Source: an uncultured Planctomycetota bacterium
GTDB taxonomy: Bacteria; Planctomycetota; Planctomycetia; Isosphaerales; Isosphaeraceae
Assembly (NCBI GenBank): GCA_963845755.1
Contig: CAWJTV010000036.1
Location: forward strand, 288,001 to 352,000
Reading direction: 5' to 3'
Length of the DNA: 64,000 bases
Positions 1 to 64,000 of this stretch are shown one piece after another (within the stretch, counting starts at the first letter, position 1; every line of letters starts with the position of its first letter). The notes under the pieces were generated by a model, which saw nothing but the letters and a program-made list of their open reading frames with translations, made no database searches and was not told where the DNA came from. Both the position numbers and the translations under genes were made by a program.

Positions 1-647
1 TGGTCGATCTTGGCGGAATCGACGTCGAAGAGGACCCGGTACAGCAGGCCCTGCACCTTACTCACCGGCTGGACCAGCTCGATGATCAACGGACCGAGCA
101 TGGCGGTACGCGGGCCCGTCGACCCGGGCCTGATGTCGTGCGGTACATCGCTGGCCTGGCCGTTCGTGACGGTCACGCATCGAGCACCTCGGCGATCGAG
201 TCGATCGAGCCAGGCGACCGCCACGATGTGCATGACCCGGATGCTGGACGGAGCCGGGACGGTGCCCGGGGGCCAACCCAGGAGGTTGTCTTGCCAGGTG
301 TAGATCTCCATCTCCAGGGACAGGGAGTAGCCCCAGTCCGCGCAGACCTTCCCTTTCCTCCTGATTTCAATGTTGCCGTCCTCGAGGCACGAGAATGGCA
401 GCTCCACCTTGAAAGGAAACGTCACCTGATCAAATACATCCAACCGCGGTACCTGAAGATCGATGTCCAACGACAGGCTCACCGAGCCGCTGAGAGATAT
501 CGGGACCAGGAGGGTCACCGGCTTGAAGAAATCGAGCGGGTAGGAGCCGCGCGGCATCAGCGTCCCTTTCTCGGGGTTCGCCGAGGCTGTCAGCCGAAGG
601 TGGGACCCACCTCCCCAAGGGTTGACATCTACTTCTTGGACCGCCAT
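1..647 (-). CDS. Hypothetical protein, probably with a C-terminal OmpA-like domain (runs off the left edge)
   Basis: Not in the ORF track because it has no stop in the window. My translation from ATG 647 is open to the edge: MAVQEVDVNPWGG...LYRVLFDVDSAKID. The last residues resemble the start of an OmpA_C domain. Confidence 0.5.
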   Translation of the reverse strand, partial: MAVQEVDVNPWGGGSHLRLTASANPEKGTLMPRGSYPLDFFKPVTLLVPISLSGSVSLSLDIDLQVPRLDVFDQVTFPFKVELPFSCLEDGNIEIRRKGKVCADWGYSLSLEMEIYTWQDNLLGWPPGTVPAPSSIRVMHIVAVAWLDRLDRRGARCVTVTNGQASDVPHDIRPGSTGPRTAMLGPLIIELVQPVSKVQGLLYRVLFDVDSAKID

Positions 648-1035
648 GTTCGGTACCTCCTTCGACCGTGGAAGCACACCCTCTGACAGCGCCCACCCCC
701 CGTGCAGGGGCCTTCGCGGGCATCTGGCCTGCCCGGCTCACACTGCGATGAGCTGTGAAGTTAATCAGCAACCTTGTCTCGGAACCGATAGTACTCGGAG
801 ACTTTTCACCGAGGGAGTATGAATGCCGATGTCAGATCCCCGTCCCCGTGATCGGGATGGGGCGACGTCTCTTCGTGTGTGACCTCGGTGGCGCTTCGAA
901 GCGGCCACCCCACCCGCGGTCGCCACAGGTCGTCGAGATTCTTGATTGTGTCCGGCAGGAGGACCGTGGGGTCATCCGGCTGAAGGGCGCCACCGTCGCA
1001 TTAATGCAAGCTGATGTGGTACAGAAAGCTGCCGA

Positions 1036-1218
1036 TCATCCTACCAGGACATACTTCGTCTCGTGGTTCGCCGGGATCTTCAATCTGAAGAGCTGCTTGT
1101 CCCAAAATCCATACTCCTGACGCTTCATCGACTTGATCTTGGTGTTCGTTGCCTCCGTCGGGCCATTCGTGATCATCGCGTCGTAGTACGCCAAGCAGAG
1201 TCTACTGCCGTGCGCCAC
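1036..1218 (-). mobile_element. ISL3-family transposase C-terminal remnant
   Basis: ITNGPTEATNTKIKSMKRQEYGFWDKQLFRLKI...HETKYVLVG resembles the ISL3 C-terminus (TNxxxEgxNnkIKxxKRxayGf). The rest of the transposase is absent. Confidence 0.8.
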
Positions 1219-1290
1219 CAGTGTCTACGCCGCCCGTTTCAGAATCTGTTCAGGCAAACGGCCGGACCATCGCCGCACTTCAGCAAAGCG

Positions 1291-2291
1291 TCACCGTCCC
1301 GGTGGCCTGCGGGGGATGGTCCACCAAATGGCGTCGAAGGCCGCGCGGGCGTCGTCGTCAAAGGACAGTTCGGCGCGGCCAGCGTCGCGTCGAGCTGATC
1401 GGGCCGGCTGGCGCCGACGATCGCCGAGGTGACCCCCGGCTGCTGGAGCACCCAGGCGACGCTGGCCGTGGCCAGGTCCCAACCGCGACGCTGGCAATAG
1501 TCTTTCAGCGTCGTCACGCCCTCGAACTGCGCGGTATGCCAGTACCGCTCGCGATAGAGCTCGCCCGAGGCGCCGAGGGTGAACCGCGTCCCGGGTGTGG
1601 GAGGTGCCTCGGCCGAGTGCTTGCCGGTGAGGAAGCCGCCGGCCAGCGGGTTGTACACGATCACGCCGACTCCCTGGTCGCGGCAGAGCGGCAGCAGTTC
1701 GGTCTCGATCTCGCGGTAGAGGACGTTGTAACGCGGCTGGACGCAGTCATATCGCGCCCAGCCGAACTGCCCGCTCGTCCCGATCGCCATCGCGAGCTGC
1801 CAGGCCGCGTAGTTGGAACAGCCGACGTAGCGGACCTTGCCCGATCGGACCAGGTCGTCGAAGGCGCGCAGGGTCTCGTCGATCGGAGTCTCCAGATCAT
1901 ACGAGTGCGATTGATAGAGGTCGATGGTATCGGTCCGCAGCCGGCGGAGGCTGGCCTCGCAGGCCGCGAGGATGTGCCGGCGCGACAAGCCCTGATCGTT
2001 GACTCCCGGCCCGACTCGAGCCCGGCACTTGGTCGCCAGCACGAGCCGGTCGCGACGTCCCGGCGCGGCGGCGAACCAACGGCCGATCACCTCTTCGGTC
2101 CGCCCGGCCGTCGACAGGTCGGGCGGGATCGGGTAGACGTCCGCCGTGTCGAAAAACGTCACGCCCCGCTCGACTGCGTCGTCCATGATCCGGAACGAGA
2201 TCGCCTCGTCGCACTGGCCGGCGAAGGTCATCGTCCCCAGGCAGATCTCCGACACCTTCAGGCCGGTGCGGCCCATCCGACGCTGCTGCAT
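1291..2291 (-). CDS. Aldo/keto reductase (frameshift near 1380)
   Basis: Motifs GLKVSEICLGTMTF, FFDTADVY, LATKC, DLYQSH, GKVRYVGCSN and PLAGGFLTGK. The natural C-terminus (ELSFDDDARAAFDAIWWTIPRRPPGR) lies in the frame ending at 1291. Confidence 0.92.
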
Positions 2292-2343
2292 GATCTTCTC
2301 CGTCGTCGATCGTCATTTAAATTTGATAATTATTATGTGGTCA

Positions 2344-5300
2344 TTATTGCGAAACGACGTCGGCCGCGCGGAATTCGACATGGGCCTTGTCGGTCTGACC
2401 GAGCTTCGCGTAGGCTTCGCCCCGGCGTTTGCAGAGCCAGGGATCGCCGGGCGCCGGCTTGCCGGTGATCAGCTCGATCGCCTCGCGTTTCAGCACGAGG
2501 AAGTCGCTGCGCTGGAACCAGTCCTGGATATCGGGCCATTTCTCGATGACCCGCCAATCGATGCGTCCGATCGCGTCGAGTCGGCGCCGGGACTCATCGG
2601 CCTGCCCCAGCCTGTTGTGGGCCATGGCCAGCACGGCTGCGTTGATCGCGACCAGCGGGCCATCATCGCCCTTCGGCAATTCCGCGAGCGATTCCTGTGC
2701 TCGTCGGATCGCCTCCCGAAAGCGCCCGGCTCGGTACTCGGCCAGGCCGAGGCGGAATCGGTTCTCCGGCCCACGGTGGCCCGCGGCCACGGCCGCCTCG
2801 GCCAGTGAGACCAGCCTGGTGGCGTCCGGTATGCTGCCTGGCACCAGGGCACACCATCGGGCCACGGCGCTGGCGTAGAGGGGCTCGAGGTTCCGGGGGT
2901 CGTCCTGCATCCCCGTGCAGACCGCCCTGAGACCGTCGCGATCGCCGGTGATGGCCAGGAGGCTCGCGCGATAGCCGGCCATCAGGATGTCCTTCGACCC
3001 GCGCCCGGCCGCCCGCGCCAGCGCCGTGTTGGCCTCGTCCCACAGGGCGGCCTCGGCGTAGGAGTGGCCGACGGTCGTCTCCAGCTCGATCAGGACCTCG
3101 GCGAGGACCGGGTCGTCCGGGCGCCCGTTGAGGTCGGATTCCAGGCCCTGACGAATCTCATCCCATGACCGGATCGCAGCATCCAATCGGTTGGTCCGCC
3201 ATTGGAGCCGGGCGATCGTGGTGCGAGTTGCGGCCAGGTCGGCGCGATAGCGGACGTCCTCGGGATGATCGCGGACCAGTGCCTCCCGCGTGGCCAGGAC
3301 CCGGCCGAGCGTGGACTTGGCCTCCTCGAAGCGCCCGAGCTCGAGCTGGGCGATCCCGATGGCGTGTTCGCCGGACGCCATCTCACTCCGCCGCGGATCT
3401 GGTCCACCGACGAACTGGTCCTCCGATCGGCCCTGTGCGACCGTCGGCGCTTCAGCGCGGGCGCGGGCTTCGCGTCGGGCGCGGGGGGCGTGGGGAACTG
3501 GGCGGTGGCCTGCCCCGAAGCGGCCGCCTCCGCCTGGGCCAGCAGCGGCCGGAAGTCGTCGCGGTCTCGCAACGCGGCGAACTCCTCGCCGATGCGGAGC
3601 ACTTCGACATTCTTGAACCCCGCCGCGATCGCACGGCGGAGCGCGGCGACGGCCGCGTCGGCATGGCGATGGCACTCGGCCCGCTCCGCCGCGCCGGGCG
3701 GCGACGGCCCGTCAACCGCCGGCCGGGCGCACAGGGCCAGCAGGCCGGCGAACTGGAACCAATCCTCCGCGCTCTCCCGGGGGAGGGACTCCTCCAGCTT
3801 GCGGGACGCTCGGTAGATGCGCACTGCCTCGGCCGTCCGACCCTGGTAGCGGAGCATGCCGCCGAGGTTGTGATGGTCCACGATCAGCTCACGTTTCAGG
3901 TTGGGGACCGCCGGGTTCTCGCGCGCAGGCGCTGGCTGACTGCCATCGCTTCGCGGCAAGCCCCCACCGCTTCATCCAGATGGCCGAGCTGGCGCTCGAC
4001 GACGGCGATGTTGCGCAGCGCGGTGGTGAGCCACTTGCCGTTCCGGATGTCCTGGGGGGCCCGCGTGTAGGCGATCCGGCTGTGCTCGGCCGATCGTCGG
4101 AAGATCCGCAATCGGACGAGGACGTCGAGGCTGGTCCGATGCAGCAGGGCGCCGAGGTTATTCAGGGTGGAGGCCAGTGCGATGTGGGTCGAGGGATCCT
4201 CGGGGTGTGCTTCTACCATCGCCTGACGGAGGGCGAAGGCCCGCTCCTGGTCCCGCAGGCTCTCCGCGAACCGATCGCCCCGGTCGTGCAGGAAGCTGAC
4301 GAGGTCATAAGCATTGGCCAACTCGCTCATATAGACGGTATTGGCCGGCTCGGCTCGTGCGAGCGTCTCCCAGAGAGAGATGGCCCGTTCGACGTGGGGG
4401 AGGGCCGCGTCGGAAGGCATCCGCGCGACGCCCAATTGGAAGCAAGACTGGGCCAGGCCATCCCGAAGGGCGCGATCGTCAGGCCGGTCGCGCGCGGCCG
4501 CCTCGTGGAGGGCCAGCGCCTGTTCCAGGGCCGCTCGGGACGGGGCGTCCTCGCCCAGGTCACGGAGGATCCGGCCCAGTCGGAGCTGGGCATCGGCCAG
4601 GCCGATCTTGAGGGCCGGGTCGTCCCCGCGCTGGCGGACGAAATCCTGGTAGTAGGCCAGCGCCGCGGTGAGCAGGTCGCGACGGAGCGGCTGGAGACCC
4701 GGCACGCTGGAGAGCTGGCTCTCACTGACCCGGGTCAGCAGCTCATCCACCGCCGCGCGGGCCTTGGTGAGATTGGTCTCCGCTCGACCGCGCTGGCGCT
4801 CGGCCTCCACCTGGTTCGATTCGGCATCGAGCCGCCGCCGTTCCGAGAGGACGCGCAGGTCGTCGGCGCGACGGCGCTGGACCTCGGCGCGTGCGCCACA
4901 ACAGGGTCATCCCGCCACAGCCGATCGCCAGGAACAGGAACAGCGCGGCGAGCGAGCCGGCCAGGGCCGGGTTGCGCCGGCTCCATCGCCAGAGGCGTTC
5001 CACGCCCCCGGTGCGCCGCGCCAGGATCGGCCGGTCGGACAGGAACCGCCTCAAGTCTTCGGCCATATGTTCCGCCGATCCGTACCGCTGCGCCGGCTCC
5101 TTGGCGATCGCCTTCAGCACGATCGTCTCCAGGTCGCGGGGGATGTCGGGATCGATCTTGTATGGGGCGATCGGCGACTCGTGCGCAACGACCTTGAGCA
5201 ACCTCGCCCGGTTCGGCTCGTCGAACAGCGGCCGGAGCGTGAGTAGCTCATAGAGGGTCGCTCCCAACGAGTAGACATCACTTCTCGGGTCGGACCAGCC

Positions 5301-6365
5301 CTCGAATCGCTCCGGCGCCATGTAGCGCAGGGTCCCCACCACGTCGCCCGAATCGGTCAGCGCATCGGCACCCTCGCCCTTGGCCAGGCCGAAGTCGGTC
5401 ACCCAGACCGTGCCGTCGGCGTCCAGCAGGAGGTTCGACGGCTTGATGTCGCGATGAAGGATCCCCTGCGAATGGGCATAGGCCAGCGCCTCGGCCACAT
5501 CCAGTCCGACGCGAGCTACCGAGCGATAATACGGGGCTCGCCTCGGGCTTTCCGTCGCCTGGAGTCCAGGCCCGGCCGGGAGGCTCTCGCCACCCAGACC
5601 GGCCACCCGATCCGCAATCACGCTGGCCTCGATCCGGGGGCCCTCCTCAGCACCGGCTTCCCCATGCCTCGTGACGTCGGGAAACGGCGCGGTGGCCACT
5701 CCGGCGGCGGCCTCCAAGGTGATCGTGACGGCCCCGGTTGCTTCGGCGCGGAGCTTCGAGAAGACCGCGTCCAGCCCGCGACCCTGAATGAACTGCATGG
5801 CATAATAGTGGACGCCGGCCTGCTCGCCGACGGCGAAGACCGGCACGATATGGGTATGGTGAAGCCGTGCCGCGGCGCGCGCCTCGAAGAGGAAGCGTTG
5901 CAGTTGGGGCGAGCCGGTCAGGCCCTGCCGGAGCAGGACCTTCAGCGCGACGTGCCGGCCGAGCGAGATCTGCTCGGCCTCGTAAACTACGCCCATCCCG
6001 CCTCGGCCCAGCTCGCGGATGATCCGGAAGTCCCCCAACTGAGCCGAAGACGGTGACTCTCCGGCCGGGCCCGGCGGTGCCGTAACGGTCCCAAGGTGGC
6101 TGGCCAGCGATTCGTCGGCTACAGCGATCTCCTCGATCATCGCCATGGCCGGGAAGACGTCGCGGATCTGATCGGCCAGCGCTGGATACCGCTCAAGGTA
6201 TTCGCGCAACGTCGGCCGCTCGCCGCGGCGATGCCGTTCGAGGAACTCCTCGGCCAGCGCGAGCACCCGCGCCGCTCGCGTTTCCGACCCTGATTCCGGT
6301 TCCAGCATGGGCCTGCTCTCCTCGACGACCCAACAACCCGATCGGTTGCGATCGGTCAGGGGCAT
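2344..6365 (-). CDS. Hanks-type Ser/Thr protein kinase with transmembrane helix and C-terminal TPR-like repeats (about 3 frameshifts)
   Basis: Kinase motifs LGRGGMGVVY, VALK, HRDIKPSN, DFGLA and GTLRYMAPE, followed by a hydrophobic segment. Helical repeats continue in ORFs 3896..4810, 3090..3959 and 2344..3675. Confidence 0.9.
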
Positions 6366-6386
6366 TCACGATCGGGCGGACGGCCC

Positions 6387-7046
6387 TCAATTCTCGTGAG
6401 AGCCGGTATTCCACGGGAGGATCTCTCTCAGCCGCTTGACGGCCGTCAAGTAGCGCATGCCCACAGAGGTCTCCGAAAGCCCGAGCACCTGGGCGATCTC
6501 CCCGAAGCTGAGCCGCTCGAAATGCTTCAGGGCCAGGACTTCGCGGTCGATCGGCTCCATGCTGTTGAGCGCCTCTTGAAGATAGAGTCGCGTCTCGGCC
6601 CGATCGGCCGACCGGGATGCAACCTTCGTGCCCAGGAGCTGGGCCGCCAGCGTTCCGGCATCCGCGACGGGCAGACCGCCGCCGTGCAGCGTCAGCTCGC
6701 CCGCGCCCCCGGGTCCCTGGTCGTCCTGACCGAGGAAGCGGCGGTGCAGATCGACCAGCTTCTGACAGACCATCTGACGAAGCCAAAGGAATAACGGCAA
6801 AACCGGACCCTGGAGATACTCGTCCAGCCGCCGGGCCGCCTCGTCGAACACCTCTCGCACCACGTCGGATTCGTTCAACCGCCCCTGAAGCGGCCGGCTC
6901 AATCGCAGGCGCACCACCCTCTTGAGCCGCTCGCGATAAACCGCAAACAGCGCACTCGCCGCCTCCGGGTCGCCCCCCGCGGCACGCTCGATCAGCCCAT
7001 TGGCCTCCCTCGTCTCTTCGGTCTTCATATCTTCGTTATTATCCAT
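6387..7046 (-). CDS. ECF sigma-70 factor, planctomycete type
   Basis: YRERLKRVVRLRL...SDVVRE and WLRQM (region 2); DREVLALKHFERLSFGEIAQVLG (region 4). Lies immediately upstream of the kinase. Start set at ATG 7046. Confidence 0.9.
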   Translation of the reverse strand: MDNNEDMKTEETREANGLIERAAGGDPEAASALFAVYRERLKRVVRLRLSRPLQGRLNESDVVREVFDEAARRLDEYLQGPVLPLFLWLRQMVCQKLVDLHRRFLGQDDQGPGGAGELTLHGGGLPVADAGTLAAQLLGTKVASRSADRAETRLYLQEALNSMEPIDREVLALKHFERLSFGEIAQVLGLSETSVGMRYLTAVKRLREILPWNTGSHEN

Positions 7047-7656
7047 GCGGAACGTTCCGCGATCACCACCCTGGTCCTCGGTTCTTGCGTTTTCCCAGCG
7101 CGACGCTCGAACGTTCTCGCCGCTCATCACCCCTCGACCGGGAGCGGGCTGGCATACCGGCGATGGATCGCCCGGGCGCCTCGAAACGATCCGCAACGCC
7201 CCAACGGGGATTCGACCGATCCTCGGGGGGACGTCACCGCGCGACGATCCCGACAGGAGGTGGCATTTTCTGGCACCTTTTTGGCAGGGCGCCATCCTCG
7301 ATCTCTTGGATGGGAAACGGGTTGCGGCGAACCCGTGAATCGGTAGGAGCAGTCGGGTAGTCGTGGTTTTGAGTGATCTCGCGAGCCCCATATTCTTTAG
7401 GATGCCGCAACTTTTTAAAAATGTTAATGCACCTATCTCGGTTTTTGGGGTCCGATCCTCCCGAACTCTTGATGACATCAGCAGATAGGAAATTTCAAAA
7501 TTTTTTTGAGCCTGTGGATTAGCGGCTCGGATTTCCGGACTCGGGACTATCCTTTCGGGAAGGACTGGCGATAACGTGTTTTCGCGGACACGCATCTCCT
7601 TGGTTTGCCAGCAATCTTCCCCCTCGGGTGGGGCTCCGACTCTCAGGAATCGACCG

Positions 7657-10600
7657 ATGTACCGGATCTCTCTCGCCTTTGGCCTTTGCGGTTTGCTGTT
7701 TACAGGCCTGACAACGCGGCTTGGCGCCCAGCCAAACCCGACGGATGAGCTCGCCGCGTCTCGACAGGCCGGGCTCAACGGCGGCGATCCAGCACATGGG
7801 AAGATCCTGTTCGAGTCGGAAGCCGTGGGTTGCAAGAAGTGCCATCTCTTGAAGGGCGACGAGCGTCGCGCGGGACCCGACCTGGGGGTCATCGGCGACA
7901 AGTACGGGCGAGAGCAACTGATCCAGTCAGTGCTGGAACCGAATGCCACGATCCACCCCGATTACGGCACGATCGTCGCCACGACGAAGGACGGCAAGGT
8001 GCACACGGGTGTCCTGTGCAAACGGACCGACGGGGAACTTCAGTTACTCGACGCGGAGGGCAAACTGGTGCGATTGCCACGCGCTGAGATCGACCAGGAG
8101 CAGCGGATTGGCACGTCCTTGATGCCCGCTGGACTGCACAAGACCTTGAAGGCCGAGCAGTTCGCGGACCTGATCGCGTATCTCGAGACGTTGAAGCAAC
8201 CCGAAGGCGAGTTGCAGTTCGCCGGCATGCCGAGTGCGATTCCCTGGGTCGAAAAACCGATCCAGCTCGTGCCGATGCACAAGGACGAGCTGCGGTTCGA
8301 CCATCCGGTCTGGATCCTCGCGATACCGGGGAGCCGGAACGCGTTTCTCGTCGTCGAACAGAAGACGCGAAAGATCTGGCGTTTCGAGCTGGGCGAGCGC
8401 GAGCCGCGAAAGGAACTGTTCGCCGACTTCAGCAACGAAGCGAGTACCGGTGAATTCGAGGGCGTGGTGTGTATCGCGTTTCATCCGCGGTTCCTCGAAA
8501 ACCGTAAGTACTACGTGAACTACCACGTCCGCAATCAAGGCAGTTTCTTCTCGCCGGTGATCGTCGAGCGGCAGGCGACGTCCGACCTGAGGCGCGACGC
8601 GGGCGTCCCCTCCCGGCGATTGTTGCAGATCCCTCAGGACACGGATCTGCACTGGGGCGGCATGCTGGCGTTTGGCCCGGACGGGTTTCTGTACATTGGC
8701 GCCGGCGACGCCGGCCCGCAGGAAGACCCCGAAGGTCACAGCCAGGACCTGAGTCGGTTGACCGGAAACATCCTGCGGATCGACGTTGACCGCCAGGAGG
8801 GTGGCAAGCCGTACGCGATTCCCCAGTCGAATCCGTATCGAACGGCCGCCCCCCCTGCCCGTCCGGAGATCTGGGCATCCGGCTTTCGCATGCCGTGGCG
8901 CTTCAGCTTCGATCCGGTCACGGACGATCTGTGGGTCGGCGACGTCGGCCAGAACCTGTTCGAAGAAGTCGCGATCGCCCGCTGCGGCGAGAACCACGGC
9001 TGGAATGTCTACGAGGGCTTCACGAAGTTCTCGGATCGATACCGCGCGCGGGCGCGACGTACACGCCGCCCGTGATGACCTATCGCCGCAAGTACGGTGT
9101 TTCGGTGACGGGGGGTTACGTTTATCGGGGAAAGCGCAACGCGTCGTATTGTGGCACCTACATCTTCGGAGATTTCGAGTCGAAGCGGATCTGGGCGTTG
9201 ACGCAATCCGATCGCCAGTTGACCAAGGTTCGACAGATCGGCGAGTCTCCACAGAGAATCGCCTCGTTCGGCGTCGATTCCGATGGCGAGTTGTTAATGG
9301 TCGGCTACGAGGGGACGATCTTCCGGCTATTGCTCGAGGAATCCGACTTTAACGCGGATCGCCGATGGAAGGCTCACGTGAGGCTGCGTCGCAACAATGC
9401 CCCGGCCGCCGCTCGCGTCAGCATCGTCGGGAGCGACAACAAACCGTACGGGCCGGTTCACGCCGCGATCCGCAAGACGAAGCGTGACGAGTCGTACTTC
9501 TACGCGGAGGATTGCTTCGACGTGGAGCTGCCACCGGGACGAGTGCGGCTGAATGTCAGCGGCGGCATCGAGAGCATCCCGCAGACGGTCACCGTCGATT
9601 CCGAGACCACCACCGAGGTGACGGTGCCCCTGCAACACTGGATCGACATGGCGGCCCGCGGCTGGTACTCGGGCGATTCGCACGTGCACCTTCACACGGG
9701 CGGCCCGATCGCGGTGTCGGTTGCCAATGCGCTGGTCGCGGCCCGGGCGGAGGGCGTCAACTATGTCAACCTCTGCGTGTCGAACAGTGTCGGCGATGAC
9801 ATCCGCGATGCGGAGCTGATCACCGGCCGGCCGCACGCCGTTTCGACGGATCGGCACCTCCTCATCTTCGGCGAGGAGATGCGGAGCACGATCTACGGAC
9901 ACATGCAGTTCTTCGGCATTAACCGACTGGTCGAACCGCAGTATACGGGCTTCGACGGGACGCCGAACCACCTCGACTTCCCCGCGAACCACGTCATGGC
10001 CACGGAGGCAGTCCGCCAGGGAGGTATCGTGACGTACGGCCACCCCATCTTTCCCGGCCAGCCGTATCCGTTCGATAAGGACCCGGCGAAACCCACGGCC
10101 GCGGCGCGGGAGCTGCCGATCGATGCCGTACTCGGCGTGGTGCATGCTGTCGATCTGATGTCGTACAACTGCGATAAGGATCTCTCGGCCGGACTGTGGT
10201 ATCGCCTGCTGAATTGCGGGCTGAAGCTCTCGGCGTGTGTCGGCACCGACGCGCTGCTGGACCAATCGACTCAACCAATGGGCGGCGATCGGGTCTATGT
10301 GAAGACGGACGGTCCCCTGACGATGCAAAGCTGGCTCGACGGGCTAAAGGCCGGCCGGAGTTTCGTCACCAACGGCCCCATCCCGACTCTTGAAGTGAAT
10401 GGCAAAGGTCCCGGCGAGACGTGCGAACTGCCGGCCGCGGCCAACGTCCGCGTGGCCGTGACGGTGGACAGCTACGTGCCGTTCAATAAGGTCGACGTGA
10501 TCGTGAACGGCAAGGTGGCTGACTCACGACGACATCGCCGCGGGTGATCCGGCCGGGCTCCAGGTCCGACACCTCGTCATCGAGTTGCCGATCGAGGCGC

Positions 10601-10873
10601 AGTAGTTGGGTCGCCCTGCGGGTACGCGGTCCCGACCATCCCCTCGTCTTCGACGGGCCGGTCTGGGCTCACACGAGTCCGGTCTACGTCAAGGTCGCCG
10701 GCCAGAGCATCGCCAGTCGGCAGGATGCCGCGTTCTTCGTCGACTGGATCGAGCAGATGTTGCGAGTCGTCGCGGCCCGCAACCGATACGCCCGCCTCGA
10801 GGACCGGCGGCAGGTCGAGACGCTGTTTCGGAGGGCGCAGGACGAGTTCCGTAGGATGGTGGACGCAAACTAG
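7657..10873 (+). CDS. Secreted fusion: c-type heme domain + GSDH/PQQ-type beta-propeller + CehA/McbA-like PHP metallohydrolase (frameshifts near 9050 and 10530-10570)
   Basis: Signal peptide; CKKCH then GPDL and SLMP; HWGGMLAFGPDGFLYIGAGD and GFRMPWRFSFD; GWYSGDSHVH, GEE...GH, GTDA and GRSFVTNGP; AHTSPVYV in the last fragment. Confidence 0.8.
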
Positions 10874-11085
10874 CTGCGTCCCCGTTTCCCGTTCCCGAAG
10901 GCGTCTTCCACGAGCCGGTAAGCTCCCTCATTCCCCCTGGCGAACGAATGAAGCGGGATCATCATCCCGGCATTTACCAGTTCACGGTAGGCCGGGCGTG
11001 TTTCGTCGGTGACCTCCACCCACTCGCCGGACAAGCGGCAACGGAGTAAGCCCATGGCTGCCTCGGACAGGGCAATCGTTTGCAT
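10870..11085 (-). CDS. Small hypothetical protein
   Basis: 71-aa ORF with a GGGAGG-like RBS and protein-like composition. Confidence 0.55.
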   Translation of the reverse strand: MQTIALSEAAMGLLRCRLSGEWVEVTDETRPAYRELVNAGMMIPLHSFARGNEGAYRLVEDAFGNGKRGRS

Positions 11086-11172
11086 GGCGGTTCCCTCCCG
11101 TCGGCATTTTACCGACCCTCTAGGTCAGGCGGAATCCGAATCGTCCCACGCCCATCAGGTTAAAGCACGCTA

Positions 11173-11272
11173 CGTCCCCGCTTTTGCTTCAGTTAAGCCC
11201 GTCCCCGTTTTTGCGTTCGTCCCCGTTTTTGCTTCGTCCCCGTTTTTGCGTTTTTGCCGTCCCGTTTTTGCC
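11173..11272. repeat. Cluster of 5 direct copies of cgtccc(c)g(c/t)ttttgc
   Basis: Copies at about 11173, 11200, 11218, 11235 and 11258, separated by short irregular linkers. Confidence 0.85.
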
Positions 11273-11321
11273 GTCGTGGAGACCGACTCAATCCCGGGGC
11301 GGCGGAATTCGAGCGAATCCT

Positions 11322-11807
11322 TCATCGCCTGACGAGAATCATCCGATCATAATAGGCCGCATACCAGGATCGGACTCGCATGAGGATGGAATCGAGACCC
11401 GCCCTGGTCGCCTTCTCGCAGGCGAATCGTTCATTCAGGATCAGAATGGGTGCTCCTTCAGAGACATCCGGCTCCATCCTCCAGGAGAAGACCCCTTCGT
11501 CAGTCTGCATCGAGAAGAGCAGGATCAGGACGGGGAATGGGTATTTCTTGCCCGTCTTCAATACCCGGGAGTGCGTATTCAGCCACTTCTCCGCCCATCG
11601 CTCACCCGTGATGGGTTCCGAGACACCTCCACTGATCACACCAAAGACCATTTCGGCGTCATCTTCATCAGCCAGGATCCGGCAGATCGCACCGAGACCA
11701 CCCATCTCCTCGAGAGAGATGACGTCCACGTTGTTGCGACCTGTTAGGAAGACCGTCGCGAGCGCTTGGGTGCGATGCTCGATCATGAGTGATGATGTTC
11801 TGCTCAT
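11322..11807 (-). CDS. DUF4365-like protein, apparently lacking catalytic residues
   Basis: Its ATG overlaps the upstream stop (ATGA at 11804-11807). The sequence RTQALATVFLT...FGV...FPVLILLFSMQTDEGVFSW has a DUF4365-like layout. Confidence 0.55.
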   Translation of the reverse strand: MSRTSSLMIEHRTQALATVFLTGRNNVDVISLEEMGGLGAICRILADEDDAEMVFGVISGGVSEPITGERWAEKWLNTHSRVLKTGKKYPFPVLILLFSMQTDEGVFSWRMEPDVSEGAPILILNERFACEKATRAGLDSILMRVRSWYAAYYDRMILVRR

Positions 11808-12301
11808 CGGCAAACCCTCAATCCGACGAATCTCGACTTCCGGGCCAGGATGGTCTTCGCCTGCCAATAATCATCGACCTCTTTCCAGAGGGCCCTCAGC
11901 GTGCGACAGTTCAGCGAGTGTCGCACGGGGATGCCGTGGATGCCTCCGGCGGACGCCTCCGTGATCGCGGCGATGTAACCGCAGACCCGTTCGATATCGA
12001 TACCGACCACATAAACGGGGGCATGGATCTGCTTCAGCTTCTCCACGTCCTTGCCGGTGATGGAGACTTCAAGTTTCCGATAGGCGCCCCGTCCTGTATA
12101 CCTGCTTCTCGTCGATTTCACCTGGACATATAACTGGGCATGGCCCGCAGTCGGTTCGATCAGCTCGACCATAAAATCGGTCGTATCGTGCTTCTCGCCG
12201 AGGAATGTCTCGATGAACCAGGGATGACCGTCGCACCACTTGGTGATGAGGACCGTGAAGATGCTCTCACCCCTCCTACCGATGTAATCCTTGAGGTTCA
12301 C
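11804..12301 (-). CDS. DUF4365-family PD-(D/E)XK-like protein
   Basis: IGRRGE...DFMVEL...YVQVKST, a restriction-endonuclease-like E...D...QxK arrangement. Confidence 0.7.
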   Translation of the reverse strand: MNLKDYIGRRGESIFTVLITKWCDGHPWFIETFLGEKHDTTDFMVELIEPTAGHAQLYVQVKSTRSRYTGRGAYRKLEVSITGKDVEKLKQIHAPVYVVGIDIERVCGYIAAITEASAGGIHGIPVRHSLNCRTLRALWKEVDDYWQAKTILARKSRFVGLRVCR

Positions 12302-12365
12302 CGTGCGTCCCCGAGCGATCTCTCTGGCCGGATTCGTACGAGACTTCGCTCATCATCATCCCATT

Positions 12366-12750
12366 CTAGCGGCCACGCCGGGACGCGGGAAGCTGAAACG
12401 ATGATCTGTATACCTGGTCAAAGATGGTCATCGGCAAGCCCGTCATCTCTGCGCCCTTGAGCCCCTGGAGTTGCTCCGGCGGGATCATCCGCGAATGCTC
12501 GCGGTCGGCCAGGACGCATCCGGTCTCTTGCTGGAGGCGGAGGCGCGAATTCCTCAGCGGTTCGGTTATGCCAGCCGCCGATGCGCCAGGGACAGAGGAG
12601 ATACCCCTCTCGGAATTCGACCTTCCCTCCCTCCAGTCTCGGATCGCCGTCCGGATCGAGGGTACCCAACTCGCCGAGCAGGCGATGGACGCCTTCCCTC
12701 TCCCAGGGCCGGAGGACAACGGGGTGCAATGGGGAAATTCCTGAATCTTG
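12366..12750 (-). CDS. Hypothetical protein (frameshift near 12545; start uncertain)
   Basis: Protein-like segment WEREGVHRLLGELG...WHNRTAEEFA continues in another frame as LRLQQETGCVLADREH. Confidence 0.4.
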
Positions 12751-12893
12751 AGTCGGGCCTCGGTTTATTTGCTTTCTCACTTCTAACACGGAATAATCGC
12801 TCTGTCGCGATGCCTCTTGGCTGGCGGATTCCATCACCGGCGTTTTCTCAGGTCTCCGATCACATTTCCAATGAGGATGAGGACGAAAAAACC

Positions 12894-13571
12894 ATGAGCA
12901 ACCGCACCAATGTGCGCAAGACCGCACCGCGTTTCGACCTCCTGGAGCGTCGCGACTATCCTTCCTCGCCTGCTGGCGCAGTCGGACTGCTCCTGTTTCA
13001 CCCGGATCACGCGATCGCGATGGAACAGGTGACAACTCACAGGGGCGTCTCCAAGCACAACCCGCACGACCTGGTCTCGCATTCCATCCACGAGGCCAAG
13101 AAAAAGAAGAAGCCGCACCCGGTCGTCGGCCCTCAAGGCCCCGCGGGACCCCAGGGGCCGGCGGGTCTGCAAGGCCCGGCAGGTCCTCAAGGTCCGGCAG
13201 GTCCGTCCGGCGCGTCGTCACGTTCGATCTGGCCCCGGGCGCGTTCGTCGGCGCCCATCACCGTGAAGTCGGATGATCCGGTGTTCATCGTCGGGAACAC
13301 GACGACGGTGGGCTACCGCGGCACCGGATACATGAGCCTGGAACATGCGTCCGGAAGCTTCCTGGAGTGGACCGGCGTGAATGCGTCGCAAGGAACAACG
13401 CCAACCTTGGCGGGGGGATTCACGTCGACAGCCGGCACCAACATGATCACGATCGACTACAGCGGGAACGTTTCGCTCCAGGTCACCGATGCGGACCACT
13501 TCGTCGTCCACAATGCCTCGGGCGGTGAGCGGACGGGCAGCATCTGGATCCTCGAAGGCCCCATGCCGTGA
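12894..13571 (+). CDS. Small extracellular protein with short collagen-like repeat
   Basis: N-terminal PRFDLLERRDYPS (LExRxLL-like motif), (GPQGPA)n-type repeat, and a beta-rich C-terminal domain. Confidence 0.75.
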   Translation: MSNRTNVRKTAPRFDLLERRDYPSSPAGAVGLLLFHPDHAIAMEQVTTHRGVSKHNPHDLVSHSIHEAKKKKKPHPVVGPQGPAGPQGPAGLQGPAGPQGPAGPSGASSRSIWPRARSSAPITVKSDDPVFIVGNTTTVGYRGTGYMSLEHASGSFLEWTGVNASQGTTPTLAGGFTSTAGTNMITIDYSGNVSLQVTDADHFVVHNASGGERTGSIWILEGPMP

Positions 13572-13625
13572 TGCTCGGAACCTCCGCGGTTGGCCGCAGC
13601 CGACCGGTGATCGTCTCGGGAGGGG

Positions 13626-14243
13626 TCAATGGCCACGTAACAAATTTTGCGGGCCGACAGGCCACCCCTTGCTCACCAGCCATTCCTGCCACCAGCGGTC
13701 GTGCTCTCGGATTCTCTTCTGATCGTCCGCAGGCAGGTCGGGGCCGGGCTCCGGGATGGGACTCAGCTCGGGCAGGCCTACTCTGGCGCGAAGTTCGTTG
13801 ACACGATCCGAGTCGGCGAGCTTCCAGGGTCGAATCCGCCCGTCGCGGGGATCGTCCAACCACTGCGTACCGAATCGCTGCGGACGACCCTCGTACATCG
13901 CGATGCGATCTTCGAGATACGCCGCCTGCCATGCTGGGATACGGCCCTCGGCTGCACACTCGCGCATTCGCTGCAGCGCTCGACGCTGGAACTCTGGTTC
14001 CCCGATCGCATGCTGAGCGATGAGCCATGCCGCCTTCGCACCGTCTTCGCCGACGATGTCTTCGGCGGGCCAGCCCTGCTGCTCGACGATCTCCCTCAGA
14101 CGGGCGGCATTCTTGACGTGAACCGCCTCCATGCGCGGAACATAGGTCCCGCCGAGCTCGTTCGCGGCCAAAAGTTCGTCACGGACTCGCACGTCTTCGT
14201 CGCGCATCGCGATGAGTTCGCGCCGCAGTGTTTCATTCATCAT
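13626..14243 (-). CDS. DUF6624-like protein
   Basis: LIAMRDEDVRVR, GWP...VGEDGAKAAWLIAQHA, AYLEDRI, PQRFGTQ and RARVGL. Confidence 0.8.
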   Translation of the reverse strand: MMNETLRRELIAMRDEDVRVRDELLAANELGGTYVPRMEAVHVKNAARLREIVEQQGWPAEDIVGEDGAKAAWLIAQHAIGEPEFQRRALQRMRECAAEGRIPAWQAAYLEDRIAMYEGRPQRFGTQWLDDPRDGRIRPWKLADSDRVNELRARVGLPELSPIPEPGPDLPADDQKRIREHDRWWQEWLVSKGWPVGPQNLLRGH

Positions 14244-14404
14244 GGACTCAAACCTGTTTGTGCTGTACGTGAAAGTCGGGACGGAGAAACAGATATAGAA
14301 GTGAGCAATTCATGGTCACTTTTTCAGAAATCGACAGGAGTGCAGCATTTCTATCTAGAGCGCATAACAGATGGGTTGCGCACACTCTGTCAGCCGATGT
14401 TCTG

Positions 14405-14580
14405 CGGCCTGACGGGCCGCGTGATCCCAGCCCAGGGTGAAACCCTGGGACTCGTGCTCCTGCGGCCCGTCAGGCCGCCAGAGTTGGGGGCTGGCTTGCC
14501 GCGGACTCCGGGTTTCACCCGGGGCTTTGCTCCTGCGGCCCTGTGGGCCGCCGGCGGACGTCGTCCCTTCTGGGCTGCGG
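14405..14580. repeat. REP/BIME-like palindromic element
   Basis: cggcctgacgggccg (14405) and its inverse cggcccgtcaggccg (14463) flank the hairpin cccagggtgaaaccctggg; further degenerate copies follow. Confidence 0.65.
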
Positions 14581-14641
14581 TGGGTTCGATCGCGCGCGCG
14601 GCGCGCGTGCGCAATGCAAACGTTACGCGCTCTACCCATCG

Positions 14642-15409
14642 TCACGCTGTCCCCCACGCTCCGCCGGCAATAGCGCCGTTGTTGGCACTCCCCGAGCTAT
14701 CGTTCGCGACGATCCCGCTCCCCTCGTCCAGCAGGAACTCGGCCACCAGGTCGTCCCTGGGCGTGGCCGCGTCGCTCTCGTACATCGCCCGGATCTCGTC
14801 GCCGCACAGGACGCGGCCCCATATCCGCACGCGGGCGATGCTCCCGAGGAAAAAGCTCTTCATGTCCTCGGTGCCGATCCGTAACGGCGAATTGCCCGCC
14901 TCCGGGTAGATGACGACCTGCGTCCCACTGTTGTCGAGCATCACCGGGCACGCCGCGTCGCCGACCCCGCGATAGCTGTCGCAGTCGGTCCTCTCGCCAT
15001 TGCGGTACAGGATCGTCCGCCGATCGTCAGCAACCCCAACGATCAGCCGCCACTCCGTTCCGATCCCTACCGGTCCCGGGACATAGCTGCCGACGCCCAG
15101 ACCTCCCCTGGGGTTGAAGAGGTAGAAGCTGGTCCTCTGAGGTCGGTCGGGAAACGACTGGTTGTACATCCGGCAGGCCCACTCGCGGTCGCCTTGGTCG
15201 CCGGATTGCCGCCCCTTTCCCATCCAGTGGACGTAGCCCTCCGGACTCACGGGGAAATCGTCGATGTCCGCCCGGATCCACGCCGAGACGGTCAGCGCGT
15301 GATTCCGGCTCACGCTGTATGCGGCGTGGTTCGGCACCTCGACATGGGTCGCATGCCCATCAAAGAGCAGGATCGGATCACCCGGTTGGGGCGACGCGTT
15401 GATGGCCAT
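14642..15409 (-). CDS. LamG/concanavalin-like domain protein
   Basis: LLFDGHATHVEV, LTVSAWI, WRLIVGV, LYRNG, LRIG, FFLGSIARVRIWGRVL and LDEGSGIVANDSSG. Confidence 0.8.
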   Translation of the reverse strand: MAINASPQPGDPILLFDGHATHVEVPNHAAYSVSRNHALTVSAWIRADIDDFPVSPEGYVHWMGKGRQSGDQGDREWACRMYNQSFPDRPQRTSFYLFNPRGGLGVGSYVPGPVGIGTEWRLIVGVADDRRTILYRNGERTDCDSYRGVGDAACPVMLDNSGTQVVIYPEAGNSPLRIGTEDMKSFFLGSIARVRIWGRVLCGDEIRAMYESDAATPRDDLVAEFLLDEGSGIVANDSSGSANNGAIAGGAWGTA

Positions 15410-15530
15410 GGTCGGGTCCTCTCCGAGAAGATGGGAACGTCCATGCGTAACCCGTGCTCTCACGGGATTCCGCCGCCGTTTTCCTGACGCGGCCTTCGGC
15501 CGCAACGTCTCTTCCTGACGCCAGGGGAAT

Positions 15531-15635
15531 TCTCGTTCCCATGCTCTGCGTGGGAACGTCCGGGTGCGACGCTCCGCGTCGCCGGGGCCGCAGAGCGGCC
15601 AGGACGGCATTCCCACGCAGAGCATGGGAACGAGA
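15531..15635. repeat. REP doublet with 26-bp perfect inverted repeats
   Basis: tctcgttcccatgctctgcgtgggaa (15531-15556) and ttcccacgcagagcatgggaacgaga (15610-15635), with internal hairpins. Confidence 0.85.
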
Positions 15636-15657
15636 TAACCCGGTGTCGTAATAACAG

Positions 15658-16248
15658 TCACTTCTTGACCCGGATATTCCGATATTCGATCACGTGGGTC
15701 TCGGATTGCAGGGCGAGCGGGCCCTTGTCGGGGATCTCGAGGGCGGCCTCGAGAAGCTCGCCGTTGCATGTGCATCGGGCCTTCGCGCCGGTGACGACCA
15801 CTTCGATCGCGTTCCAGTCGCCATCCCGGTACTTCTTGAGCGTTTTGTACGGGCCGACCCGAAGATAGTCGCGGATCTGGAGTTGATGCGCAAAGGCCTT
15901 GTCGCGCAGGTGCAGCCCGCTATTCGCGTCCCGGGAGGCGCGGAATTCCAGGCGAAGGGTGAAATCGCCGTCATACGATTCCACCGTGTCGATCTCGGTC
16001 ATCTTCGGGGGCGTGTCCTTCGAGCCCGTAATCACGAGCACCCCGTCCCTGACCGCGAACCGGCCGTCGTCGGAGGCCGTCTTGCCGGCGAGGTCCGTAC
16101 TGCCTACGCGCCAGCCGGTCAGATCCTTGCCGTTGAAGATGGGCCGGAAACCAGGCTCATCCGCACCTGCGGCGGAGAAGAGGATTGCCGAGGCCAGGAT
16201 CGCGAAGGCATTCCACCGAAACGTTCGACGTCGATCAAACCGACTCAT
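15658..16248 (-). CDS. DUF1080 (3-keto-disaccharide hydrolase-like) protein
   Basis: Signal peptide; GFRPIFNGKDLTGW, DFTLRLEF, ANSG, WNAIEV, GPLALQSE and YRNIRVK. Confidence 0.9.
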   Translation of the reverse strand: MSRFDRRRTFRWNAFAILASAILFSAAGADEPGFRPIFNGKDLTGWRVGSTDLAGKTASDDGRFAVRDGVLVITGSKDTPPKMTEIDTVESYDGDFTLRLEFRASRDANSGLHLRDKAFAHQLQIRDYLRVGPYKTLKKYRDGDWNAIEVVVTGAKARCTCNGELLEAALEIPDKGPLALQSETHVIEYRNIRVKK

Positions 16249-16377
16249 CAGGATGCTCCCGAGAAGGATCGGATTTCGAATGATTACTTTCCGAGGTCGG
16301 TCATTCGTTACGTCCCCTTTCGTCTCCCACACACCACCGGCGCCGATGGGACTGCTGAAGACGATCGTGGTGACCGA

Positions 16378-17562
16378 TCAGTTGCCGCGGTCGGGCTTGG
16401 CGGGCGCCGCTCCCGGTGCTGCGGGAGTTCCTCGCGCGGGCGACTGGCCTGCTCGGCCTGCGCCTCCACGTCCCTGTCCCATGGGACGGGGCGGCCTGGC
16501 GACGTAACCGGCTACGTCCTTCGCGGCCCTGGTTTCGATGCCAGGCTTCTGGAGGAAGCCGAGGTCTCGCATCCAGTCGATGAAGCGAAACTGCCAGGTC
16601 CCGAAGGGGATGTTATTGCGGTCGGCCAGGCCGGCGGACATGCGGCTCCCGTCCGGCATGGGGTCGCCGGGGTGGCGGCCGTTGCCGTAGAGGTGCATCT
16701 CCACATTGGGGACGCCGGCCATCAACATCGCCTGGTAATAGTCGAGAGCCCAGATGGTGTGGACCCGGTCACCGGCGCTGCCACAGACGAGAAACGCGGG
16801 CGGAACGTCTTTGGGGATGGGCGGCGCGGTGCGGTTGCGGGCGAAGGGCGTCGGGCCGGGGTAGATGAGACAGGCGAAATCCGGTCGCGAGGAGATGCCG
16901 GCGAACGGGTCGGAAGGATCGTGGTTTTTCTTGTCCCAGTCTTCGTAGAGAACGGCCGCCGGAGCGGCGAGTTCGGCGCCGGCAGAGAAGCCCATCACGC
17001 CGATCCTGTTGGTGTCGATGCCCCATTCGTTGGCGTAGGCGCGGACGACCCGGACGGCCTGTTGCACGTCGTGAACGGCGTCGACCTCGGCAACGTAGCC
17101 GTCGGCACGCAACCGGTTACGAAGGATGATGGTGTTGATGCCGTAGTTGTAGAAGAAGGGGACGAAGTCGGCACTCTCACCGCCTACGTTCAGGGTTCGG
17201 TGACCGCCGCCGGCGATGACGATGACGGCCGTGCCGGTGTTGATGGCCTTCTCCACCATGTGGACTTCGATCGAAGGGTTGTGGATGGAGACGATGCTGG
17301 CGATGCGGCCGTGGACGGTCTGGCTCATCCTGTAGACCTCAGGCACGTGGATCTTGTCGGCCTTGAGGTAGGGCGAGTTCGGCGGGAACAGCGGCACGAC
17401 GATCCCGCCGGGCAGGATGGCTTGGGGGGAATAGGGCTGGCCGGTATCGGCGGCCGGCTTGGGTACGGCCTGGGGGGCCGGGAGCGGGGGAAGCGGAGCC
17501 TTCGTCTGGGCGACCGCGGCGCCACCGATCAGGCCCATGACGATTGAGACGAGGATTTCCAC
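16378..17562 (-). CDS. Secreted alpha/beta hydrolase (esterase-like)
   Basis: IAGGG, RIGVMGFSAG (GxSxG), SSRPDFACLIYP and EMHLYGNGRH. Confidence 0.88.
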   Translation of the reverse strand: MEILVSIVMGLIGGAAVAQTKAPLPPLPAPQAVPKPAADTGQPYSPQAILPGGIVVPLFPPNSPYLKADKIHVPEVYRMSQTVHGRIASIVSIHNPSIEVHMVEKAINTGTAVIVIAGGGHRTLNVGGESADFVPFFYNYGINTIILRNRLRADGYVAEVDAVHDVQQAVRVVRAYANEWGIDTNRIGVMGFSAGAELAAPAAVLYEDWDKKNHDPSDPFAGISSRPDFACLIYPGPTPFARNRTAPPIPKDVPPAFLVCGSAGDRVHTIWALDYYQAMLMAGVPNVEMHLYGNGRHPGDPMPDGSRMSAGLADRNNIPFGTWQFRFIDWMRDLGFLQKPGIETRAAKDVAGYVARPPRPMGQGRGGAGRAGQSPARGTPAAPGAAPAKPDRGN

Positions 17563-17867
17563 GGATTGGTCCTTCGAATGCTCGCATTCATAGAGCTAAG
17601 CAATGATCAGAAAAACATTCGATCCCGCGGCGAGCCTTTCTCAGGCCCACGATTCGGGACGGCCCAAATGGGTCCATTTCAGGCTGCCGGGCCCATCGTG
17701 GGAAGAATCAATCCACGCGTATTCGCGCGGATCGACGAGTGCCTGATCCAGAACGCGCTAGATCGTCGTGTCAGATGTTACTCGCTTTGCGTATCAAACG
17801 CCACCAGGTCAGCCGAGGGCGCCCGTCAGCATGGAGCTCCTGGGGCGCCTGGGCTGCAAGAGTTCCT

Positions 17868-18905
17868 TCAAGGCGCCTTCGGAACCACCAGTTTGTTCGG
17901 GTCAACCACCACATGACGGATCTTCTTGCGGTGCCAGGTATAGGTGATGTGCACCAGTCCGTCGGCCGACTGGATCACGGCGGGGTAGGAGTATTCGCCG
18001 GGCTGGTCTTCGAGCACCAAGGCGGTCTTCCAGGTCTTGCCATCGGGCGAGATCGCGACGGTGAGCGGGCTGCGGCCTCTGGTCGTCGGATTGTAGACCA
18101 GCAGATGGCGGCCGTCGGCGAGGGTGACGGCGTCGATGCCGGAGTCGGGGTTGGGGAGCGAGGTGGCGACGAGCTTCGACCAGGTCTTGCCGCCGTCGGC
18201 CGACCAGCATTCGACGACCTTCGATTGCTGGCTTCGCGAAAGGGCCTGGATGCGGCCGTCGGGGTGGGTGAGCAGGGTCGGCTGGATGGCCTCCCAGGTC
18301 TTGTCGTCGTCGACGGGCCCGACGGTCTGCCAGGTCTGGCCGAGGTCGGTGGTGCGTTCGAAATGGACGCGCCAGCCTCGGTCTTCGAAGCTCGTGGGGG
18401 CGAGGATCGAGCCGTCTTTTAGCGTGATCGGCTTGTTCTTGACCGGGCCGAGAAATCCGTCGGGGAGCCGTCTGGGGTTCGACCACGTCTTGCCGTCGTC
18501 GCTCGACGAGATCAACATGCCCCACCAGTTCGCGGGGGTTGGCCCGGCCTTATAGAACAGCCAGAGCGGTCCACCTCTGGGTTGAAAGAGGACAGGGTTC
18601 CAGCACGGGAGACGTTTTCCCCCCTCGTCCCACTTCGCCACCTCCACCGGCGGCATCCACCCTTTGCCGTCGTTCCGAGACAGCCAGATGCCGACGTCGG
18701 GAGACCCTTCATCCGACCCGCCGAACCAGGCGGCGATCAGTCCGGACCTGGTTTCGACGATCGTCGAGGCATGCGCGGAGGGGAAAGGCGCATTCTCGAA
18801 GATGAATTGGCTGGAGATCAAGCCGGGCTGCGAGGCAGGAGCGGCCATTGCGCCGACCGCGAGGGTCGTCGCGAGCAAAACCATCGGGAAACGTGCAGGC
18901 GACAT
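17868..18905 (-). CDS. BNR/Asp-box sialidase-like protein
   Basis: AHASTIVE, WFGG and WNPVL; Asp-boxes SSDDGKTWS, TTDLGQTW and SADGGKTWS; YSYPAVI. Confidence 0.9.
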   Translation of the reverse strand: MSPARFPMVLLATTLAVGAMAAPASQPGLISSQFIFENAPFPSAHASTIVETRSGLIAAWFGGSDEGSPDVGIWLSRNDGKGWMPPVEVAKWDEGGKRLPCWNPVLFQPRGGPLWLFYKAGPTPANWWGMLISSSDDGKTWSNPRRLPDGFLGPVKNKPITLKDGSILAPTSFEDRGWRVHFERTTDLGQTWQTVGPVDDDKTWEAIQPTLLTHPDGRIQALSRSQQSKVVECWSADGGKTWSKLVATSLPNPDSGIDAVTLADGRHLLVYNPTTRGRSPLTVAISPDGKTWKTALVLEDQPGEYSYPAVIQSADGLVHITYTWHRKKIRHVVVDPNKLVVPKAP

Positions 18906-19198
18906 GATCTATGGGCTCCGTTCGGCAGGAAAGTCGTATCGAGGTCAAAGGTCGGATTCTAACCCAGGGGCTGGCGGCATTCCAGGATCAACGGCTCGGA
19001 ACAGGCATCGCCCAACGCGCCCGATGGATCATCGCCCTCCCCTCCGATAGACTAGAACCCGCCAAGAACCCAGGCCCGTCGGACACCCGACGGGTCAGGA
19101 ATCATGGAGACGGGAAAAAATATGATATGGCGAACATCGGCGATGGCACGGCATCGGCTTCGATTCCAGGACATCTGTCTCAAGGAGAGATCGTGACC

Positions 19199-19817
19199 AT
19201 GATTTTCAATAAGCGGATGTGTCTGCTGGTCCTGGTCCTGACCGGCGGGTTCGCCCTGGAAGCGTTCCCGGGCGCCGCCCCGCAGGCGACGTCCACGATG
19301 CCGGAGTACGACCAGAAGGGGGAGCTACTTGCACCCCGAGGCTTCCGGGCCTGGGTTTTCGCCGGTGCCGACGAGTCACCGACGTACAGGGGCGATTTGC
19401 CCGAATCGACGCGTCCTGAACGCCTCCGGCATGACGAGGAGAAAGCCGGTAACTTCCACAATATCTACATCAATCCGGAGGCGTACCGCGCCTTCCTCGA
19501 GAAGGGAACATTCCCCGACCCGACGATCCTCGTCATGGAAGTCTTCCAGGCGGAGCGCCAAGGATTCGAAGGGCGTCCTCAAGGGTGGCGAGTTTGAGGG
19601 CAAGCGGATCGGGTTCGAAGTCGCGGTCAAGGATAAGAATCGTCCGGGCGGCGGCGTCCCCTGGGCGTATTACGCGTTCGACCTGGATGAGAAGTCCAAA
19701 CCGAGCCGACCCGCGCGGGCCAAGCCCGACGCCGCCTGTTATCAGTGCCACCTGAAACATGCCAGCGTGGACAACGTCTGGGTCCAGTTCTATCCGGCGC
19801 TTCGCGACCCGGAATAG
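19199..19817 (+). CDS. Cytochrome P460/c'-beta family protein (frameshift near 19558)
   Basis: Signal peptide; GFRAWVFAG, FHNIYINPEAY, FPDPTILVME, WAYY, CYQCH and DNVWVQFYP. Confidence 0.85.
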
Positions 19818-19826
19818 AGTGCCTCT

Positions 19827-19965
19827 CGCGGCCTTTGGCCGCAACCCAATCGCGATTCCGAATTCGCGATTCGCGATTCCCGAGGGGGGATGATTCGGAT
19901 TCGCGATTCTCGATTCCCGAGGGGGGATGATTCGGGAATCGGGAATGTCGAATCGGGAATCGCCA
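19827..19965. repeat. Heptamer-repeat hairpin element (gattc-core then gaatc-core) with cgcggcct(t/c)ggccgcaaccc leader
   Basis: gattc-containing 7-mers, a duplicated cccgaggggggatgattcgg block, then inverted ggaatcg units. Lies between convergent genes. Confidence 0.8.
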
Positions 19966-20051
19966 GGATGCGTGCACGGCGCAGGTGCGCGGCGGAGACG
20001 ACGAGTCCTGGCCTGTCCCCCAAAACCTGGTCCCGCCCTTGTCCGTGCGGG

Positions 20052-22346
20052 CTATCGGGCCGCGTCGGCCTTCGGATTGTCGTCGAGCCGTGTCGCCCTG
20101 GAGTCGCGTCCGTCACGGTGCAGGTCGATGTGGGTGACCTTCCCCTTGTCATTCTTGACGAAGGTGACCGTGGCGTCCTTGGCCGGCTCGAGGAAGAAGA
20201 CGGTTTCGGACTCCGGGAAGACTTCGAGCTTGCCGTCGTCGGTGGCCTGGGCCATCAGACGGTCCCCCTCGCGGGTGATCGTGACGATGGTTTCGTGTCC
20301 GATCGCGTAGCGGCCGACGTAGGCGTCGTACACCTTCGGGTCAACCTTGGCCACCTTGTGGGAAATGGGCTTGGTCAACTTCAGGCCCGATTTGCCGGCG
20401 ATCAGGTAGGCATTCAAGACGTTATCCATCTTGCTGGCATCATCATTATTGACAAGAAAGACGTATCCGATCCCTCGGTCCTTGTACAGGACGGAGTGGC
20501 TCGTGAACCCGGGATTCCTCCCCCCGTGCCCGTAATGGGTCCCCTGCGGCGTCTCCTCGATCGCGATGCCCAGGCCCCACGAGGTGCCCGGTTGATCCGG
20601 CACTTTCACCTGGGTGCGGAGCATGTCCCGCGAGGTGGCCTCGGACAGGCCCTTGCCCTGGAGGACGGCGATCAGGAACCTGGCGTAGTTCCGGGCGTCC
20701 ACATGCAGGCTGGCCGCGACGTTGGGCTCGCCGGGTTGCCGTTTCACCATCGGTAAGGTGCCGCCGTGGCCCGTGGCGGTCCGGTGCGCCACGTCCTCGT
20801 TCCAGACGAGGGAGGCGTTCTCGATGCCGAGGGGGGCGAAGACTTCTTCGCGGCACAGCTCGACCAGTTTTTTCCCGGTCAGCTTCTCGACGACCTTGCC
20901 GAGATAGACGAACCCTTCGCCGGAATACGAGACCTCGGTGCCCGGTGTGAATTTGATCTCGAGTTTCCCCGTCCGCCAGTTCGGGAACCCGGTCCGGTGG
21001 GTCAGCACCATCCGGGCCGTGATGAGCTTGTATCGGTCGTCATGGGCGATATCTTCGTAGGCGAGGTAGGTGTGGAGCGGGGTGTCGAGCTTGAGGACTC
21101 CTCGGTCCACGAGCCGGAGCACGGTATAGGCGAAGACGGGCTTCGTCATGGAGGCGGCTTCGAACACCGTGTCAACGGTCACCGGCTCTCGGGTCGCCGT
21201 GTTCGTGACGCCGAACCCACGCTGGTAGACAACCCGGGAGTCCTTGATGACGGCGATCGAGATCCCCGGGATCTTGTAGTAAGCCAGGTAGGCCCGCACG
21301 AAGCGGTCGAGCTCCTCGGGGTTCACGGGCCCGGAACTGAGGAGTACGCCCTCGCTGCCGATCAGCCCGGGCCAGGGGATGGCCGTGACGCGGAGGGGGT
21401 CGGCTTTCGCCGGACGATCGGCCTCGACGTGGACGTCGACGCTCGTCTTCTCGTCGACGCGGACGTCCGCCGAATCCACGGGTCGCACGGAGTACGGGCC
21501 GGCGGGGAGGGCCGTGGCCCGGTAAGCCCCCGTCGAATCGACGCGCACCTCGCGCCATAACTGTGCAGAGCGAGACGATTGAATCCGCACCCGCGCGGGA
21601 AGGGCCCATGGGGACGGGTCTTTCCAGGTCACGAGGCCGGAGACCTCGCCGAATCGGGTTTCGGGGGTGACCAGGAGGACTTCTCCGCACCGGTCCGGCA
21701 TGCTCACTTTCTGAGTCCCGCTGCCCCAGGCGGCCCACGAGAACGAGCCGTCCTTGTCTTTGTCCGCCACCGCGACGTCGAATCCGATCGCCCGCTCGGG
21801 ATCGAGCTCGGCGCCGACCTCGACGCGCCATTCGTAGACAATCCGGGAATCCGTCCGTACCACGGCCACCTTCACCGTCTTCTCCGAAGCTTCCCGCGGG
21901 CCGACGATCCGGTTCTGGTTTCCGTACCGGGCATACTGGACGATGGGAGATCCGCTCCCGGCGTGGGCCGCATCGATGAAGAGCTCACAGCCATCCTGGG
22001 CGTTCCACACGACTTCCCCGGGCCCGTCGAGGACCACGGAATCGTCCTGAACCTCGACGGCGACATAGAGGGCGCGTTCGCCCGGGTTGTAGGCGATGCG
22101 AAATTGAGCTTTCAGGTCATCATGGCCGCCGGGCTTGTCGCCGAACTCGATGCGTTCGATCGGGTACGTTTGCAAGGTCTTCGGCCAGTCGCTCAGGTCG
22201 CCATCGACGGTGATCCCCTTCTCCGGATAGGCAAAACCCACGGCGCCGTTCTGACCGTATGTCGGGCTCGACGCGATGAGCATCACCGCGGCGAAGAGCG
22301 CAACGAGCCCTCGGACGTTGGACGATGAGGTGCGACATACATTCAT
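20052..22346 (-). CDS. Serine hydrolase (class C beta-lactamase-like) with N-terminal CBM9-like and C-terminal DUF3471-like domains
   Basis: ASMTK (SxxK), YSGEGF and GHGG; N-terminal ITVDGDLSDW...IGFDVAVADKD; C-terminal YDAYVGRY. Confidence 0.88.
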   Translation of the reverse strand: MNVCRTSSSNVRGLVALFAAVMLIASSPTYGQNGAVGFAYPEKGITVDGDLSDWPKTLQTYPIERIEFGDKPGGHDDLKAQFRIAYNPGERALYVAVEVQDDSVVLDGPGEVVWNAQDGCELFIDAAHAGSGSPIVQYARYGNQNRIVGPREASEKTVKVAVVRTDSRIVYEWRVEVGAELDPERAIGFDVAVADKDKDGSFSWAAWGSGTQKVSMPDRCGEVLLVTPETRFGEVSGLVTWKDPSPWALPARVRIQSSRSAQLWREVRVDSTGAYRATALPAGPYSVRPVDSADVRVDEKTSVDVHVEADRPAKADPLRVTAIPWPGLIGSEGVLLSSGPVNPEELDRFVRAYLAYYKIPGISIAVIKDSRVVYQRGFGVTNTATREPVTVDTVFEAASMTKPVFAYTVLRLVDRGVLKLDTPLHTYLAYEDIAHDDRYKLITARMVLTHRTGFPNWRTGKLEIKFTPGTEVSYSGEGFVYLGKVVEKLTGKKLVELCREEVFAPLGIENASLVWNEDVAHRTATGHGGTLPMVKRQPGEPNVAASLHVDARNYARFLIAVLQGKGLSEATSRDMLRTQVKVPDQPGTSWGLGIAIEETPQGTHYGHGGRNPGFTSHSVLYKDRGIGYVFLVNNDDASKMDNVLNAYLIAGKSGLKLTKPISHKVAKVDPKVYDAYVGRYAIGHETIVTITREGDRLMAQATDDGKLEVFPESETVFFLEPAKDATVTFVKNDKGKVTHIDLHRDGRDSRATRLDDNPKADAAR

Positions 22347-22532
22347 AAACGAGTGCTCCTGCGTATCGTGGTGGATCGGGGCGGCACGCCTCGCGTGGGT
22401 TGGCTCGGTAATTCGGCCATCGATCCCCGAGAACCCGAACCACGTCAGCCGGTCGACCGGGACGCGTCGTGGGTACCTCGTGGATCAAAGCGGCCCGGAT
22501 CGTCTCACGGTCGGGTTGCACATGGGCGCGTC

Positions 22533-22591
22533 GGGTGCTCTGTGAACACCGATCCCCGCGCTGGGGCCTCTCCGGTGCTCACAGAGCACCC
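22533..22591. repeat. REP doublet (gggtgctctgtgagcaccg family), copy 1
   Basis: Inverted pair gggtgctctgtgaacaccg / cggtgctcacagagcaccc. The same family occurs at 28087 and 50595. Confidence 0.85.
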
Positions 22592-22813
22592 TCCCCAGAG
22601 CCAGGGCGTATCTTCACATTGGCTCTGGGGCGTACCAACCCAATCGTTCGGCGCTCCGACTACTATACTCACAAGCCAGGCGCGGGACTTTGAATGCGGG
22701 TTTGAGGATTTGCCGACGCCGTTTCCGGAAGTTGTTTCAGCGACCTTGCCGTAACTCCCTATCGCTCAGAGGGGTGCGAAGTTGTATGCCACATCGAGGG
22801 CCGGAGGTCGGAG

Positions 22814-23230
22814 TCAGTAGTAGCCGCCGTATAGCCCCCCGCCGGTGGTTCCACCGCCGGTCGTCCCGCCGCCGGAAGTCCCACCACCAAGGGATCCACC
22901 GTCGATGAGACCGCCATCGCCAGATCCGGGAATGGTCGTGCCGTCGCCATTGGAACCGCTGGTGGTCCCGCCACCGGGGGATCCGCCGAGTGGATGAGTC
23001 ACATGCGGGCTGATGGGATGAGGTTTGGGATGAACCTTGGGGTGGACCTTATGATGGACCTCGGCGTGAGGCTTATGATGAACCTTGGCGTGAGAATGGG
23101 CCCTGGCATGCGGAACGTGGGCGTCAATCTGCGCCATGTGAGCAGCGGGCGCGAGGCCGACGGCGCTCGGGGTGACCCGCGCCTCCAGGCCGTCGCACCC
23201 GTTGGGGCGAAAGATGTTTTGTTTCCTCAT
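22814..23230 (-). CDS. Small His-rich/Gly-rich extracellular protein
   Basis: MRKQNIFRP...GLEARVTPS (LExRxLL-like), His-rich middle, Gly/Thr-rich tail ending GLYGGYY. Confidence 0.7.
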   Translation of the reverse strand: MRKQNIFRPNGCDGLEARVTPSAVGLAPAAHMAQIDAHVPHARAHSHAKVHHKPHAEVHHKVHPKVHPKPHPISPHVTHPLGGSPGGGTTSGSNGDGTTIPGSGDGGLIDGGSLGGGTSGGGTTGGGTTGGGLYGGYY

Positions 23231-23690
23231 GGGTGCCGTACCTCTTCTCGCACTGAATGGATCGGACAGGGCCCATCCTTTCCCATCGACTGACGGGACG
23301 ATGGCCATCTTGGGTGGCGACGTCCCGACACCCGCATCGACAAGGTGGGCAAACTCCTGGACTGGGCGCGTAGGTGAAGGGTGGTCCGAACGTTGAATGG
23401 TCGGTGAGACTCGCCAGCAGTTCCCGAAGATCGGGGGGCGGCGTCTTCCTCACGAGCAACCGAAAAACCTGCTCGCGTAACCCCTCATAGACTAAGAACC
23501 ACCATGCGGCCCTGCGGTTACAGAAAGCTGGACGGATCGTCGAGCCCATCTGGCCAGGAGTCCGATAATCGCAGAGGTCTGTCGAAGAATCGGCGAGGTC
23601 GATCGTCTCCGGTTCGATCGATCCTCGCCGCTGTCCCGCATCGCCTCGGTCTGCTAGGCAACCAGGCACCCTTTATCGCAGAATGGCCCG

Positions 23691-24644
23691 ATGGAGACGC
23701 CATCGAATCCGTACCGCGAGAGCCGTCGAGCCGCGCTCTGGGGCATCGGCGTCAGCTTGGCCCTGGGCGGCGTGAAGCTGCTCGGCGGACTGTTCGGCCG
23801 TTCCCTGGCCCTGCTCTCCGATGCGGTGCATTCGCTGGTTGATGCGGCGGTCTCGGCGGCGTTGCTGGCGGCGTTGGTCCTGGCCGAGCGACCCGCCGAC
23901 CGCGAGCATCCTTACGGTCACGGACGGTTGGAGGCCGTGGCCGGTGCCGGCGTGGCCCTGGTCCTGATCGCCCTGGCCACGGCCATCGCTTACGAATCGC
24001 TGTCGACCGTCGCCGGGCGGCACGAAGCGCCGGCCGGCTTCACCTTGCTCATCGCGGGCGCCGGTGCGCTCTCCCAGGAACTGCTTTACCGGTATGTGAG
24101 CCGGGTCGCTCGCCGGACCGGCTCGGCCGCGTTGCTGGCGACCGCCTGGGATTACCGGCTCGATGCCTTGAGTGGCATCGGCGTCCTGATCGGCGTGGCG
24201 CTGGCGAAATGGGCCGGCTGGTCGTGGGCCGACCAGGTCGCGGCGGGCCTGGTCGCCGTGACCGTGTTCTGGATCGGTGGCCGGTTGCTCTGGGAGAATA
24301 TCCAATCGCTGATGGATCGTCAGGCGGAGCCGGAAATCCTCGAAGGCGTCCGGGCGGAAGCCCAGGCCGTGCCCGGCGTGCTGGCGGTGGAGAAGCTGAG
24401 GGTAAGGCGGATGGGGATCGAGTATATCGCCGAGATTCACGTCCAGGTCGATGGCCGCGAGAGCGTCGTCGGCGGTCATGCCATCGCACACTCCGTGAAG
24501 GATCGGATCATGGACCGTCTGGAATCGATCAGCGATGTGGTCGTGCACGTCGAGCCATTCGGCGGACCGGCATCGACGATTCCGCTTGCGGCATCGAATC
24601 CCGTGCCGGTTAACCGCGCGGAATCGCATGAGCTGATTCCCTGA
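23691..24644 (+). CDS. Cation diffusion facilitator (FieF-like) transporter
   Basis: SLALLSDAVHSLVD, PADREHPYGHGRLE, DYRLD, and a C-terminal dimerisation domain with VVVHVEP. Confidence 0.93.
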   Translation: METPSNPYRESRRAALWGIGVSLALGGVKLLGGLFGRSLALLSDAVHSLVDAAVSAALLAALVLAERPADREHPYGHGRLEAVAGAGVALVLIALATAIAYESLSTVAGRHEAPAGFTLLIAGAGALSQELLYRYVSRVARRTGSAALLATAWDYRLDALSGIGVLIGVALAKWAGWSWADQVAAGLVAVTVFWIGGRLLWENIQSLMDRQAEPEILEGVRAEAQAVPGVLAVEKLRVRRMGIEYIAEIHVQVDGRESVVGGHAIAHSVKDRIMDRLESISDVVVHVEPFGGPASTIPLAASNPVPVNRAESHELIP

Positions 24645-24846
24645 TGCGGGTCATGGCGGGGTAGGGCCGATCTTGTGCAAATTCGTCCCGTATTCTTTCG
24701 CGCCTCATTCTGTTGGTGGCATCAGCCTATTTCCTTTCGCGAGGACGCATGCTAGCATGGAGTCTGTGGGCGTGACCCGATTTGCGGGGCCGGTGGGCCA
24801 TGCAGGGAATCAAATCTTTAGAGGACGAAGTGACAGGAGCGCTCGC

Positions 24847-26825
24847 ATGGGGATCCGCTTGAGGAAGGCTCGCGCGAATGCCGGCGACAGCGGTACCGGT
24901 GGCGGTTCGCGGAAGCGATGCCGCAGAGTCCGGCAGCCCGTCCCGGAAGTTCTCGAAGACCGCCGGTTGTTGACGGCGTCTCTCCAGCCGATCTCCAATC
25001 TGAGCGTCCCGGCGCAGCAGGGTTACACCTTGCCGCTCGACGGCAGCGGCACGACCGATGACCAGACCTTCACCGTGACCATGGACTCGGGCAACCCGGA
25101 TATCACCGCGAGCATCCCCCAACAGAACTTCTGGACGATCGATGTCCAGTACACCGACCCCTCCAACCAGAACAACGACTTCACCGGGCCGCTCACCTTC
25201 CAGCTCTTCCAGACCCTGACGCCCAACACGGTCAGTGAGATCGAGAAGTTCACCACCGACGGATTCTACAGTGCTGCCGGTGATCCGAATAATGGTAATA
25301 AGAACGGGATCTCGATTCCCCGGATCGCGCCGGGCTTCGACGGTTTGACGGATTACATCATCCAGGGCGGAGCCATCAGTTCCACCAACACCGGCGGCCA
25401 GAGCGGGGAGCCGGGCACGCCGTTCCAGAACGAGAATGTCCAGCAGTTGGCCTTCACCGGCACCGACCAGTTGGCGATGGCCAACGCGGGGAATACCGAC
25501 AGCAACGACACCCAGTGGTTCATCACGACCGGCTCGCCCAACAGCGGGCTGGGGTACGGTTACACCATCTTCGGCCAGTTGGTGCCGAATCCCACGAACG
25601 AAACTCCGGCTCAGACCCTGCTGGCCAAACTCACCACGCTCAATCCCAACGGCTTCAATACCAATGTTCCAACGCCAACTCCTGTACCCACTTTCACGGC
25701 ATCGACGTCCTCGGCGAATCCCAGCGGGGTGTTGATCATCGACACCTCGCAGGCCCGTCCGGGCGACTCCGCCACGTTCACCGTGACCGCCCACGATGGC
25801 ACCTCCACCGTCAGCCGGACGTTCACCGTGACCGTCGGCGCCTACGGCGGCCCGACCGACCCGCCCATCCCTTTCAAGCCCCTCGCCAGTCCGGTCACCG
25901 CGTCCGTGGCCGAAGGCAAGTCGACGACGGTCACTCTGGTCGGCCAGGATGGTTATCCGGATCCCACCTACACCGGGTGGACGCTCAGCTATTCCCTGGT
26001 GTCGCAGCCCAGCGACGGCACGATCAGCGACTTCAATGCGTCGGCCGGCACGTTCGTCTACACGCCCAAGCCGGGTTTCACGGGTACCGATCCATTCCAG
26101 TACCAGGTCCAGGAGTCGTACGGACCGTCCTTAACGACCGAGAGCATGGCGACGAACGTGACGCTCACCGTCACACCGACCCCAACGCCCACACCGACTC
26201 CGACACCGACTCCAACGCCCACACGACTCCGACACCGACTCCAACGCCCACACCGACTCCGACACCGACTCCAACGCCCACACCGACTCCAACGCCCACG
26301 CCGACTCCGCTCGTGACGGTTACGGGGATCGCGTTGAAGACGAACAAGAAGCACCAGGTGTCCGAGGTTTTCGTGACATTCAGCGGGCCGGTAAACGTGA
26401 CCGAGGCGGATAACACGGCGACCTATCGCCTGGCCACGCCGGGGAAGCATGGGTCCTATACCGCCAGGAACGCCGGGATCATCAAGCTGAAGTCGGCGAC
26501 CTATGACCCGACGGACGATCAGGTCACGCTCGTGCCGAAGAAACCCTTTGTTATCAGCAAGAAGGTCCAGCTCGAGGTCATCGGTACTCCACCGTCGGGC
26601 TTGCAAGACGGCGCGGGGCGATACATCGACGGCGCGAACAACGGCCAGGCCGGCGGGAACGCCGTCGCGATCCTCTCGAAGGGTGGGGTAAGCATCGACG
26701 CAATGACTCTGGCAAACCCTTCCGCGGGACCGAACACCGCGACGAACGAGATCGACGTCCTGCTCGCCCAATCGGAACTGGACCGTCTCGTTCATTCCCG
26801 GTCGGCGAAGAAACATCCGGGTTGA
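24847..26825 (+). CDS. Extracellular cyclophilin-like protein with Ig-like domain and Pro-Thr linker (1-nt deletion in the PT repeat near 26224)
   Basis: EVLEDRRLLT; IIQGG, LAMANAG, TQWFIT and YTIFGQL; FVYTPKPGFTGTDPFQY; (TP)n. The C-terminal domain is in the frame ending at 26825. Confidence 0.85.
26172..26310 (+). repeat. Coding tandem repeat encoding (Thr-Pro)n
   Basis: Repeating acaccgactcc/aacgccc units. Confidence 0.9.
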
Positions 26826-26898
26826 GCGGACCATCGCACGGCGAAAAAGCGGGTTGTGCCCCGTGTGTCCCCGGTTTGCCCCGTTACAGGACTTTGCC

Positions 26899-27882
26899 TC
26901 AATACGCGAGTCGAACCTTCCGTTCCTCGTCGCTCCTGACGCAGAGGTCAGGGACGGCCAGATGGCGGAAATGAGTCACGCGGTCTCGCCCCGTCTGTTT
27001 GCAGTGATACAGGGCGCGATCCGCTTCATCCAGGAACGTGGTGCAGCAGGATTCTTCATGCGGACCGGAGACCGTGGCCACACCAAAGCTGGCGGTGACC
27101 GGACGCCCTGGCCACGATTGGGTCGCGACGGCCTGCCTCAGGCGATTCGCCACGGCCAGCGCATCATCCGCCTCCATCCCCGGCAGCAAGACGACGAACT
27201 CTTCGCCACCGGTGCGTACCACGAGATCGCGGTGTCTCACGTTGCTTCGGAGTGTGCGTGCGACCATGCACAGCACGTCGTCGCCCGCCGCGTGTCCGAA
27301 GGTATCGTTGTACGACTTGAAATGGTCGATGTCGAGCACCACGACCGAATTGGATTGGTCCCCCCGTGCCTCGGACAGCGAGGTGACGAGCGATCTGTGC
27401 AATTGTCGGCGGTTGGCCAGGCCGGTCAAGGGATCGGTGTTGGCCATCTCGTCGAGACGGGCGTTCTTCTGTTCCAGTTCGGATTGAATGCCAAGGATGC
27501 GCCTGGCGATGGCCAGCCGGACCAGCAACTCGGCCTCGTCGACCGGCTTGTTGAGGAAGTCATCGGCGCCGGCTTCCAGGGCCTGCAAGCGGTTGTCGCG
27601 GCCGATCCGGCCGGTCAGCATGATGACATAGCTATAGGGTTTGCCCTGGCGGGAGCGAATACGGCGGCAAAGTTCTAAACCGTCCACGCCGGACATGATC
27701 CAATCGGTGATGACCAGCCGCCAATCCTCGCGCTCGATGAGATCCCAGGCCGCTTGCCCGGAGGTCACGAGCCGCGGCTCGTAGCCGTGCACCTGGAGCG
27801 TCCAGACAAGGGCCATGCCGACGGTTTTCTGGTCCTCGACGATCAGAATGTGATTCATCCTGCTCTCAGGTTGGATTGGCAT
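26899..27882 (-). CDS. Response-regulator diguanylate cyclase (REC + GGDEF)
   Basis: ILIVED, TDWIM and DDFLNKP; DPLTGLANRR, DIDHFKSYNDTFGH, and RHRD (I-site) before GGEEF. Confidence 0.93.
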   Translation of the reverse strand: MPIQPESRMNHILIVEDQKTVGMALVWTLQVHGYEPRLVTSGQAAWDLIEREDWRLVITDWIMSGVDGLELCRRIRSRQGKPYSYVIMLTGRIGRDNRLQALEAGADDFLNKPVDEAELLVRLAIARRILGIQSELEQKNARLDEMANTDPLTGLANRRQLHRSLVTSLSEARGDQSNSVVVLDIDHFKSYNDTFGHAAGDDVLCMVARTLRSNVRHRDLVVRTGGEEFVVLLPGMEADDALAVANRLRQAVATQSWPGRPVTASFGVATVSGPHEESCCTTFLDEADRALYHCKQTGRDRVTHFRHLAVPDLCVRSDEERKVRLAY

Positions 27883-28086
27883 CGATGATTGTCAGGCGAA
27901 GGTTGGGGCGCAGCGTCGGCCCGGTATGGCCTGAGATTATCGGAAGAGGCCTTATAGCGACTCTAGGTCGCCCTCGCCGTAAGGTCAACCGGGCCGGCCC
28001 CGGCCCTCGCCATCGGCAACGGCTGACATTGCCCGCCGATTCGACATTTCAGTTAGAGGCTGTCCCGGAAGCCTCATCGGCCGTCT

Positions 28087-28154
28087 TGTAGGGTGCTCTG
28101 TGAGCACCGAATTCGGCAAAGTACACCGTCTCGGTGCTCACAGAGCACCCTACA
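28087..28154. repeat. REP doublet with GTAG end, copy 2
   Basis: Perfect 24-bp inverted repeat tgtagggtgctctgtgagcaccga / tcggtgctcacagagcaccctaca. Confidence 0.9.
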
Positions 28155-28206
28155 AACACCTTCCGAGACAGACTCTAAGATCAGCCTGAACACACGGCCC
28201 TGCGTG

Positions 28207-28464
28207 ATGACTTCGTCGTTGAGGCGGGACTTGTCGCGTCCGAATCGTTTCCGTCTGGAGCTGGGAACCGCCGATGATGCGGCGACGCTGGCCTCGCTGC
28301 ACACGGCGGTCGCCGAAGATTTGACCCGCCTTCACGGCCGCGGGGCGTGGTCGATGAAGACGTCGGAGAAAGGCGTCCTCTGCGCGATGCGTACGGCTGG
28401 CGTCTTCGTGGATGTGCGAGGTATATGCCTTCCTGTTTTGTACCCGTGTATCCGAGAAACTTAG
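28207..28464 (+). pseudogene. Truncated GNAT-like acetyltransferase N-terminal fragment
   Basis: FRLELGTADDAATLASLHTAVAEDLT resembles a GNAT N-terminus. The similarity stops abruptly and no acetyl-CoA motif follows. Confidence 0.4.
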
Positions 28465-28624
28465 TCAGAATTGATCGACCCACCCGTTCCGGTCGATGCG
28501 AACCCGCTTGAGACTTGAAAGATCGTCAGCACTGCGAGCAAGATAGGGGAATTCTCAGCCCGAGGATCGATCTCTCTTTGCCCTCCCCGGAAGGCGCCGC
28601 GTTCGACGGGGGGCGGTCTGAATC

Positions 28625-31797
<3,173 letters not shown>

Positions 31798-31876
31798 ATC
31801 GGGCAAGCACCGGAAGCTGGTCTCCTGGCCAGGCCGAACCCTGGTGAGCGGGCCAGCCCGTGGCAGGACCCGACGT

Positions 31877-34013
31877 TCAGTCGATCGCGTATCGGTGTCT
31901 CAGGCCGAGGACCATCGCACCGTATCGATCGAGGGCTTCCTCCGGGGCGTCGTCCTCGATCGCCCGGACACAACCCTGCACGACCTCGAAGAGCCCGTCG
32001 AAGATCCTCTGGGCATCGTCGCGACCGGAGATCGCCGCGACGATCCTGGGAGCGACGCGGTAGTAGTCCCGGATCAGGAGGAGTCCGCCCGGTTGCGCTC
32101 GGACATACTCATCCCGAAACCGTCGCAGCGTGGTCAGTTCGTGGCAGTCATCCGGAAGACCCCGGGCAACCGTGCAGGCCGTGGTGATGAAGCAATCGAC
32201 CTTTTCTTGGGGCTGGGTCGGCGTCTGCTTCTGCGTTTGGGGCGCGGATGTCTTCTCGTCCTTTTTTTGGGGCTGGGTCGGCGTCTGCGTCTGGGGCGCG
32301 GATGTCTTCTTCTTAAAGGCGAAGGACGGGGCCTCGGTCAAGACCGACGCCTTCTCCAGCAGTTGAGACATCTCCTGTTGTTTCGCCTTGTAATTACCAA
32401 GAATCCTGTCCACATCGAGCTGTTGCTTGATCTGATCGGCGTTGAGCGCCAGCGATTCCTCGAAGTTGAAAATCCGCGGATCCTGATCCTTGAGCAGGTC
32501 AACCGCATAGGTTTTTATGTCCGCTTCGTAGGACTTCTTGAACGCCTCCACCTCCTGGGCATTGAGGATACCACTGCCCTTCAGGATTTCGACCAGCAGA
32601 TTGTAGGCCTCGTTCTGACCGAAGACCAAACGGGCGTGATCATGAACGGCGCTTACCCCCCCATGAATTCCCAAATGGAAGTGTTGGTCTTCAATATATC
32701 GTGAGACCTCGCTCAAAACGCCGCCGCTTGCGATTTTGCGGAGGCCGACGATGAACGCGGGCATTTGCATCGCATGGATCGCCCATTCGTGTGCCATGAC
32801 CTGGAGGGGATGCATTTTGGCATCAAGAGAAGCCATCGACGCGTTGATGCTGATCTTGATCGTCATCGTCTCATTGGAAAGCGATCTCAACGCATTCCCG
32901 CCACGCTCCTTCACGTACCCCCTGATGTCGGATATCGTCGATATGTCCTGTCCTTCGATCATCAACTGTGTCGTACCGAGGGAACCCTGCTGGAGATCGA
33001 AAACCAGGTCGGTCCGGTTGCCTTCGTTTTCGACAAAATCGATGAGATTGCGAAGTTGCGAACTTGTCTTAATGGCCGCCAACAACTTCTCGTAGTGGGC
33101 CATCATGTCCCCGCTTTTTGAGAACGCGCCCGATGGCCCGAGGAATTTGGCCTGGAGGATGCGCACCCGGCCCTGTCCTTGGAGGAAGGACCTCCGTTGA
33201 GGTCCGGGCAGTGAACCTGCTGCTGGAGCCGGGCGGCTGGGGACACGGGCCGGGAGGATGGCCTTGGTGACGGGATGGGTAGGAGGCACGGCGACGCTGC
33301 GCAGTCTGGGCAAGGTTCGTCGCGGGGAAGATCGGCCCTTTCGTAGTCCGGCCGGCGGCAATGGGCGCGGCGAGCTTCGCCTGAACGATCGCGGGCATCG
33401 ATGCCGCTTGCAATCCCATGCGTTCGGCTTCCGCCTCGAGTGCTGCGTCTTGCACCACCGCGAGTCCCGCGCCGAACGGATTTCGGACCCGGCCAGCCCG
33501 CTGTTGCAGGACGTGGGCCAGCTCGTGTCCCAGGAGTCTCTGGCCCTGGGCGATGGTGGGGTTATAGTGTCCCGGCCCGAAATAGAGGTCGGCTCCGTGC
33601 GTGAAGGCCAGAGCCCCGATCGCCGGCACCTCGTGCCCGACGTGCACGCGGACGTCGGCGAAGTCCGCGCCGAAGAAGGCTTCCATCTTCCGCTGCACGG
33701 CCTCGGGCAGGCGTTGCCCGGTGCCGCGGGGCCTCAAGGCGAACCCCGGTGGCAGCGGGAACGCACCCTGGCTCGATGGCGGAACGGTACTCCGAGGCAG
33801 GATCGGCCCGGATGTCGAGGCGGGGCGGATCGGCGTCAAACTTCCGGGAGCCGCCGGCCGGGCCCGACTCGGGGCTGGGGCCGCCGGTCGCGTGACGGAC
33901 GCGGAGGCAGGACCGGGGAGCCGGGGCTTGCCTCCGACGAAGGAGCCCTGGATCACCCCGGGACGAACGCCAAGGGTGGGGGGCAGGGTCGGGTGTCGCG
34001 TGGGAGGGTTCAT
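31877..34013 (-). CDS. DUF4157 protein C: Pro-rich N-terminus, DUF4157, HExxxH domain, CFI-box C-terminal domain (frameshift near 33355)
   Basis: FGADFADVRVH...GALAFTHG...LLGHELAHVLQQ; then VMAHEWAIHA; then CFITTAC...LRRFRD...YYRVAP. Confidence 0.85.
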
Positions 34014-34076
34014 CGGTTCACACTCGGTCCGGGACGGTTCGGCTCTAAACGCGATGCGATCGATCCGGTCGCAGAC

Positions 34077-36164
34077 TCACGCCCATCGGTTGAATTCCTC
34101 GGTCAGGAGATCCCAGAATCGCGAGCCCTGATTCAACTTCTGGGCGACCGCCACCCTTGTTGGCTGTACGCACGGCTTGTTGAGATACCATAACACGGCC
34201 ACATAGAGCCTCGGATGATCATTGAGAACGGTGTTCAGGACGGTGATCGATGCGAGGGTCTCGGGGCTCTGTTTGAACTTGAAGGAATCCTCATCGCGCC
34301 GGAGGGCGGACTGGACGTACGTTTTCAGGGTCTGATTCCCCTTGCCGAGAGCGGGCGGGATCACGCCATACATCCCGTTGCCTAGGTCATAAAGGATTCC
34401 CGCGGCCACCTTGCGTTGAGACTCTTCCTCGCGCTTCGCCTTGTAGAGGGGGATCGCCTGGGCAGCCTCCTTGTTCGCGATGAAAGTCTGGTAGCCGGCC
34501 AGCCCGAGGTCGTCCTTCATCCGGTCGATGAGGGGCGTCGGGTCGCTGAAATAGAGGGGACCGTATCCCGCCTCCCCATTCATGTTGTAGAGGGTGAGTA
34601 GTTTGTTAACAACCTGGCGTTCCAAATTATAGTAGTCGTCGCTGAGGGGGATGCCGGCTTCGGAGCAGACCGACCTCGCGATGGTTTCCGTCAGGCCCTC
34701 GTTGAAGATAGGACCCAGACTCGCCGCCAGGCCCGGGACGGAGAGCATGTGGACCAGTTCATGAACGGCGATATGCAGATCGGCCGCGCCCTGGCGGAGG
34801 TGGATCCGGCCCCCGTGCTCGAACGCGATGGTCTGATCGATGCGCCGGGCATGCTGGATCTGGAACTCCCACCCTTTGGACCCGCCGAGAAACTGCAGAC
34901 TCGAGGGGTCGTACTTCGGATTCACGGAGAGCTGCGAGCGGAGATGGGCGTCCCTGAAGCCCGCGTCGCCGAGGAAGGTGAGTGCGGCCTTGATGTCCTC
35001 GAGGCTCAGTTTGCGTTTGGCGTATTTCGCGAGGAACGTCGAATTCGAGAGGGTCTTATGCAGTCCCGTCGCCACCTCATCCTCGTAGCTTGGACTGTGG
35101 CCTTTCGCAGCTAACCCGTGCTTATCGAAGAGTTTGAGGACTTCACGTAGGGTGCGCACATCGGGGATGGGACGAAGGACCAGAAACTCGGCCAGGGCAA
35201 GCGTATCGTCCGGTCCGGGACCAACTCCGGGAGAGCGTTGGTCCAACCACAGCTTCATGACCTCGACCTCATCGGGTTTCAATTGATCCAACGCCTCTTT
35301 CATCGTGATGCGCTGGACGACGCCGTTCCGAGCCGTCGGACGCCGCGCGGGGCCGACGCTCGGGACCAGGGGGCCGGCGAGTGCCGGGTTGGTCGCCGGG
35401 CCACTCCGCGCCTGAGCTACCGAAGGGCGGGACGCGGCGGGCTGGATCGCCCGGTGGCCGGGGAGCTGAGCGGATGGAATTCCCGGACGCGTCGCCGGAG
35501 TGGCCCCGTGCAACTTGGCCTGGATGCCCGGGGAGACCGGCGTCGGGGCGAGGATCGCGACGGCGCGGAGGCCCAGCCGTTCCGCCTCGGACTCGAGCGC
35601 CCGGTCCTGGACCACCACCAGGCCGGAGCCGAAGGGGTTTCGGACTCGGCCGGCCCGCTGTTGCAGGACGTGCGCCAGCTCGTGGCCCAGGAGTCTCCGG
35701 CCCTGGGCCGTATCGGGATTGTAGTGTCCCGGCGCGAAGTAGAGGTCCGCGCCGTGCGCGAACGCCAGGGCGCCGATCGAGGTGGCTTCCGGCCCGACGT
35801 GAACGCGAACGTCGGAGAAGTCGGCCCCGAGCGCCGCCTTCAGCTTGCCCTGGATCAACCCCGGCAACGGTCGACCCATGGCCCGAGCCTTGAGTGGAAA
35901 CGTGGGTGGCAGGGGAAAAACGCCGTCGGTGTGGGCCTGGGCGGCGACAGGGCGAGAGGCCCGCGGCAGGATCGGCCCGGACCGAGGCGGCACGGGGCCG
36001 GGTCGAGACGGAGCCTGTGCCGCAGCCGCGATCGGCAGGCCCGGGCTCGGCACGGGGGCCTGCCCGGAGAATCGGGGCTTGTGGTCCAGGAAAGAGCCCT
36101 GGATCACGCCCGAGCGGCCGGACGCGCCGGAGACCAGGATCGGACGATGGGAGGAGGGATGCAT
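34077..36164 (-). CDS. DUF4157 protein B with C-terminal zincin-like domain (intact)
   Basis: DUF4157 core, then GVVQR, then AVHELVH...FNEGLTE. Start set at ATG 36164. Confidence 0.88.
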   Translation of the reverse strand: MHPSSHRPILVSGASGRSGVIQGSFLDHKPRFSGQAPVPSPGLPIAAAAQAPSRPGPVPPRSGPILPRASRPVAAQAHTDGVFPLPPTFPLKARAMGRPLPGLIQGKLKAALGADFSDVRVHVGPEATSIGALAFAHGADLYFAPGHYNPDTAQGRRLLGHELAHVLQQRAGRVRNPFGSGLVVVQDRALESEAERLGLRAVAILAPTPVSPGIQAKLHGATPATRPGIPSAQLPGHRAIQPAASRPSVAQARSGPATNPALAGPLVPSVGPARRPTARNGVVQRITMKEALDQLKPDEVEVMKLWLDQRSPGVGPGPDDTLALAEFLVLRPIPDVRTLREVLKLFDKHGLAAKGHSPSYEDEVATGLHKTLSNSTFLAKYAKRKLSLEDIKAALTFLGDAGFRDAHLRSQLSVNPKYDPSSLQFLGGSKGWEFQIQHARRIDQTIAFEHGGRIHLRQGAADLHIAVHELVHMLSVPGLAASLGPIFNEGLTETIARSVCSEAGIPLSDDYYNLERQVVNKLLTLYNMNGEAGYGPLYFSDPTPLIDRMKDDLGLAGYQTFIANKEAAQAIPLYKAKREEESQRKVAAGILYDLGNGMYGVIPPALGKGNQTLKTYVQSALRRDEDSFKFKQSPETLASITVLNTVLNDHPRLYVAVLWYLNKPCVQPTRVAVAQKLNQGSRFWDLLTEEFNRWA

Positions 36165-36210
36165 CGGATGGCCTCGGCCTCTACGATCGGAGGAAAACCT
36201 TGAGCCAGTG

Positions 36211-38347
36211 TCAGAGCTTCTCAGGTGGGATGCAGACCGGGCCGCCCAGGTCACCGACATTGACGTAAGAGAAGGTACTGGAAGACGTCGAGGTCAGGCT
36301 CGTCGAGGAGTTCGAGGAGGATTTCTTGGTCTTGCCGGCTCGGAAGTCTTCGATCGCATCCATCAACCCTGGACGCGCATTCAGGAAAGAAAAGAAGCCT
36401 TGATAAAAAGTCATCTCATCAAAACCCTGACTCTTCAGGTACTCGATGAGCGTTTGAACTTCCTGCCTCTCCCGCGGATAACACGGCCTCTTGCACGTCA
36501 TCCCGGCTTCCTGCATGATGATCAACGTGAGATGTTCGGTGAGGCCCTCGTTCAGATCGCTGCCCAGAGTCTTCTTCGTCATGTGGTTGGAGAGACTGTG
36601 CAGGAACTCGTGGATCGGAACGTGCAAGTCGTCGGTCGTGCCGCTGCCGAGACGGAGGTAGAACGTGTCTCCGACCCGCGCACCGAAGGAAAAGTCCATA
36701 TTCAGCAACTGTGATTGGACCGTAAGTTCACGCTGTTTGGCCTCGACCAGGAGGGCCGCCTCGATATCACGGGCTTCGGCGATCTGGATCGCGTTCGAGA
36801 CCATCTTCTTGAGGGATTCGAGACCCCCTTGTAACTGCGGGCCCGCGGCCTTGAGCAAGGTCTGGGATTTCAGGAGGGCCGGCGGGACCTCGCTCGCGTA
36901 AAAATCCCTGAGGAACTCCTTCGCATGAGGGATCGGCTTGGAAAACATGCTTCCGAACGTAGGGCCATTATCCTTCCAAATCTTATTGACGATGAACTTG
37001 GAGTTCTGCTCATGGAGTGCATATTGCTCGACGGAGTCTCGCAGTCTCGCCATTTCGAAGGGCCGGATGATCTCGTCTAACGGCAGGTTTGTCACCGCCA
37101 TTTTTTGTTCGATCCAGACCTTGAACTTCCGCTCGAAAGCCGAATCCTTCTCCAGCTCAAGCATGAGCTCCTCGATCGGCACGCACTGGACGACTGCGGG
37201 ATGGCTCCGCTTGGCCGCGTTTGGTGCGGCGCCAGGAGTCACCTTACGGGGGAGGATGGGGGAGGCGTGCAAGGCTTCCCGGCTGCGCAGGATGCTCGGC
37301 TTGATCGGGAGGATCGGTCGGGGCATCTGCCGGACCGGGGTGGGGATGGGACCTGGAGGACGTGTCGCACCGTGCGCCGGGGTTGGGCCCGGGAGAATCG
37401 CGCCCCGTTTCGGCTGGACCGACCCGATCGCGGCATCCGGGCGGCGGGCGGGTGAGATCGGACGGGCGACAGTGGGCAGGATCGGGGGACGGGCGGCCGG
37501 CGTCGAGGCGGATGGCGCAGGGTGCTGGGCCGTCGCGAGTCCGCGGGGAGGAGGCGCCCGGTCCGGGAGGCATCATCTTGGCCTGGACCGGCGGCACGAA
37601 CGTCGCGGCCCGTTGCCCCATCCGCTCCGCCTCGGCCTCCAGCGCCTGATCCTGGACCACGGCAAGTCCCGAGCCGAAGGCGTTGCGCACCCGGCCGGCT
37701 TGCTGCTGCAAGACGTGCGTCAACTCGTGCCCCAGCAGTCGCTGTCCCTCCGAGGTCGTGGGACGGTATTGCCCCGGGGCGAAGTAGAGGTCCGAACCGT
37801 GAGTAAACGCCAGGGCGCCGATCGACGGCGCTTCAGGCCCGATGTGGACCATCACGTCGGAGAAGTCGGCCCCGAAGAATGCTTCCATCTTCCGCTGGAC
37901 GGGCTCGGGCAGTCGTTGCCCCGTGCCATGGGGCTTGAGGGCGAACGTGGGCGGCAAGGCGAAGGTATTGCCGGAGAGGCGCTGTACCGCGATCGCTCCG
38001 AGGTGCCTCGCGCCGGTCGCGGGTTGGACGGACTGTGCCAGGGCCGGGCCGGGAAGGATGCCGTGTTGCGGCCGTCCTGGGTTCGGCGGGACCGCTCCGA
38101 AACTCGGGGGATGGATCGGACCGGATGCCCCGCCGAGCCGGGGCTGGGCCGGTTTCTGCTGGAGCGGTGCCGGCGGATGCGGAGACGGGCGGACCGGTGA
38201 GGTTGGAGGGGTCCCAGGCCATCCTCTTGCCGCCGGGGTGCCCGTCTGACGGGCCGCGGGCAACATGGGATCGATTCTGCCGGGAAGTCCGCCTGGGAAG
38301 TAACCTTGGATCACATTTCCACCGGAGAGCCCTACACGCGGAGACAT
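36211..38347 (-). CDS. DUF4157 protein A with C-terminal zincin-like domain (frameshift near 37560)
   Basis: DUF4157 core (LLGHELTHVLQQ), then AVVQC, then IHEFLH...LNEGLTE, and a Ser-rich tail. Confidence 0.85.
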
Positions 38348-38623
38348 GAGCGCAGCCTCGGAACATGAAGGTCTCACGGCGATGGACACGGCGCCCGAGC
38401 ACGTATGATTCCAAATATACTCTTGCCAGGACGGCGAGACAAGGTTGTGCAAGCGCCCCTTCGGCCCGCCGCCTCGATCGTCCCCCGCGAGGCATGTGAG
38501 AACCGCTCGGACAGACGCATGGTAGACTTAACCAAAAGATCAAGGCTGTGAGCCGCGCGTTTCGATCAAATTCGGCACCGATTGTCGGCGCGTGCTTGAA
38601 CGGGTGGGAGACGCTGCAAGGCC

Positions 38624-39277
38624 ATGAACGAGTCATTCGTGGAAGTGGACGAAGAGCCGAGCCTGGGGGCTTTGCGACTTGAGGCAACCCCGATCGTCTG
38701 GCGAGACGCATTGCGCGAGGATCTGGCCCGGACGATCGAGCGTGGGCACGGCCGGTGGTCGCGGGCGTTGGTGGCGATGGCGTGGATTCACCTGGGGAGT
38801 TTCCTCGGCTGCCAGGCGCTCCATGACCCCAGCCTCCAGAGCGACCCTCGCCTGGTCCTCGTGTGGGGTGCGGAGCTGGTCGCCGTGATCGTCGCATTGC
38901 GCGCGATCGTCGGGCCGCGATGGTTCGCGGCGTCACCGGCCGTCGGCGTCGTGACCCGGTTGTGGGCGACCTTCCTGATCCTCTCGTTCAACCTGGTGAT
39001 GCTCAACGCCTTGACCGGCTGGGAATCCCGATGGTACAAGCCGGCCTGGGGGACCTTGAGCACGTTCTTCTTCGCGTCGCTGGCCTGGCTGTTCACGCCC
39101 AAGTTCTTCATCCCAGCCGTCCAGATGTACTTCACCGCGCTCGTGATGGTCCACTTCCAGGACGAGGAAAACCTGGTTTATGGCGTGTCGTGGTGGGTCG
39201 CACTCATGAGTATCGCCGTGACGCTCCGGCGGCAGGAACGTCGATGGGAAAACCGTAGCTCAGGCTTTCCATCCTGA
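38624..39277 (+). CDS. Hypothetical integral membrane protein
   Basis: About 6 hydrophobic segments. Confidence 0.7.
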   Translation: MNESFVEVDEEPSLGALRLEATPIVWRDALREDLARTIERGHGRWSRALVAMAWIHLGSFLGCQALHDPSLQSDPRLVLVWGAELVAVIVALRAIVGPRWFAASPAVGVVTRLWATFLILSFNLVMLNALTGWESRWYKPAWGTLSTFFFASLAWLFTPKFFIPAVQMYFTALVMVHFQDEENLVYGVSWWVALMSIAVTLRRQERRWENRSSGFPS

Positions 39278-39320
39278 CATCGGGGGAGTCGGGCGGGAAA
39301 GCCCGACCTTCGCCGGGCTC

Positions 39321-41336
39321 TCACCGCGCCGGGGCCGGGTCCGTCGTCGGCGCCATCGCGGTCCCGAGGTCCAGGCTGGGCCGTTCGCGCTCTCGGATCG
39401 GCGTCGGGTTCCAGACCGGCAAATCGCAAAGGCCGCCGCCCAGGTAGATGTGCTGCCAGAGCTGGGTCGCGATGACGCAGGTCAAGCTCAGGTCCATGAT
39501 GATCCGTTTGGGAGTGATCGTGGGGAACCGCACCTGGGCGGCGCGCTCGCGCGCGATCCCTTCCGGGTCGAACCAGCCGGTGGCTCTGAGCGACTCGGGG
39601 CTCAGGAGCTGGTCGACCCAGGCCGGGCGGTCCGGGGCGAGGAAGGCTTCGGACCGGCTGGCGCGGAACATCGTCTTGGGGCGGTTGGCGATCCGGGTCG
39701 GGAGCGTCCGCGCGGCCACCTGGCGCAGCAGCCACTTGTCGGTCCGGCCACGCAGCTTGTACTCCGGGGCGATCGAGGCGCAGAAGGCGATCACATCGTC
39801 GTCGAGCAGCGGATACCGCGCCTCGACCGACGAGTTCATGGCGATCCGGTCCCCCTTGGCCACGAGGAGCAGTCCGGCCAGCATGACCTTGTAGCCGACG
39901 TAGAGCGACTGATTCAGCGGAGCCCAGTGCGGGAATCGGTCGTGGATGATGCCCAGGTCGTCGAAGGCCGCATGACCGGCCACGCGGTCCCAGAGTGCAC
40001 CGGAATAGACGAAGGATCGCCCCTGGGCCATGAGGTCGTAGACATCCTGCTGGGCCGTGCGCACGCCCCGGATGCCATGGCGCGGCGGCACGTGCGCCGG
40101 GTTGCCGCGCATCGAGCCGAGCACCAGCCGCCGGAACGCCGGGTTGATGAACCCCAGCGACCAGCGATTGAGCCGCTCGCGGATCGACTGGGTCTTGAAC
40201 CAGGCGTAGCCGGCCAGCGCCTCGTCGGCCCCCTCGCCGGTCAGCACGACCTTGTAGCCCTGACCGTGCACGGCGCGGGCCAGCCGCATCAGGCAGGCGC
40301 AGGAGGAGTCCATCACCGGCCCTTCGGCGGCGCGGATCAGCTCGGGATAGGCCGCGACGATGTCGGCGCGGTTCATCGTCACGGTGGTCAACTGCGAGCC
40401 CAGCGCCGCGGCCGATTCGGTCGCGTGCGACCGCTCGTCGGGGCCGGCGCGGTCCAACCCGATCGTGAACGACGGCACGGCCGAGCCCCGCTGTCGCGAG
40501 CTAAGCCCCAGCACGACCGTCGAATCCAGCCCGCCGCTGATATAGCTGACCACCGGCACGTCGCCCCGCAGCCGGCGCTCGACCGCCTGCCGCATCCGGG
40601 ATTCCAGCTCGTCGATCAGCGGCGTCGGATCGTCCAGCCGGCGCTCCTGGCCCGCGTCGGGGAAATCCAGGTCCCAGTAGAGTTTGCTCTCGACCCGCCC
40701 GTCGCGGACCCGGAGGTAATGGCCCGGCGGGATCGATTGGATCCCTTCGAAGAACGTGCGCGAGGTCCCGGCGCAGAAGGTGTGGAAGAACAGGTCGATG
40801 CCCTTGGGGTCCGGCCGGGCCGCGACCAGGCCCGACGACAACAGGGCCTTGATCTCCGAGCCCCAGAGCAACCAGCCATCGGCCATCGTGTAATACAGCG
40901 GGCAGATCCCCACCCGATCGCGCCCCAGGATCAGCGTGCGCGTGTTCCGGTCCCAGAGCGCGACGGCGAACTGGCCGCGGGCCTTCTCGAAGAACCCCTC
41001 GCCCAGGTCTTCATAGAGGTGGACCCACAGCTCGGTGTCGCACCGGGTCGCCAGCCGATGCCCCCGCGCCGACAGCTCGGCTTGCAGCTCGGGGTATTCG
41101 AAGAGCTCGCCGTTCTGCGTCGCCCAGATGGAACCGTCCTCGTTGCTGATCGGTTGGCGGCCTCCGGCCAGGTTGACGATCGACAGCCGCCGCGCCCCCA
41201 TCGCCACGCCCGGTTCGAGATGGACCTGTTCGTCGTCCGGGCCGCGATGCGCGATCGCGCCCGTCATCGCCAGCAACCGCGCGGCGGAGAACTCGCGATG
41301 GCCGTTCAGATCGATCGCACCCGCGATGCCGCACAT
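39321..41336 (-). CDS. asnB: Asparagine synthase (glutamine-hydrolysing) family amidotransferase
   Basis: MCGIAG, HRGPD, NGE, RDRVGICPLYY, ISGGLDS, VVLTGEGADE and SVEARYP. Confidence 0.93.
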   Translation of the reverse strand: MCGIAGAIDLNGHREFSAARLLAMTGAIAHRGPDDEQVHLEPGVAMGARRLSIVNLAGGRQPISNEDGSIWATQNGELFEYPELQAELSARGHRLATRCDTELWVHLYEDLGEGFFEKARGQFAVALWDRNTRTLILGRDRVGICPLYYTMADGWLLWGSEIKALLSSGLVAARPDPKGIDLFFHTFCAGTSRTFFEGIQSIPPGHYLRVRDGRVESKLYWDLDFPDAGQERRLDDPTPLIDELESRMRQAVERRLRGDVPVVSYISGGLDSTVVLGLSSRQRGSAVPSFTIGLDRAGPDERSHATESAAALGSQLTTVTMNRADIVAAYPELIRAAEGPVMDSSCACLMRLARAVHGQGYKVVLTGEGADEALAGYAWFKTQSIRERLNRWSLGFINPAFRRLVLGSMRGNPAHVPPRHGIRGVRTAQQDVYDLMAQGRSFVYSGALWDRVAGHAAFDDLGIIHDRFPHWAPLNQSLYVGYKVMLAGLLLVAKGDRIAMNSSVEARYPLLDDDVIAFCASIAPEYKLRGRTDKWLLRQVAARTLPTRIANRPKTMFRASRSEAFLAPDRPAWVDQLLSPESLRATGWFDPEGIARERAAQVRFPTITPKRIIMDLSLTCVIATQLWQHIYLGGGLCDLPVWNPTPIRERERPSLDLGTAMAPTTDPAPAR

Positions 41337-41569
41337 CTCGAAACCCTTCTCACGAAACCTGTTCGGCCGATCCGTTCCCCGGGACGCCCGCCGATCCGCC
41401 GGCCGGCGGGATCGATCGGGACACGTTGTACTATAACATTCGCAGTCAACCCGGGACGAGCCGGCCGACTTCCGAGCGTCCCATCGCACTCTGGTTCGAT
41501 CGTTTCACTCGTTGTATCTTGAGACGAACGTGTGGATCGTCTCGACGCATTCTTCTCGGAGCCGTGTCG

Positions 41570-42600
41570 ATGGCCAAGCCCTTCGAGATCGAGACCGAGG
41601 ACTACGAGTTATTGATCTCGCCGTCGGCCGGAGAGACCAACCTGCCCAAGCCGGCCTCGACGAACGTTCATGCCGACGTCAGTGCGGTCTCGCACACGGG
41701 GAGGGTCCGGTTGCGGAACGAGGACCACTTTCTCGTCTCCCGATTCAGCCGTAAGCACGAGATCCTCCAGACCAACCTGCCCCAGGAGTCCCTCCCCGAA
41801 CAGACCGGCGACGACGGCTATCTGTTCATCGTGGCCGACGGGATGGGCGGAATGGCTGCCGGCGAGGTCGCCAGCCGGCTGGCGATCAGCACGAGCCTAA
41901 AGCTGTTCCATCGCTCGGAGAAATGGGGCTTCAAGGTCAACCATCGCGAGGCGCGGCGAACTGTTCGACCGGATCAATAGCGATCTCCAGGAGATCGACA
42001 AGGCGCTCACCGAGCAGAGCGCGGCCGACCGCCGCCTCCTGGGGATGGGCACCACCTTGACCGCCGCCTACAGCATGGGCGTTCAACCTGTTCATCGTCC
42101 ACCTCGGCGACTCCCGGGTGTACCTCTATCGCGACGGCACGCTCCGCCAGTTGACCAAGGACCATACCGTCGCCCAGGCCATGGCCGATGCCGGCCACAT
42201 CTCCCACGAGGACGTGCGGCATCACGTCAAGCGCAATGCGCTGACCAACTTCCTCGGCGGCCACAACGGCAAGGTCCGGGCCGAGTTCCGCTGGCTCCGT
42301 CTCGCCGATGGCGACCGCCTGCTGCTCTGCAGCGACGGGCTCAATGAGATGGTCGACGACGCCTCCATCGCCCGGATCGTCGGCCGGCGCGGCTCGGTCC
42401 GCGAGGTGGCACAGGCCCTCCTCACGGAAGCCCTCGACGGCGGCGGTAAAGATAACGTCACCATCATCGTGGCCGGCTACCAGATCTCCAACCCGGAACC
42501 CGCCCAGGAAGCGAACCTCAGCGAGGAGCTGACCAAGCTGGAATCCACCTCCGATACGAACCCTCCGTCGTTAGCCTTCCTGGATGAGACGCGGGACTAG
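41570..42600 (+). CDS. PP2C-family Ser/Thr phosphatase (frameshifts near 41958 and 42085)
   Basis: GRVRLRNED, VADGMGG, MGTTLT, LLLCSDGL and GGKDNVT. Confidence 0.9.
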
Positions 42601-42644
42601 AGCGGTTCGATGTTGAGTTGCGCACGCTCGAAGTCCTCCCCGAA

Positions 42645-43042
42645 GAACCCCCCCGTACCCCCCCTTCGTAAGGGGGGGAAAGGAAATGGCCCGCTCCGTA
42701 GGTCTTTCTTCCCCCCTTACGAACGGGGGATACAGGGGGGTTCTGTCGCGTTGACCCTGGGGTGTGCGCAACGCAATCGTTACGCGCTCTCGAGCGTTCC
42801 AGGCATGGTTTGCGCACAGCTCGACACGAAGGACACTCATACGAACATGGATAGGTTGGAGTCCCGGCTTCAGCCGGCTTTTCCGCCTGAAGCCGGGACT
42901 CCAACCCGACAATGGAAGCCTGAGAGTCTGTCCCCGAAGGGGCCGGTCCGGGCGAGCGGGGGCGTCAGCCCCCTGTCTTGGAGGTCCGTCGCTCACCGGA
43001 CAGGGGGCTGACGCCCCCCGCTCGCCTTTCTGGGACAGACTC
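42645..43042. repeat. Cluster of three different REP-like inverted-repeat doublets between convergent genes
   Basis: 42645-42743 (cccccttcgtaagggggg family); 42854-42906 (ggagtcccggcttcag family); 42951-43026 (gagcgggggcgtcagccccctgtc family), the last nested in an 11-bp outer IR at about 42924/43042. Confidence 0.85.
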
Positions 43043-43052
43043 TGAGAGACGA

Positions 43053-46000
43053 CTAGACTGGCCGCCTCCTCGGTACGCTCAACTCCTCCGTGAACCGCTC
43101 GAGAGCCACGTCATGGACCAGCTCGTGAGGCGAGGTCGAGTTGTCAATCGCCGACAGCGGTGCGACCGTGTTCCCGCTACGGGTGTCGAGTGTGCCGATC
43201 GCGGGGGTCGTCGGGGTGCTGACGGTTGTCATTCTGGGCGCGTTGTCCTGGCCGACTTCCACGGCGGCATGGGTCGCCGGAGGCGATGGGGTGACCGGAT
43301 CGATGAAGATCCCGCTGAGCACCGCGTTCACGCCGGCCTGGTGCGTGATCGTGATCGTCACATCGCCTTGCACCTTCCAATCCAGATACACGCCGTTCGT
43401 GAACGACGAGACCGTCTCGGTGTCCAGGATCTTCCCCGACCCCGCGTCGCTGATCTGGATCTGCTCGACCCGACTCGGCGAGCTTTGCAGGTCGAGGAAG
43501 TACAGCTCGATATCGTGCAGTTGCCCGTCGATCAGGTCCAGGTTCACCGTGAAGCTGGTGGGAGAGTACCAGCACTCCTCGATCCGGCCGGATCCGCCCG
43601 GGTTCTGGAGCGCCTGGGGAGCGGTCGTGCTGGCCGACCAGACGTGGGTCAATTCCCCGCTGGGCGAGACGGTGGCGTAGGGGGACAGGCTGGGCGTGTC
43701 GCCGATGACGTCGTAGCCCTGCGTGCCGTAAGTCTTGATCCAACTGCCCTGCGTCGTCGTGTCCGTCTTGAGGAACGTGGCCGAAGAGGAGGTCGTTGCA
43801 GCCGGATCGACGAAGATCCCGCTGAGCACCGCGTTCACGCCGGCCTGGTGCGTGATCGTGATCGTCACATCGCCTTGCACCTTCCAATCCAGATACACGC
43901 CGTTCGTGAACGACGAGACCGTCTCGGTGTCCAGGATCTTCCCCGACCCCGCGTCGCTGATCTGGATCTGCTCGACCCGACTCGGCGAGCTTTGCAGGTC
44001 GAGGAAGTACAGCTCGATATCGTGCAGTTGCCCGTCGATCAGGTCCAGGTTCACCGTGAAGCTGGTGGGAGAGTACCAGCACTCCTCGATCCGGCCGGAT
44101 CCGCCCGGGTTCTGGAGCGCCTGGGGAGCGGTCGTGCTGGCCGACCAGACGTGAGTCAATTCGCCGCTGGGCGTGACGGTGGCGTAGGGGGACAGGCTGG
44201 GCGTGTCGCCGATGACGTCGTAGCCCTGGGTGCCGTAAGTCTTGATCCAACTGCCCTGCGTCGTCGTGTCCGTCTTGAGGAACGTGGCCGAAGAGGAGGT
44301 CGTTGCAGCCGGATCGACGAAGATCCCGCTGAGCACCGCGTTCACGCCGGCCTGGTGCGTGATCGTGATCGTCACGTCGCCTTGCACCTTCCAATCCAGA
44401 TACACCCCGCCGGTGAACGACGAGACCGTCTCGGTGTCCAGGACCGTCCCCGACCCCGCGTCGCTGATCTGGATCTGCTCGACCCGACTCGGCGAGCTTT
44501 GCAGGTCGAGGAAGTACAGCTCGATATCGTGCAGTTGCCCGTCGATCAGGTCCAGGTTCACCGTGAAGCTGGTGGGAGAGTACCAGCACTCCTCGATCCG
44601 GCCGGATCCGCCCGGGTTCTGGAGCGCCTGGGGAGCGGTCGTGCTGGCCGACCAGACGTGAGTCAATTCGCCGCTGGGCGTGACGGTGGCGTAGGGGGAC
44701 AGGCTGGGCGTGTCGCCGATGACGTCGTAGCCCTGCGTGCCGTAAGTCTTGATCCAACTGCCTTGCGTCGTCGTGTCCGTCTTGAGGAACGTGGCCTGAC
44801 TGAGCTGCGCAACCATGATCGACACGGTCGCCGTGTTGCTCGTGGCGGTCCCGTCGGTGTCCTGGTATGTGAAGCTGTCCGAGCCGGTGAAGTTCGACGC
44901 CGGGGTGTAGGTGAATGACCCGTCGCCGTTGAGTGTGAGCGAACCGTGGGCGGGCCCGGCGACGAGTACCGCACCCAGCGCCGTGGTGTCGGGATCGGTG
45001 TCGTTGCCCAGCACACCGGGCTTGGCGACGGTCAGGGGCGTGTTCTCGCCCGCCGTGTAGCTATCGTTGCTGGCCACCGGCGGGGCCACGGTGAGGGTCA
45101 CGGTGGCCACATTGCTGCTGAAGTGGCCGTCGCTGGCCTGGTACGTGAAGCTGTCGGTCCCGACGAATCCGGGGTTTGGGGCGTAGACGAACGTGCCGTC
45201 GGAGTTGAGCAGGAGCTTACCGTCGCTCGGGTTGCTGATCAGACTCGCGGTGAGGGTCGTGCCGGGGTTGGGGTCGGTATCGTTGGCCAGCACGCTGCTG
45301 GGCTGCGCGATCGTGGTATTGAAGGCCACTTGACCGGTCAGAGGCGCGGTCGCCCCGTCGCTGTGCTGCACAAAGGTGGCGGCGAACGAGGTGATGGTCC
45401 CGGAGGAATTGTAGACCGCCTGAGATACCGTGAACTCGCCGGTGATGGAATCACTCCCGCGACCGTCGCCATACACGTCCAGGCCGGGGACGCCGGATGT
45501 CTGAGACGGGAAGATCGTGGCCCCGGTGTAGGTCCCCGGCATGAGCGGGCCCGAGTAGGGAGCCTGGAAGTCGAGCGTCCAGATTTCGCCGGACATCGAG
45601 ACCCCGATCTGGACCGTACTCGAGAAGGCTTGCGCGGTGATGGTGCTGTTGGCCGGCGTGAAGTCGTAAGGTATCCCCGCGCCGATGAAATCGCCCGGCT
45701 GGCTATTCATGACCACGAAAGTCGAGCCCGCGCCGGCCGGCAGCACCGAGTTCTCGGCGACGGAGTACGTGTCATTCTTGGCGGTCGGAGGAGAGTCGGG
45801 GGCCAGTGTGACCGTGGCGACGTTCGAGGTGCCCTGGCCGTTGTTGGCCATGTAGGTGAAGCTGTCGGTCCCCGAGAAGCCGGAGGTCGGGGTGTAGGTG
45901 AACGACCCATCGGTGTTGAGCGTGAGCGAGCCATGACTCGGCCCGCTGACCAGTTGTGCCGTGAGACTCGTGCCGGGCTGAGGGTTGGTGTCGTTGGCCA

Positions 46001-49000
46001 GCACACCGTTGGGCAAGTTGTTCGTGAAATTGAAGTCGACCTGTCCGGACAGCGAGGCGGTTGACCCATCGCCGTATTGAACGAAGCTGGCGGCGAACGA
46101 GACGATGTTGCCGGAGGCGTTGAATACCGCCTGAGATACCGTGAACTGGCCGGTGAGGGTGTTCGCCCCCCGGCCGTCGCCGCTGACGTTCAGGCCGGGG
46201 ACACCGGCCGCCTGGAATGGGTAGCGCGTGGCGCCGGTGTAGGTCCCGGGTACGAGCGAGTCCGGGGTCGGGGCTGCGAAATCGAGCGTCCAGGACTGGC
46301 CGGACGCCGAGACGTTGACCTCCACGGTGCTGGGAATCCCCCCGATCCAGAGGGACTGGGCGGTAATGGTGCTGTTGGATGCGGTGAAATTGTAGGTCTG
46401 CCCCTGGCCGATGAAGTCGCCCGGCTGGCTGGTCATCGTCAGGGAGGTCTGGCCGGCGGTCGTCGTCAGCGTCGAGTTCGGCGTGTACCCGTACGCATCG
46501 TTCTGGGCCAGCGGGACCCCCACCTCGAGGGTCACGGTGGCCACGTTGCTGTAGAGCACGCCGTCGTAGGCCAAGTAGGTGAAGTTGTCCGCGCCGATGT
46601 AATTGGTGGTCGGCGTGTAGGTGAACGACCCATTGCTATTGAGCGTCAGCGTGCCGTGCGATGGCCCGGCGAGGACCGAAGCGGTGAGCGCGGTGGTGCT
46701 GGGGTCGGTGGAATTGGTCAGCACGCCTGGGGCGGCGACCGTGAGCGCCTTGCTTTCCGCCGTCGCATAGCTTTGATTGGCCGCCACCGGCGGCTGGGCC
46801 ACCGTGAGGATCACCGTCGCCACATTGCTGTCGAGCTCGCCGTCGCTGGCCTCGTACGTGAAGCTGTCACTGCCGAGGTAATTGGTCGCCGGGGTATAGC
46901 CGAACGAGCCATCGGCGTTGAGCGTCAACGTGCCGTGCGATGGCCCGGTCACGAGCACGGCGGTGATCGGGTCGCCGTCCGGATCCTGGTCCGGGGTCAG
47001 CACGCCCGGGGCGACGACCGTGAGCGTGGTGTTCTCGGGGGCGGCATAGCTCTCGTTGTAGGCCACCGGCGCCGCGTTACCGCCGTAGACCACGATCGAG
47101 ACCGTGGCGACGTTGCTGTAGGCGATGCCGTCGAAGGCCTCGAAGGTGAAGCTGTCGGGCCCGGTCGTGTTCGTCGTCGGGGTGTAGGTGAACGAGCCGT
47201 TGGATTGGAGCGTGAGAGTCCCGTTCAACGGGGCGGAAACGAGGGAATAGGTCAGGGGATTGTTGTCGGGATCGTTGGCCGAGACCTGGCCGGTCAGGAC
47301 CGTGTTCTCGCTGGTGGTCGCGGCCTGATACGCGGCGATCGGCGGCGAGTCGGGGACGGACTGCGTCTCGAAGGCACCCATGTCGACGGCGCCGCTGGTG
47401 GGCCGGGGCAGACCACGCTGGTCGGTCGTGACGCCGCTGACGGCGACCCCGGCGCCGATGGCCGGACTGCCGGTCTGAAGGGCCATGGTCTGGGTGAGTC
47501 CACCGTTACTCGCCAGCGCGGCCAGCCCCGGGTTGGCGATGCCGACGAGGTTGCCGCCCATCCCACCGGTGATCCCGCCCGAGCCGCCGGTGCCGATCAG
47601 GTTATCGGTGCCGGCGACGCCGGTAGGATCGTTGCCGCCGATGTCGCTGGCGGCGCCGCCGGGGGCAATATTGCCGGCGACGATCGTGTCGGTCAGGGTC
47701 GCCGCGCCGGTGTAGCCGTAGAGGTTCAGGTTCGCGATGCCGCCCCCCGTGGCGGACGTATTGCCGCTGATCGTGCAGGCCGTCAGGGCCGTCGGGCCGT
47801 AGTTGGCCACACCGCCGCCGCCCACCAGCGCGGTGTTCCCGGTGATCGTGGTGTTGGTCAAGGTCGTGGTGCCGCTGCCGGTGCCCAAGCCGCCACCCCT
47901 CCCGGAGACGGAATTGCCGGTGATCGTGCTGCCGGTCAGGGTCAGCGGCCCGAGGCCGTTGACGCCGCCGCTGTAGGCCGCCGAGTTGCCGGTGAAGGTA
48001 CAATCCGTCAAATTCGCCGTGCCGAAGTCATTGAGGCCGCCGCCAACATTCGCGGTGTTGCCACTCAGCGTGCAGTCGGTCAAGTTCGCCGTGCCGGAGA
48101 ACCCGTTCTGGAGCCCGCCGCCAGAGGACCCGCTGCCGTTGTTCATGGCGGTATTGCTGCTGAGCGTGCAGTCGGCCAGGTTCACCGTGCCGTCGTTGCT
48201 GAGCCCGCCGCCATCTCCGAGTTGCCCCGCGGTGTTCCCGCTGATGGTGCAACCGGTCAGTGTGAGCATGCCGGTCTTCTCGTTTTCCAATCCACCGCCG
48301 AGACTGGAGCCGGTCGTGCCGGAGGTGTTGCTGGAGATCGCGGTGTCGATCAAGGTCGCAAGGCCGGCGTTATCGAAGGCGCCGCCGTTACCTTTGGCCG
48401 AATTCCCGCTGAGCGTGCAATCCAGCAGGGTCATCCAGCCGCGGTTGTACAGGCCGCCGCCATTGGTCCCCGCGGTGTTGCCGCTGAACGTGACGCTGGT
48501 GAACGTCATGAAACCGTGGTTGACCACGGCGCCGCCGGTGCCGGTGCTCGAGCCGCCCGAGATCGTCAGATCCGAGATCGAAGCCGTCTGTCCCCCCTGG
48601 GGAACGCCGTTCAAGGTGAAGACCTGGCCAAGCCCGCCGCCACTGACGGTCAGCGACCCGGCGCCCGGACCGTCGATGGCGAGCGCCCCGAATTGGTTGT
48701 CCAGGTCGAGGGGACCCTGGGCCAGGGTGATCGTCGCGGGATTACTCAGGTTGAAACTGATGGCGGCCCCCCCGGGGCTCGCATCCGCCTGCTCGACGGC
48801 CCAGCGCAGCGTCCCCTGGGCGGGGTTGTTGGCCGGGGCGCTGTCGGCCGTGCTGGTGACGGTGAAGCTCCCCGACAGCAGGCAGCGGTCCTCCAGCACC
48901 AACATCGCCGGCCTGACCCGGTTGCGAGCGCCGGCCCTACCCCACTTTCGCCCTCGTTTTTGGCCGCTCGCCCCGTTCCGCTCCGAACCCACCGCCGTAC

Positions 49001-49055
49001 CCATCCGCCGCCGGAACCATCCCGTGTGGCCGTTCATCGGTACTCTCCTCGTCAA
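43053..49055 (-). CDS. Large extracellular adhesin-like protein: Pmp-like beta-helix, choice-of-anchor-Q-like region, Big_9/tandem-95 Ig repeats, 3 C-terminal 169-aa repeats
   Basis: VLEDRCLLS; SGNxA...GGG repeats; NGGLTQTMALQTGSPAI...DQRG...DMGAFE; GSFTYTP...GxDSFTY repeats. Intact 2000-aa ORF. Confidence 0.9.
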   Translation of the reverse strand: MTRRVPMNGHTGWFRRRMGTAVGSERNGASGQKRGRKWGRAGARNRVRPAMLVLEDRCLLSGSFTVTSTADSAPANNPAQGTLRWAVEQADASPGGAAISFNLSNPATITLAQGPLDLDNQFGALAIDGPGAGSLTVSGGGLGQVFTLNGVPQGGQTASISDLTISGGSSTGTGGAVVNHGFMTFTSVTFSGNTAGTNGGGLYNRGWMTLLDCTLSGNSAKGNGGAFDNAGLATLIDTAISSNTSGTTGSSLGGGLENEKTGMLTLTGCTISGNTAGQLGDGGGLSNDGTVNLADCTLSSNTAMNNGSGSSGGGLQNGFSGTANLTDCTLSGNTANVGGGLNDFGTANLTDCTFTGNSAAYSGGVNGLGPLTLTGSTITGNSVSGRGGGLGTGSGTTTLTNTTITGNTALVGGGGVANYGPTALTACTISGNTSATGGGIANLNLYGYTGAATLTDTIVAGNIAPGGAASDIGGNDPTGVAGTDNLIGTGGSGGITGGMGGNLVGIANPGLAALASNGGLTQTMALQTGSPAIGAGVAVSGVTTDQRGLPRPTSGAVDMGAFETQSVPDSPPIAAYQAATTSENTVLTGQVSANDPDNNPLTYSLVSAPLNGTLTLQSNGSFTYTPTTNTTGPDSFTFEAFDGIAYSNVATVSIVVYGGNAAPVAYNESYAAPENTTLTVVAPGVLTPDQDPDGDPITAVLVTGPSHGTLTLNADGSFGYTPATNYLGSDSFTYEASDGELDSNVATVILTVAQPPVAANQSYATAESKALTVAAPGVLTNSTDPSTTALTASVLAGPSHGTLTLNSNGSFTYTPTTNYIGADNFTYLAYDGVLYSNVATVTLEVGVPLAQNDAYGYTPNSTLTTTAGQTSLTMTSQPGDFIGQGQTYNFTASNSTITAQSLWIGGIPSTVEVNVSASGQSWTLDFAAPTPDSLVPGTYTGATRYPFQAAGVPGLNVSGDGRGANTLTGQFTVSQAVFNASGNIVSFAASFVQYGDGSTASLSGQVDFNFTNNLPNGVLANDTNPQPGTSLTAQLVSGPSHGSLTLNTDGSFTYTPTSGFSGTDSFTYMANNGQGTSNVATVTLAPDSPPTAKNDTYSVAENSVLPAGAGSTFVVMNSQPGDFIGAGIPYDFTPANSTITAQAFSSTVQIGVSMSGEIWTLDFQAPYSGPLMPGTYTGATIFPSQTSGVPGLDVYGDGRGSDSITGEFTVSQAVYNSSGTITSFAATFVQHSDGATAPLTGQVAFNTTIAQPSSVLANDTDPNPGTTLTASLISNPSDGKLLLNSDGTFVYAPNPGFVGTDSFTYQASDGHFSSNVATVTLTVAPPVASNDSYTAGENTPLTVAKPGVLGNDTDPDTTALGAVLVAGPAHGSLTLNGDGSFTYTPASNFTGSDSFTYQDTDGTATSNTATVSIMVAQLSQATFLKTDTTTQGSWIKTYGTQGYDVIGDTPSLSPYATVTPSGELTHVWSASTTAPQALQNPGGSGRIEECWYSPTSFTVNLDLIDGQLHDIELYFLDLQSSPSRVEQIQISDAGSGTVLDTETVSSFTGGVYLDWKVQGDVTITITHQAGVNAVLSGIFVDPAATTSSSATFLKTDTTTQGSWIKTYGTQGYDVIGDTPSLSPYATVTPSGELTHVWSASTTAPQALQNPGGSGRIEECWYSPTSFTVNLDLIDGQLHDIELYFLDLQSSPSRVEQIQISDAGSGKILDTETVSSFTNGVYLDWKVQGDVTITITHQAGVNAVLSGIFVDPAATTSSSATFLKTDTTTQGSWIKTYGTQGYDVIGDTPSLSPYATVSPSGELTHVWSASTTAPQALQNPGGSGRIEECWYSPTSFTVNLDLIDGQLHDIELYFLDLQSSPSRVEQIQISDAGSGKILDTETVSSFTNGVYLDWKVQGDVTITITHQAGVNAVLSGIFIDPVTPSPPATHAAVEVGQDNAPRMTTVSTPTTPAIGTLDTRSGNTVAPLSAIDNSTSPHELVHDVALERFTEELSVPRRRPV
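43296..44796 (-). repeat. Three near-identical 507-bp coding tandem repeats
   Basis: gaggaacgtggcc ends at 43782, 44289 and 44796, giving a period of 507. Confidence 0.95.
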
Positions 49056-49670
49056 GGTGAAATGCTCTCAGCAACCTCTGGACGTGATCGCATCATTTGG
49101 AGCAGAACGGATCGCTCGTCGAGGGTCCGGTGCCGAAAATACGTCCCTGGATCGCCGCTGGCTCGGTCGCTGAGTCCCGGTCTCCAGAGGCCGTATTCCC
49201 AACGTTGTTGCGGGTTCCTTCGACGGACGCACCACTTCCCGGCTCCACCATGGATAGTATACTTACGTTCACTGTTCCTGGCAAGATCAAACTCGGGAGG
49301 TGCTGCGATTTTCCGATTCTTCGAGGGCTCCATGCCCGTCGTGGCCGTTGGATGTGTAAGAGCGATCACATGTCTGGGTGTCCGAGAAGCGACGTCGCTC
49401 CTGGCCCAGTTTCCGGGATCCTCTTCGGTTCCATAACCTCACGAAACAGGCGCACTTGTGGGCACGACCACACAAGAATTGAGGCATTGGAACAGAATGT
49501 CTCGGGGGATGCAAGGCATTAGCTGGATTCGTCAACAAAAAATTGACTTGAGACGTGACTTTCGCATCATCACCGGGAGCGCACGGGTTGCTCGCAGGAA
49601 CCCGAAGCGCCCGAAGCCGCGCAGGTGACGTTCCAGTCCGGGTTCCCCACTCCTGCCCAACCCAATCGCC

Positions 49671-50569
49671 TCACGCACTGCCGATCACGCCGAACCGGTG
49701 CCGGAGGCCGGCGATCCAGTCGGCAAAGTCCGCGGGCAACGGGGCCTCGATGCGCAGACCCGCACCGGTGAACGGGTGAAGGAATCCCAGCGCTTCGGCG
49801 TGAAGGGCCTGGCGTGCGAATGGGAAGGGAAAGGGCGGGCGGTCGGCGGGCCGGTAGACGACGTCGCTGACGACCGGATAGCCGGACTCGGCAAGATGGA
49901 TGCGAATCTGGTGGGTCCGCCCGGTCTCGAGCCGGCAGGCGACGAGGGTCGCTGCGGTGCCGAAGCGCTGGAGGACTTCGTAATGGGTGACGGCCGGCAC
50001 GCCCTGGCCGGCGACGCGGGCGGCCCCGCGGCGGCGGTCGCCGCGATCGGCCACGAGCGGCAGGTCGATCGTCCCGCTCGCCGGTTCCATCGCCCCCTCG
50101 ACGACCGTCAGGTACGCGCCGTTCGATGGTATGGGCGCGGAACAACGCCTGGAACGGCCGCAGTGCCCTGGGCGCGCAGACGATCAGGATCACGCCCGAG
50201 GTGTCGCGGTCCAGCCGGTGCACGATGCCGACATACGGACGGGTCTCACCCCGGGTACGGGCCAGGTAGCGCCCGGCGCGCTCCAGCAGCGTATCGGGCT
50301 CGCGAGCCGGCGTCGGCTGCGTCAGCAGGCCGGCGGGCTTGTCCACGATGAGGATCTGCCGATCCTCGTACAGCACCCGGATGCGCCGCGCCGCGGTTTC
50401 CGGCCGGGGCCGGTTCGGATCGTAATGGAACGCGATTCCGGACTCGACGTCCTGCCCCGGCTCGAAACACGTCTGACCGGCCACGTCCACCTGCCCCGCG
50501 CCTTACGGACTCCTGCGCCCTTCGCCGCGACAACCCGAACCGTTCCGAGACCAGTTTGTCCAGACGCAT
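49671..50569 (-). CDS. RluA/RluD-family pseudouridine synthase (frameshifts near 50495 and 50120)
   Basis: MRLDKLVS (S4-like), VDKPAGL, HRLDRDTSG, LETGRTHQIRIH and RQALHA. Confidence 0.92.
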
Positions 50570-50594
50570 CGCTCGCCTCTCGATCGGTCCGCCG

Positions 50595-50660
50595 GTCGGG
50601 TGTTCCGAGAGCACCGAATCCGCGGGCCATGGCCGATTCGGTGCTCACAGAGCACCCGAC
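50595..50660. repeat. REP doublet, copy 3
   Basis: gtcgggtgttccgagagcaccgaatc / gattcggtgctcacagagcacccgac. Confidence 0.85.
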
Positions 50661-50682
50661 AAGAGGCTTTCTCGACACGCGC

Positions 50683-51090
50683 TCAGTCCTCGCGGCGACG
50701 ACGTCGCGGGCGTTCCTCCATCTCTTCGTCGCGGCCCTCCTCCGCATCCACGTTGGGCGTCGACGTCATGGCCTGATTCACCAAATGGTCTGCCAGCTTG
50801 GGATGGACCTTCAAGACCAGCTCCCGAACGATGACGTCGCTCAGGTGGCAGGCCGAGACGATCTCCTTCAGGTTCTCGCCGCCGGTCTTGAAGTAGGTCA
50901 GCAAGTACGTCCCCTTCTTGTGGCTACCGATCGGGTAAGCCAGCCGACGTTCATCCCACTGGCGAGACGCCACGATCTCCGAATGGTTCTTCATCAGGAT
51001 GTCGTGCACGTGCTTGACCGTGTCCTCCCAGGCCGTGGCGGCCTTGGAACTGTCCAGCAGAAACATTCCCTCATAAGTACTTGCAGACAA
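50683..51090 (-). CDS. rpsF: 30S ribosomal protein S6
   Basis: YEGMFLLD and WDERRLAYPI...KGTYLL. TTG start with AGGGAG RBS. Confidence 0.95.
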   Translation of the reverse strand: MSASTYEGMFLLDSSKAATAWEDTVKHVHDILMKNHSEIVASRQWDERRLAYPIGSHKKGTYLLTYFKTGGENLKEIVSACHLSDVIVRELVLKVHPKLADHLVNQAMTSTPNVDAEEGRDEEMEERPRRRRRED

Positions 51091-51107
51091 TTGTTGGTTC
51101 TCCCTTT

Positions 51108-51177
51108 GTAGTAGTCAGTATTCAGTAGTCAGTAGTCAGTGGTTGGTAATCGGTAGTCGGTTGTCAGTAGTCAGTAC
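51108..51177. repeat. Heptamer array, 10 units (consensus tcagtag)
   Basis: gtagtag tcagtat tcagtag tcagtag tcagtgg ttggtaa tcggtag tcggttg tcagtag tcagtac. Confidence 0.95.
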
Positions 51178-51544
51178 ATTCCCCGTCCTGGGTTAGAGAG
51201 TTCTTCAGTCCATTACTCAGGCGAGCGACCTCGTTTGTCAGACTGAACAACCCCGCGTGAAACCGTTCCGCCAGGTCGTTCAGACGGCATGCGATGATGA
51301 GCTGCGTTTCCACTTCCTGCAGCGAGCCGTACGCGATCGAGAGGTAGCGTAGAAAGTCTCGAGTCGCATGACGCCCCTACCCTTCGGCGATATTCGAGGG
51401 GACCGAGACAGCAGCTCGACGGAGCTGATTCGTCAAGCCGAACCGCTCCTTCGAGGGAAAATCTTCCGTCGTTTCGTATACGAGTACGACCAAATCCATG
51501 GCTTTCTGCCACACAATCAAATCTCGAAAATGTCTGACGCCCAC
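51164..51544 (-). pseudogene. Four-helix-bundle protein (23S rRNA IVS protein / TIGR02436 family) with an in-frame TAG at codon 56
   Basis: Not in the ORF track. My translation from GTG 51544: [16 protein letters not shown]...[29 protein letters not shown]...FLRYLSIAYGSLQEVETQL...TDY-stop. The TAG is at 51377-51379. Confidence 0.92.
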
Positions 51545-51555
51545 GGTTGCGTTTC

Positions 51556-51625
51556 CTACTGACCATTGACTTCTGACTCCTACGCCCTAACTACTGACTA
51601 CTGATTACTGACTACTGACTACTAT
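51556..51625. repeat. Heptamer array, 10 units (consensus ctactga), inverse of 51108-51177
   Basis: ctactga ccattga cttctga ctcctac gccctaa ctactga ctactga ttactga ctactga ctactat. Confidence 0.95.
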
Positions 51626-52175
51626 TAAAACGGTTCATCGCCACATCAACACCCTGGGTAACCCACACGGCGACAGCCTGGGTGGCGAGGATCTCGGCAT
51701 CGTCGATAATCGGTCGTTCGGAGCTTCGGAACCGGCTGAGGACAAAGTCCGAGGCGTCGCTGTTCTCGCGGTCGCCCAGGCCGATGCGAAGGCGGGGAAA
51801 CTGTTCGGTGCCCAGGTGGGCGGCGATGTCGCGGAGCCCTTTCTGGCCGCCGTCGGAGCCGCCCGGCCGGATCCGCAGCTTGCCGAGTGGGAGACTGAGG
51901 TCATCGCAGAGGACCAGGAGGTCGGCCGGCTCCAGCTTGTAGAACCGCATCGCCTGGCCGACCGAGCGTCCGCTGAGGTTCATGAACGTTTCGGGCTTCA
52001 GGAGCAAGACCCGGCGGAAGTCGATCTCGATCTCGGCGAGCAGGCCTTCGAACTTGCGGGCGAATGCCGGCCGGGCTCCTCCTTGCGCCAGGCGGTCGAC
52101 CACCTCGAAGCCGAGGTTGTGCCGGGTTGCCTGGTATTTGCTGCCCGGGTTACCCAGGCCGACCACTAATTTCAA
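51612..52175 (-). CDS. pth: Peptidyl-tRNA hydrolase
   Basis: KLVVGLGNPG, TRHNLGF, KPETFMNLSG and RLRIGLG. TTG start at 52175. Confidence 0.96.
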   Translation of the reverse strand: MKLVVGLGNPGSKYQATRHNLGFEVVDRLAQGGARPAFARKFEGLLAEIEIDFRRVLLLKPETFMNLSGRSVGQAMRFYKLEPADLLVLCDDLSLPLGKLRIRPGGSDGGQKGLRDIAAHLGTEQFPRLRIGLGDRENSDASDFVLSRFRSSERPIIDDAEILATQAVAVWVTQGVDVAMNRFNSSQ

Positions 52176-52357
52176 CGTCGCCAACGCCGCGGCTCCGTCC
52201 CGACCGAACCGGACCCGACCCGAGCGAGGGCGGTCGGTCCCGACCCATCGCCAGGTCCGCGCCGCGGTGGTCAGGCTCGCGAGCCGGCGGACCGGGCCAG
52301 GCCAAACCAGGCCAGGCCAGGTCGCGCGGGGCGATCCGGACCACGACACGATCGGGA

Positions 52358-53014
52358 TCAGTCTTCTTTCTCTTTTTCTTTCCGCTCGGGCTTGATGACT
52401 TCGGGCTGCGTGAGAGACTCGGCGACCGCTTCGGTGGGCTCGGGGGCGGCGGCCCGGGTGACGACGTGGGCCAGCAGGACGTCGGGATCGGCGTCGACGC
52501 TGACATCCGTCGGCAGGGTCAGATCGCGGACGTGGACGCCCTGGTCGACCTGAAGGTGACTGACGTCGACCTTGATCGCGGACGGGATCGCCCCGGCCTT
52601 GCAGCGAATCCGCAGGCTCCGGACCAGATGTTCGAGGATCCCGCCCTCCGCGGTCCCGGCGGGCACGCCCCGAACTTCCACCGTCACTTCGGTCTCGATG
52701 ATTTCCTCGACATCGACCCGTGCGAAGTCGAGGTGCAGGACCTCCTTCCCGAGGTGGTCCCACTGGACGTCACGGATCAGGACGGTCTCGGTCGAACCTT
52801 GGCCCAGGTCGAGCTCGGCCAGGTGGCCCGGCGACTTGATCAGCCGCAGGACGTCGTCATGGGCCAGAGAGACCGGGACCACGGCCTGCTTGTGCCCGTA
52901 GATCACGGCGGGGATCCGGCCGACCTTCCGCATGCGCCGCGCGACGCGGGTACCCGTCCCCTTGTTCTTCGCCGAGTCGCGCAGCTCGACCCGGGTTTTC
53001 ACGGCTTCCGACAT
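52358..53014 (-). CDS. rplY: 50S ribosomal protein L25 (Ctc form)
   Basis: ARRMRKVGRIPAVIYG, DVQWD...LHLDFARV, and a C-terminal Ctc domain with GGILEH. Confidence 0.96.
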   Translation of the reverse strand: MSEAVKTRVELRDSAKNKGTGTRVARRMRKVGRIPAVIYGHKQAVVPVSLAHDDVLRLIKSPGHLAELDLGQGSTETVLIRDVQWDHLGKEVLHLDFARVDVEEIIETEVTVEVRGVPAGTAEGGILEHLVRSLRIRCKAGAIPSAIKVDVSHLQVDQGVHVRDLTLPTDVSVDADPDVLLAHVVTRAAAPEPTEAVAESLTQPEVIKPERKEKEKED

Positions 53015-53036
53015 CGATCGATCACTCTTTCCTTAA

Positions 53037-53196
53037 CGCGGCCTTCGGCCGCAACCCAGGAGGAATTCCGAATTCCAGATTCGAGATTCCAGATTCGAGA
53101 TTCGAGATTCCGGAGTCGCGATTCCAGATTCAGAAATCCTCCCATCGGGAATCGGGAATGTTGAATCTGGAATCTTGATGATGGAATCGAGGATTC
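53037..53196. repeat. Heptamer-repeat hairpin element in the rplY 5' UTR
   Basis: cgcggccttcggccgcaaccc, then about 11 (a/g)gattc(c/g) units, then about 7 inverted ggaatc units. Confidence 0.85.
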
Positions 53197-53259
53197 CCCA
53201 GATGCGCACGGCATTGTCAGGCGAGAAAGCCTGACCTCCGTGAAGACGCGCAGCCAGCC

Positions 53260-53288
53260 ATTATCGGGATTTAACCCGCTGGATTCAA
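53260..53288 (-). promoter_or_regulatory. Putative sigma-70 promoter of the rplY-pth-rpsF operon
   Basis: Minus strand TTGAAT (53288-53283), a 17-nt spacer, then GATAAT (53265-53260). Confidence 0.6.
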
Positions 53289-53523
53289 GTCCCGCGCCGC
53301 GAAAACAAGCCGTCGAAGCCGACCGTCTTGTATTCAAGGACGGCGTCACCTAGACTTTAATCCGACTTCAAATCGGTGCTCCGTATCGATCCGTCCGAAT
53401 CTCAATCCACATTCGCATTGAGTCCTTTTCTGGACGACGGTCGTCCTGTCGCCGGACTTGGCCTTCCGCCTGTACGTAGCCGATTGTGCCGAAAATTCGA
53501 TGACTCGTCTGTGGAGGCTGACG

Positions 53524-54949
53524 ATGAACGAGAGCAACTTCAGGATGCCGGCGTCTGTTTTCCTCGCTTGGACGATCGGCTTGTTGTCTCCGTGGAATGC
53601 CCGAGCCATGGAGCCTCCCAAGGCCGCTGACATTTCCACGAAGGTCGTGCTGATGGTGGTCATGACCCGGTCTGTGGGGATCCCGGGGCCGGAGCTCCAA
53701 GATCGTTGACGTCGTCAAGAAGGGGGTGGACGCCGTCAACAAAACGAGGCTTAAGGGGTATGACCTACGATTGATGTCCTGGGAGACGGCCGGAGTGCCG
53801 GCTTCGGGCAATAACTTCGTCATCGTTGGCGTTGACAATAACGGCCGGCTCCACATCCGAATCTTCGACGCCGGAGGTAACCGCGTCACGGACACGGACG
53901 AGACGAAACTCCCCGGTACGCAAGCCGAGGCGGTCTCGAGCCTCAAGCAGCAACTCCGGGATTGTTGCCCCCACACGTGCTGACCAGTGCCGAGAAGTCC
54001 CAGCTCATCGAGGCGACATCAATCGTCGATCCGCGTGTCGAAAGTTGGGCCCGAAACCTTATGTGAAATTGTTCGAGCCAGGGCAACTCAAGCCCGAGGC
54101 GTTCGATGAAGGATATCGCCAAACAAGATGTCGATAAGAATACGACCTTTATCTTTTACTACCTCGGGCACGCCATGTGGCAAAACCAAGGCCCTCATCC
54201 GGATCAGAACCGGGATAACCACCTCCTTGTGCTCGAACCATTCGAGGGTGGCCACTATCTGAAGAGGACGACCCTGCTCTCCCGACTGAAACTCCAAAAG
54301 GCCCAGTAATCGTCCTGATCACCGAGTGTTGTTCGACCCTTGTCCCTCCGCTGCCCGCGGGTATTAAGACCTATGGAGAGGACGAGGACCCGTGCCGCTG
54401 TTCCGCGATCTGTTCCTCAAGCCCAAAGGCACCGTCGACATCACATCCTCCACGGTCCATTTCGAAGAGAAGACCGGGAAGTTCGTTGACGAGGCGTCCT
54501 GGGCCCCGAAGGAGGGGGGGGCTGTGCTCTGTAACGCCTTCTCCTATCTGATGACCAAAGAGGATGGAGTCGCCGCTCTCGACCTCAACAAGAACAAGAC
54601 CGTCGAATGGGAGAAGGAATTCTTCCCGGCGCTTCGCCAACAGACCATGAAGAATTTTCGGGCATTCAAGCCCAACGAGTTGAGCTACTATAAGGGCAGT
54701 GAAGTTTTATTCAAAGATTACTACAATTATTTGCCCGATTGGGTCAAACGGCTGAACGAGCAGAAAGACCAGACACCACGATTGCTCAAGCTCGACTTGC
54801 TGAACTTTTTCGCCCGGTTTGATGGGCCGCTTCGGCGGACGCCGCCGACACATTACGCCCTCCCATCACATGAGTCCGCTACCGGGACTACCGTCAATAC
54901 GGAGAAAATGAGAGAAGGGGGTTGTCTGGTAGGTTCTCAAAGATTATAA
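53524..54949 (+). CDS. Secreted caspase-like (clan CD) protein 1, split by about 5-6 frameshifts (may be a pseudogene)
   Basis: Signal-peptide-like start; FIFYYLGHA (His near 54169); VIVLITECCS (near 54319-54336); LFRDLF...GTVDITSS. Confidence 0.6.
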
Positions 54950-55026
54950 TGCCTGCTTAGTTTAGACAAATTGCGTAATCTTGGAGGTCTCGCCGTCCGG
55001 TTTCCAGGTCTGCAGGGAGATTCCTA

Positions 55027-56171
55027 TGCATACGCCCCTGACTCGGCCGATCCTCTTGACGCTGTCTGCGATGGTGACTGTGGGAGTTGCCTGCGGTCAG
55101 GAATCAGATCCGCTCTCCGGATTCCCCGTCAACGGGGTCGTCCCGACGGTCTTCAAGACGAAACCGAAGCTCGAGAACGCCTTTTCCGGAGACCGCCGCA
55201 TTCGGCTCCGGAGGTTCCGCGCGATCTTTTTCTTCGACACCAATCATCCCAATCACAAGAATGCAGGTGAAAACCTCGAGGACTTGAGGTTCCTTCTGCA
55301 AAACTTCAACAATCAAGCGATCGGTGACTTTGAAGAGAAGGGGATCAGTTTCCCGATCAAGGACTTCCAAGTCGTGCCTGTAGAGCAGATCTTCCAGGGC
55401 GCAACCGCAACTCGCCGGAATCTCTACGATTATTTGGACAATTTGAAGAACAACAATCTCGTGAAGAAGGGCGACGTAGTGTTCTTCTGGGCAGAGGCGG
55501 AAGGCGGGATGGATGGCACGAAGCGGCTCTTGAAGCTAGCGAACGGGGAGTCGATCGACCGAGAGGATTTGTTAGAAAGGCTTGAGTTCTGGGATGCAAG
55601 CCCCGCCGGTGGGGACCCTAGCCGAAGAACTCATCTCACAGTGTTCATCACAGACAGTTGTAGCTCTCTCACCAATGTGGCGTCATCACCCCCCCAGAAA
55701 CCAATGAAAAAGCCGGGGACGATCTGGCGGGCCCTCTATTTTGGGCACTCCGGGACCGTGGACATCTCGTCGTCACGCGGAGGAAAACAGGCCCACTCGG
55801 ACGATTATGGCAAATCGCTATTCCTCCAGTCGTTCGCCGAGACCTTCGATGAGGGATTCGTCCATAAGCAGAAGCAAAGCCCCTCTGACACGAACTACCT
55901 GGACCTGAACGCCGACAACTTCGTCGAATGGCGGGCTGAATTCTACAAAGTGCTCGAGAAGCAGGTCGGGGATCGCTACGACGCACAGTTGAGCGAGTAT
56001 TTCGCCTTTCGAGGCGGGAAACCCACGGACGAGAGCACGCCCAAGTACAAGACGGCCGACGACACCGTTCGAGGCGCGGCCGACGCGATGAAGGCCCGGC
56101 GCTTAAATGGCACCTACCTCCCGGATTTCATCCGCCCGGATCGCGTCCAGATCAATACACCCGAGCCATGA
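55027..56171 (+). CDS. Secreted caspase-like protein 2 (intact, no His at the catalytic position)
   Basis: Signal peptide; GDVVFFWAEAEGG; VFITDSCSS; IWRALY...GTVDISSS. Collinear with the upstream gene. Confidence 0.65.
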
Positions 56172-56300
56172 GCGGGTCCCCACGGCTTGGTGTTCGGTCC
56201 TGAAGTCGCCTCCTAAACCGGCCTGTCGGGACAGTCAGGACCCGACTACGGCGAGAGATTGCTCTTCAAGTCTCAGACAAAGACAAAACGAGGTGGGCTC

Positions 56301-56692
56301 ATGTCGCTACCTAGGACACGACTCCTACGGGCCTTGTTACTTTTCACTACCCTCGTGCGCTCCTCGCCGCCACGCCGGATTCCAGCCAGGCGGGCTGCTT
56401 CCATCGAGGGTTCTCGGGTCGCTTGTGGCGGCACGGCCAGTGCGGCTGCCGCGCATGTTGCCCCCAGATCTACACGCCACCCTGCACAATCTATGTGCTG
56501 CCTTGCGATCCAAGCATTCCGCCACGCGAGTCACAGCATGTTTGCAGTCGATACGTGGTGCTACGCGGCCTTCCCGATAGCCAAGGCTTTGGAATCGACG
56601 AGTTCTTCTCGGAATGCGGGGCTGCGGTCGCCCGGGCAAATGAAATTGCTGTCAAAGAAGGTGTTCCAGCCAAAGTCGAATGCGTCGATTGA
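56301..56692 (+). CDS. Small Cys-rich putatively secreted protein (frameshifted)
   Basis: GAGG RBS and ATG 56301 with a hydrophobic leader. The Cys-rich body is in the frame ending at 56692. Confidence 0.4.
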
Positions 56693-56790
56693 CGGCCGGT
56701 TCGGCCCGCCCATCGACGTGTGATGGCGCCATAGGGGCTGCCGATTAGACGCCATTGCGGGGGAGGCTGCAGCCCCTCTCGCCTGGCCGA

Positions 56791-57891
56791 TCAAGGAGGC
56801 AGTGGCCCTCCCAAAGCGGTGTCGCGAATCGGATGATTCCACAACTCCTTGCCGGTCTGGAGGTTGACTGCCCGAAGTTTGTCCGTCTCCTGGACCATAC
56901 CTTTCTCGGTCCGCCGAGAATAGGCTCTGGTCGTGAGGAGGATTCGGTGGTCGGTGACGACGAAAGGCGCCATTGCCACATGGCTCCTGAACTCCCCCAC
57001 ACGGTTCTTGCCGGCCCGGTCGTAGACGGTGAGTGTGTACTTGTCCCAGATGCGATCGTCGCCCATCCGCTTGCTGACCATGATGTAGCGGCCGTCCGCA
57101 GACGCAAACTGCGGCCCCGGGAACCCGGGGATACGATCGCTGGCGGGGAGCGTGGGAGCTGTCGCTGCCGCCGGTCCGAGGGCTGCAGCCCTCGGATCGA
57201 GGTCGATGGTCTTTCCCGTTCTGTGATCCAGCAGGAACGAACCCTGACTTTTCGAGGAAACGGCGCCGGGAGGGCCTAGAGAGATCGCGGCAGGCTGTTC
57301 CCTAGGGGGCTGGATCCGTTCCACCGTGCCTGAGGGGAAACCACGCTTCGTCGTCGGGGGCTGGATCCGTTCCACCGTGCCCTCGGGGAGACCACGCTTC
57401 GGGATCTGGCGGTAGTGCCAGGACACCCTGACGCCTGGCCCGGCCGGTTCGGCGGAGGCGATGAATTCGCCGTTCAGCGTCATAGCGACCGAGGGGATCA
57501 CACCGGCGGCGTTGAGTGGCTTCTCCGTCGTCAGCAAAGGCGTGCCATCCTGTGCCTTGAGCGCCACGATCTTCAGCGCGTCCCCAGCGCGGTCGGGCTC
57601 GGCTTGGCCGATGACCGTCTGGTCGCCTGCAACCCCCAGGGGTTTGGCGGCTGCCTTGGTGCTCCAGAGAGTCTTGCCATCGCTGAGCCCCACCGCATCT
57701 ATCCCACCCGCTGGACTCATGACGTAGGCCCGGCCTGCCGCCGTGTCAATCATCACACCGGGTCGGAGTTGGATCGCGGTTATGGGATGAGCCTCCTGGG
57801 CGTTCGACCATGACGCGAGGAGCAATACGAGAACGCCAGTCGTCAACGGCCAGTGAAGGACCTGGGGCCGTCGGAAACGAGATTCCCGCAT
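56791..57891 (-). CDS. Secreted hypothetical protein with PQQ-like repeats and a 17-aa internal duplication
   Basis: Signal peptide; AVGLSDGKTLW and AVNLQTGKELW; 51-bp tandem duplication at about 57305-57400 (KRGxPxGTVERIQPP twice). Confidence 0.65.
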   Translation of the reverse strand: MRESRFRRPQVLHWPLTTGVLVLLLASWSNAQEAHPITAIQLRPGVMIDTAAGRAYVMSPAGGIDAVGLSDGKTLWSTKAAAKPLGVAGDQTVIGQAEPDRAGDALKIVALKAQDGTPLLTTEKPLNAAGVIPSVAMTLNGEFIASAEPAGPGVRVSWHYRQIPKRGLPEGTVERIQPPTTKRGFPSGTVERIQPPREQPAAISLGPPGAVSSKSQGSFLLDHRTGKTIDLDPRAAALGPAAATAPTLPASDRIPGFPGPQFASADGRYIMVSKRMGDDRIWDKYTLTVYDRAGKNRVGEFRSHVAMAPFVVTDHRILLTTRAYSRRTEKGMVQETDKLRAVNLQTGKELWNHPIRDTALGGPLPP

Positions 57892-58021
57892 GGTTTGTGA
57901 TCTCCTGAACCGTAATGATCGTTGAGAAGGGCGTCTCGCACGATGTTCATCCCCTCATGCGACATATCGCGGACTCGGCCTTCCGGCCGGATGCCGATTG
58001 GTGCGGCAGCGCTCTCAAACT

Positions 58022-60398
58022 TCATTTCGCCCCGGTCCCGGCTGGCTGACCCGCCGGAGGTGTCGGATGGGCAAAGTTGACTTTCCATGCGCCACGCCCG
58101 AGCGTGCCTGCGAGGAGCACACGATCCCGAGGGTCGTACTCAAGATGGTAGACCGGCGCTCTGGGAAGGCCATTACCGAGCCGCCTCCAGTTGTCGAGGT
58201 TGGCACCCGACGCTTGGAAAACACTTGTCAGACTGCCGACTACTAACGCACCGCCGGGCAAATTAGCGTTGTGAGCGACTGATTGAAAGGTCCCCGGGTT
58301 GACCGTGCCCAGGTTGCCTGTGATATCCGTCCAGTGGAGTCCCGCGTCGGTCGTTCGGTATACGCTGTCCGGGTCGATGACGTATGCCGTCTGGGGGGCG
58401 TTCCGGTCGATGACTATACCCAATACCGTCCCGCCGGTATAAGCGGCCGATCGAGTCAGAGGTGCGGGGTCGGCGGCAGTCCGAACAAACACGCGAGAGC
58501 CAGCCCCCACGTAGAGCATGTCCTCGTTCCCCACCGCGCCGTAAGCGATGGGATTCGGACCGCTGCTATTGACAGTGATCCCCGGCCCGATCTCATTAAT
58601 TGTATCGCCTTGGTCCAGCGATTCATAGACCGCGTTCTGGGCCCCGATGATCAGTCGCGTCGGCGTCACCGTGTTGAGCCTCAGAGGCGTGTAGAATTGC
58701 GGCGCGAGGGCGTCACCGTTATTGAGGACCATTAATTGGGGATAGACCTCGCTCTGGAGGACATTGGAGCTGTCGTAGACCTGTGCCGAAACTTGAAGAA
58801 ATCGTAGAAACTCGTGTACCGCGTCGATAGCCCGGCGGTCGTGACGGTGTCCACGGCGACGACCCCGCCATCCCCAGTGCTTACGCTTTGCCACTTCACG
58901 TTATTCGGAATGAGTTGTTCCGGGCTGCCGGTGTCCTGGGCTCCGCCGATGACGGTGTGTGTGTTGGAATCCCAGGCAACGGCGTGGAACTCGCTGGTCT
59001 GGAGATCGCCATTCAAGGAGAACCAGTCCCCAGTATTGGTCCGCGGGCTGGACTGTCGATAGACGCCCCCATCGCACCCCAGGTACAGCCCGCCGTGGGC
59101 CGCGTCCATGTCGCGCGAGTCGGCGTGGGGCGAGCCTTGGTGGCCGTGTTACCGTGGGTCAGGGGTGTGGCTTGGGTGCCCGCCGGTTTCGAGGCATCGA
59201 CCCGGAAGATCCGCCCTGAGTAGTCGCCGGCACCGATCGAGTTCGGCCAAGGCGGGATGGTCGGGTGGTTACAGCCGACACTCTCGGTGAAGCACGGCTG
59301 GCGATCACCGGCGACGTAGGCGAGGTTGGGGTCGGGGTCGGCCGCGAGGGCAAGATGAAGGCCTCCCTGACGGCCAGGATGGATGCCGTAGCGGGCGCCG
59401 CCGTTCTCCACCGTTTCCGGGATGTCGAGCTTCGTCCACGACGGCAACGGCATGATTGCGCCTCCCATTCCCCGACCGGTAGAGTCCGGCCAGGATGCCG
59501 TCATTGACGATGGCAACGTAGACATTGTCGCTCCGACCCACGGCAATTCTCATGTTGTTGGTTAGGCCGATCACCGCGTCCATCGCGGAGTCGCTGACTT
59601 TCAGCCAGATGGCCCCGGCGTTATCGCTGCGGTAAACCCCGCTCGGGTTGGCGGTATAGAGTCGGTCAGTCTTGATGGGATCCCATGCGAGGTCGAAACA
59701 GTCGCCGGCCGGCAGCCCCGATGCGCCGCTCCCCGAGACGTGGGACCACGTGGAGCCGGTGTCGGTGCTCCGCCAGATGCCCGAGTTCGCAGGATCGTCC
59801 GCGGTGTTCGCGGAGAGGACAATGATGGAGCCCCGGGGCGCGAGACCCGACACGTTGAGGCCCTTCAGCACCCCACCACCATCGATGGCCGTCCAACTCT
59901 TGCCGCCGTCCGTCGTGCGTAGGAGGCCCGATCGGTGGCCGCCGACGCCGAGTAGGCTGCTGAACCGCCCGACCCCCGCGACGAGCGTCTGAGCGCCAGA
60001 GTCGGTGGGGTCGAATTCCAAGGCACCGATCGAGAGTGACGCCTGGGTGTCGGTCAGAACAACCCACTGGGGGTGGGCAGCCGTGGCGTTCTCCGTCTTC
60101 CACACTCCTCCGTTGACCGACCCTATATAAACGGTGTTAGGATCGGTTGGGTGTGGAGTGACCGCATGAATGGCTCCAATCACTTCACCGTCCGGAATGA
60201 CGTTTTCGACCTGACCCCGAATGTTCGGCGCGGGCCCGGCGGCAACCCAAGTCGGAGCGGGCTGGCGAAGGCACTAGGATCAAGGAAGACGGCTACGAGG
60301 AGCATCCCCGTAGCACTTGCTGCTCTGGGAAAGCCTCGCAAGAAACGGAGCATCCCGGGGAGCAATCGCCTGATTGAGTACTCTGATCGATCTTTCAT
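58022..60398 (-). CDS. Large BNR/Asp-box beta-propeller (GH74/VPS10-like) secreted protein, split by at least 4 frameshifts
   Basis: HPTDPNTVYIGSVNGGVWKT, RTTDGGKSW, RSTDTGSTW, GCDGGVYR, GGAQDTG, TGDGG and AGTLGRGAW. Confidence 0.8.
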
Positions 60399-60540
60399 GA
60401 TTCTCAAGCCAATCGGGTGACTTAGCGACGGGACCGCCATTGGGGAACGTGCGAATGATCTTTCTATATCCGTTTAGAAACCACATTTCAAGAAAAATAG
60501 GAGCTGACGATTGCTGACGACCCGCAATCGATCCAACCGT

Positions 60541-61017
60541 TCACGGATTGCGAAGCCTCTTGAGGACCTCCAGCGCCTCGCCCACATGCCGCCAGGGCTG
60601 GAACTGGGAGGAGAAGACATGCCGGACGATCCCCTCCCGATCGATCAGGTAAGTGACGCGACCGGGGACCAGCCCGAATGTTCGGGGAACCCCATACTTG
60701 GCCCGGACCGCATCATTGCGGTCGGCGAGCAACCGGAACGGCAGTCGAAGCCGCCGGGCGAACACCTGATGGGATTCTTCGGAATCGGCGCTAATCCCGA
60801 TCACCTCGGCCCCGGCCTCGCGGAACGCCTCATAACTATCGCGGAACGAGCGGGCTTCCATCGTGCAGGCCGGCGAGTTGTCCTTCGGGTAGAAGAATAG
60901 CACGACCTCCGCCTTCCCGCGAAAGTCCGAGAGCCTGACGATCTCGCCGCCGGCCGCCGGCAGTGCGAACTCCGGCGCGGGGTCTCCGGCACGCATACGC
61001 TTTCGATCGGCCATCAT
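60541..61017 (-). CDS. bcp: Peroxiredoxin, BCP/PrxQ type (1-Cys)
   Basis: GDPAPEFAL, FFYPKDNSPACTMEA, VIGISAD and GRVTYLID. Confidence 0.92.
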   Translation of the reverse strand: MMADRKRMRAGDPAPEFALPAAGGEIVRLSDFRGKAEVVLFFYPKDNSPACTMEARSFRDSYEAFREAGAEVIGISADSEESHQVFARRLRLPFRLLADRNDAVRAKYGVPRTFGLVPGRVTYLIDREGIVRHVFSSQFQPWRHVGEALEVLKRLRNP

Positions 61018-61408
61018 TGCCTCCTATGCAAGGTGCTCTTTGAGCTCCGATCGTCGCCGGCGCGGTGCGCGAAACGCGAAGAAGCATCATAACCACGGAA
61101 AAACTGGAAGGACACAGAAAGGGGATTAGCGGCTGGTTCAGCAACGTTCTTGTGACCGAGCCGTGCTGGATACTCCGCGGCTGATCTCTTCGAGCATGCG
61201 ACGACGGATCGGATCAGCCGACCGCACATCACGGCCCAAACCCGGTCTTCTTGCAGCTCTTCGAAAGTCTTTTCGGTTGCAGCATATCGGCGATCGGCGC
61301 CGACCGACTTGCCTCGGGTTTGGTACCATGAAGAGCGCCTATACTGGAATCTCGAACTCCGGATTCCCATTCGATTGTAGCAGAGAGCCGCCTGTCAGGA
61401 GAGCCGAC

Positions 61409-63547
61409 ATGCGAACGGCCACCGGCATCATGGTCGCCGTCGTGACACTGACCCTGTGGCTCGCCGAGGCCGCCACGCGGGCTTGGGCCGCGGCACCCGT
61501 GGTGAACCCGGGGTCCGTTGATTTCTTCGTCTCTCCACAGGGCAGGGACGAGTGGTCAGGGAAATCGGCCGATCCGGGCAAGGTTGACGGGCCATTTGCG
61601 ACGGTGGCGCGCGCTCGCGAGGCCATCCGGGTGTTGCTCGAGACGCTGAAAGAGCCGCGACGCGTGCGCGTCGTCCTGCGGGGCGGGACCTATGATCTCG
61701 ACGCCCCGCTGGAGTTTGGCTCCGAAGATTCAGGGACGGAGAAAGCTCCGGTGGTCTACGCTGCCGCGGCGGGAGAGGACGTGGTCCTCAGCGGCGGGAG
61801 ACGCCTCCATGGCGGTCGCTGGGGCGAAGTCCACGGTCGCAGGGCCTGGGTGGTGGACATTCCCGAGGTGAAGGCAGGCCGATGGCGCTTCCGGCAACTC
61901 TTCGTCAACGGCGACCGCCGACCGCGGACACGTCTGCCGAAGCGCGGAGAATACCGCATCGAATCGCTGCCGGGCTATACCGGCGACTTCCTCAGGAGCC
62001 CGACGAAACAGTTCGTCTACGCCCCGGGCCATATCGTGCCGACCTGGCGCAACTTGCCTGACGTGGAAATTGTGGGGATCACGCGGTGGCTGGACAACCG
62101 GCTGCCGATCGAGAGCGTCCATGCGCAGACGCGCACCGTCACCTTCGACCGCCCGAGCTTGTTTGCCCTTCTCTCAGGAAGCAAGCCCGGGCCCTACTGG
62201 GTGGAGAACGTCTTCGAGGCGCTGGAGACTCCCGGCCAATGGTATCTCGATCGTCCACGGGGCGTGCTGTACTATCTGCCCCGTCCGGGCGAGGAAATGG
62301 CTTCGGCCGAGATCATCGCACCGCGGTTGTCGCAGGTCCTACGGGTGGTCGGCCGCGCGGGCAGCCCGGTCCACGACCTCCGGTTTGAAGGTCTGACTTT
62401 TGCCCATACGGAATGGCAGCCGCCGGCCGACTATGCCTCGTCGCTCCAGGCCGGAATCGAAGTGCCCGGCGCGCTGGTGTTTGATTACGCCGAACGATGC
62501 ACCGTCACCGGCGGACGTATTGAACATATCGGCAACTACGGCATCGAGGTGAACGTGGGCTGCGCGGACATCGAGATCGCGCGCAACCGGATCACGGATA
62601 TCGGTGCGGGGGGAATCCGAATTGGCCACTTTTTCTCGTGGGAGACGGACGGCTCGGGCCAACTAACCGAACGGGGACGCCGGCGCATGGCCGCCATGCC
62701 GAAAGGCCCTCACAGCCGGAGGATCACCGTGGCCGACAACGAAATCGCCCACTGCGGACGGTTCACTCCGGAAGCGGTCGGCGTATTCGTGGGCGACAAT
62801 GCGAATAACACGATCATTCACAATCACATTTACGACCTGTTTTACTCGGGCATCTCCGTGGGCTCCGTCCAGGACTTTGGGCCAGGCCAGGCCACCGGCA
62901 ATATCATCGAATACAATCACGTGCACGACATCGGCCACGGCATGCTCAGCGATCTGGCCGGGATTTACACGTGCAGTACGCCCGGCACGGTCATCCGTCA
63001 CAACCGGGTGCACGATATCTCGCGGCGCGACTACGGTGGCTGGGGAATCTACCCGGATGAAGGGAGCCACGACCTGCTGGTCGAAAAGAACCTCGTCTAC
63101 CGTTGCCAGGACGGCGCCCTGTTTGCACACCACAACCGGAATATCACGGCGCAGAACAACATCTTCGCTCTCAATGGGTCAGCACAGGTCGAACGCGGCG
63201 GTATCGGCGGCTTCGAACTCACCTGCCGGCGCAACCTCGTCTACTACAACGAAGGGAGGGCCGTGGGGGACTATGGTAGCGAGCATTGCGGGCGCGACGT
63301 CTGTGCGTTCGACCACAACCTGTACTGGAACGCGTCCGGCAATCCGATTCTCTTCGGGACAAGGAGCCTCGCCGAGTGGCAGAAGTTGGGACAGGATCAC
63401 CACAGTCTCATCGCCGACCCGTCGTTCGTGGATCCGGAGAAGGGCGATTTCCGGATGCGCCCCGGTTCTCCAGCGACAAAGACCGGCTTCGAGCCGTGGG
63501 ACGTCTCGGCGGTCGGCCCGCGCCCTGGTGCCGTGGCGCCGAAGTAA
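61409..63547 (+). CDS. Secreted right-handed beta-helix protein (GH141/polysaccharide-lyase-like)
   Basis: FFVSPQGRDEWSG...GPFAT, LRGGTY, RQLFVNG, PGQWYLD, and parallel beta-helix repeats (IxHNxIxD, GIYPDEGS). Confidence 0.88.
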   Translation: MRTATGIMVAVVTLTLWLAEAATRAWAAAPVVNPGSVDFFVSPQGRDEWSGKSADPGKVDGPFATVARAREAIRVLLETLKEPRRVRVVLRGGTYDLDAPLEFGSEDSGTEKAPVVYAAAAGEDVVLSGGRRLHGGRWGEVHGRRAWVVDIPEVKAGRWRFRQLFVNGDRRPRTRLPKRGEYRIESLPGYTGDFLRSPTKQFVYAPGHIVPTWRNLPDVEIVGITRWLDNRLPIESVHAQTRTVTFDRPSLFALLSGSKPGPYWVENVFEALETPGQWYLDRPRGVLYYLPRPGEEMASAEIIAPRLSQVLRVVGRAGSPVHDLRFEGLTFAHTEWQPPADYASSLQAGIEVPGALVFDYAERCTVTGGRIEHIGNYGIEVNVGCADIEIARNRITDIGAGGIRIGHFFSWETDGSGQLTERGRRRMAAMPKGPHSRRITVADNEIAHCGRFTPEAVGVFVGDNANNTIIHNHIYDLFYSGISVGSVQDFGPGQATGNIIEYNHVHDIGHGMLSDLAGIYTCSTPGTVIRHNRVHDISRRDYGGWGIYPDEGSHDLLVEKNLVYRCQDGALFAHHNRNITAQNNIFALNGSAQVERGGIGGFELTCRRNLVYYNEGRAVGDYGSEHCGRDVCAFDHNLYWNASGNPILFGTRSLAEWQKLGQDHHSLIADPSFVDPEKGDFRMRPGSPATKTGFEPWDVSAVGPRPGAVAPK

Positions 63548-63577
63548 GATTTGGGGGTTCAGGTCCGATACCTATGA

Positions 63578-64000
63578 CTATGCTCGGTCTCCATCCGGGG
63601 AATCGACCTGCCGGACGGCTTCGAACACGGCGATCGCCACCGCATTGGCCAGGTTGAGGCTGCGGGCCTCGGGGCGGATCGGGATGCGGAGGGCGCGGTC
63701 GGGGCGGTCGGCCAGCCAGCGCGCGGGGAGGCCGCGGCTCTCGGGGCCGAAGAGGAGGGCGTCGCCGGGTTGATAGGCTGCGTCCGTATAGACCCGCTTC
63801 GCCTTGGTGCTGAACGACCAGAGCCGCTCGCAGCCCAGGGCGGTGACCACTTCATCCATCCCGTCGACGACCCGGTAGTTCAGGTGCGGCCAGTAATCCA
63901 GCCCGGCGCGGCGGAGATACCGGTCGTCCAGGCGGAAGCCCAGCGGACGGACCAGCCAGAGCATCGCCCCGGCCGCCACGCAGGTCCGGCCGATCGAGCC
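63578..64000 (-). CDS. trmL: tRNA (cytidine(34)-2'-O)-methyltransferase, 5' end outside the window
   Basis: PLGFRLDDRYLRRAGLDYW, FGPESRGLP and RSLNLANAVAI. Confidence 0.93.
   Translation of the reverse strand, partial: GSIGRTCVAAGAMLWLVRPLGFRLDDRYLRRAGLDYWPHLNYRVVDGMDEVVTALGCERLWSFSTKAKRVYTDAAYQPGDALLFGPESRGLPARWLADRPDRALRIPIRPEARSLNLANAVAIAVFEAVRQVDSPDGDRA

Follow-up and report, generated by a model that had tools for sequence, protein, structure and literature searches.

The window analysed here, a stretch of 64,000 nucleotides from a soil planctomycete, contains an orphan array of three genes that belong to a distinct subfamily of DUF4157 proteins marked by a shared chassis, and these genes probably encode polymorphic cargo effectors of the organism's own type VI secretion system (T6SS), which is anchored to the cell, not of a free-floating extracellular contractile injection system (eCIS). 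They are judged likely to be T6SS cargo because their relatives adjoin T6SS genes in five bacterial phyla.

Layout of the array

The three units are co-oriented on the minus strand with 46 and 63 bp between neighbours, as the initial annotation described, and a convergent gene lies 79 bp downstream (Table 1). Gaps of this size leave no room for immunity genes, whose absence had also been claimed; in a short-read array (L131), gaps of about 100–255 bp contained no ORF of at least 70 aa. The description of three genes of about 700 aa holds directly for gene 2 (36164-34077, 695 aa), the only single-ORF gene of the array, but genes 1 and 3 are each spread over two overlapping ORFs in different frames (38452-37244 and 37326-36211 for gene 1; 34013-33069 and 33361-31877 for gene 3). 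A scan of the array for promoters and terminators gave signals near chance.

Table 1. Features of the DUF4157 array, with positions in the window
Feature	Position	Strand	Remark
Gene 1, N-terminal piece: VIQGYF, Pro-rich leader, DUF4157 core	37244..38347 (ORF 38452-37244)	-	Out of frame past VQAK
Gene 1, DUF4157 core with RVRN-x-FGxG-VVQD-EAE extension	37694-37912	-	
Gene 1, frame break (approximate zone)	37480..37580	-	GCGC words at 37515, 37554; probably assembly error
Gene 1, C-terminal piece: linker, VVQC at 37194, gluzincin-like tip	36211..37326	-	
Gene 1, tip motif HEFLH	36612	-	EGLTE 16 residues further on
Gene 2, intact, 695 aa: leader, DUF4157, linker, VVQR at 35321, predicted gluzincin tip, extra C-terminal domain of ~110 aa	34077..36164	-	
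Gene 2, DUF4157	35649-35870	-	
Gene 2, tip motif HELVH	34763	-	
Gene 3, N-terminal piece: VIQGSF, leader, DUF4157 (33492-33710)	33069..34013	-	
Gene 3, frame break (approximate zone)	33280..33340	-	GCGC at 33299; probably assembly error
Gene 3, C-terminal piece: ILQAK at 33160, orphan domain, HExxxH (32791), Thr/Gln/Pro/Lys spacer	31877..33361	-	
Gene 3, CFI-box-CTERM domain at the end	31880..32194	-	NF041770, E-value = 2e-12

A constant chassis with exchangeable tips

The chassis has a fixed order, namely VIQGxF, a Pro-rich leader with repeated hydrophobic-hydrophobic-Gln motifs, DUF4157 with an RVRNP extension, and a second linker, after which comes an exchangeable tip. The N-terminal VIQG[S/Y]F reported earlier was recognized at 38314, 36107 and 33956, and the DUF4157 core is indeed present in all three genes (PF13699, eCIS_core; E-value = 2e-25 to 3e-27), carrying HExxHxxQ and a downstream Glu as in the DUF4157 toxins of PVC/eCIS. 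The Pfam name of DUF4157 is 'eCIS core', and the domain is the usual marker of eCIS. The cores are not "nearly identical", the other two showing 73% and 80% identity to that of gene 3 over 116 aa. The junctions VVQC, VVQR and ILQAK were all found, and the GC content falls beyond them as stated (0.56–0.60 against 0.69–0.73). The xxQ motifs that had been proposed as processing sites are real but recur all along the disordered leader and linker, and because of this repetition a single defined cleavage site is unsupported. By hydropathy, neither a Sec/Tat signal nor a membrane anchor was found (top 19-residue mean of 1.37, and at most 0.8 near the N-termini).

Membership of the subfamily was set by score and motif; a quick tree of the DUF4157 core, with 105 columns and 60 open forks, was not used as proof of a clade. 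Twelve subfamily genes exist in the organism's own genome. The catalogue of C-termini, in which 117 tips fall into 75 clusters, bears out the view of an orphan polymorphic effector cassette with variable tips on a constant chassis and no immunity genes. Stand-alone-like forms, stopping within 40 aa of the core, constitute 46 of the 169 subfamily ORFs, and a Pro-rich xQx[KR] leader gene follows such forms in 8 of 40 cases against 34 of 450 random windows, a weak signal. Tip 2 is also found behind Pro-rich leaders lacking DUF4157 (P0171, P0174).

The C-termini had been described as different and zincin-like, each with a second metalloprotease motif. Tip 3 does differ and tips 1 and 2 do carry HExxH, but tips 1 and 2 are homologous (36% identity over 90 aa, E-value = 8e-10) and the HEWAIH of tip 3 is HExxxH. 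Judged from their sequences, tips 1 and 2 belong to one predicted gluzincin family, to which tip 3 is unrelated; both have HExxH-x16-E, and HExxH-x14-16-E was recognized in all nine family members examined, although neither tip has a Pfam match. The structure model of tip 2 (pLDDT 70) has M1/M4 gluzincins as its best structural matches (Z 6.5–8.0, rmsd 4–5 Å, about 150–170 residues), and almost every match with Z of 5 or more has a zincin fold (best Z 8.0); the model is consistent with such a fold, at middling scores. Foldseek gave no match to this model at E-value ≤ 0.001, and none of the ESM Atlas queries returned a result. A profile search for zincin tips was swamped by chassis columns, the best 150 matches including six on the tip side, of which two came from the organism itself. 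Tip 3 is closed by a CFI-box-CTERM domain (NF041770, 46.6 bits, cut-off 40) that the initial annotation missed. Its model is of low confidence (pLDDT 44) and the fold search was uninformative; we could not find a match in PDB or PHROGs, nor a homologue outside the organism itself. A Pfam match of tip 3 to vRNAP_plug was weak, fell below the cut-off and was not accepted.

The tips of the relatives include F-box, FYVE and VirD5-like domains above cut-off and IPK-like ones at or below it, as well as HNH, deaminase, transglutaminase and peptidase C80-like domains; GNAT is the most frequent named extra domain, and most tips show no Pfam match. The target seems slightly more likely than not to be eukaryotic (soil protists and fungi being examples), and the F-box, FYVE and IPK-like tips lend this indirect support, a clearly eukaryote-type domain or an IPK-like match of cut-off-level score being recognized in only 4 of the 151 relatives scanned.

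Injection systems in the genome and beside the relatives

A T6SS locus on contig C20 gave matches to tssA, B, C (two), E, F, G, hcp, vgrG, K, L, M, a PAAR-like gene and clpV, several of them frame-split, and four subfamily paralogues lie immediately upstream of tssA-tssB-tssC. The array in the window is itself away from the T6SS, and its copies are orphans. The eCIS genes that the initial annotation would have sought elsewhere in the genome do exist, on contig C9 (two sheaths, two tubes, Pvc16, baseplate, spike and AAA ATPase), but without DUF4157: none of the 13 DUF4157 matches of the genome is on that contig.

The assignment to eCIS is not supported by comparison with the relatives. At least one T6SS gene exists at 63 of 141 homologous loci, and at least two at 48, whereas eCIS genes were found at none of the 141; as a control, the eCIS queries detected eCIS genes at all three of the relatives' pvc16-linked loci. 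In a set of 50 carrier genomes, tssB lies no more than 20 kb from 51 of the 116 subfamily genes and pvc16 is near none of them, whereas among the ordinary DUF4157 genes 0 of 31 adjoin tssB and 14 of 31 are near pvc16; the other 65 subfamily genes, beyond 20 kb of tssB, are orphans or lie on short contigs. The sorting is repeated, at 35 kb, in the 24 genomes with both markers (24 of 62 subfamily genes near tssB and 0 of 62 near pvc16; 0 of 27 and 15 of 27, respectively, for ordinary DUF4157). Of the 50 carriers, 46 have tssB (one by a weak match) and 25 have pvc16, but tssB is also present in 20 of 40 relatives, and co-occurrence alone is weak evidence because the gene is common anyway. With NCBIfam, loci of Niveispirillum and Azospirillum were confirmed to read tssF-tssG-[gene]-clpV-vgrG, and a Schlesneria locus to have tssB-tssC-tssE-tssF-tssG followed by the array. 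A plasmid match in Niveispirillum carried no annotation. In a TssC tree, a single branch (SH-aLRT 100) unites 19 of the 23 adjacent systems and takes in only 1 of 16 other T6SSs; the organism's own T6SS and two other planctomycete systems are on a branch other than the main one, and the adjacency label needs nine changes.

In the mechanism that we propose, the disordered leader would be the export signal and would be recognized in trans by the genome's only T6SS (contig C20). DUF4157 may act as an accessory, a chaperone or a releasing peptidase, and may even be dispensable, and tips 1 and 2, as predicted gluzincin-fold zinc proteases, would act inside the target cell. A more far-reaching idea, which we consider conceivable but doubtful, is that a T6SS lineage adopted eCIS arming, with large effectors without immunity genes being recognized through a disordered Pro/Gln leader and a DUF4157 adaptor (either fused or encoded separately next to tssG, vgrG and clpV) and threaded unfolded into the Hcp tube against eukaryotic predators. 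If so, T6SS effectors would have a new marker in the leader-DUF4157 chassis, one opening dozens of unnamed enzyme families.

Competing explanations and known systems

Genes 1 and 3 were probably broken by errors of assembly, and each gene of the array is therefore probably complete, at about 700 aa. Error is the likeliest cause of both because 21 of 62 control genes are also frame-split (0.31 per kb), a genome-wide rate at which about half of 2.1-kb genes should be split and because of which programmed frameshifting was set aside. GCGC, present in both break zones, marks 13 of the assembly's 26 breaks against 3.3 expected. In a second assembly gene 2, whole here, is broken (P0161). It is improbable that genes 1 and 3 are truly broken, as decayed reservoir cassettes or split leader-plus-cargo pairs, which would leave gene 2 as the sole active one. 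Each tip ORF could begin at a start of its own (37326; ~33166), stand-alone DUF4157 genes occur naturally, as counted above, and the tip of gene 3 is a separate ORF in the second assembly too (P0121). However, the family's linker words extend upstream of those starts in the tip frame (eight in the break zone of gene 1, against none in the other two frames), and most natural short forms end about 20 aa or less past the core, unlike the pieces of genes 1 and 3. The one DNA run listed (share 0.09) yields contigs that match parts of the array and span neither break, and that over the sparsely covered T6SS locus show no indel, which is uninformative; no RNA run is listed.

The initial annotation regarded the genes as orphan eCIS cargo loaded in trans. 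The C9 locus, with the genes listed above, has no DUF4157 gene of its own, and therefore could draw on the array, whose disordered N-terminus, DUF4157 and C-terminal domain recall Cgo1/Cgo2 as outlined in the accessible accounts. Nevertheless, this origin is quite unlikely, given that neither the 141 loci nor the 116 subfamily genes adjoin eCIS genes, that pvc16 was found in only half of the carriers, and that ordinary DUF4157 genes there do adjoin it. Very unlikely, too, is a common cargo pool, in which T6SS and eCIS of one cell would both recognize the disordered leader: nearly half of the carriers have both markers, and eCIS loading signals are, in the available portion of 10.64898/2026.05.27.728243, disordered segments of low conservation, but even in those genomes the division of the two DUF4157 types between the machines is clean. 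A role as accessory or regulatory proteins of the T6SS, or as secreted enzymes for scavenging, and not as toxins, would accord with the missing immunity genes, the frequency of GNAT and the stand-alone forms among core T6SS genes; it is extremely unlikely, as conflict effectors typically show such extreme diversity of tips, tandem amplification and tips of the HNH, deaminase, transglutaminase and peptidase C80-like kinds.

DUF4157 serves as a near-sufficient feature for eCIS toxin calls (PMC11297309, in the part available), and a subfamily tracking a T6SS lineage would correct such calls. In soil phyla that have received little study it would also allow T6SS cargo to be recognized by sequence, across 75 or more tip clusters, most of them unnamed, and its cultured carriers (Azospirillum, Niveispirillum, Pseudoduganella and Sorangium) make the role of DUF4157 and the loading of immunity-less cargo of about 700 aa testable. 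Our literature search found no description of a T6SS-linked leader-DUF4157 chassis.

FIX and MIX are N-terminal markers of polymorphic T6SS cargo, with many C-termini, found in clusters and as orphans, and their antibacterial members have immunity genes. The array's chassis resembles them as a cargo marker but is a different domain, set apart by description only. Tip 2 shares HExxH and a downstream Glu helix with M1/M4 gluzincins (MEROPS; leukotriene A4 hydrolase 5fwq, thermolysin 5a3y), but is only 10–17% identical to them (Z of about 6–8). A DUF4157-type domain at T6SS loci is also known from the C-terminal metallopeptidase family of VgrG2b, often annotated as DUF4157 (Wood et al. 2019, PMC6899460); in the text available, however, that metallopeptidase is itself the antibacterial toxin, fused to VgrG or PAAR or carried as cargo, whereas in the array DUF4157 is a constant N-terminal chassis with unrelated tips and no immunity gene. 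The AlgoCIS effectors Cgo1 and Cgo2, as far as the accessible sections go (PMC8894135; 10.64898/2026.05.27.728243), share the architecture of disordered N-terminus, DUF4157 and variable C-terminus; their genes form an adjacent pair and the C-terminus of Cgo1 is a predicted metalloprotease (PMC8894135), but, unlike the array, they are encoded in an eCIS cluster and were shown in the tube lumen. Loading there is described as requiring the disordered N-terminus, with DUF4157 dispensable (10.64898/2026.05.27.728243), and the toxicity of Cgo1 as independent of its metalloprotease motifs (PMC8894135). The PVC-metallopeptidase toxins, defined as PVC/eCIS cargo in the excerpt available (Zhang et al. 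2012, PMC3482391), similarly have a constant N-terminal HExxHxxQ-E peptidase, several copies per genome, variable C-termini including metallopeptidases and often no immunity gene; this situation is different from that of the array's subfamily, whose genomic link is to TssB/TssC/ClpV/VgrG clusters rather than eCIS genes.

The array and its variable tips

By Pfam domain search, PF13699 (eCIS_core) was found in all three units of the array on the minus strand (window 31877–38347). Each unit combines a chassis (VIQGxF motif, Pro-rich leader, DUF4157 core with RVRN extension, second linker) with a C-terminal tip. The array is a real orphan array of co-oriented units, partly misdescribed by the initial annotation: genes 1 and 3 are frame-split, each into two overlapping ORFs that switch frame in the Pro-rich linker past the core, and the cores, described as nearly identical, show only 80% and 73% identity to that of gene 3 over 116 aa. 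The drop in GC content after the junction was confirmed (0.69–0.73 in the chassis versus 0.56–0.60 in the tips), and no immunity gene exists at the array, whose units are separated by 46 and 63 bp, as had been noted. No hydrophobic signal was seen in the hydropathy of the array proteins, and no mobility genes were noticed adjoining the array.

A second metalloprotease-like motif had been assigned to every tip. Tips 1 and 2, which form one family in the tip clustering, both carry HExxH-x16-E on inspection, but the motif of tip 3 is HExxxH. The suggested fold check was informative for tip 2 only: its model (five-sequence input, pLDDT 70) matched M1/M4 gluzincins best, with middling Z values of 6.5–8.0, a Foldseek search with it gave no significant match, and modelling of tip 3 gave no usable structure. 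No homologue of tip 3 outside its own organism was found among 2,833 candidates. Its terminal CFI-box-CTERM domain is the sole copy found in the genome, and our literature search found no paper with the term CFI-box.

Coordinates of features in the window, its genome (G000; contigs C9, C20) and relatives' loci (L064, L078)
Feature	Location	Strand	Remark
Gene 2 (middle)	36164–34077	-	sole single ORF of the three, 695 aa
CFI-box-CTERM domain	31880–32194		end of tip 3, fused to putative effector tip
Divergent membrane protein	38624–39277	+	upstream flank; no Pfam match
Asparagine synthase-like amidotransferase	39321–41489	-	upstream flank
Cyclophilin-like surface protein	24673–26825		apparently frame-split; identified by eye
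PSCyt1/PSCyt2/PSD1 gene	28515–31797		apparently frame-split
PP2C-like phosphatase	41426–42600		apparently frame-split; identified by eye
eCIS locus	G000:C9:185000–213500 (L035, L036)		several genes frame-split
Four tandem subfamily genes	G000:C20:667353–676631 (L037:7354–16632)		immediately upstream of tssA
T6SS	G000:C20:677682–699022 and 754994–757662		two tssC genes, IglG-like PAAR gene
MORN-repeat genes	L064:16142–16750, L078:5907–6527		in T6SS clusters, after vgrG, before PAAR-like gene

The 13 DUF4157 matches in the genome represent 12 genes (two are halves of one split gene): three make up the window array, four form the tandem array of C20, and the other five are solitary. A chassis search yielded 581 proteins at E ≤ 1e-30; among the best 120 of these, VIQGxF lies near the start in 92 and the GRVxN extension exists in 114. 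The C-termini are variable, as proposed: 117 tips (114 from the best 120 of 581, and three from the window) grouped into 75 clusters, and 58 of these have a single member. Some tips could be named, among them GNAT, HNH, deaminases, transglutaminase, F-box, FYVE and VirD5-like domains and, weakly, peptidase C80-like and IPK-like ones; most tips have no Pfam match. Across the phylum the subfamily is scarce: 401 genomes included two carriers, the window genome counted. Tandem arrays recur, with more than one subfamily ORF in 14 of 141 loci, and a metagenome contig carries an unbroken array of six or more subfamily genes, within whose gaps no ORF of ≥70 aa was found.

The hydrophobic-hydrophobic-Gln motifs, annotated as candidate processing sites, are real: in 116 proteins they are enriched in leaders (256 versus 62.7 shuffled) and linkers (138 versus 51.5) and not in tips (61 versus 50.8). 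They are, however, a recurring trait of the disordered parts, not one site.

Two further architectures were observed. Four proteins (P0164, P0169, P0170 and P0191) of 2,600–3,000 aa have three matched chassis stretches each; three DUF4157 domains were confirmed in P0164 and P0169, the latter with a lipase-like domain. At eight loci of Acidobacteria and others (L067, L078, L083, L094, L102, L148, L149 and L183), the subfamily gene encodes a stand-alone protein of ~170–230 aa, in several cases beside T6SS genes; the next gene often has a Pro-rich PPxYRP or PPPTKFG leader and lacks DUF4157, and such leaders may be another cargo marker that has no name yet.

Type VI system or eCIS

The annotation had assigned the array to an eCIS. 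Gene neighbourhoods suggest instead that the subfamily likely serves a type VI system. With eCIS queries from one genome, no eCIS gene was found in the 141 homologous loci (71 genomic and 70 metagenomic, partly redundant, from the best 80 matches of each scan); the same queries did detect eCIS genes where an ordinary DUF4157 lies near pvc16, at three of three such loci of relatives. A T6SS gene (clpV not counted) exists in 63 of the 141 loci, and two or more in 48; when only the 66 loci that reach 12 kb are considered, 34 have two or more. A frequent order at linked loci is tssF-tssG-[gene]-clpV-vgrG, and linkage occurs in Pseudomonadota, Acidobacteriota, Planctomycetota, Verrucomicrobiota and Myxococcota.

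As a within-genome control, the 50 genomes that carry 50 of the 71 genomic loci, one locus each, were searched for pvc16 (found in 25), tssB (46, one weak; weak duplicates excluded) and the core. Core scores were bimodal: the 116 subfamily matches reach ≥95 bits, and the ordinary DUF4157 ones stay at ≤73. Within 20 kb, 51 of the 116 subfamily genes (32 genomes) are near tssB and none near pvc16; of 31 ordinary ones among the matches listed (three fragments of split subfamily genes dropped; 29 further matches lie outside this set), none is near tssB and 14 are near pvc16. When the distance is widened to 35 kb in the 24 genomes that have both markers, the subfamily counts are 24/62 and 0/62, and the ordinary ones, among the matches listed, 0/27 and 15/27. 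Kin among these genomes and in the tree below are not independent, and no p-value is attached. Against the T6SS reading, tssB is common anyway (20 of 40 relatives), and 65 of the 116 subfamily genes lie away from it, as those of the window do.

A TssC tree, quickly built from 56 rows after three loci with short or no match were omitted, has one branch (SH-aLRT 100) that gathers 19 of the 23 adjacent systems. The same branch takes in 7 of 8 single systems from carriers whose subfamily gene is on another contig, but only 1 of 16 other systems and none of nine from non-carrier relatives. This genome's system forms a separate branch with two other planctomycete systems, and a further adjacent system falls outside both branches.

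A search for eCIS structural genes, as had been advised, did find a locus in the genome, on C9, encoding two sheaths, two gp19 tubes, CIS_tube-LysM, spike, gp25, two baseplate J, tail I, AAA ATPase and Pvc16; a DUF4157 gene is absent from it. The C20 array adjoins tssA-tssB-tssC of the only tssB-marked T6SS; its first gene has hardly any tip, and its tips include GNAT with IPK-like (weak), peptidase C80-like (weak) and one unknown domain. A clpV-like gene lies ~55 kb past the cluster.

Frame breaks in genes 1 and 3

The breaks are likely assembly errors, although this is not proven. When 140 ORFs, taken from 400 kb of the sequence of a relative with 99% completeness, were mapped onto this genome, 62 met the identity and coverage filter, and 21 of these switch frame (26 switches, 0.31 per kb), so that a 2.1-kb gene is about as likely to be split as to be whole, and two split genes of three are unremarkable. 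GCGC occurs in 13 of the 26 control break zones (3.3 expected) and in both array break zones. Family linker words occur in the tip frame and not in the other two (gene 1, 8 versus 0 and 0; gene 3, 3 versus 0 and 0). Three more window genes appear frame-split, in line with this error rate. In a second assembly (a 23,257-bp contig), gene 2 is broken where the window copy is whole; the gene 3 tip is likewise a separate protein there, something that either a systematic error or a true break could account for. No read data spanning either break were found.

Proposed mechanism and known systems

The disordered leader would act as the export signal. In AlgoCIS, loading needs a disordered NTD and not DUF4157 (10.64898/2026.05.27.728243); consistent with this, in P0171 and P0174 the tip 2 gluzincin and its C-terminal domain are preceded by a Pro-rich leader that ends in VVQR and lacks DUF4157, and among 169 subfamily ORFs, 46 are short and stop just past the core. 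DUF4157, whose catalytic motif is retained, could act as a releasing peptidase, as put forward by Zhang et al. (PMC3482391), or as a chaperone (PMC11297309). Because immunity genes are missing and a few tips are of eukaryote type, protist or fungal targets seem slightly favoured, with a precedent in the anti-amoeba T6SS of Xanthomonas citri (PMC6653060); the preference is kept slight since E. coli-killing eCIS toxins also often lack immunity genes (PMC8213781).

The architecture of PVC/eCIS toxins and their absent immunity genes were described in 2012 (PMC3482391), general statements of DUF4157 in eCIS and T6SS effectors are already published, and in a Lysobacter table DUF4157 is a single entry next to orphan VgrGs. 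In the literature on DUF4157, eCIS_core and T6SS, we found no account of a family in which an N-terminal DUF4157 chassis is dedicated to a T6SS lineage, although supplementary tables may mention one. Cgo1 is a close analogue of the array's architecture (PMC8894135), whereas in the VgrG2b family the DUF4157 of T6SS loci is the toxin domain (PMC6899460).

Follow-up and report, generated by a model that had tools for sequence, protein, structure and literature searches.

Why should a gene for a small four-helix-bundle protein lie between pth and rpsF, enclosed by two inverted arrays of heptamers that run into the ends of both host genes? The DNA that poses this question comes from an uncultured Planctomycetota bacterium (Isosphaeraceae; GCA_963845755.1, contig CAWJTV010000036.1), from which one stretch of 64,000 nt (288,001-352,000), here called the window, was analyzed. 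The genome carrying the window (G000) is represented by an assembly that is 88% complete. Read along the minus strand, rplY is followed by pth, the cassette, and rpsF; the relevant features are given below in window coordinates.

50683..51107, minus strand: host gene rpsF, with a TTG start at 51090 and the ribosome-binding site AAAGGGAG at 51100-51107
51108..51177, minus strand: 3' C-rich arm, ten CTACTGA-type heptamers
51164..51544, minus strand: cargo gene, a PF05635/TIGR02436 four-helix bundle, pseudogene here
51377..51379, minus strand: in-frame TAG at cargo codon 56, directly 3' of the conserved NIAEG motif
51554..51623, minus strand: 5' G-rich arm, ten AGTAGTC-type heptamers
51612..52175, minus strand: host gene pth, with its stop codon at 51612-51614 inside the G-rich arm
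53063..53196, no strand assigned: gene-less inverted heptamer pair from another unit family (GATTCCA/GAATCTG), placed in the leader of rplY within this operon and missing there in G001, a genome of the same genus

The original prediction described ten heptamers in strict phase on each side. Their number and phase hold, and TRF reports AGTAGTC x9.6 at 51110-51176 (80% matches) and CTACTGA x9.7 at 51556-51623 (74% matches). The units are not exact copies, however, but degenerate ones, of which 7 of 20 are exact and 18 of 20 have at most two mismatches. The proposed fit to the host genes is as tight as was claimed. The pth TAG lies within the upstream arm (protein end ...FNSSQ*) and the cargo TGA within the downstream arm, whose end at 51108 adjoins AAAGGGAG, itself 9 nt upstream of the rpsF TTG. 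An AGGA at the inner end of the G-rich arm is located 9 nt upstream of the cargo GTG. After MNRFN the pth protein ends with the arm-encoded SSQ*, and most relatives from the same family go on with GGN codons there, often encoding Gly-Pro. The arms could also form a stem on the transcript, as had been anticipated: they close the predicted fold of the minus-strand RNA (z = -6.6), and ungapped pairing over 68 positions yields 52 Watson-Crick, 3 G-U, 6 A-C, and 7 other combinations. In the nearby rplY-pth spacer, short pentamer runs of CCGAC and GGCCA at 52195-52223 and 52291-52321 are shorter in G001, and in G015 (L003) the rplY-pth junction carries a gene-less GGTCATT-type pair.

Membership of the cargo in PF05635/TIGR02436 is clear. 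When read with X at the stop, it exceeds the curated cut-offs of both PF05635 (E 1e-36; 125.7 bits vs 33.8) and TIGR02436 (E 1e-33; 115.6 bits vs 24). The gene had been taken for an intact reading frame of 126 codons, and this description must be abandoned because an in-frame TAG at codon 56 was overlooked; the premature stop also accounts for the absence of the 518-bp unit from the ORF track. At this position homologs carry Q (44), H (14), or Y (12) among the 103 loci with the motif read. A contig of 151 nt from run X2 (51321-51471) covers the TAG with no differences. Assembly error was rejected: runs X1 and X2, which contain the organism at a depth of about 2 and may share their source with the assembly, together yield three contigs of 151 nt that match both arm junctions and the stop without a difference. 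Amber read-through was rejected too, since the genome assembly has no tRNA with a CTA anticodon and pth itself ends in TAG. The copy at pth-rpsF is therefore a pseudogene whose protein cannot act from this site, which makes the locus a pointer to a class rather than an experimental object. Internal stops interrupt two of the five PF05635 copies in the host genome, compared with 9 of 253 loci overall. The second paralog with an in-frame TAG (L194, G000:C38:71021-71323) has GAAGGAT/GAAGGCT arms.

Comparison of the pth-rpsF junctions, which had been recommended, points to an insertion. Thirty relatives were searched and 29 yielded the pth locus; since none of these 29 has the gene between pth and rpsF, the cassette is best regarded as an inserted element. 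One relative (L004) carries a gene-less inverted heptamer pair at this junction, another (L008) a single array, and a genome of the same genus two units containing the pth stop together with a different inverted repeat. These junctions are too diverged to judge target-site duplication.

The arms are also a general property of the family. Homolog flanks were to be examined for inverted 7-nt arrays, and among 105 homologous loci with sufficiently long flanks, inverted arms were present at 89, compared with 28 of 300 controls with swapped partners. Arrays of period 7 stand on both sides in 54 of these 105 loci, of period 6 in 1, and of period 8 in 2. In a wider set of 253 loci (242 long enough for a tree and 239 with flanks), from which short partial profile matches and some full-length ones were left out, 190 of 239 have inverted arms, with period 7 in 150, period 8 in 26, and period 6/12 in 10. 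Together with the absence of the gene from the relatives' pth-rpsF junctions, these counts sustain the prediction of a discrete insert that lacks a transposase and has heptamer arms as its cis ends. Arms flank 35 of 41 loci on viral contigs, and the gene is present on 44 of 72,556 plasmids, mostly cyanobacterial. Three armless loci with weak PF05635 matches (L186, L187, and L188) look like accessory proteins of the Avd type.

The G-rich arm comes first in 149 gene loci vs 16. Both neighbors share the orientation of the cargo in 50 of 67 callable loci and oppose it in 2, an arrangement that would fit expression by read-through. An invertible switch was rejected, as the cargo is antisense in just 2 of 52 loci with co-oriented flanks. 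A defense system was likewise set aside, with no PADLOC match for 90 homologs. Stop codons do not appear to be the purpose of the unit, because 5' units contain them in 56 of 137 cases vs 55 after shuffling; the 3' units (51 vs 31+-4 shuffled) give a partial signal only. A mirrored order of unit variants between the arms (389 vs a null of 357+-6) was disregarded because the alignment had been optimized on the data.

A stem that encloses a gene of this family recalls the intervening sequences (IVSs) of 23S rRNA, in which an S23p ORF of the same protein family lies within terminal complementary sequences (PMC4990558). The original prediction accordingly likened the cassette to an IVS and envisaged a mobile or RNA-level element. 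In an mRNA-level reading, the arms would pair in the transcript and the gene would be either released by RNase III or looped out by the stem, which would place the pth stop beside the rpsF start, with the protein bound to this RNA. The strong predicted stem, the way arms abut stop and start signals of the host genes, and the prevailing co-orientation of cargo and neighbors speak for this reading, as do published reports of RNase III cleavage of IVS stems (PMC4990558) and of G4-competent Xanthomonas repeats that coincide with transcript ends more often (PMC4692102). The cassette at pth-rpsF has the terminal complementary stem of an rRNA IVS, but it lies between protein genes rather than within an rRNA helix, and none of the 253 loci matches the 23S gene of its own genome. 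Its arms are also periodic over about 70 nt and show no wobble bias on the sense strand.

This last point weakens the IVS reading in particular. A strand-neutral count over the arms on the cargo sense strand gave 237 G-U vs 226 A-C combinations, and 35 co-oriented G000 pairs gave 35 G-U vs 37 A-C on the host sense strand. The same count served as a moderate positive control, with 158 vs 100 for tRNA and only 41 vs 35 for 23S rRNA. The arms thus bear no apparent sign of selection for an RNA stem. At pth-rpsF the antisense duplex is the more stable one (-90.3 vs -77.1 kcal/mol). Moreover, nine of 45 gene-less arm pairs of G000 (described below) occur at divergent or convergent junctions, of which the five divergent pairs cannot share one mRNA, and cutting an mRNA without religation leaves spread through DNA unexplained. 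A candidate spliced RNA from run X7, with a joint of 51139 to 51589, proved to be one 172-nt contig matching 30 and about 28 arm bases; it contains no pth or rpsF sequence and is therefore most readily taken for a gene-less hairpin that lies elsewhere. No contig, at a depth of 2-5, joins pth to rpsF sequence. For these reasons we consider the mRNA-level reading unlikely, and RNA effects on the operon may be a by-product under any model.

To our knowledge no function has been assigned to PF05635, for which structures have existed since 2006. The family is under purifying selection, with dN/dS values of 0.17 for 76 pairs at accB-accC and 0.11 for 95 close pairs. The residues Q36, R39, S43, N47, E50, G51, R54, S70, and E73 (L031 numbering) are nearly invariant. 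A model of the intact homolog L031 (pLDDT 98) matches 2GSC (Z 20.4, rmsd 0.7, 107 aligned residues) and also 2RLD, and resembles the Avd structure 4DWL as well (Z 14.7, rmsd 1.5, 102 aligned). No nuclease, recombinase, or transposase was listed above generic helical bundles, a result that excludes nothing.

The likeness to Avd (4DWL, 8UB7) extends beyond the fold, in that both are pentamers according to the literature; Avd binds an RNA stem-loop, which it contacts through all five protomers (10.1101/2023.10.23.563531). By contrast, the cargo reaches only 21.9 bits against the Avd model NF033474 (cut-off 80), no reverse transcriptase or template repeat is located beside the gene, and its neighbors are housekeeping genes rather than parts of a diversity-generating retroelement (DGR). 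One might still imagine that an Avd-like protein helps a reverse transcriptase extend both 3' ends of a break with G-rich units, in the fashion of telomerase. The fold and the consistent lead of the G-rich arm would suit such a repeat writer. However, 19 of 29 array-rich genomes from the family of Luteimonas soli (source of locus L120) lack a PF00078 match in a loose first look at draft genomes, and we regard this proposal as very improbable.

In G000 there are 243 arrays of period 7 (244 before a homopolymer filter), compared with 7, 85, 13, and 77 arrays at periods 5, 6, 8, and 9. Grouping of the period-7 arrays gives 127 inverted-pair events, with 89 arrays left as singles. Leaving out 82 quasi-palindromic events of the GATTC families, 45 pairs were kept, with the G-rich arm first in 44 and with spacers of 15-465 nt. 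These pairs lie between co-oriented genes in 35 cases, between divergent genes in 5, between convergent genes in 4, and in an unknown setting in 1; by our own rough gene calls, their arms are mostly flush with gene ends. The excluded GATTCC-family hairpins, such as those at 53063-53196 and 19850-19962, adjoin the palindrome GCGGCCTTCGGCCGC, and dozens of copies in G000 have a short conserved spacer and behave like REPs or MITEs.

Dispersed gene-less arrays occur mostly in genomes that also carry the gene. In one set of 61 genomes, at least five AGTDGBY triplets were counted in 18 of 31 genomes with a PF05635 gene vs 1 of 30 without, and GATTAV triplets, mostly distant from the gene, in 6 of the 8 genomes that carry the HEKL clade of the protein vs 1 of 53 without. 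GGATGAA was encountered in 8 of 31 genomes with any PF05635 gene vs 0 of 30 without, a count that is not split by clade. In an independent family, that of L120, at least 30 GGGRNTY triplets were present in 26 of 39 gene-bearing vs 3 of 40 gene-less genomes (G200 was unscored and G210 dropped; with G210 the latter count is 3/41). By this single pattern, three genomes without the gene are rich in arrays, and 13 genomes with it are poor in them. Among the 29 array-rich genomes, 4 have GxxExxY genes and 10 a reverse transcriptase match. Within gene-bearing genomes, the dispersed unit agrees with the arms of the best-scoring cassette of that genome in 12 of 14 vs 8 of 16 cases, which is a trend only (p = 0.058). 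Kin genomes are not independent and p-values are therefore overstated; many of the genomes are incomplete. Some unit families of G000, among them AGTAGGC and CAAGTGG, have no cognate gene in the 88% complete assembly.

The repeat unit and its period track the clade of the protein rather than the genome of the host. Across 171 well-armed loci, arms from different genomes are the more alike the closer their proteins are, with similarity climbing from 0.07 in the bin below 30% identity through 0.09, 0.12, 0.15, and 0.27 to 0.56 above 70%. The Mantel rho between arm and protein similarity is 0.20 (0.27 when GC-matched), compared with a maximum of 0.077 in 500 permutations. Arms resemble those of the nearest protein in another genome (0.34) more than those of a distant paralog in the same genome (0.088), and distant proteins in different genomes reach about the latter value (0.085). 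When clades are assigned by N-terminal signature with our own regular expressions, period 6/12 prevails in the HEKL clade (8 of 11 loci) and period 7 in the RTK (13 of 15) and FEDLPVW (10 of 12) clades, and the FEKL..QKA clade is armless in 9 of 9. The 15 nearest relatives of the pth-rpsF cargo protein mostly have AGT-type or related AG/GG-initial heptamers.

Genes of a second family, GxxExxY (PF13366), show the same layout with units of 8-10 nt in the host genome and in L120's family. One such cassette lies at carA-carB, a junction occupied elsewhere by PF05635 cassettes. The names accB, accC, carA, and carB represent our reading of flanking sequence and are presumptive, and bccP is named in Rehm's table. 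In G000, L371-L375 (contigs C34, C27, and C19) comprise four GxxExxY genes, each enclosed by inverted arms of 8- or 9-nt period and one of them split in two frames, and 8- and 9-mer arrays matching GxxExxY arms are found elsewhere in the same genome.

Individual junctions are occupied quickly and repeatedly, in a way that does not resemble the multiplication of a fixed MITE. Of 16 G000 junctions extracted, six were set against their counterparts in five relatives. At one orthologous junction each of three genomes has its own unit family and an unrelated spacer, and another junction has a different unit family in G001 and is empty in G015. A further junction is empty in a genome of the same genus, with the last codons replaced in G000. 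Spacers are mostly unique, which does not agree with the near-identical copies and shared interior expected of a MITE; with one overlapping call set aside, three of those compared are similar to each other. An origin of the spacers as gene remnants was rejected, since only the two real genes match the profile. At one of the six junctions the G000 spacer shares host sequence that is present without arms in G001, and at one junction G001 has a single arm with the same spacer. The host-derived spacer and the lone arm would fit arms that arise one at a time.

These last observations, with the unique spacers, are what would be expected if arrays form and change by slippage and hairpin-templated repair while the gene merely rides along by horizontal transfer and serves an unrelated function. 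Slippage is the published hypothesis for an excess of heptamers (PMC4692102), and the armless state of one clade and of Avd-like copies agrees with a passenger. Yet slippage predicts neither clade-specific periods (6/12, 7, and 8) coexisting in one genome, nor 8-10-nt units around GxxExxY, nor arrays nearly confined to gene-bearing genomes, and this explanation seems quite unlikely.

Repeats of this type have been described before. The GGGAATC repeats of Xanthomonas (PMC4692102) and the TAACTGA repeats of Beggiatoaceae (PMC4679880) likewise form dispersed heptamer arrays with many inverted pairs (70 inverted cases in Xcc; PMC4692102), and their polarity is the same, G-rich after stops and C-rich before starts. 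Neither publication was found to tie the repeats to the PF05635 family, with 'four helix' and 'helix bundle' absent from their main texts. Supplementary repeat 15 of Rehm et al. is located 6 nt past bccP and overlaps the start of XCC0516 (PMC4692102). The published repeats thus include an arm on XCC0516, the crystallized family member 2GSC, which sits in such a cassette; this connection was not found in the text of Rehm et al. The literature compared also includes PMC10053308 and PMC8700078. No link between PF05635 genes and periodic inverted arms was found in a search whose coverage excluded subscription journals and most supplements, and the cassette class is undescribed in the searchable literature.

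MacGregor proposed a translational role for arrays next to start codons (PMC4679880), which brings to mind a domesticated regulon. Here the protein would be a post-transcriptional regulator of the host that binds repeats beside stops and ribosome-binding sites, its own included, with arrays kept as binding sites. Long retention of the accB-accC cassette (13 of 30 loci, dS near 1.4) is consistent with such a role. Quick turnover and swaps of unit family at one junction are not, Rehm et al. saw no expression trend for the repeats (PMC4692102), and arrays are still present here although the cognate gene is dead. A regulon is decidedly unlikely on this evidence.

The nearest precedent is the REPIN-RAYT system (PMC3337134). 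As described there, inverted doublets with variable unique spacers are extragenic, several sequence groups share a genome, and a linked helper gene persists vertically for long periods, as the cassette gene does at accB-accC. The 45 pairs outside the GATTC families are likewise inverted units with variable spacers in extragenic positions. The differences are equally plain. The arms are tandem units of 6-9 nt (heptamers at pth-rpsF) instead of palindromic REPs, they abut and replace gene ends, and the gene enclosed by the doublet encodes a PF05635 four-helix bundle, flanked here by pth and rpsF, in place of a linked tyrosine (HUH) transposase. We judge the chances to be about even that PF05635 genes and their cognate gene-less hairpins form a helper system that is RAYT-REPIN-like without being a member of that group, and that has no recognizable transposase.

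Under this helper model, the gene would be expressed by read-through from the host operon, and the protein of intact members would recognize its own arm type and help arm pairs to spread into the gaps that separate host genes, whether or not these pairs carry the gene. A pentamer might bind the folded-back arms as single-stranded nucleic acid, more probably DNA than RNA. As no catalytic fold is known for the protein, cutting and joining are assigned to repair or replication enzymes of the host. Arms would be flush with stop codons and start signals because host genes would be harmed by a longer replacement. All steps that begin with binding, mobilization included, are inferred. Two points count against the helper model: arms would track the protein tree under co-inheritance alone, and gene-less pairs, by their spacers, do not look copied from a single mobile unit. 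With the AGTAGTC-family helper dead in the host genome, its dispersed pairs would now be orphans.

If the helper model is true, the function of PF05635 and the reason why heptamer arrays abound between the genes of some bacteria but are missing in close kin become one testable system. Binding and mobility assays can draw on the match between clade and repeat for cognate and non-cognate substrates. A demonstration that the protein seeds its repeats would be categorically new. More tentatively, and with greater doubt than assent, we suggest that the periodic repeats of 6-10 nt in many bacteria are the footprints of transposase-less selfish systems, in which a small protein, either a four-helix bundle of the IVS type or GxxExxY, reads or rewrites a repeat grammar of its own. 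Each protein clade would fix the unit and period and would seed inverted pairs at gene junctions across the genome.

Other features of the DNA were noted in passing. A secreted-type protein of 2000 aa with repeated domains (~93-aa and 169-aa repeats) occupies 43053-49055 of the window. It is followed at 49570-50614 by what we take, from the motif HRLDRDTSG, to be an RluA-like pseudouridine synthase, spread across several frames and probably frameshifted. Tandem repeats of period 30 (26172-26308), 17 (11200-11275), and 24 (23014-23094) also occur in the window, and ARAGORN locates a dense one-strand array of more than 25 tRNA genes at G000 contig coordinates ~590256-592942.
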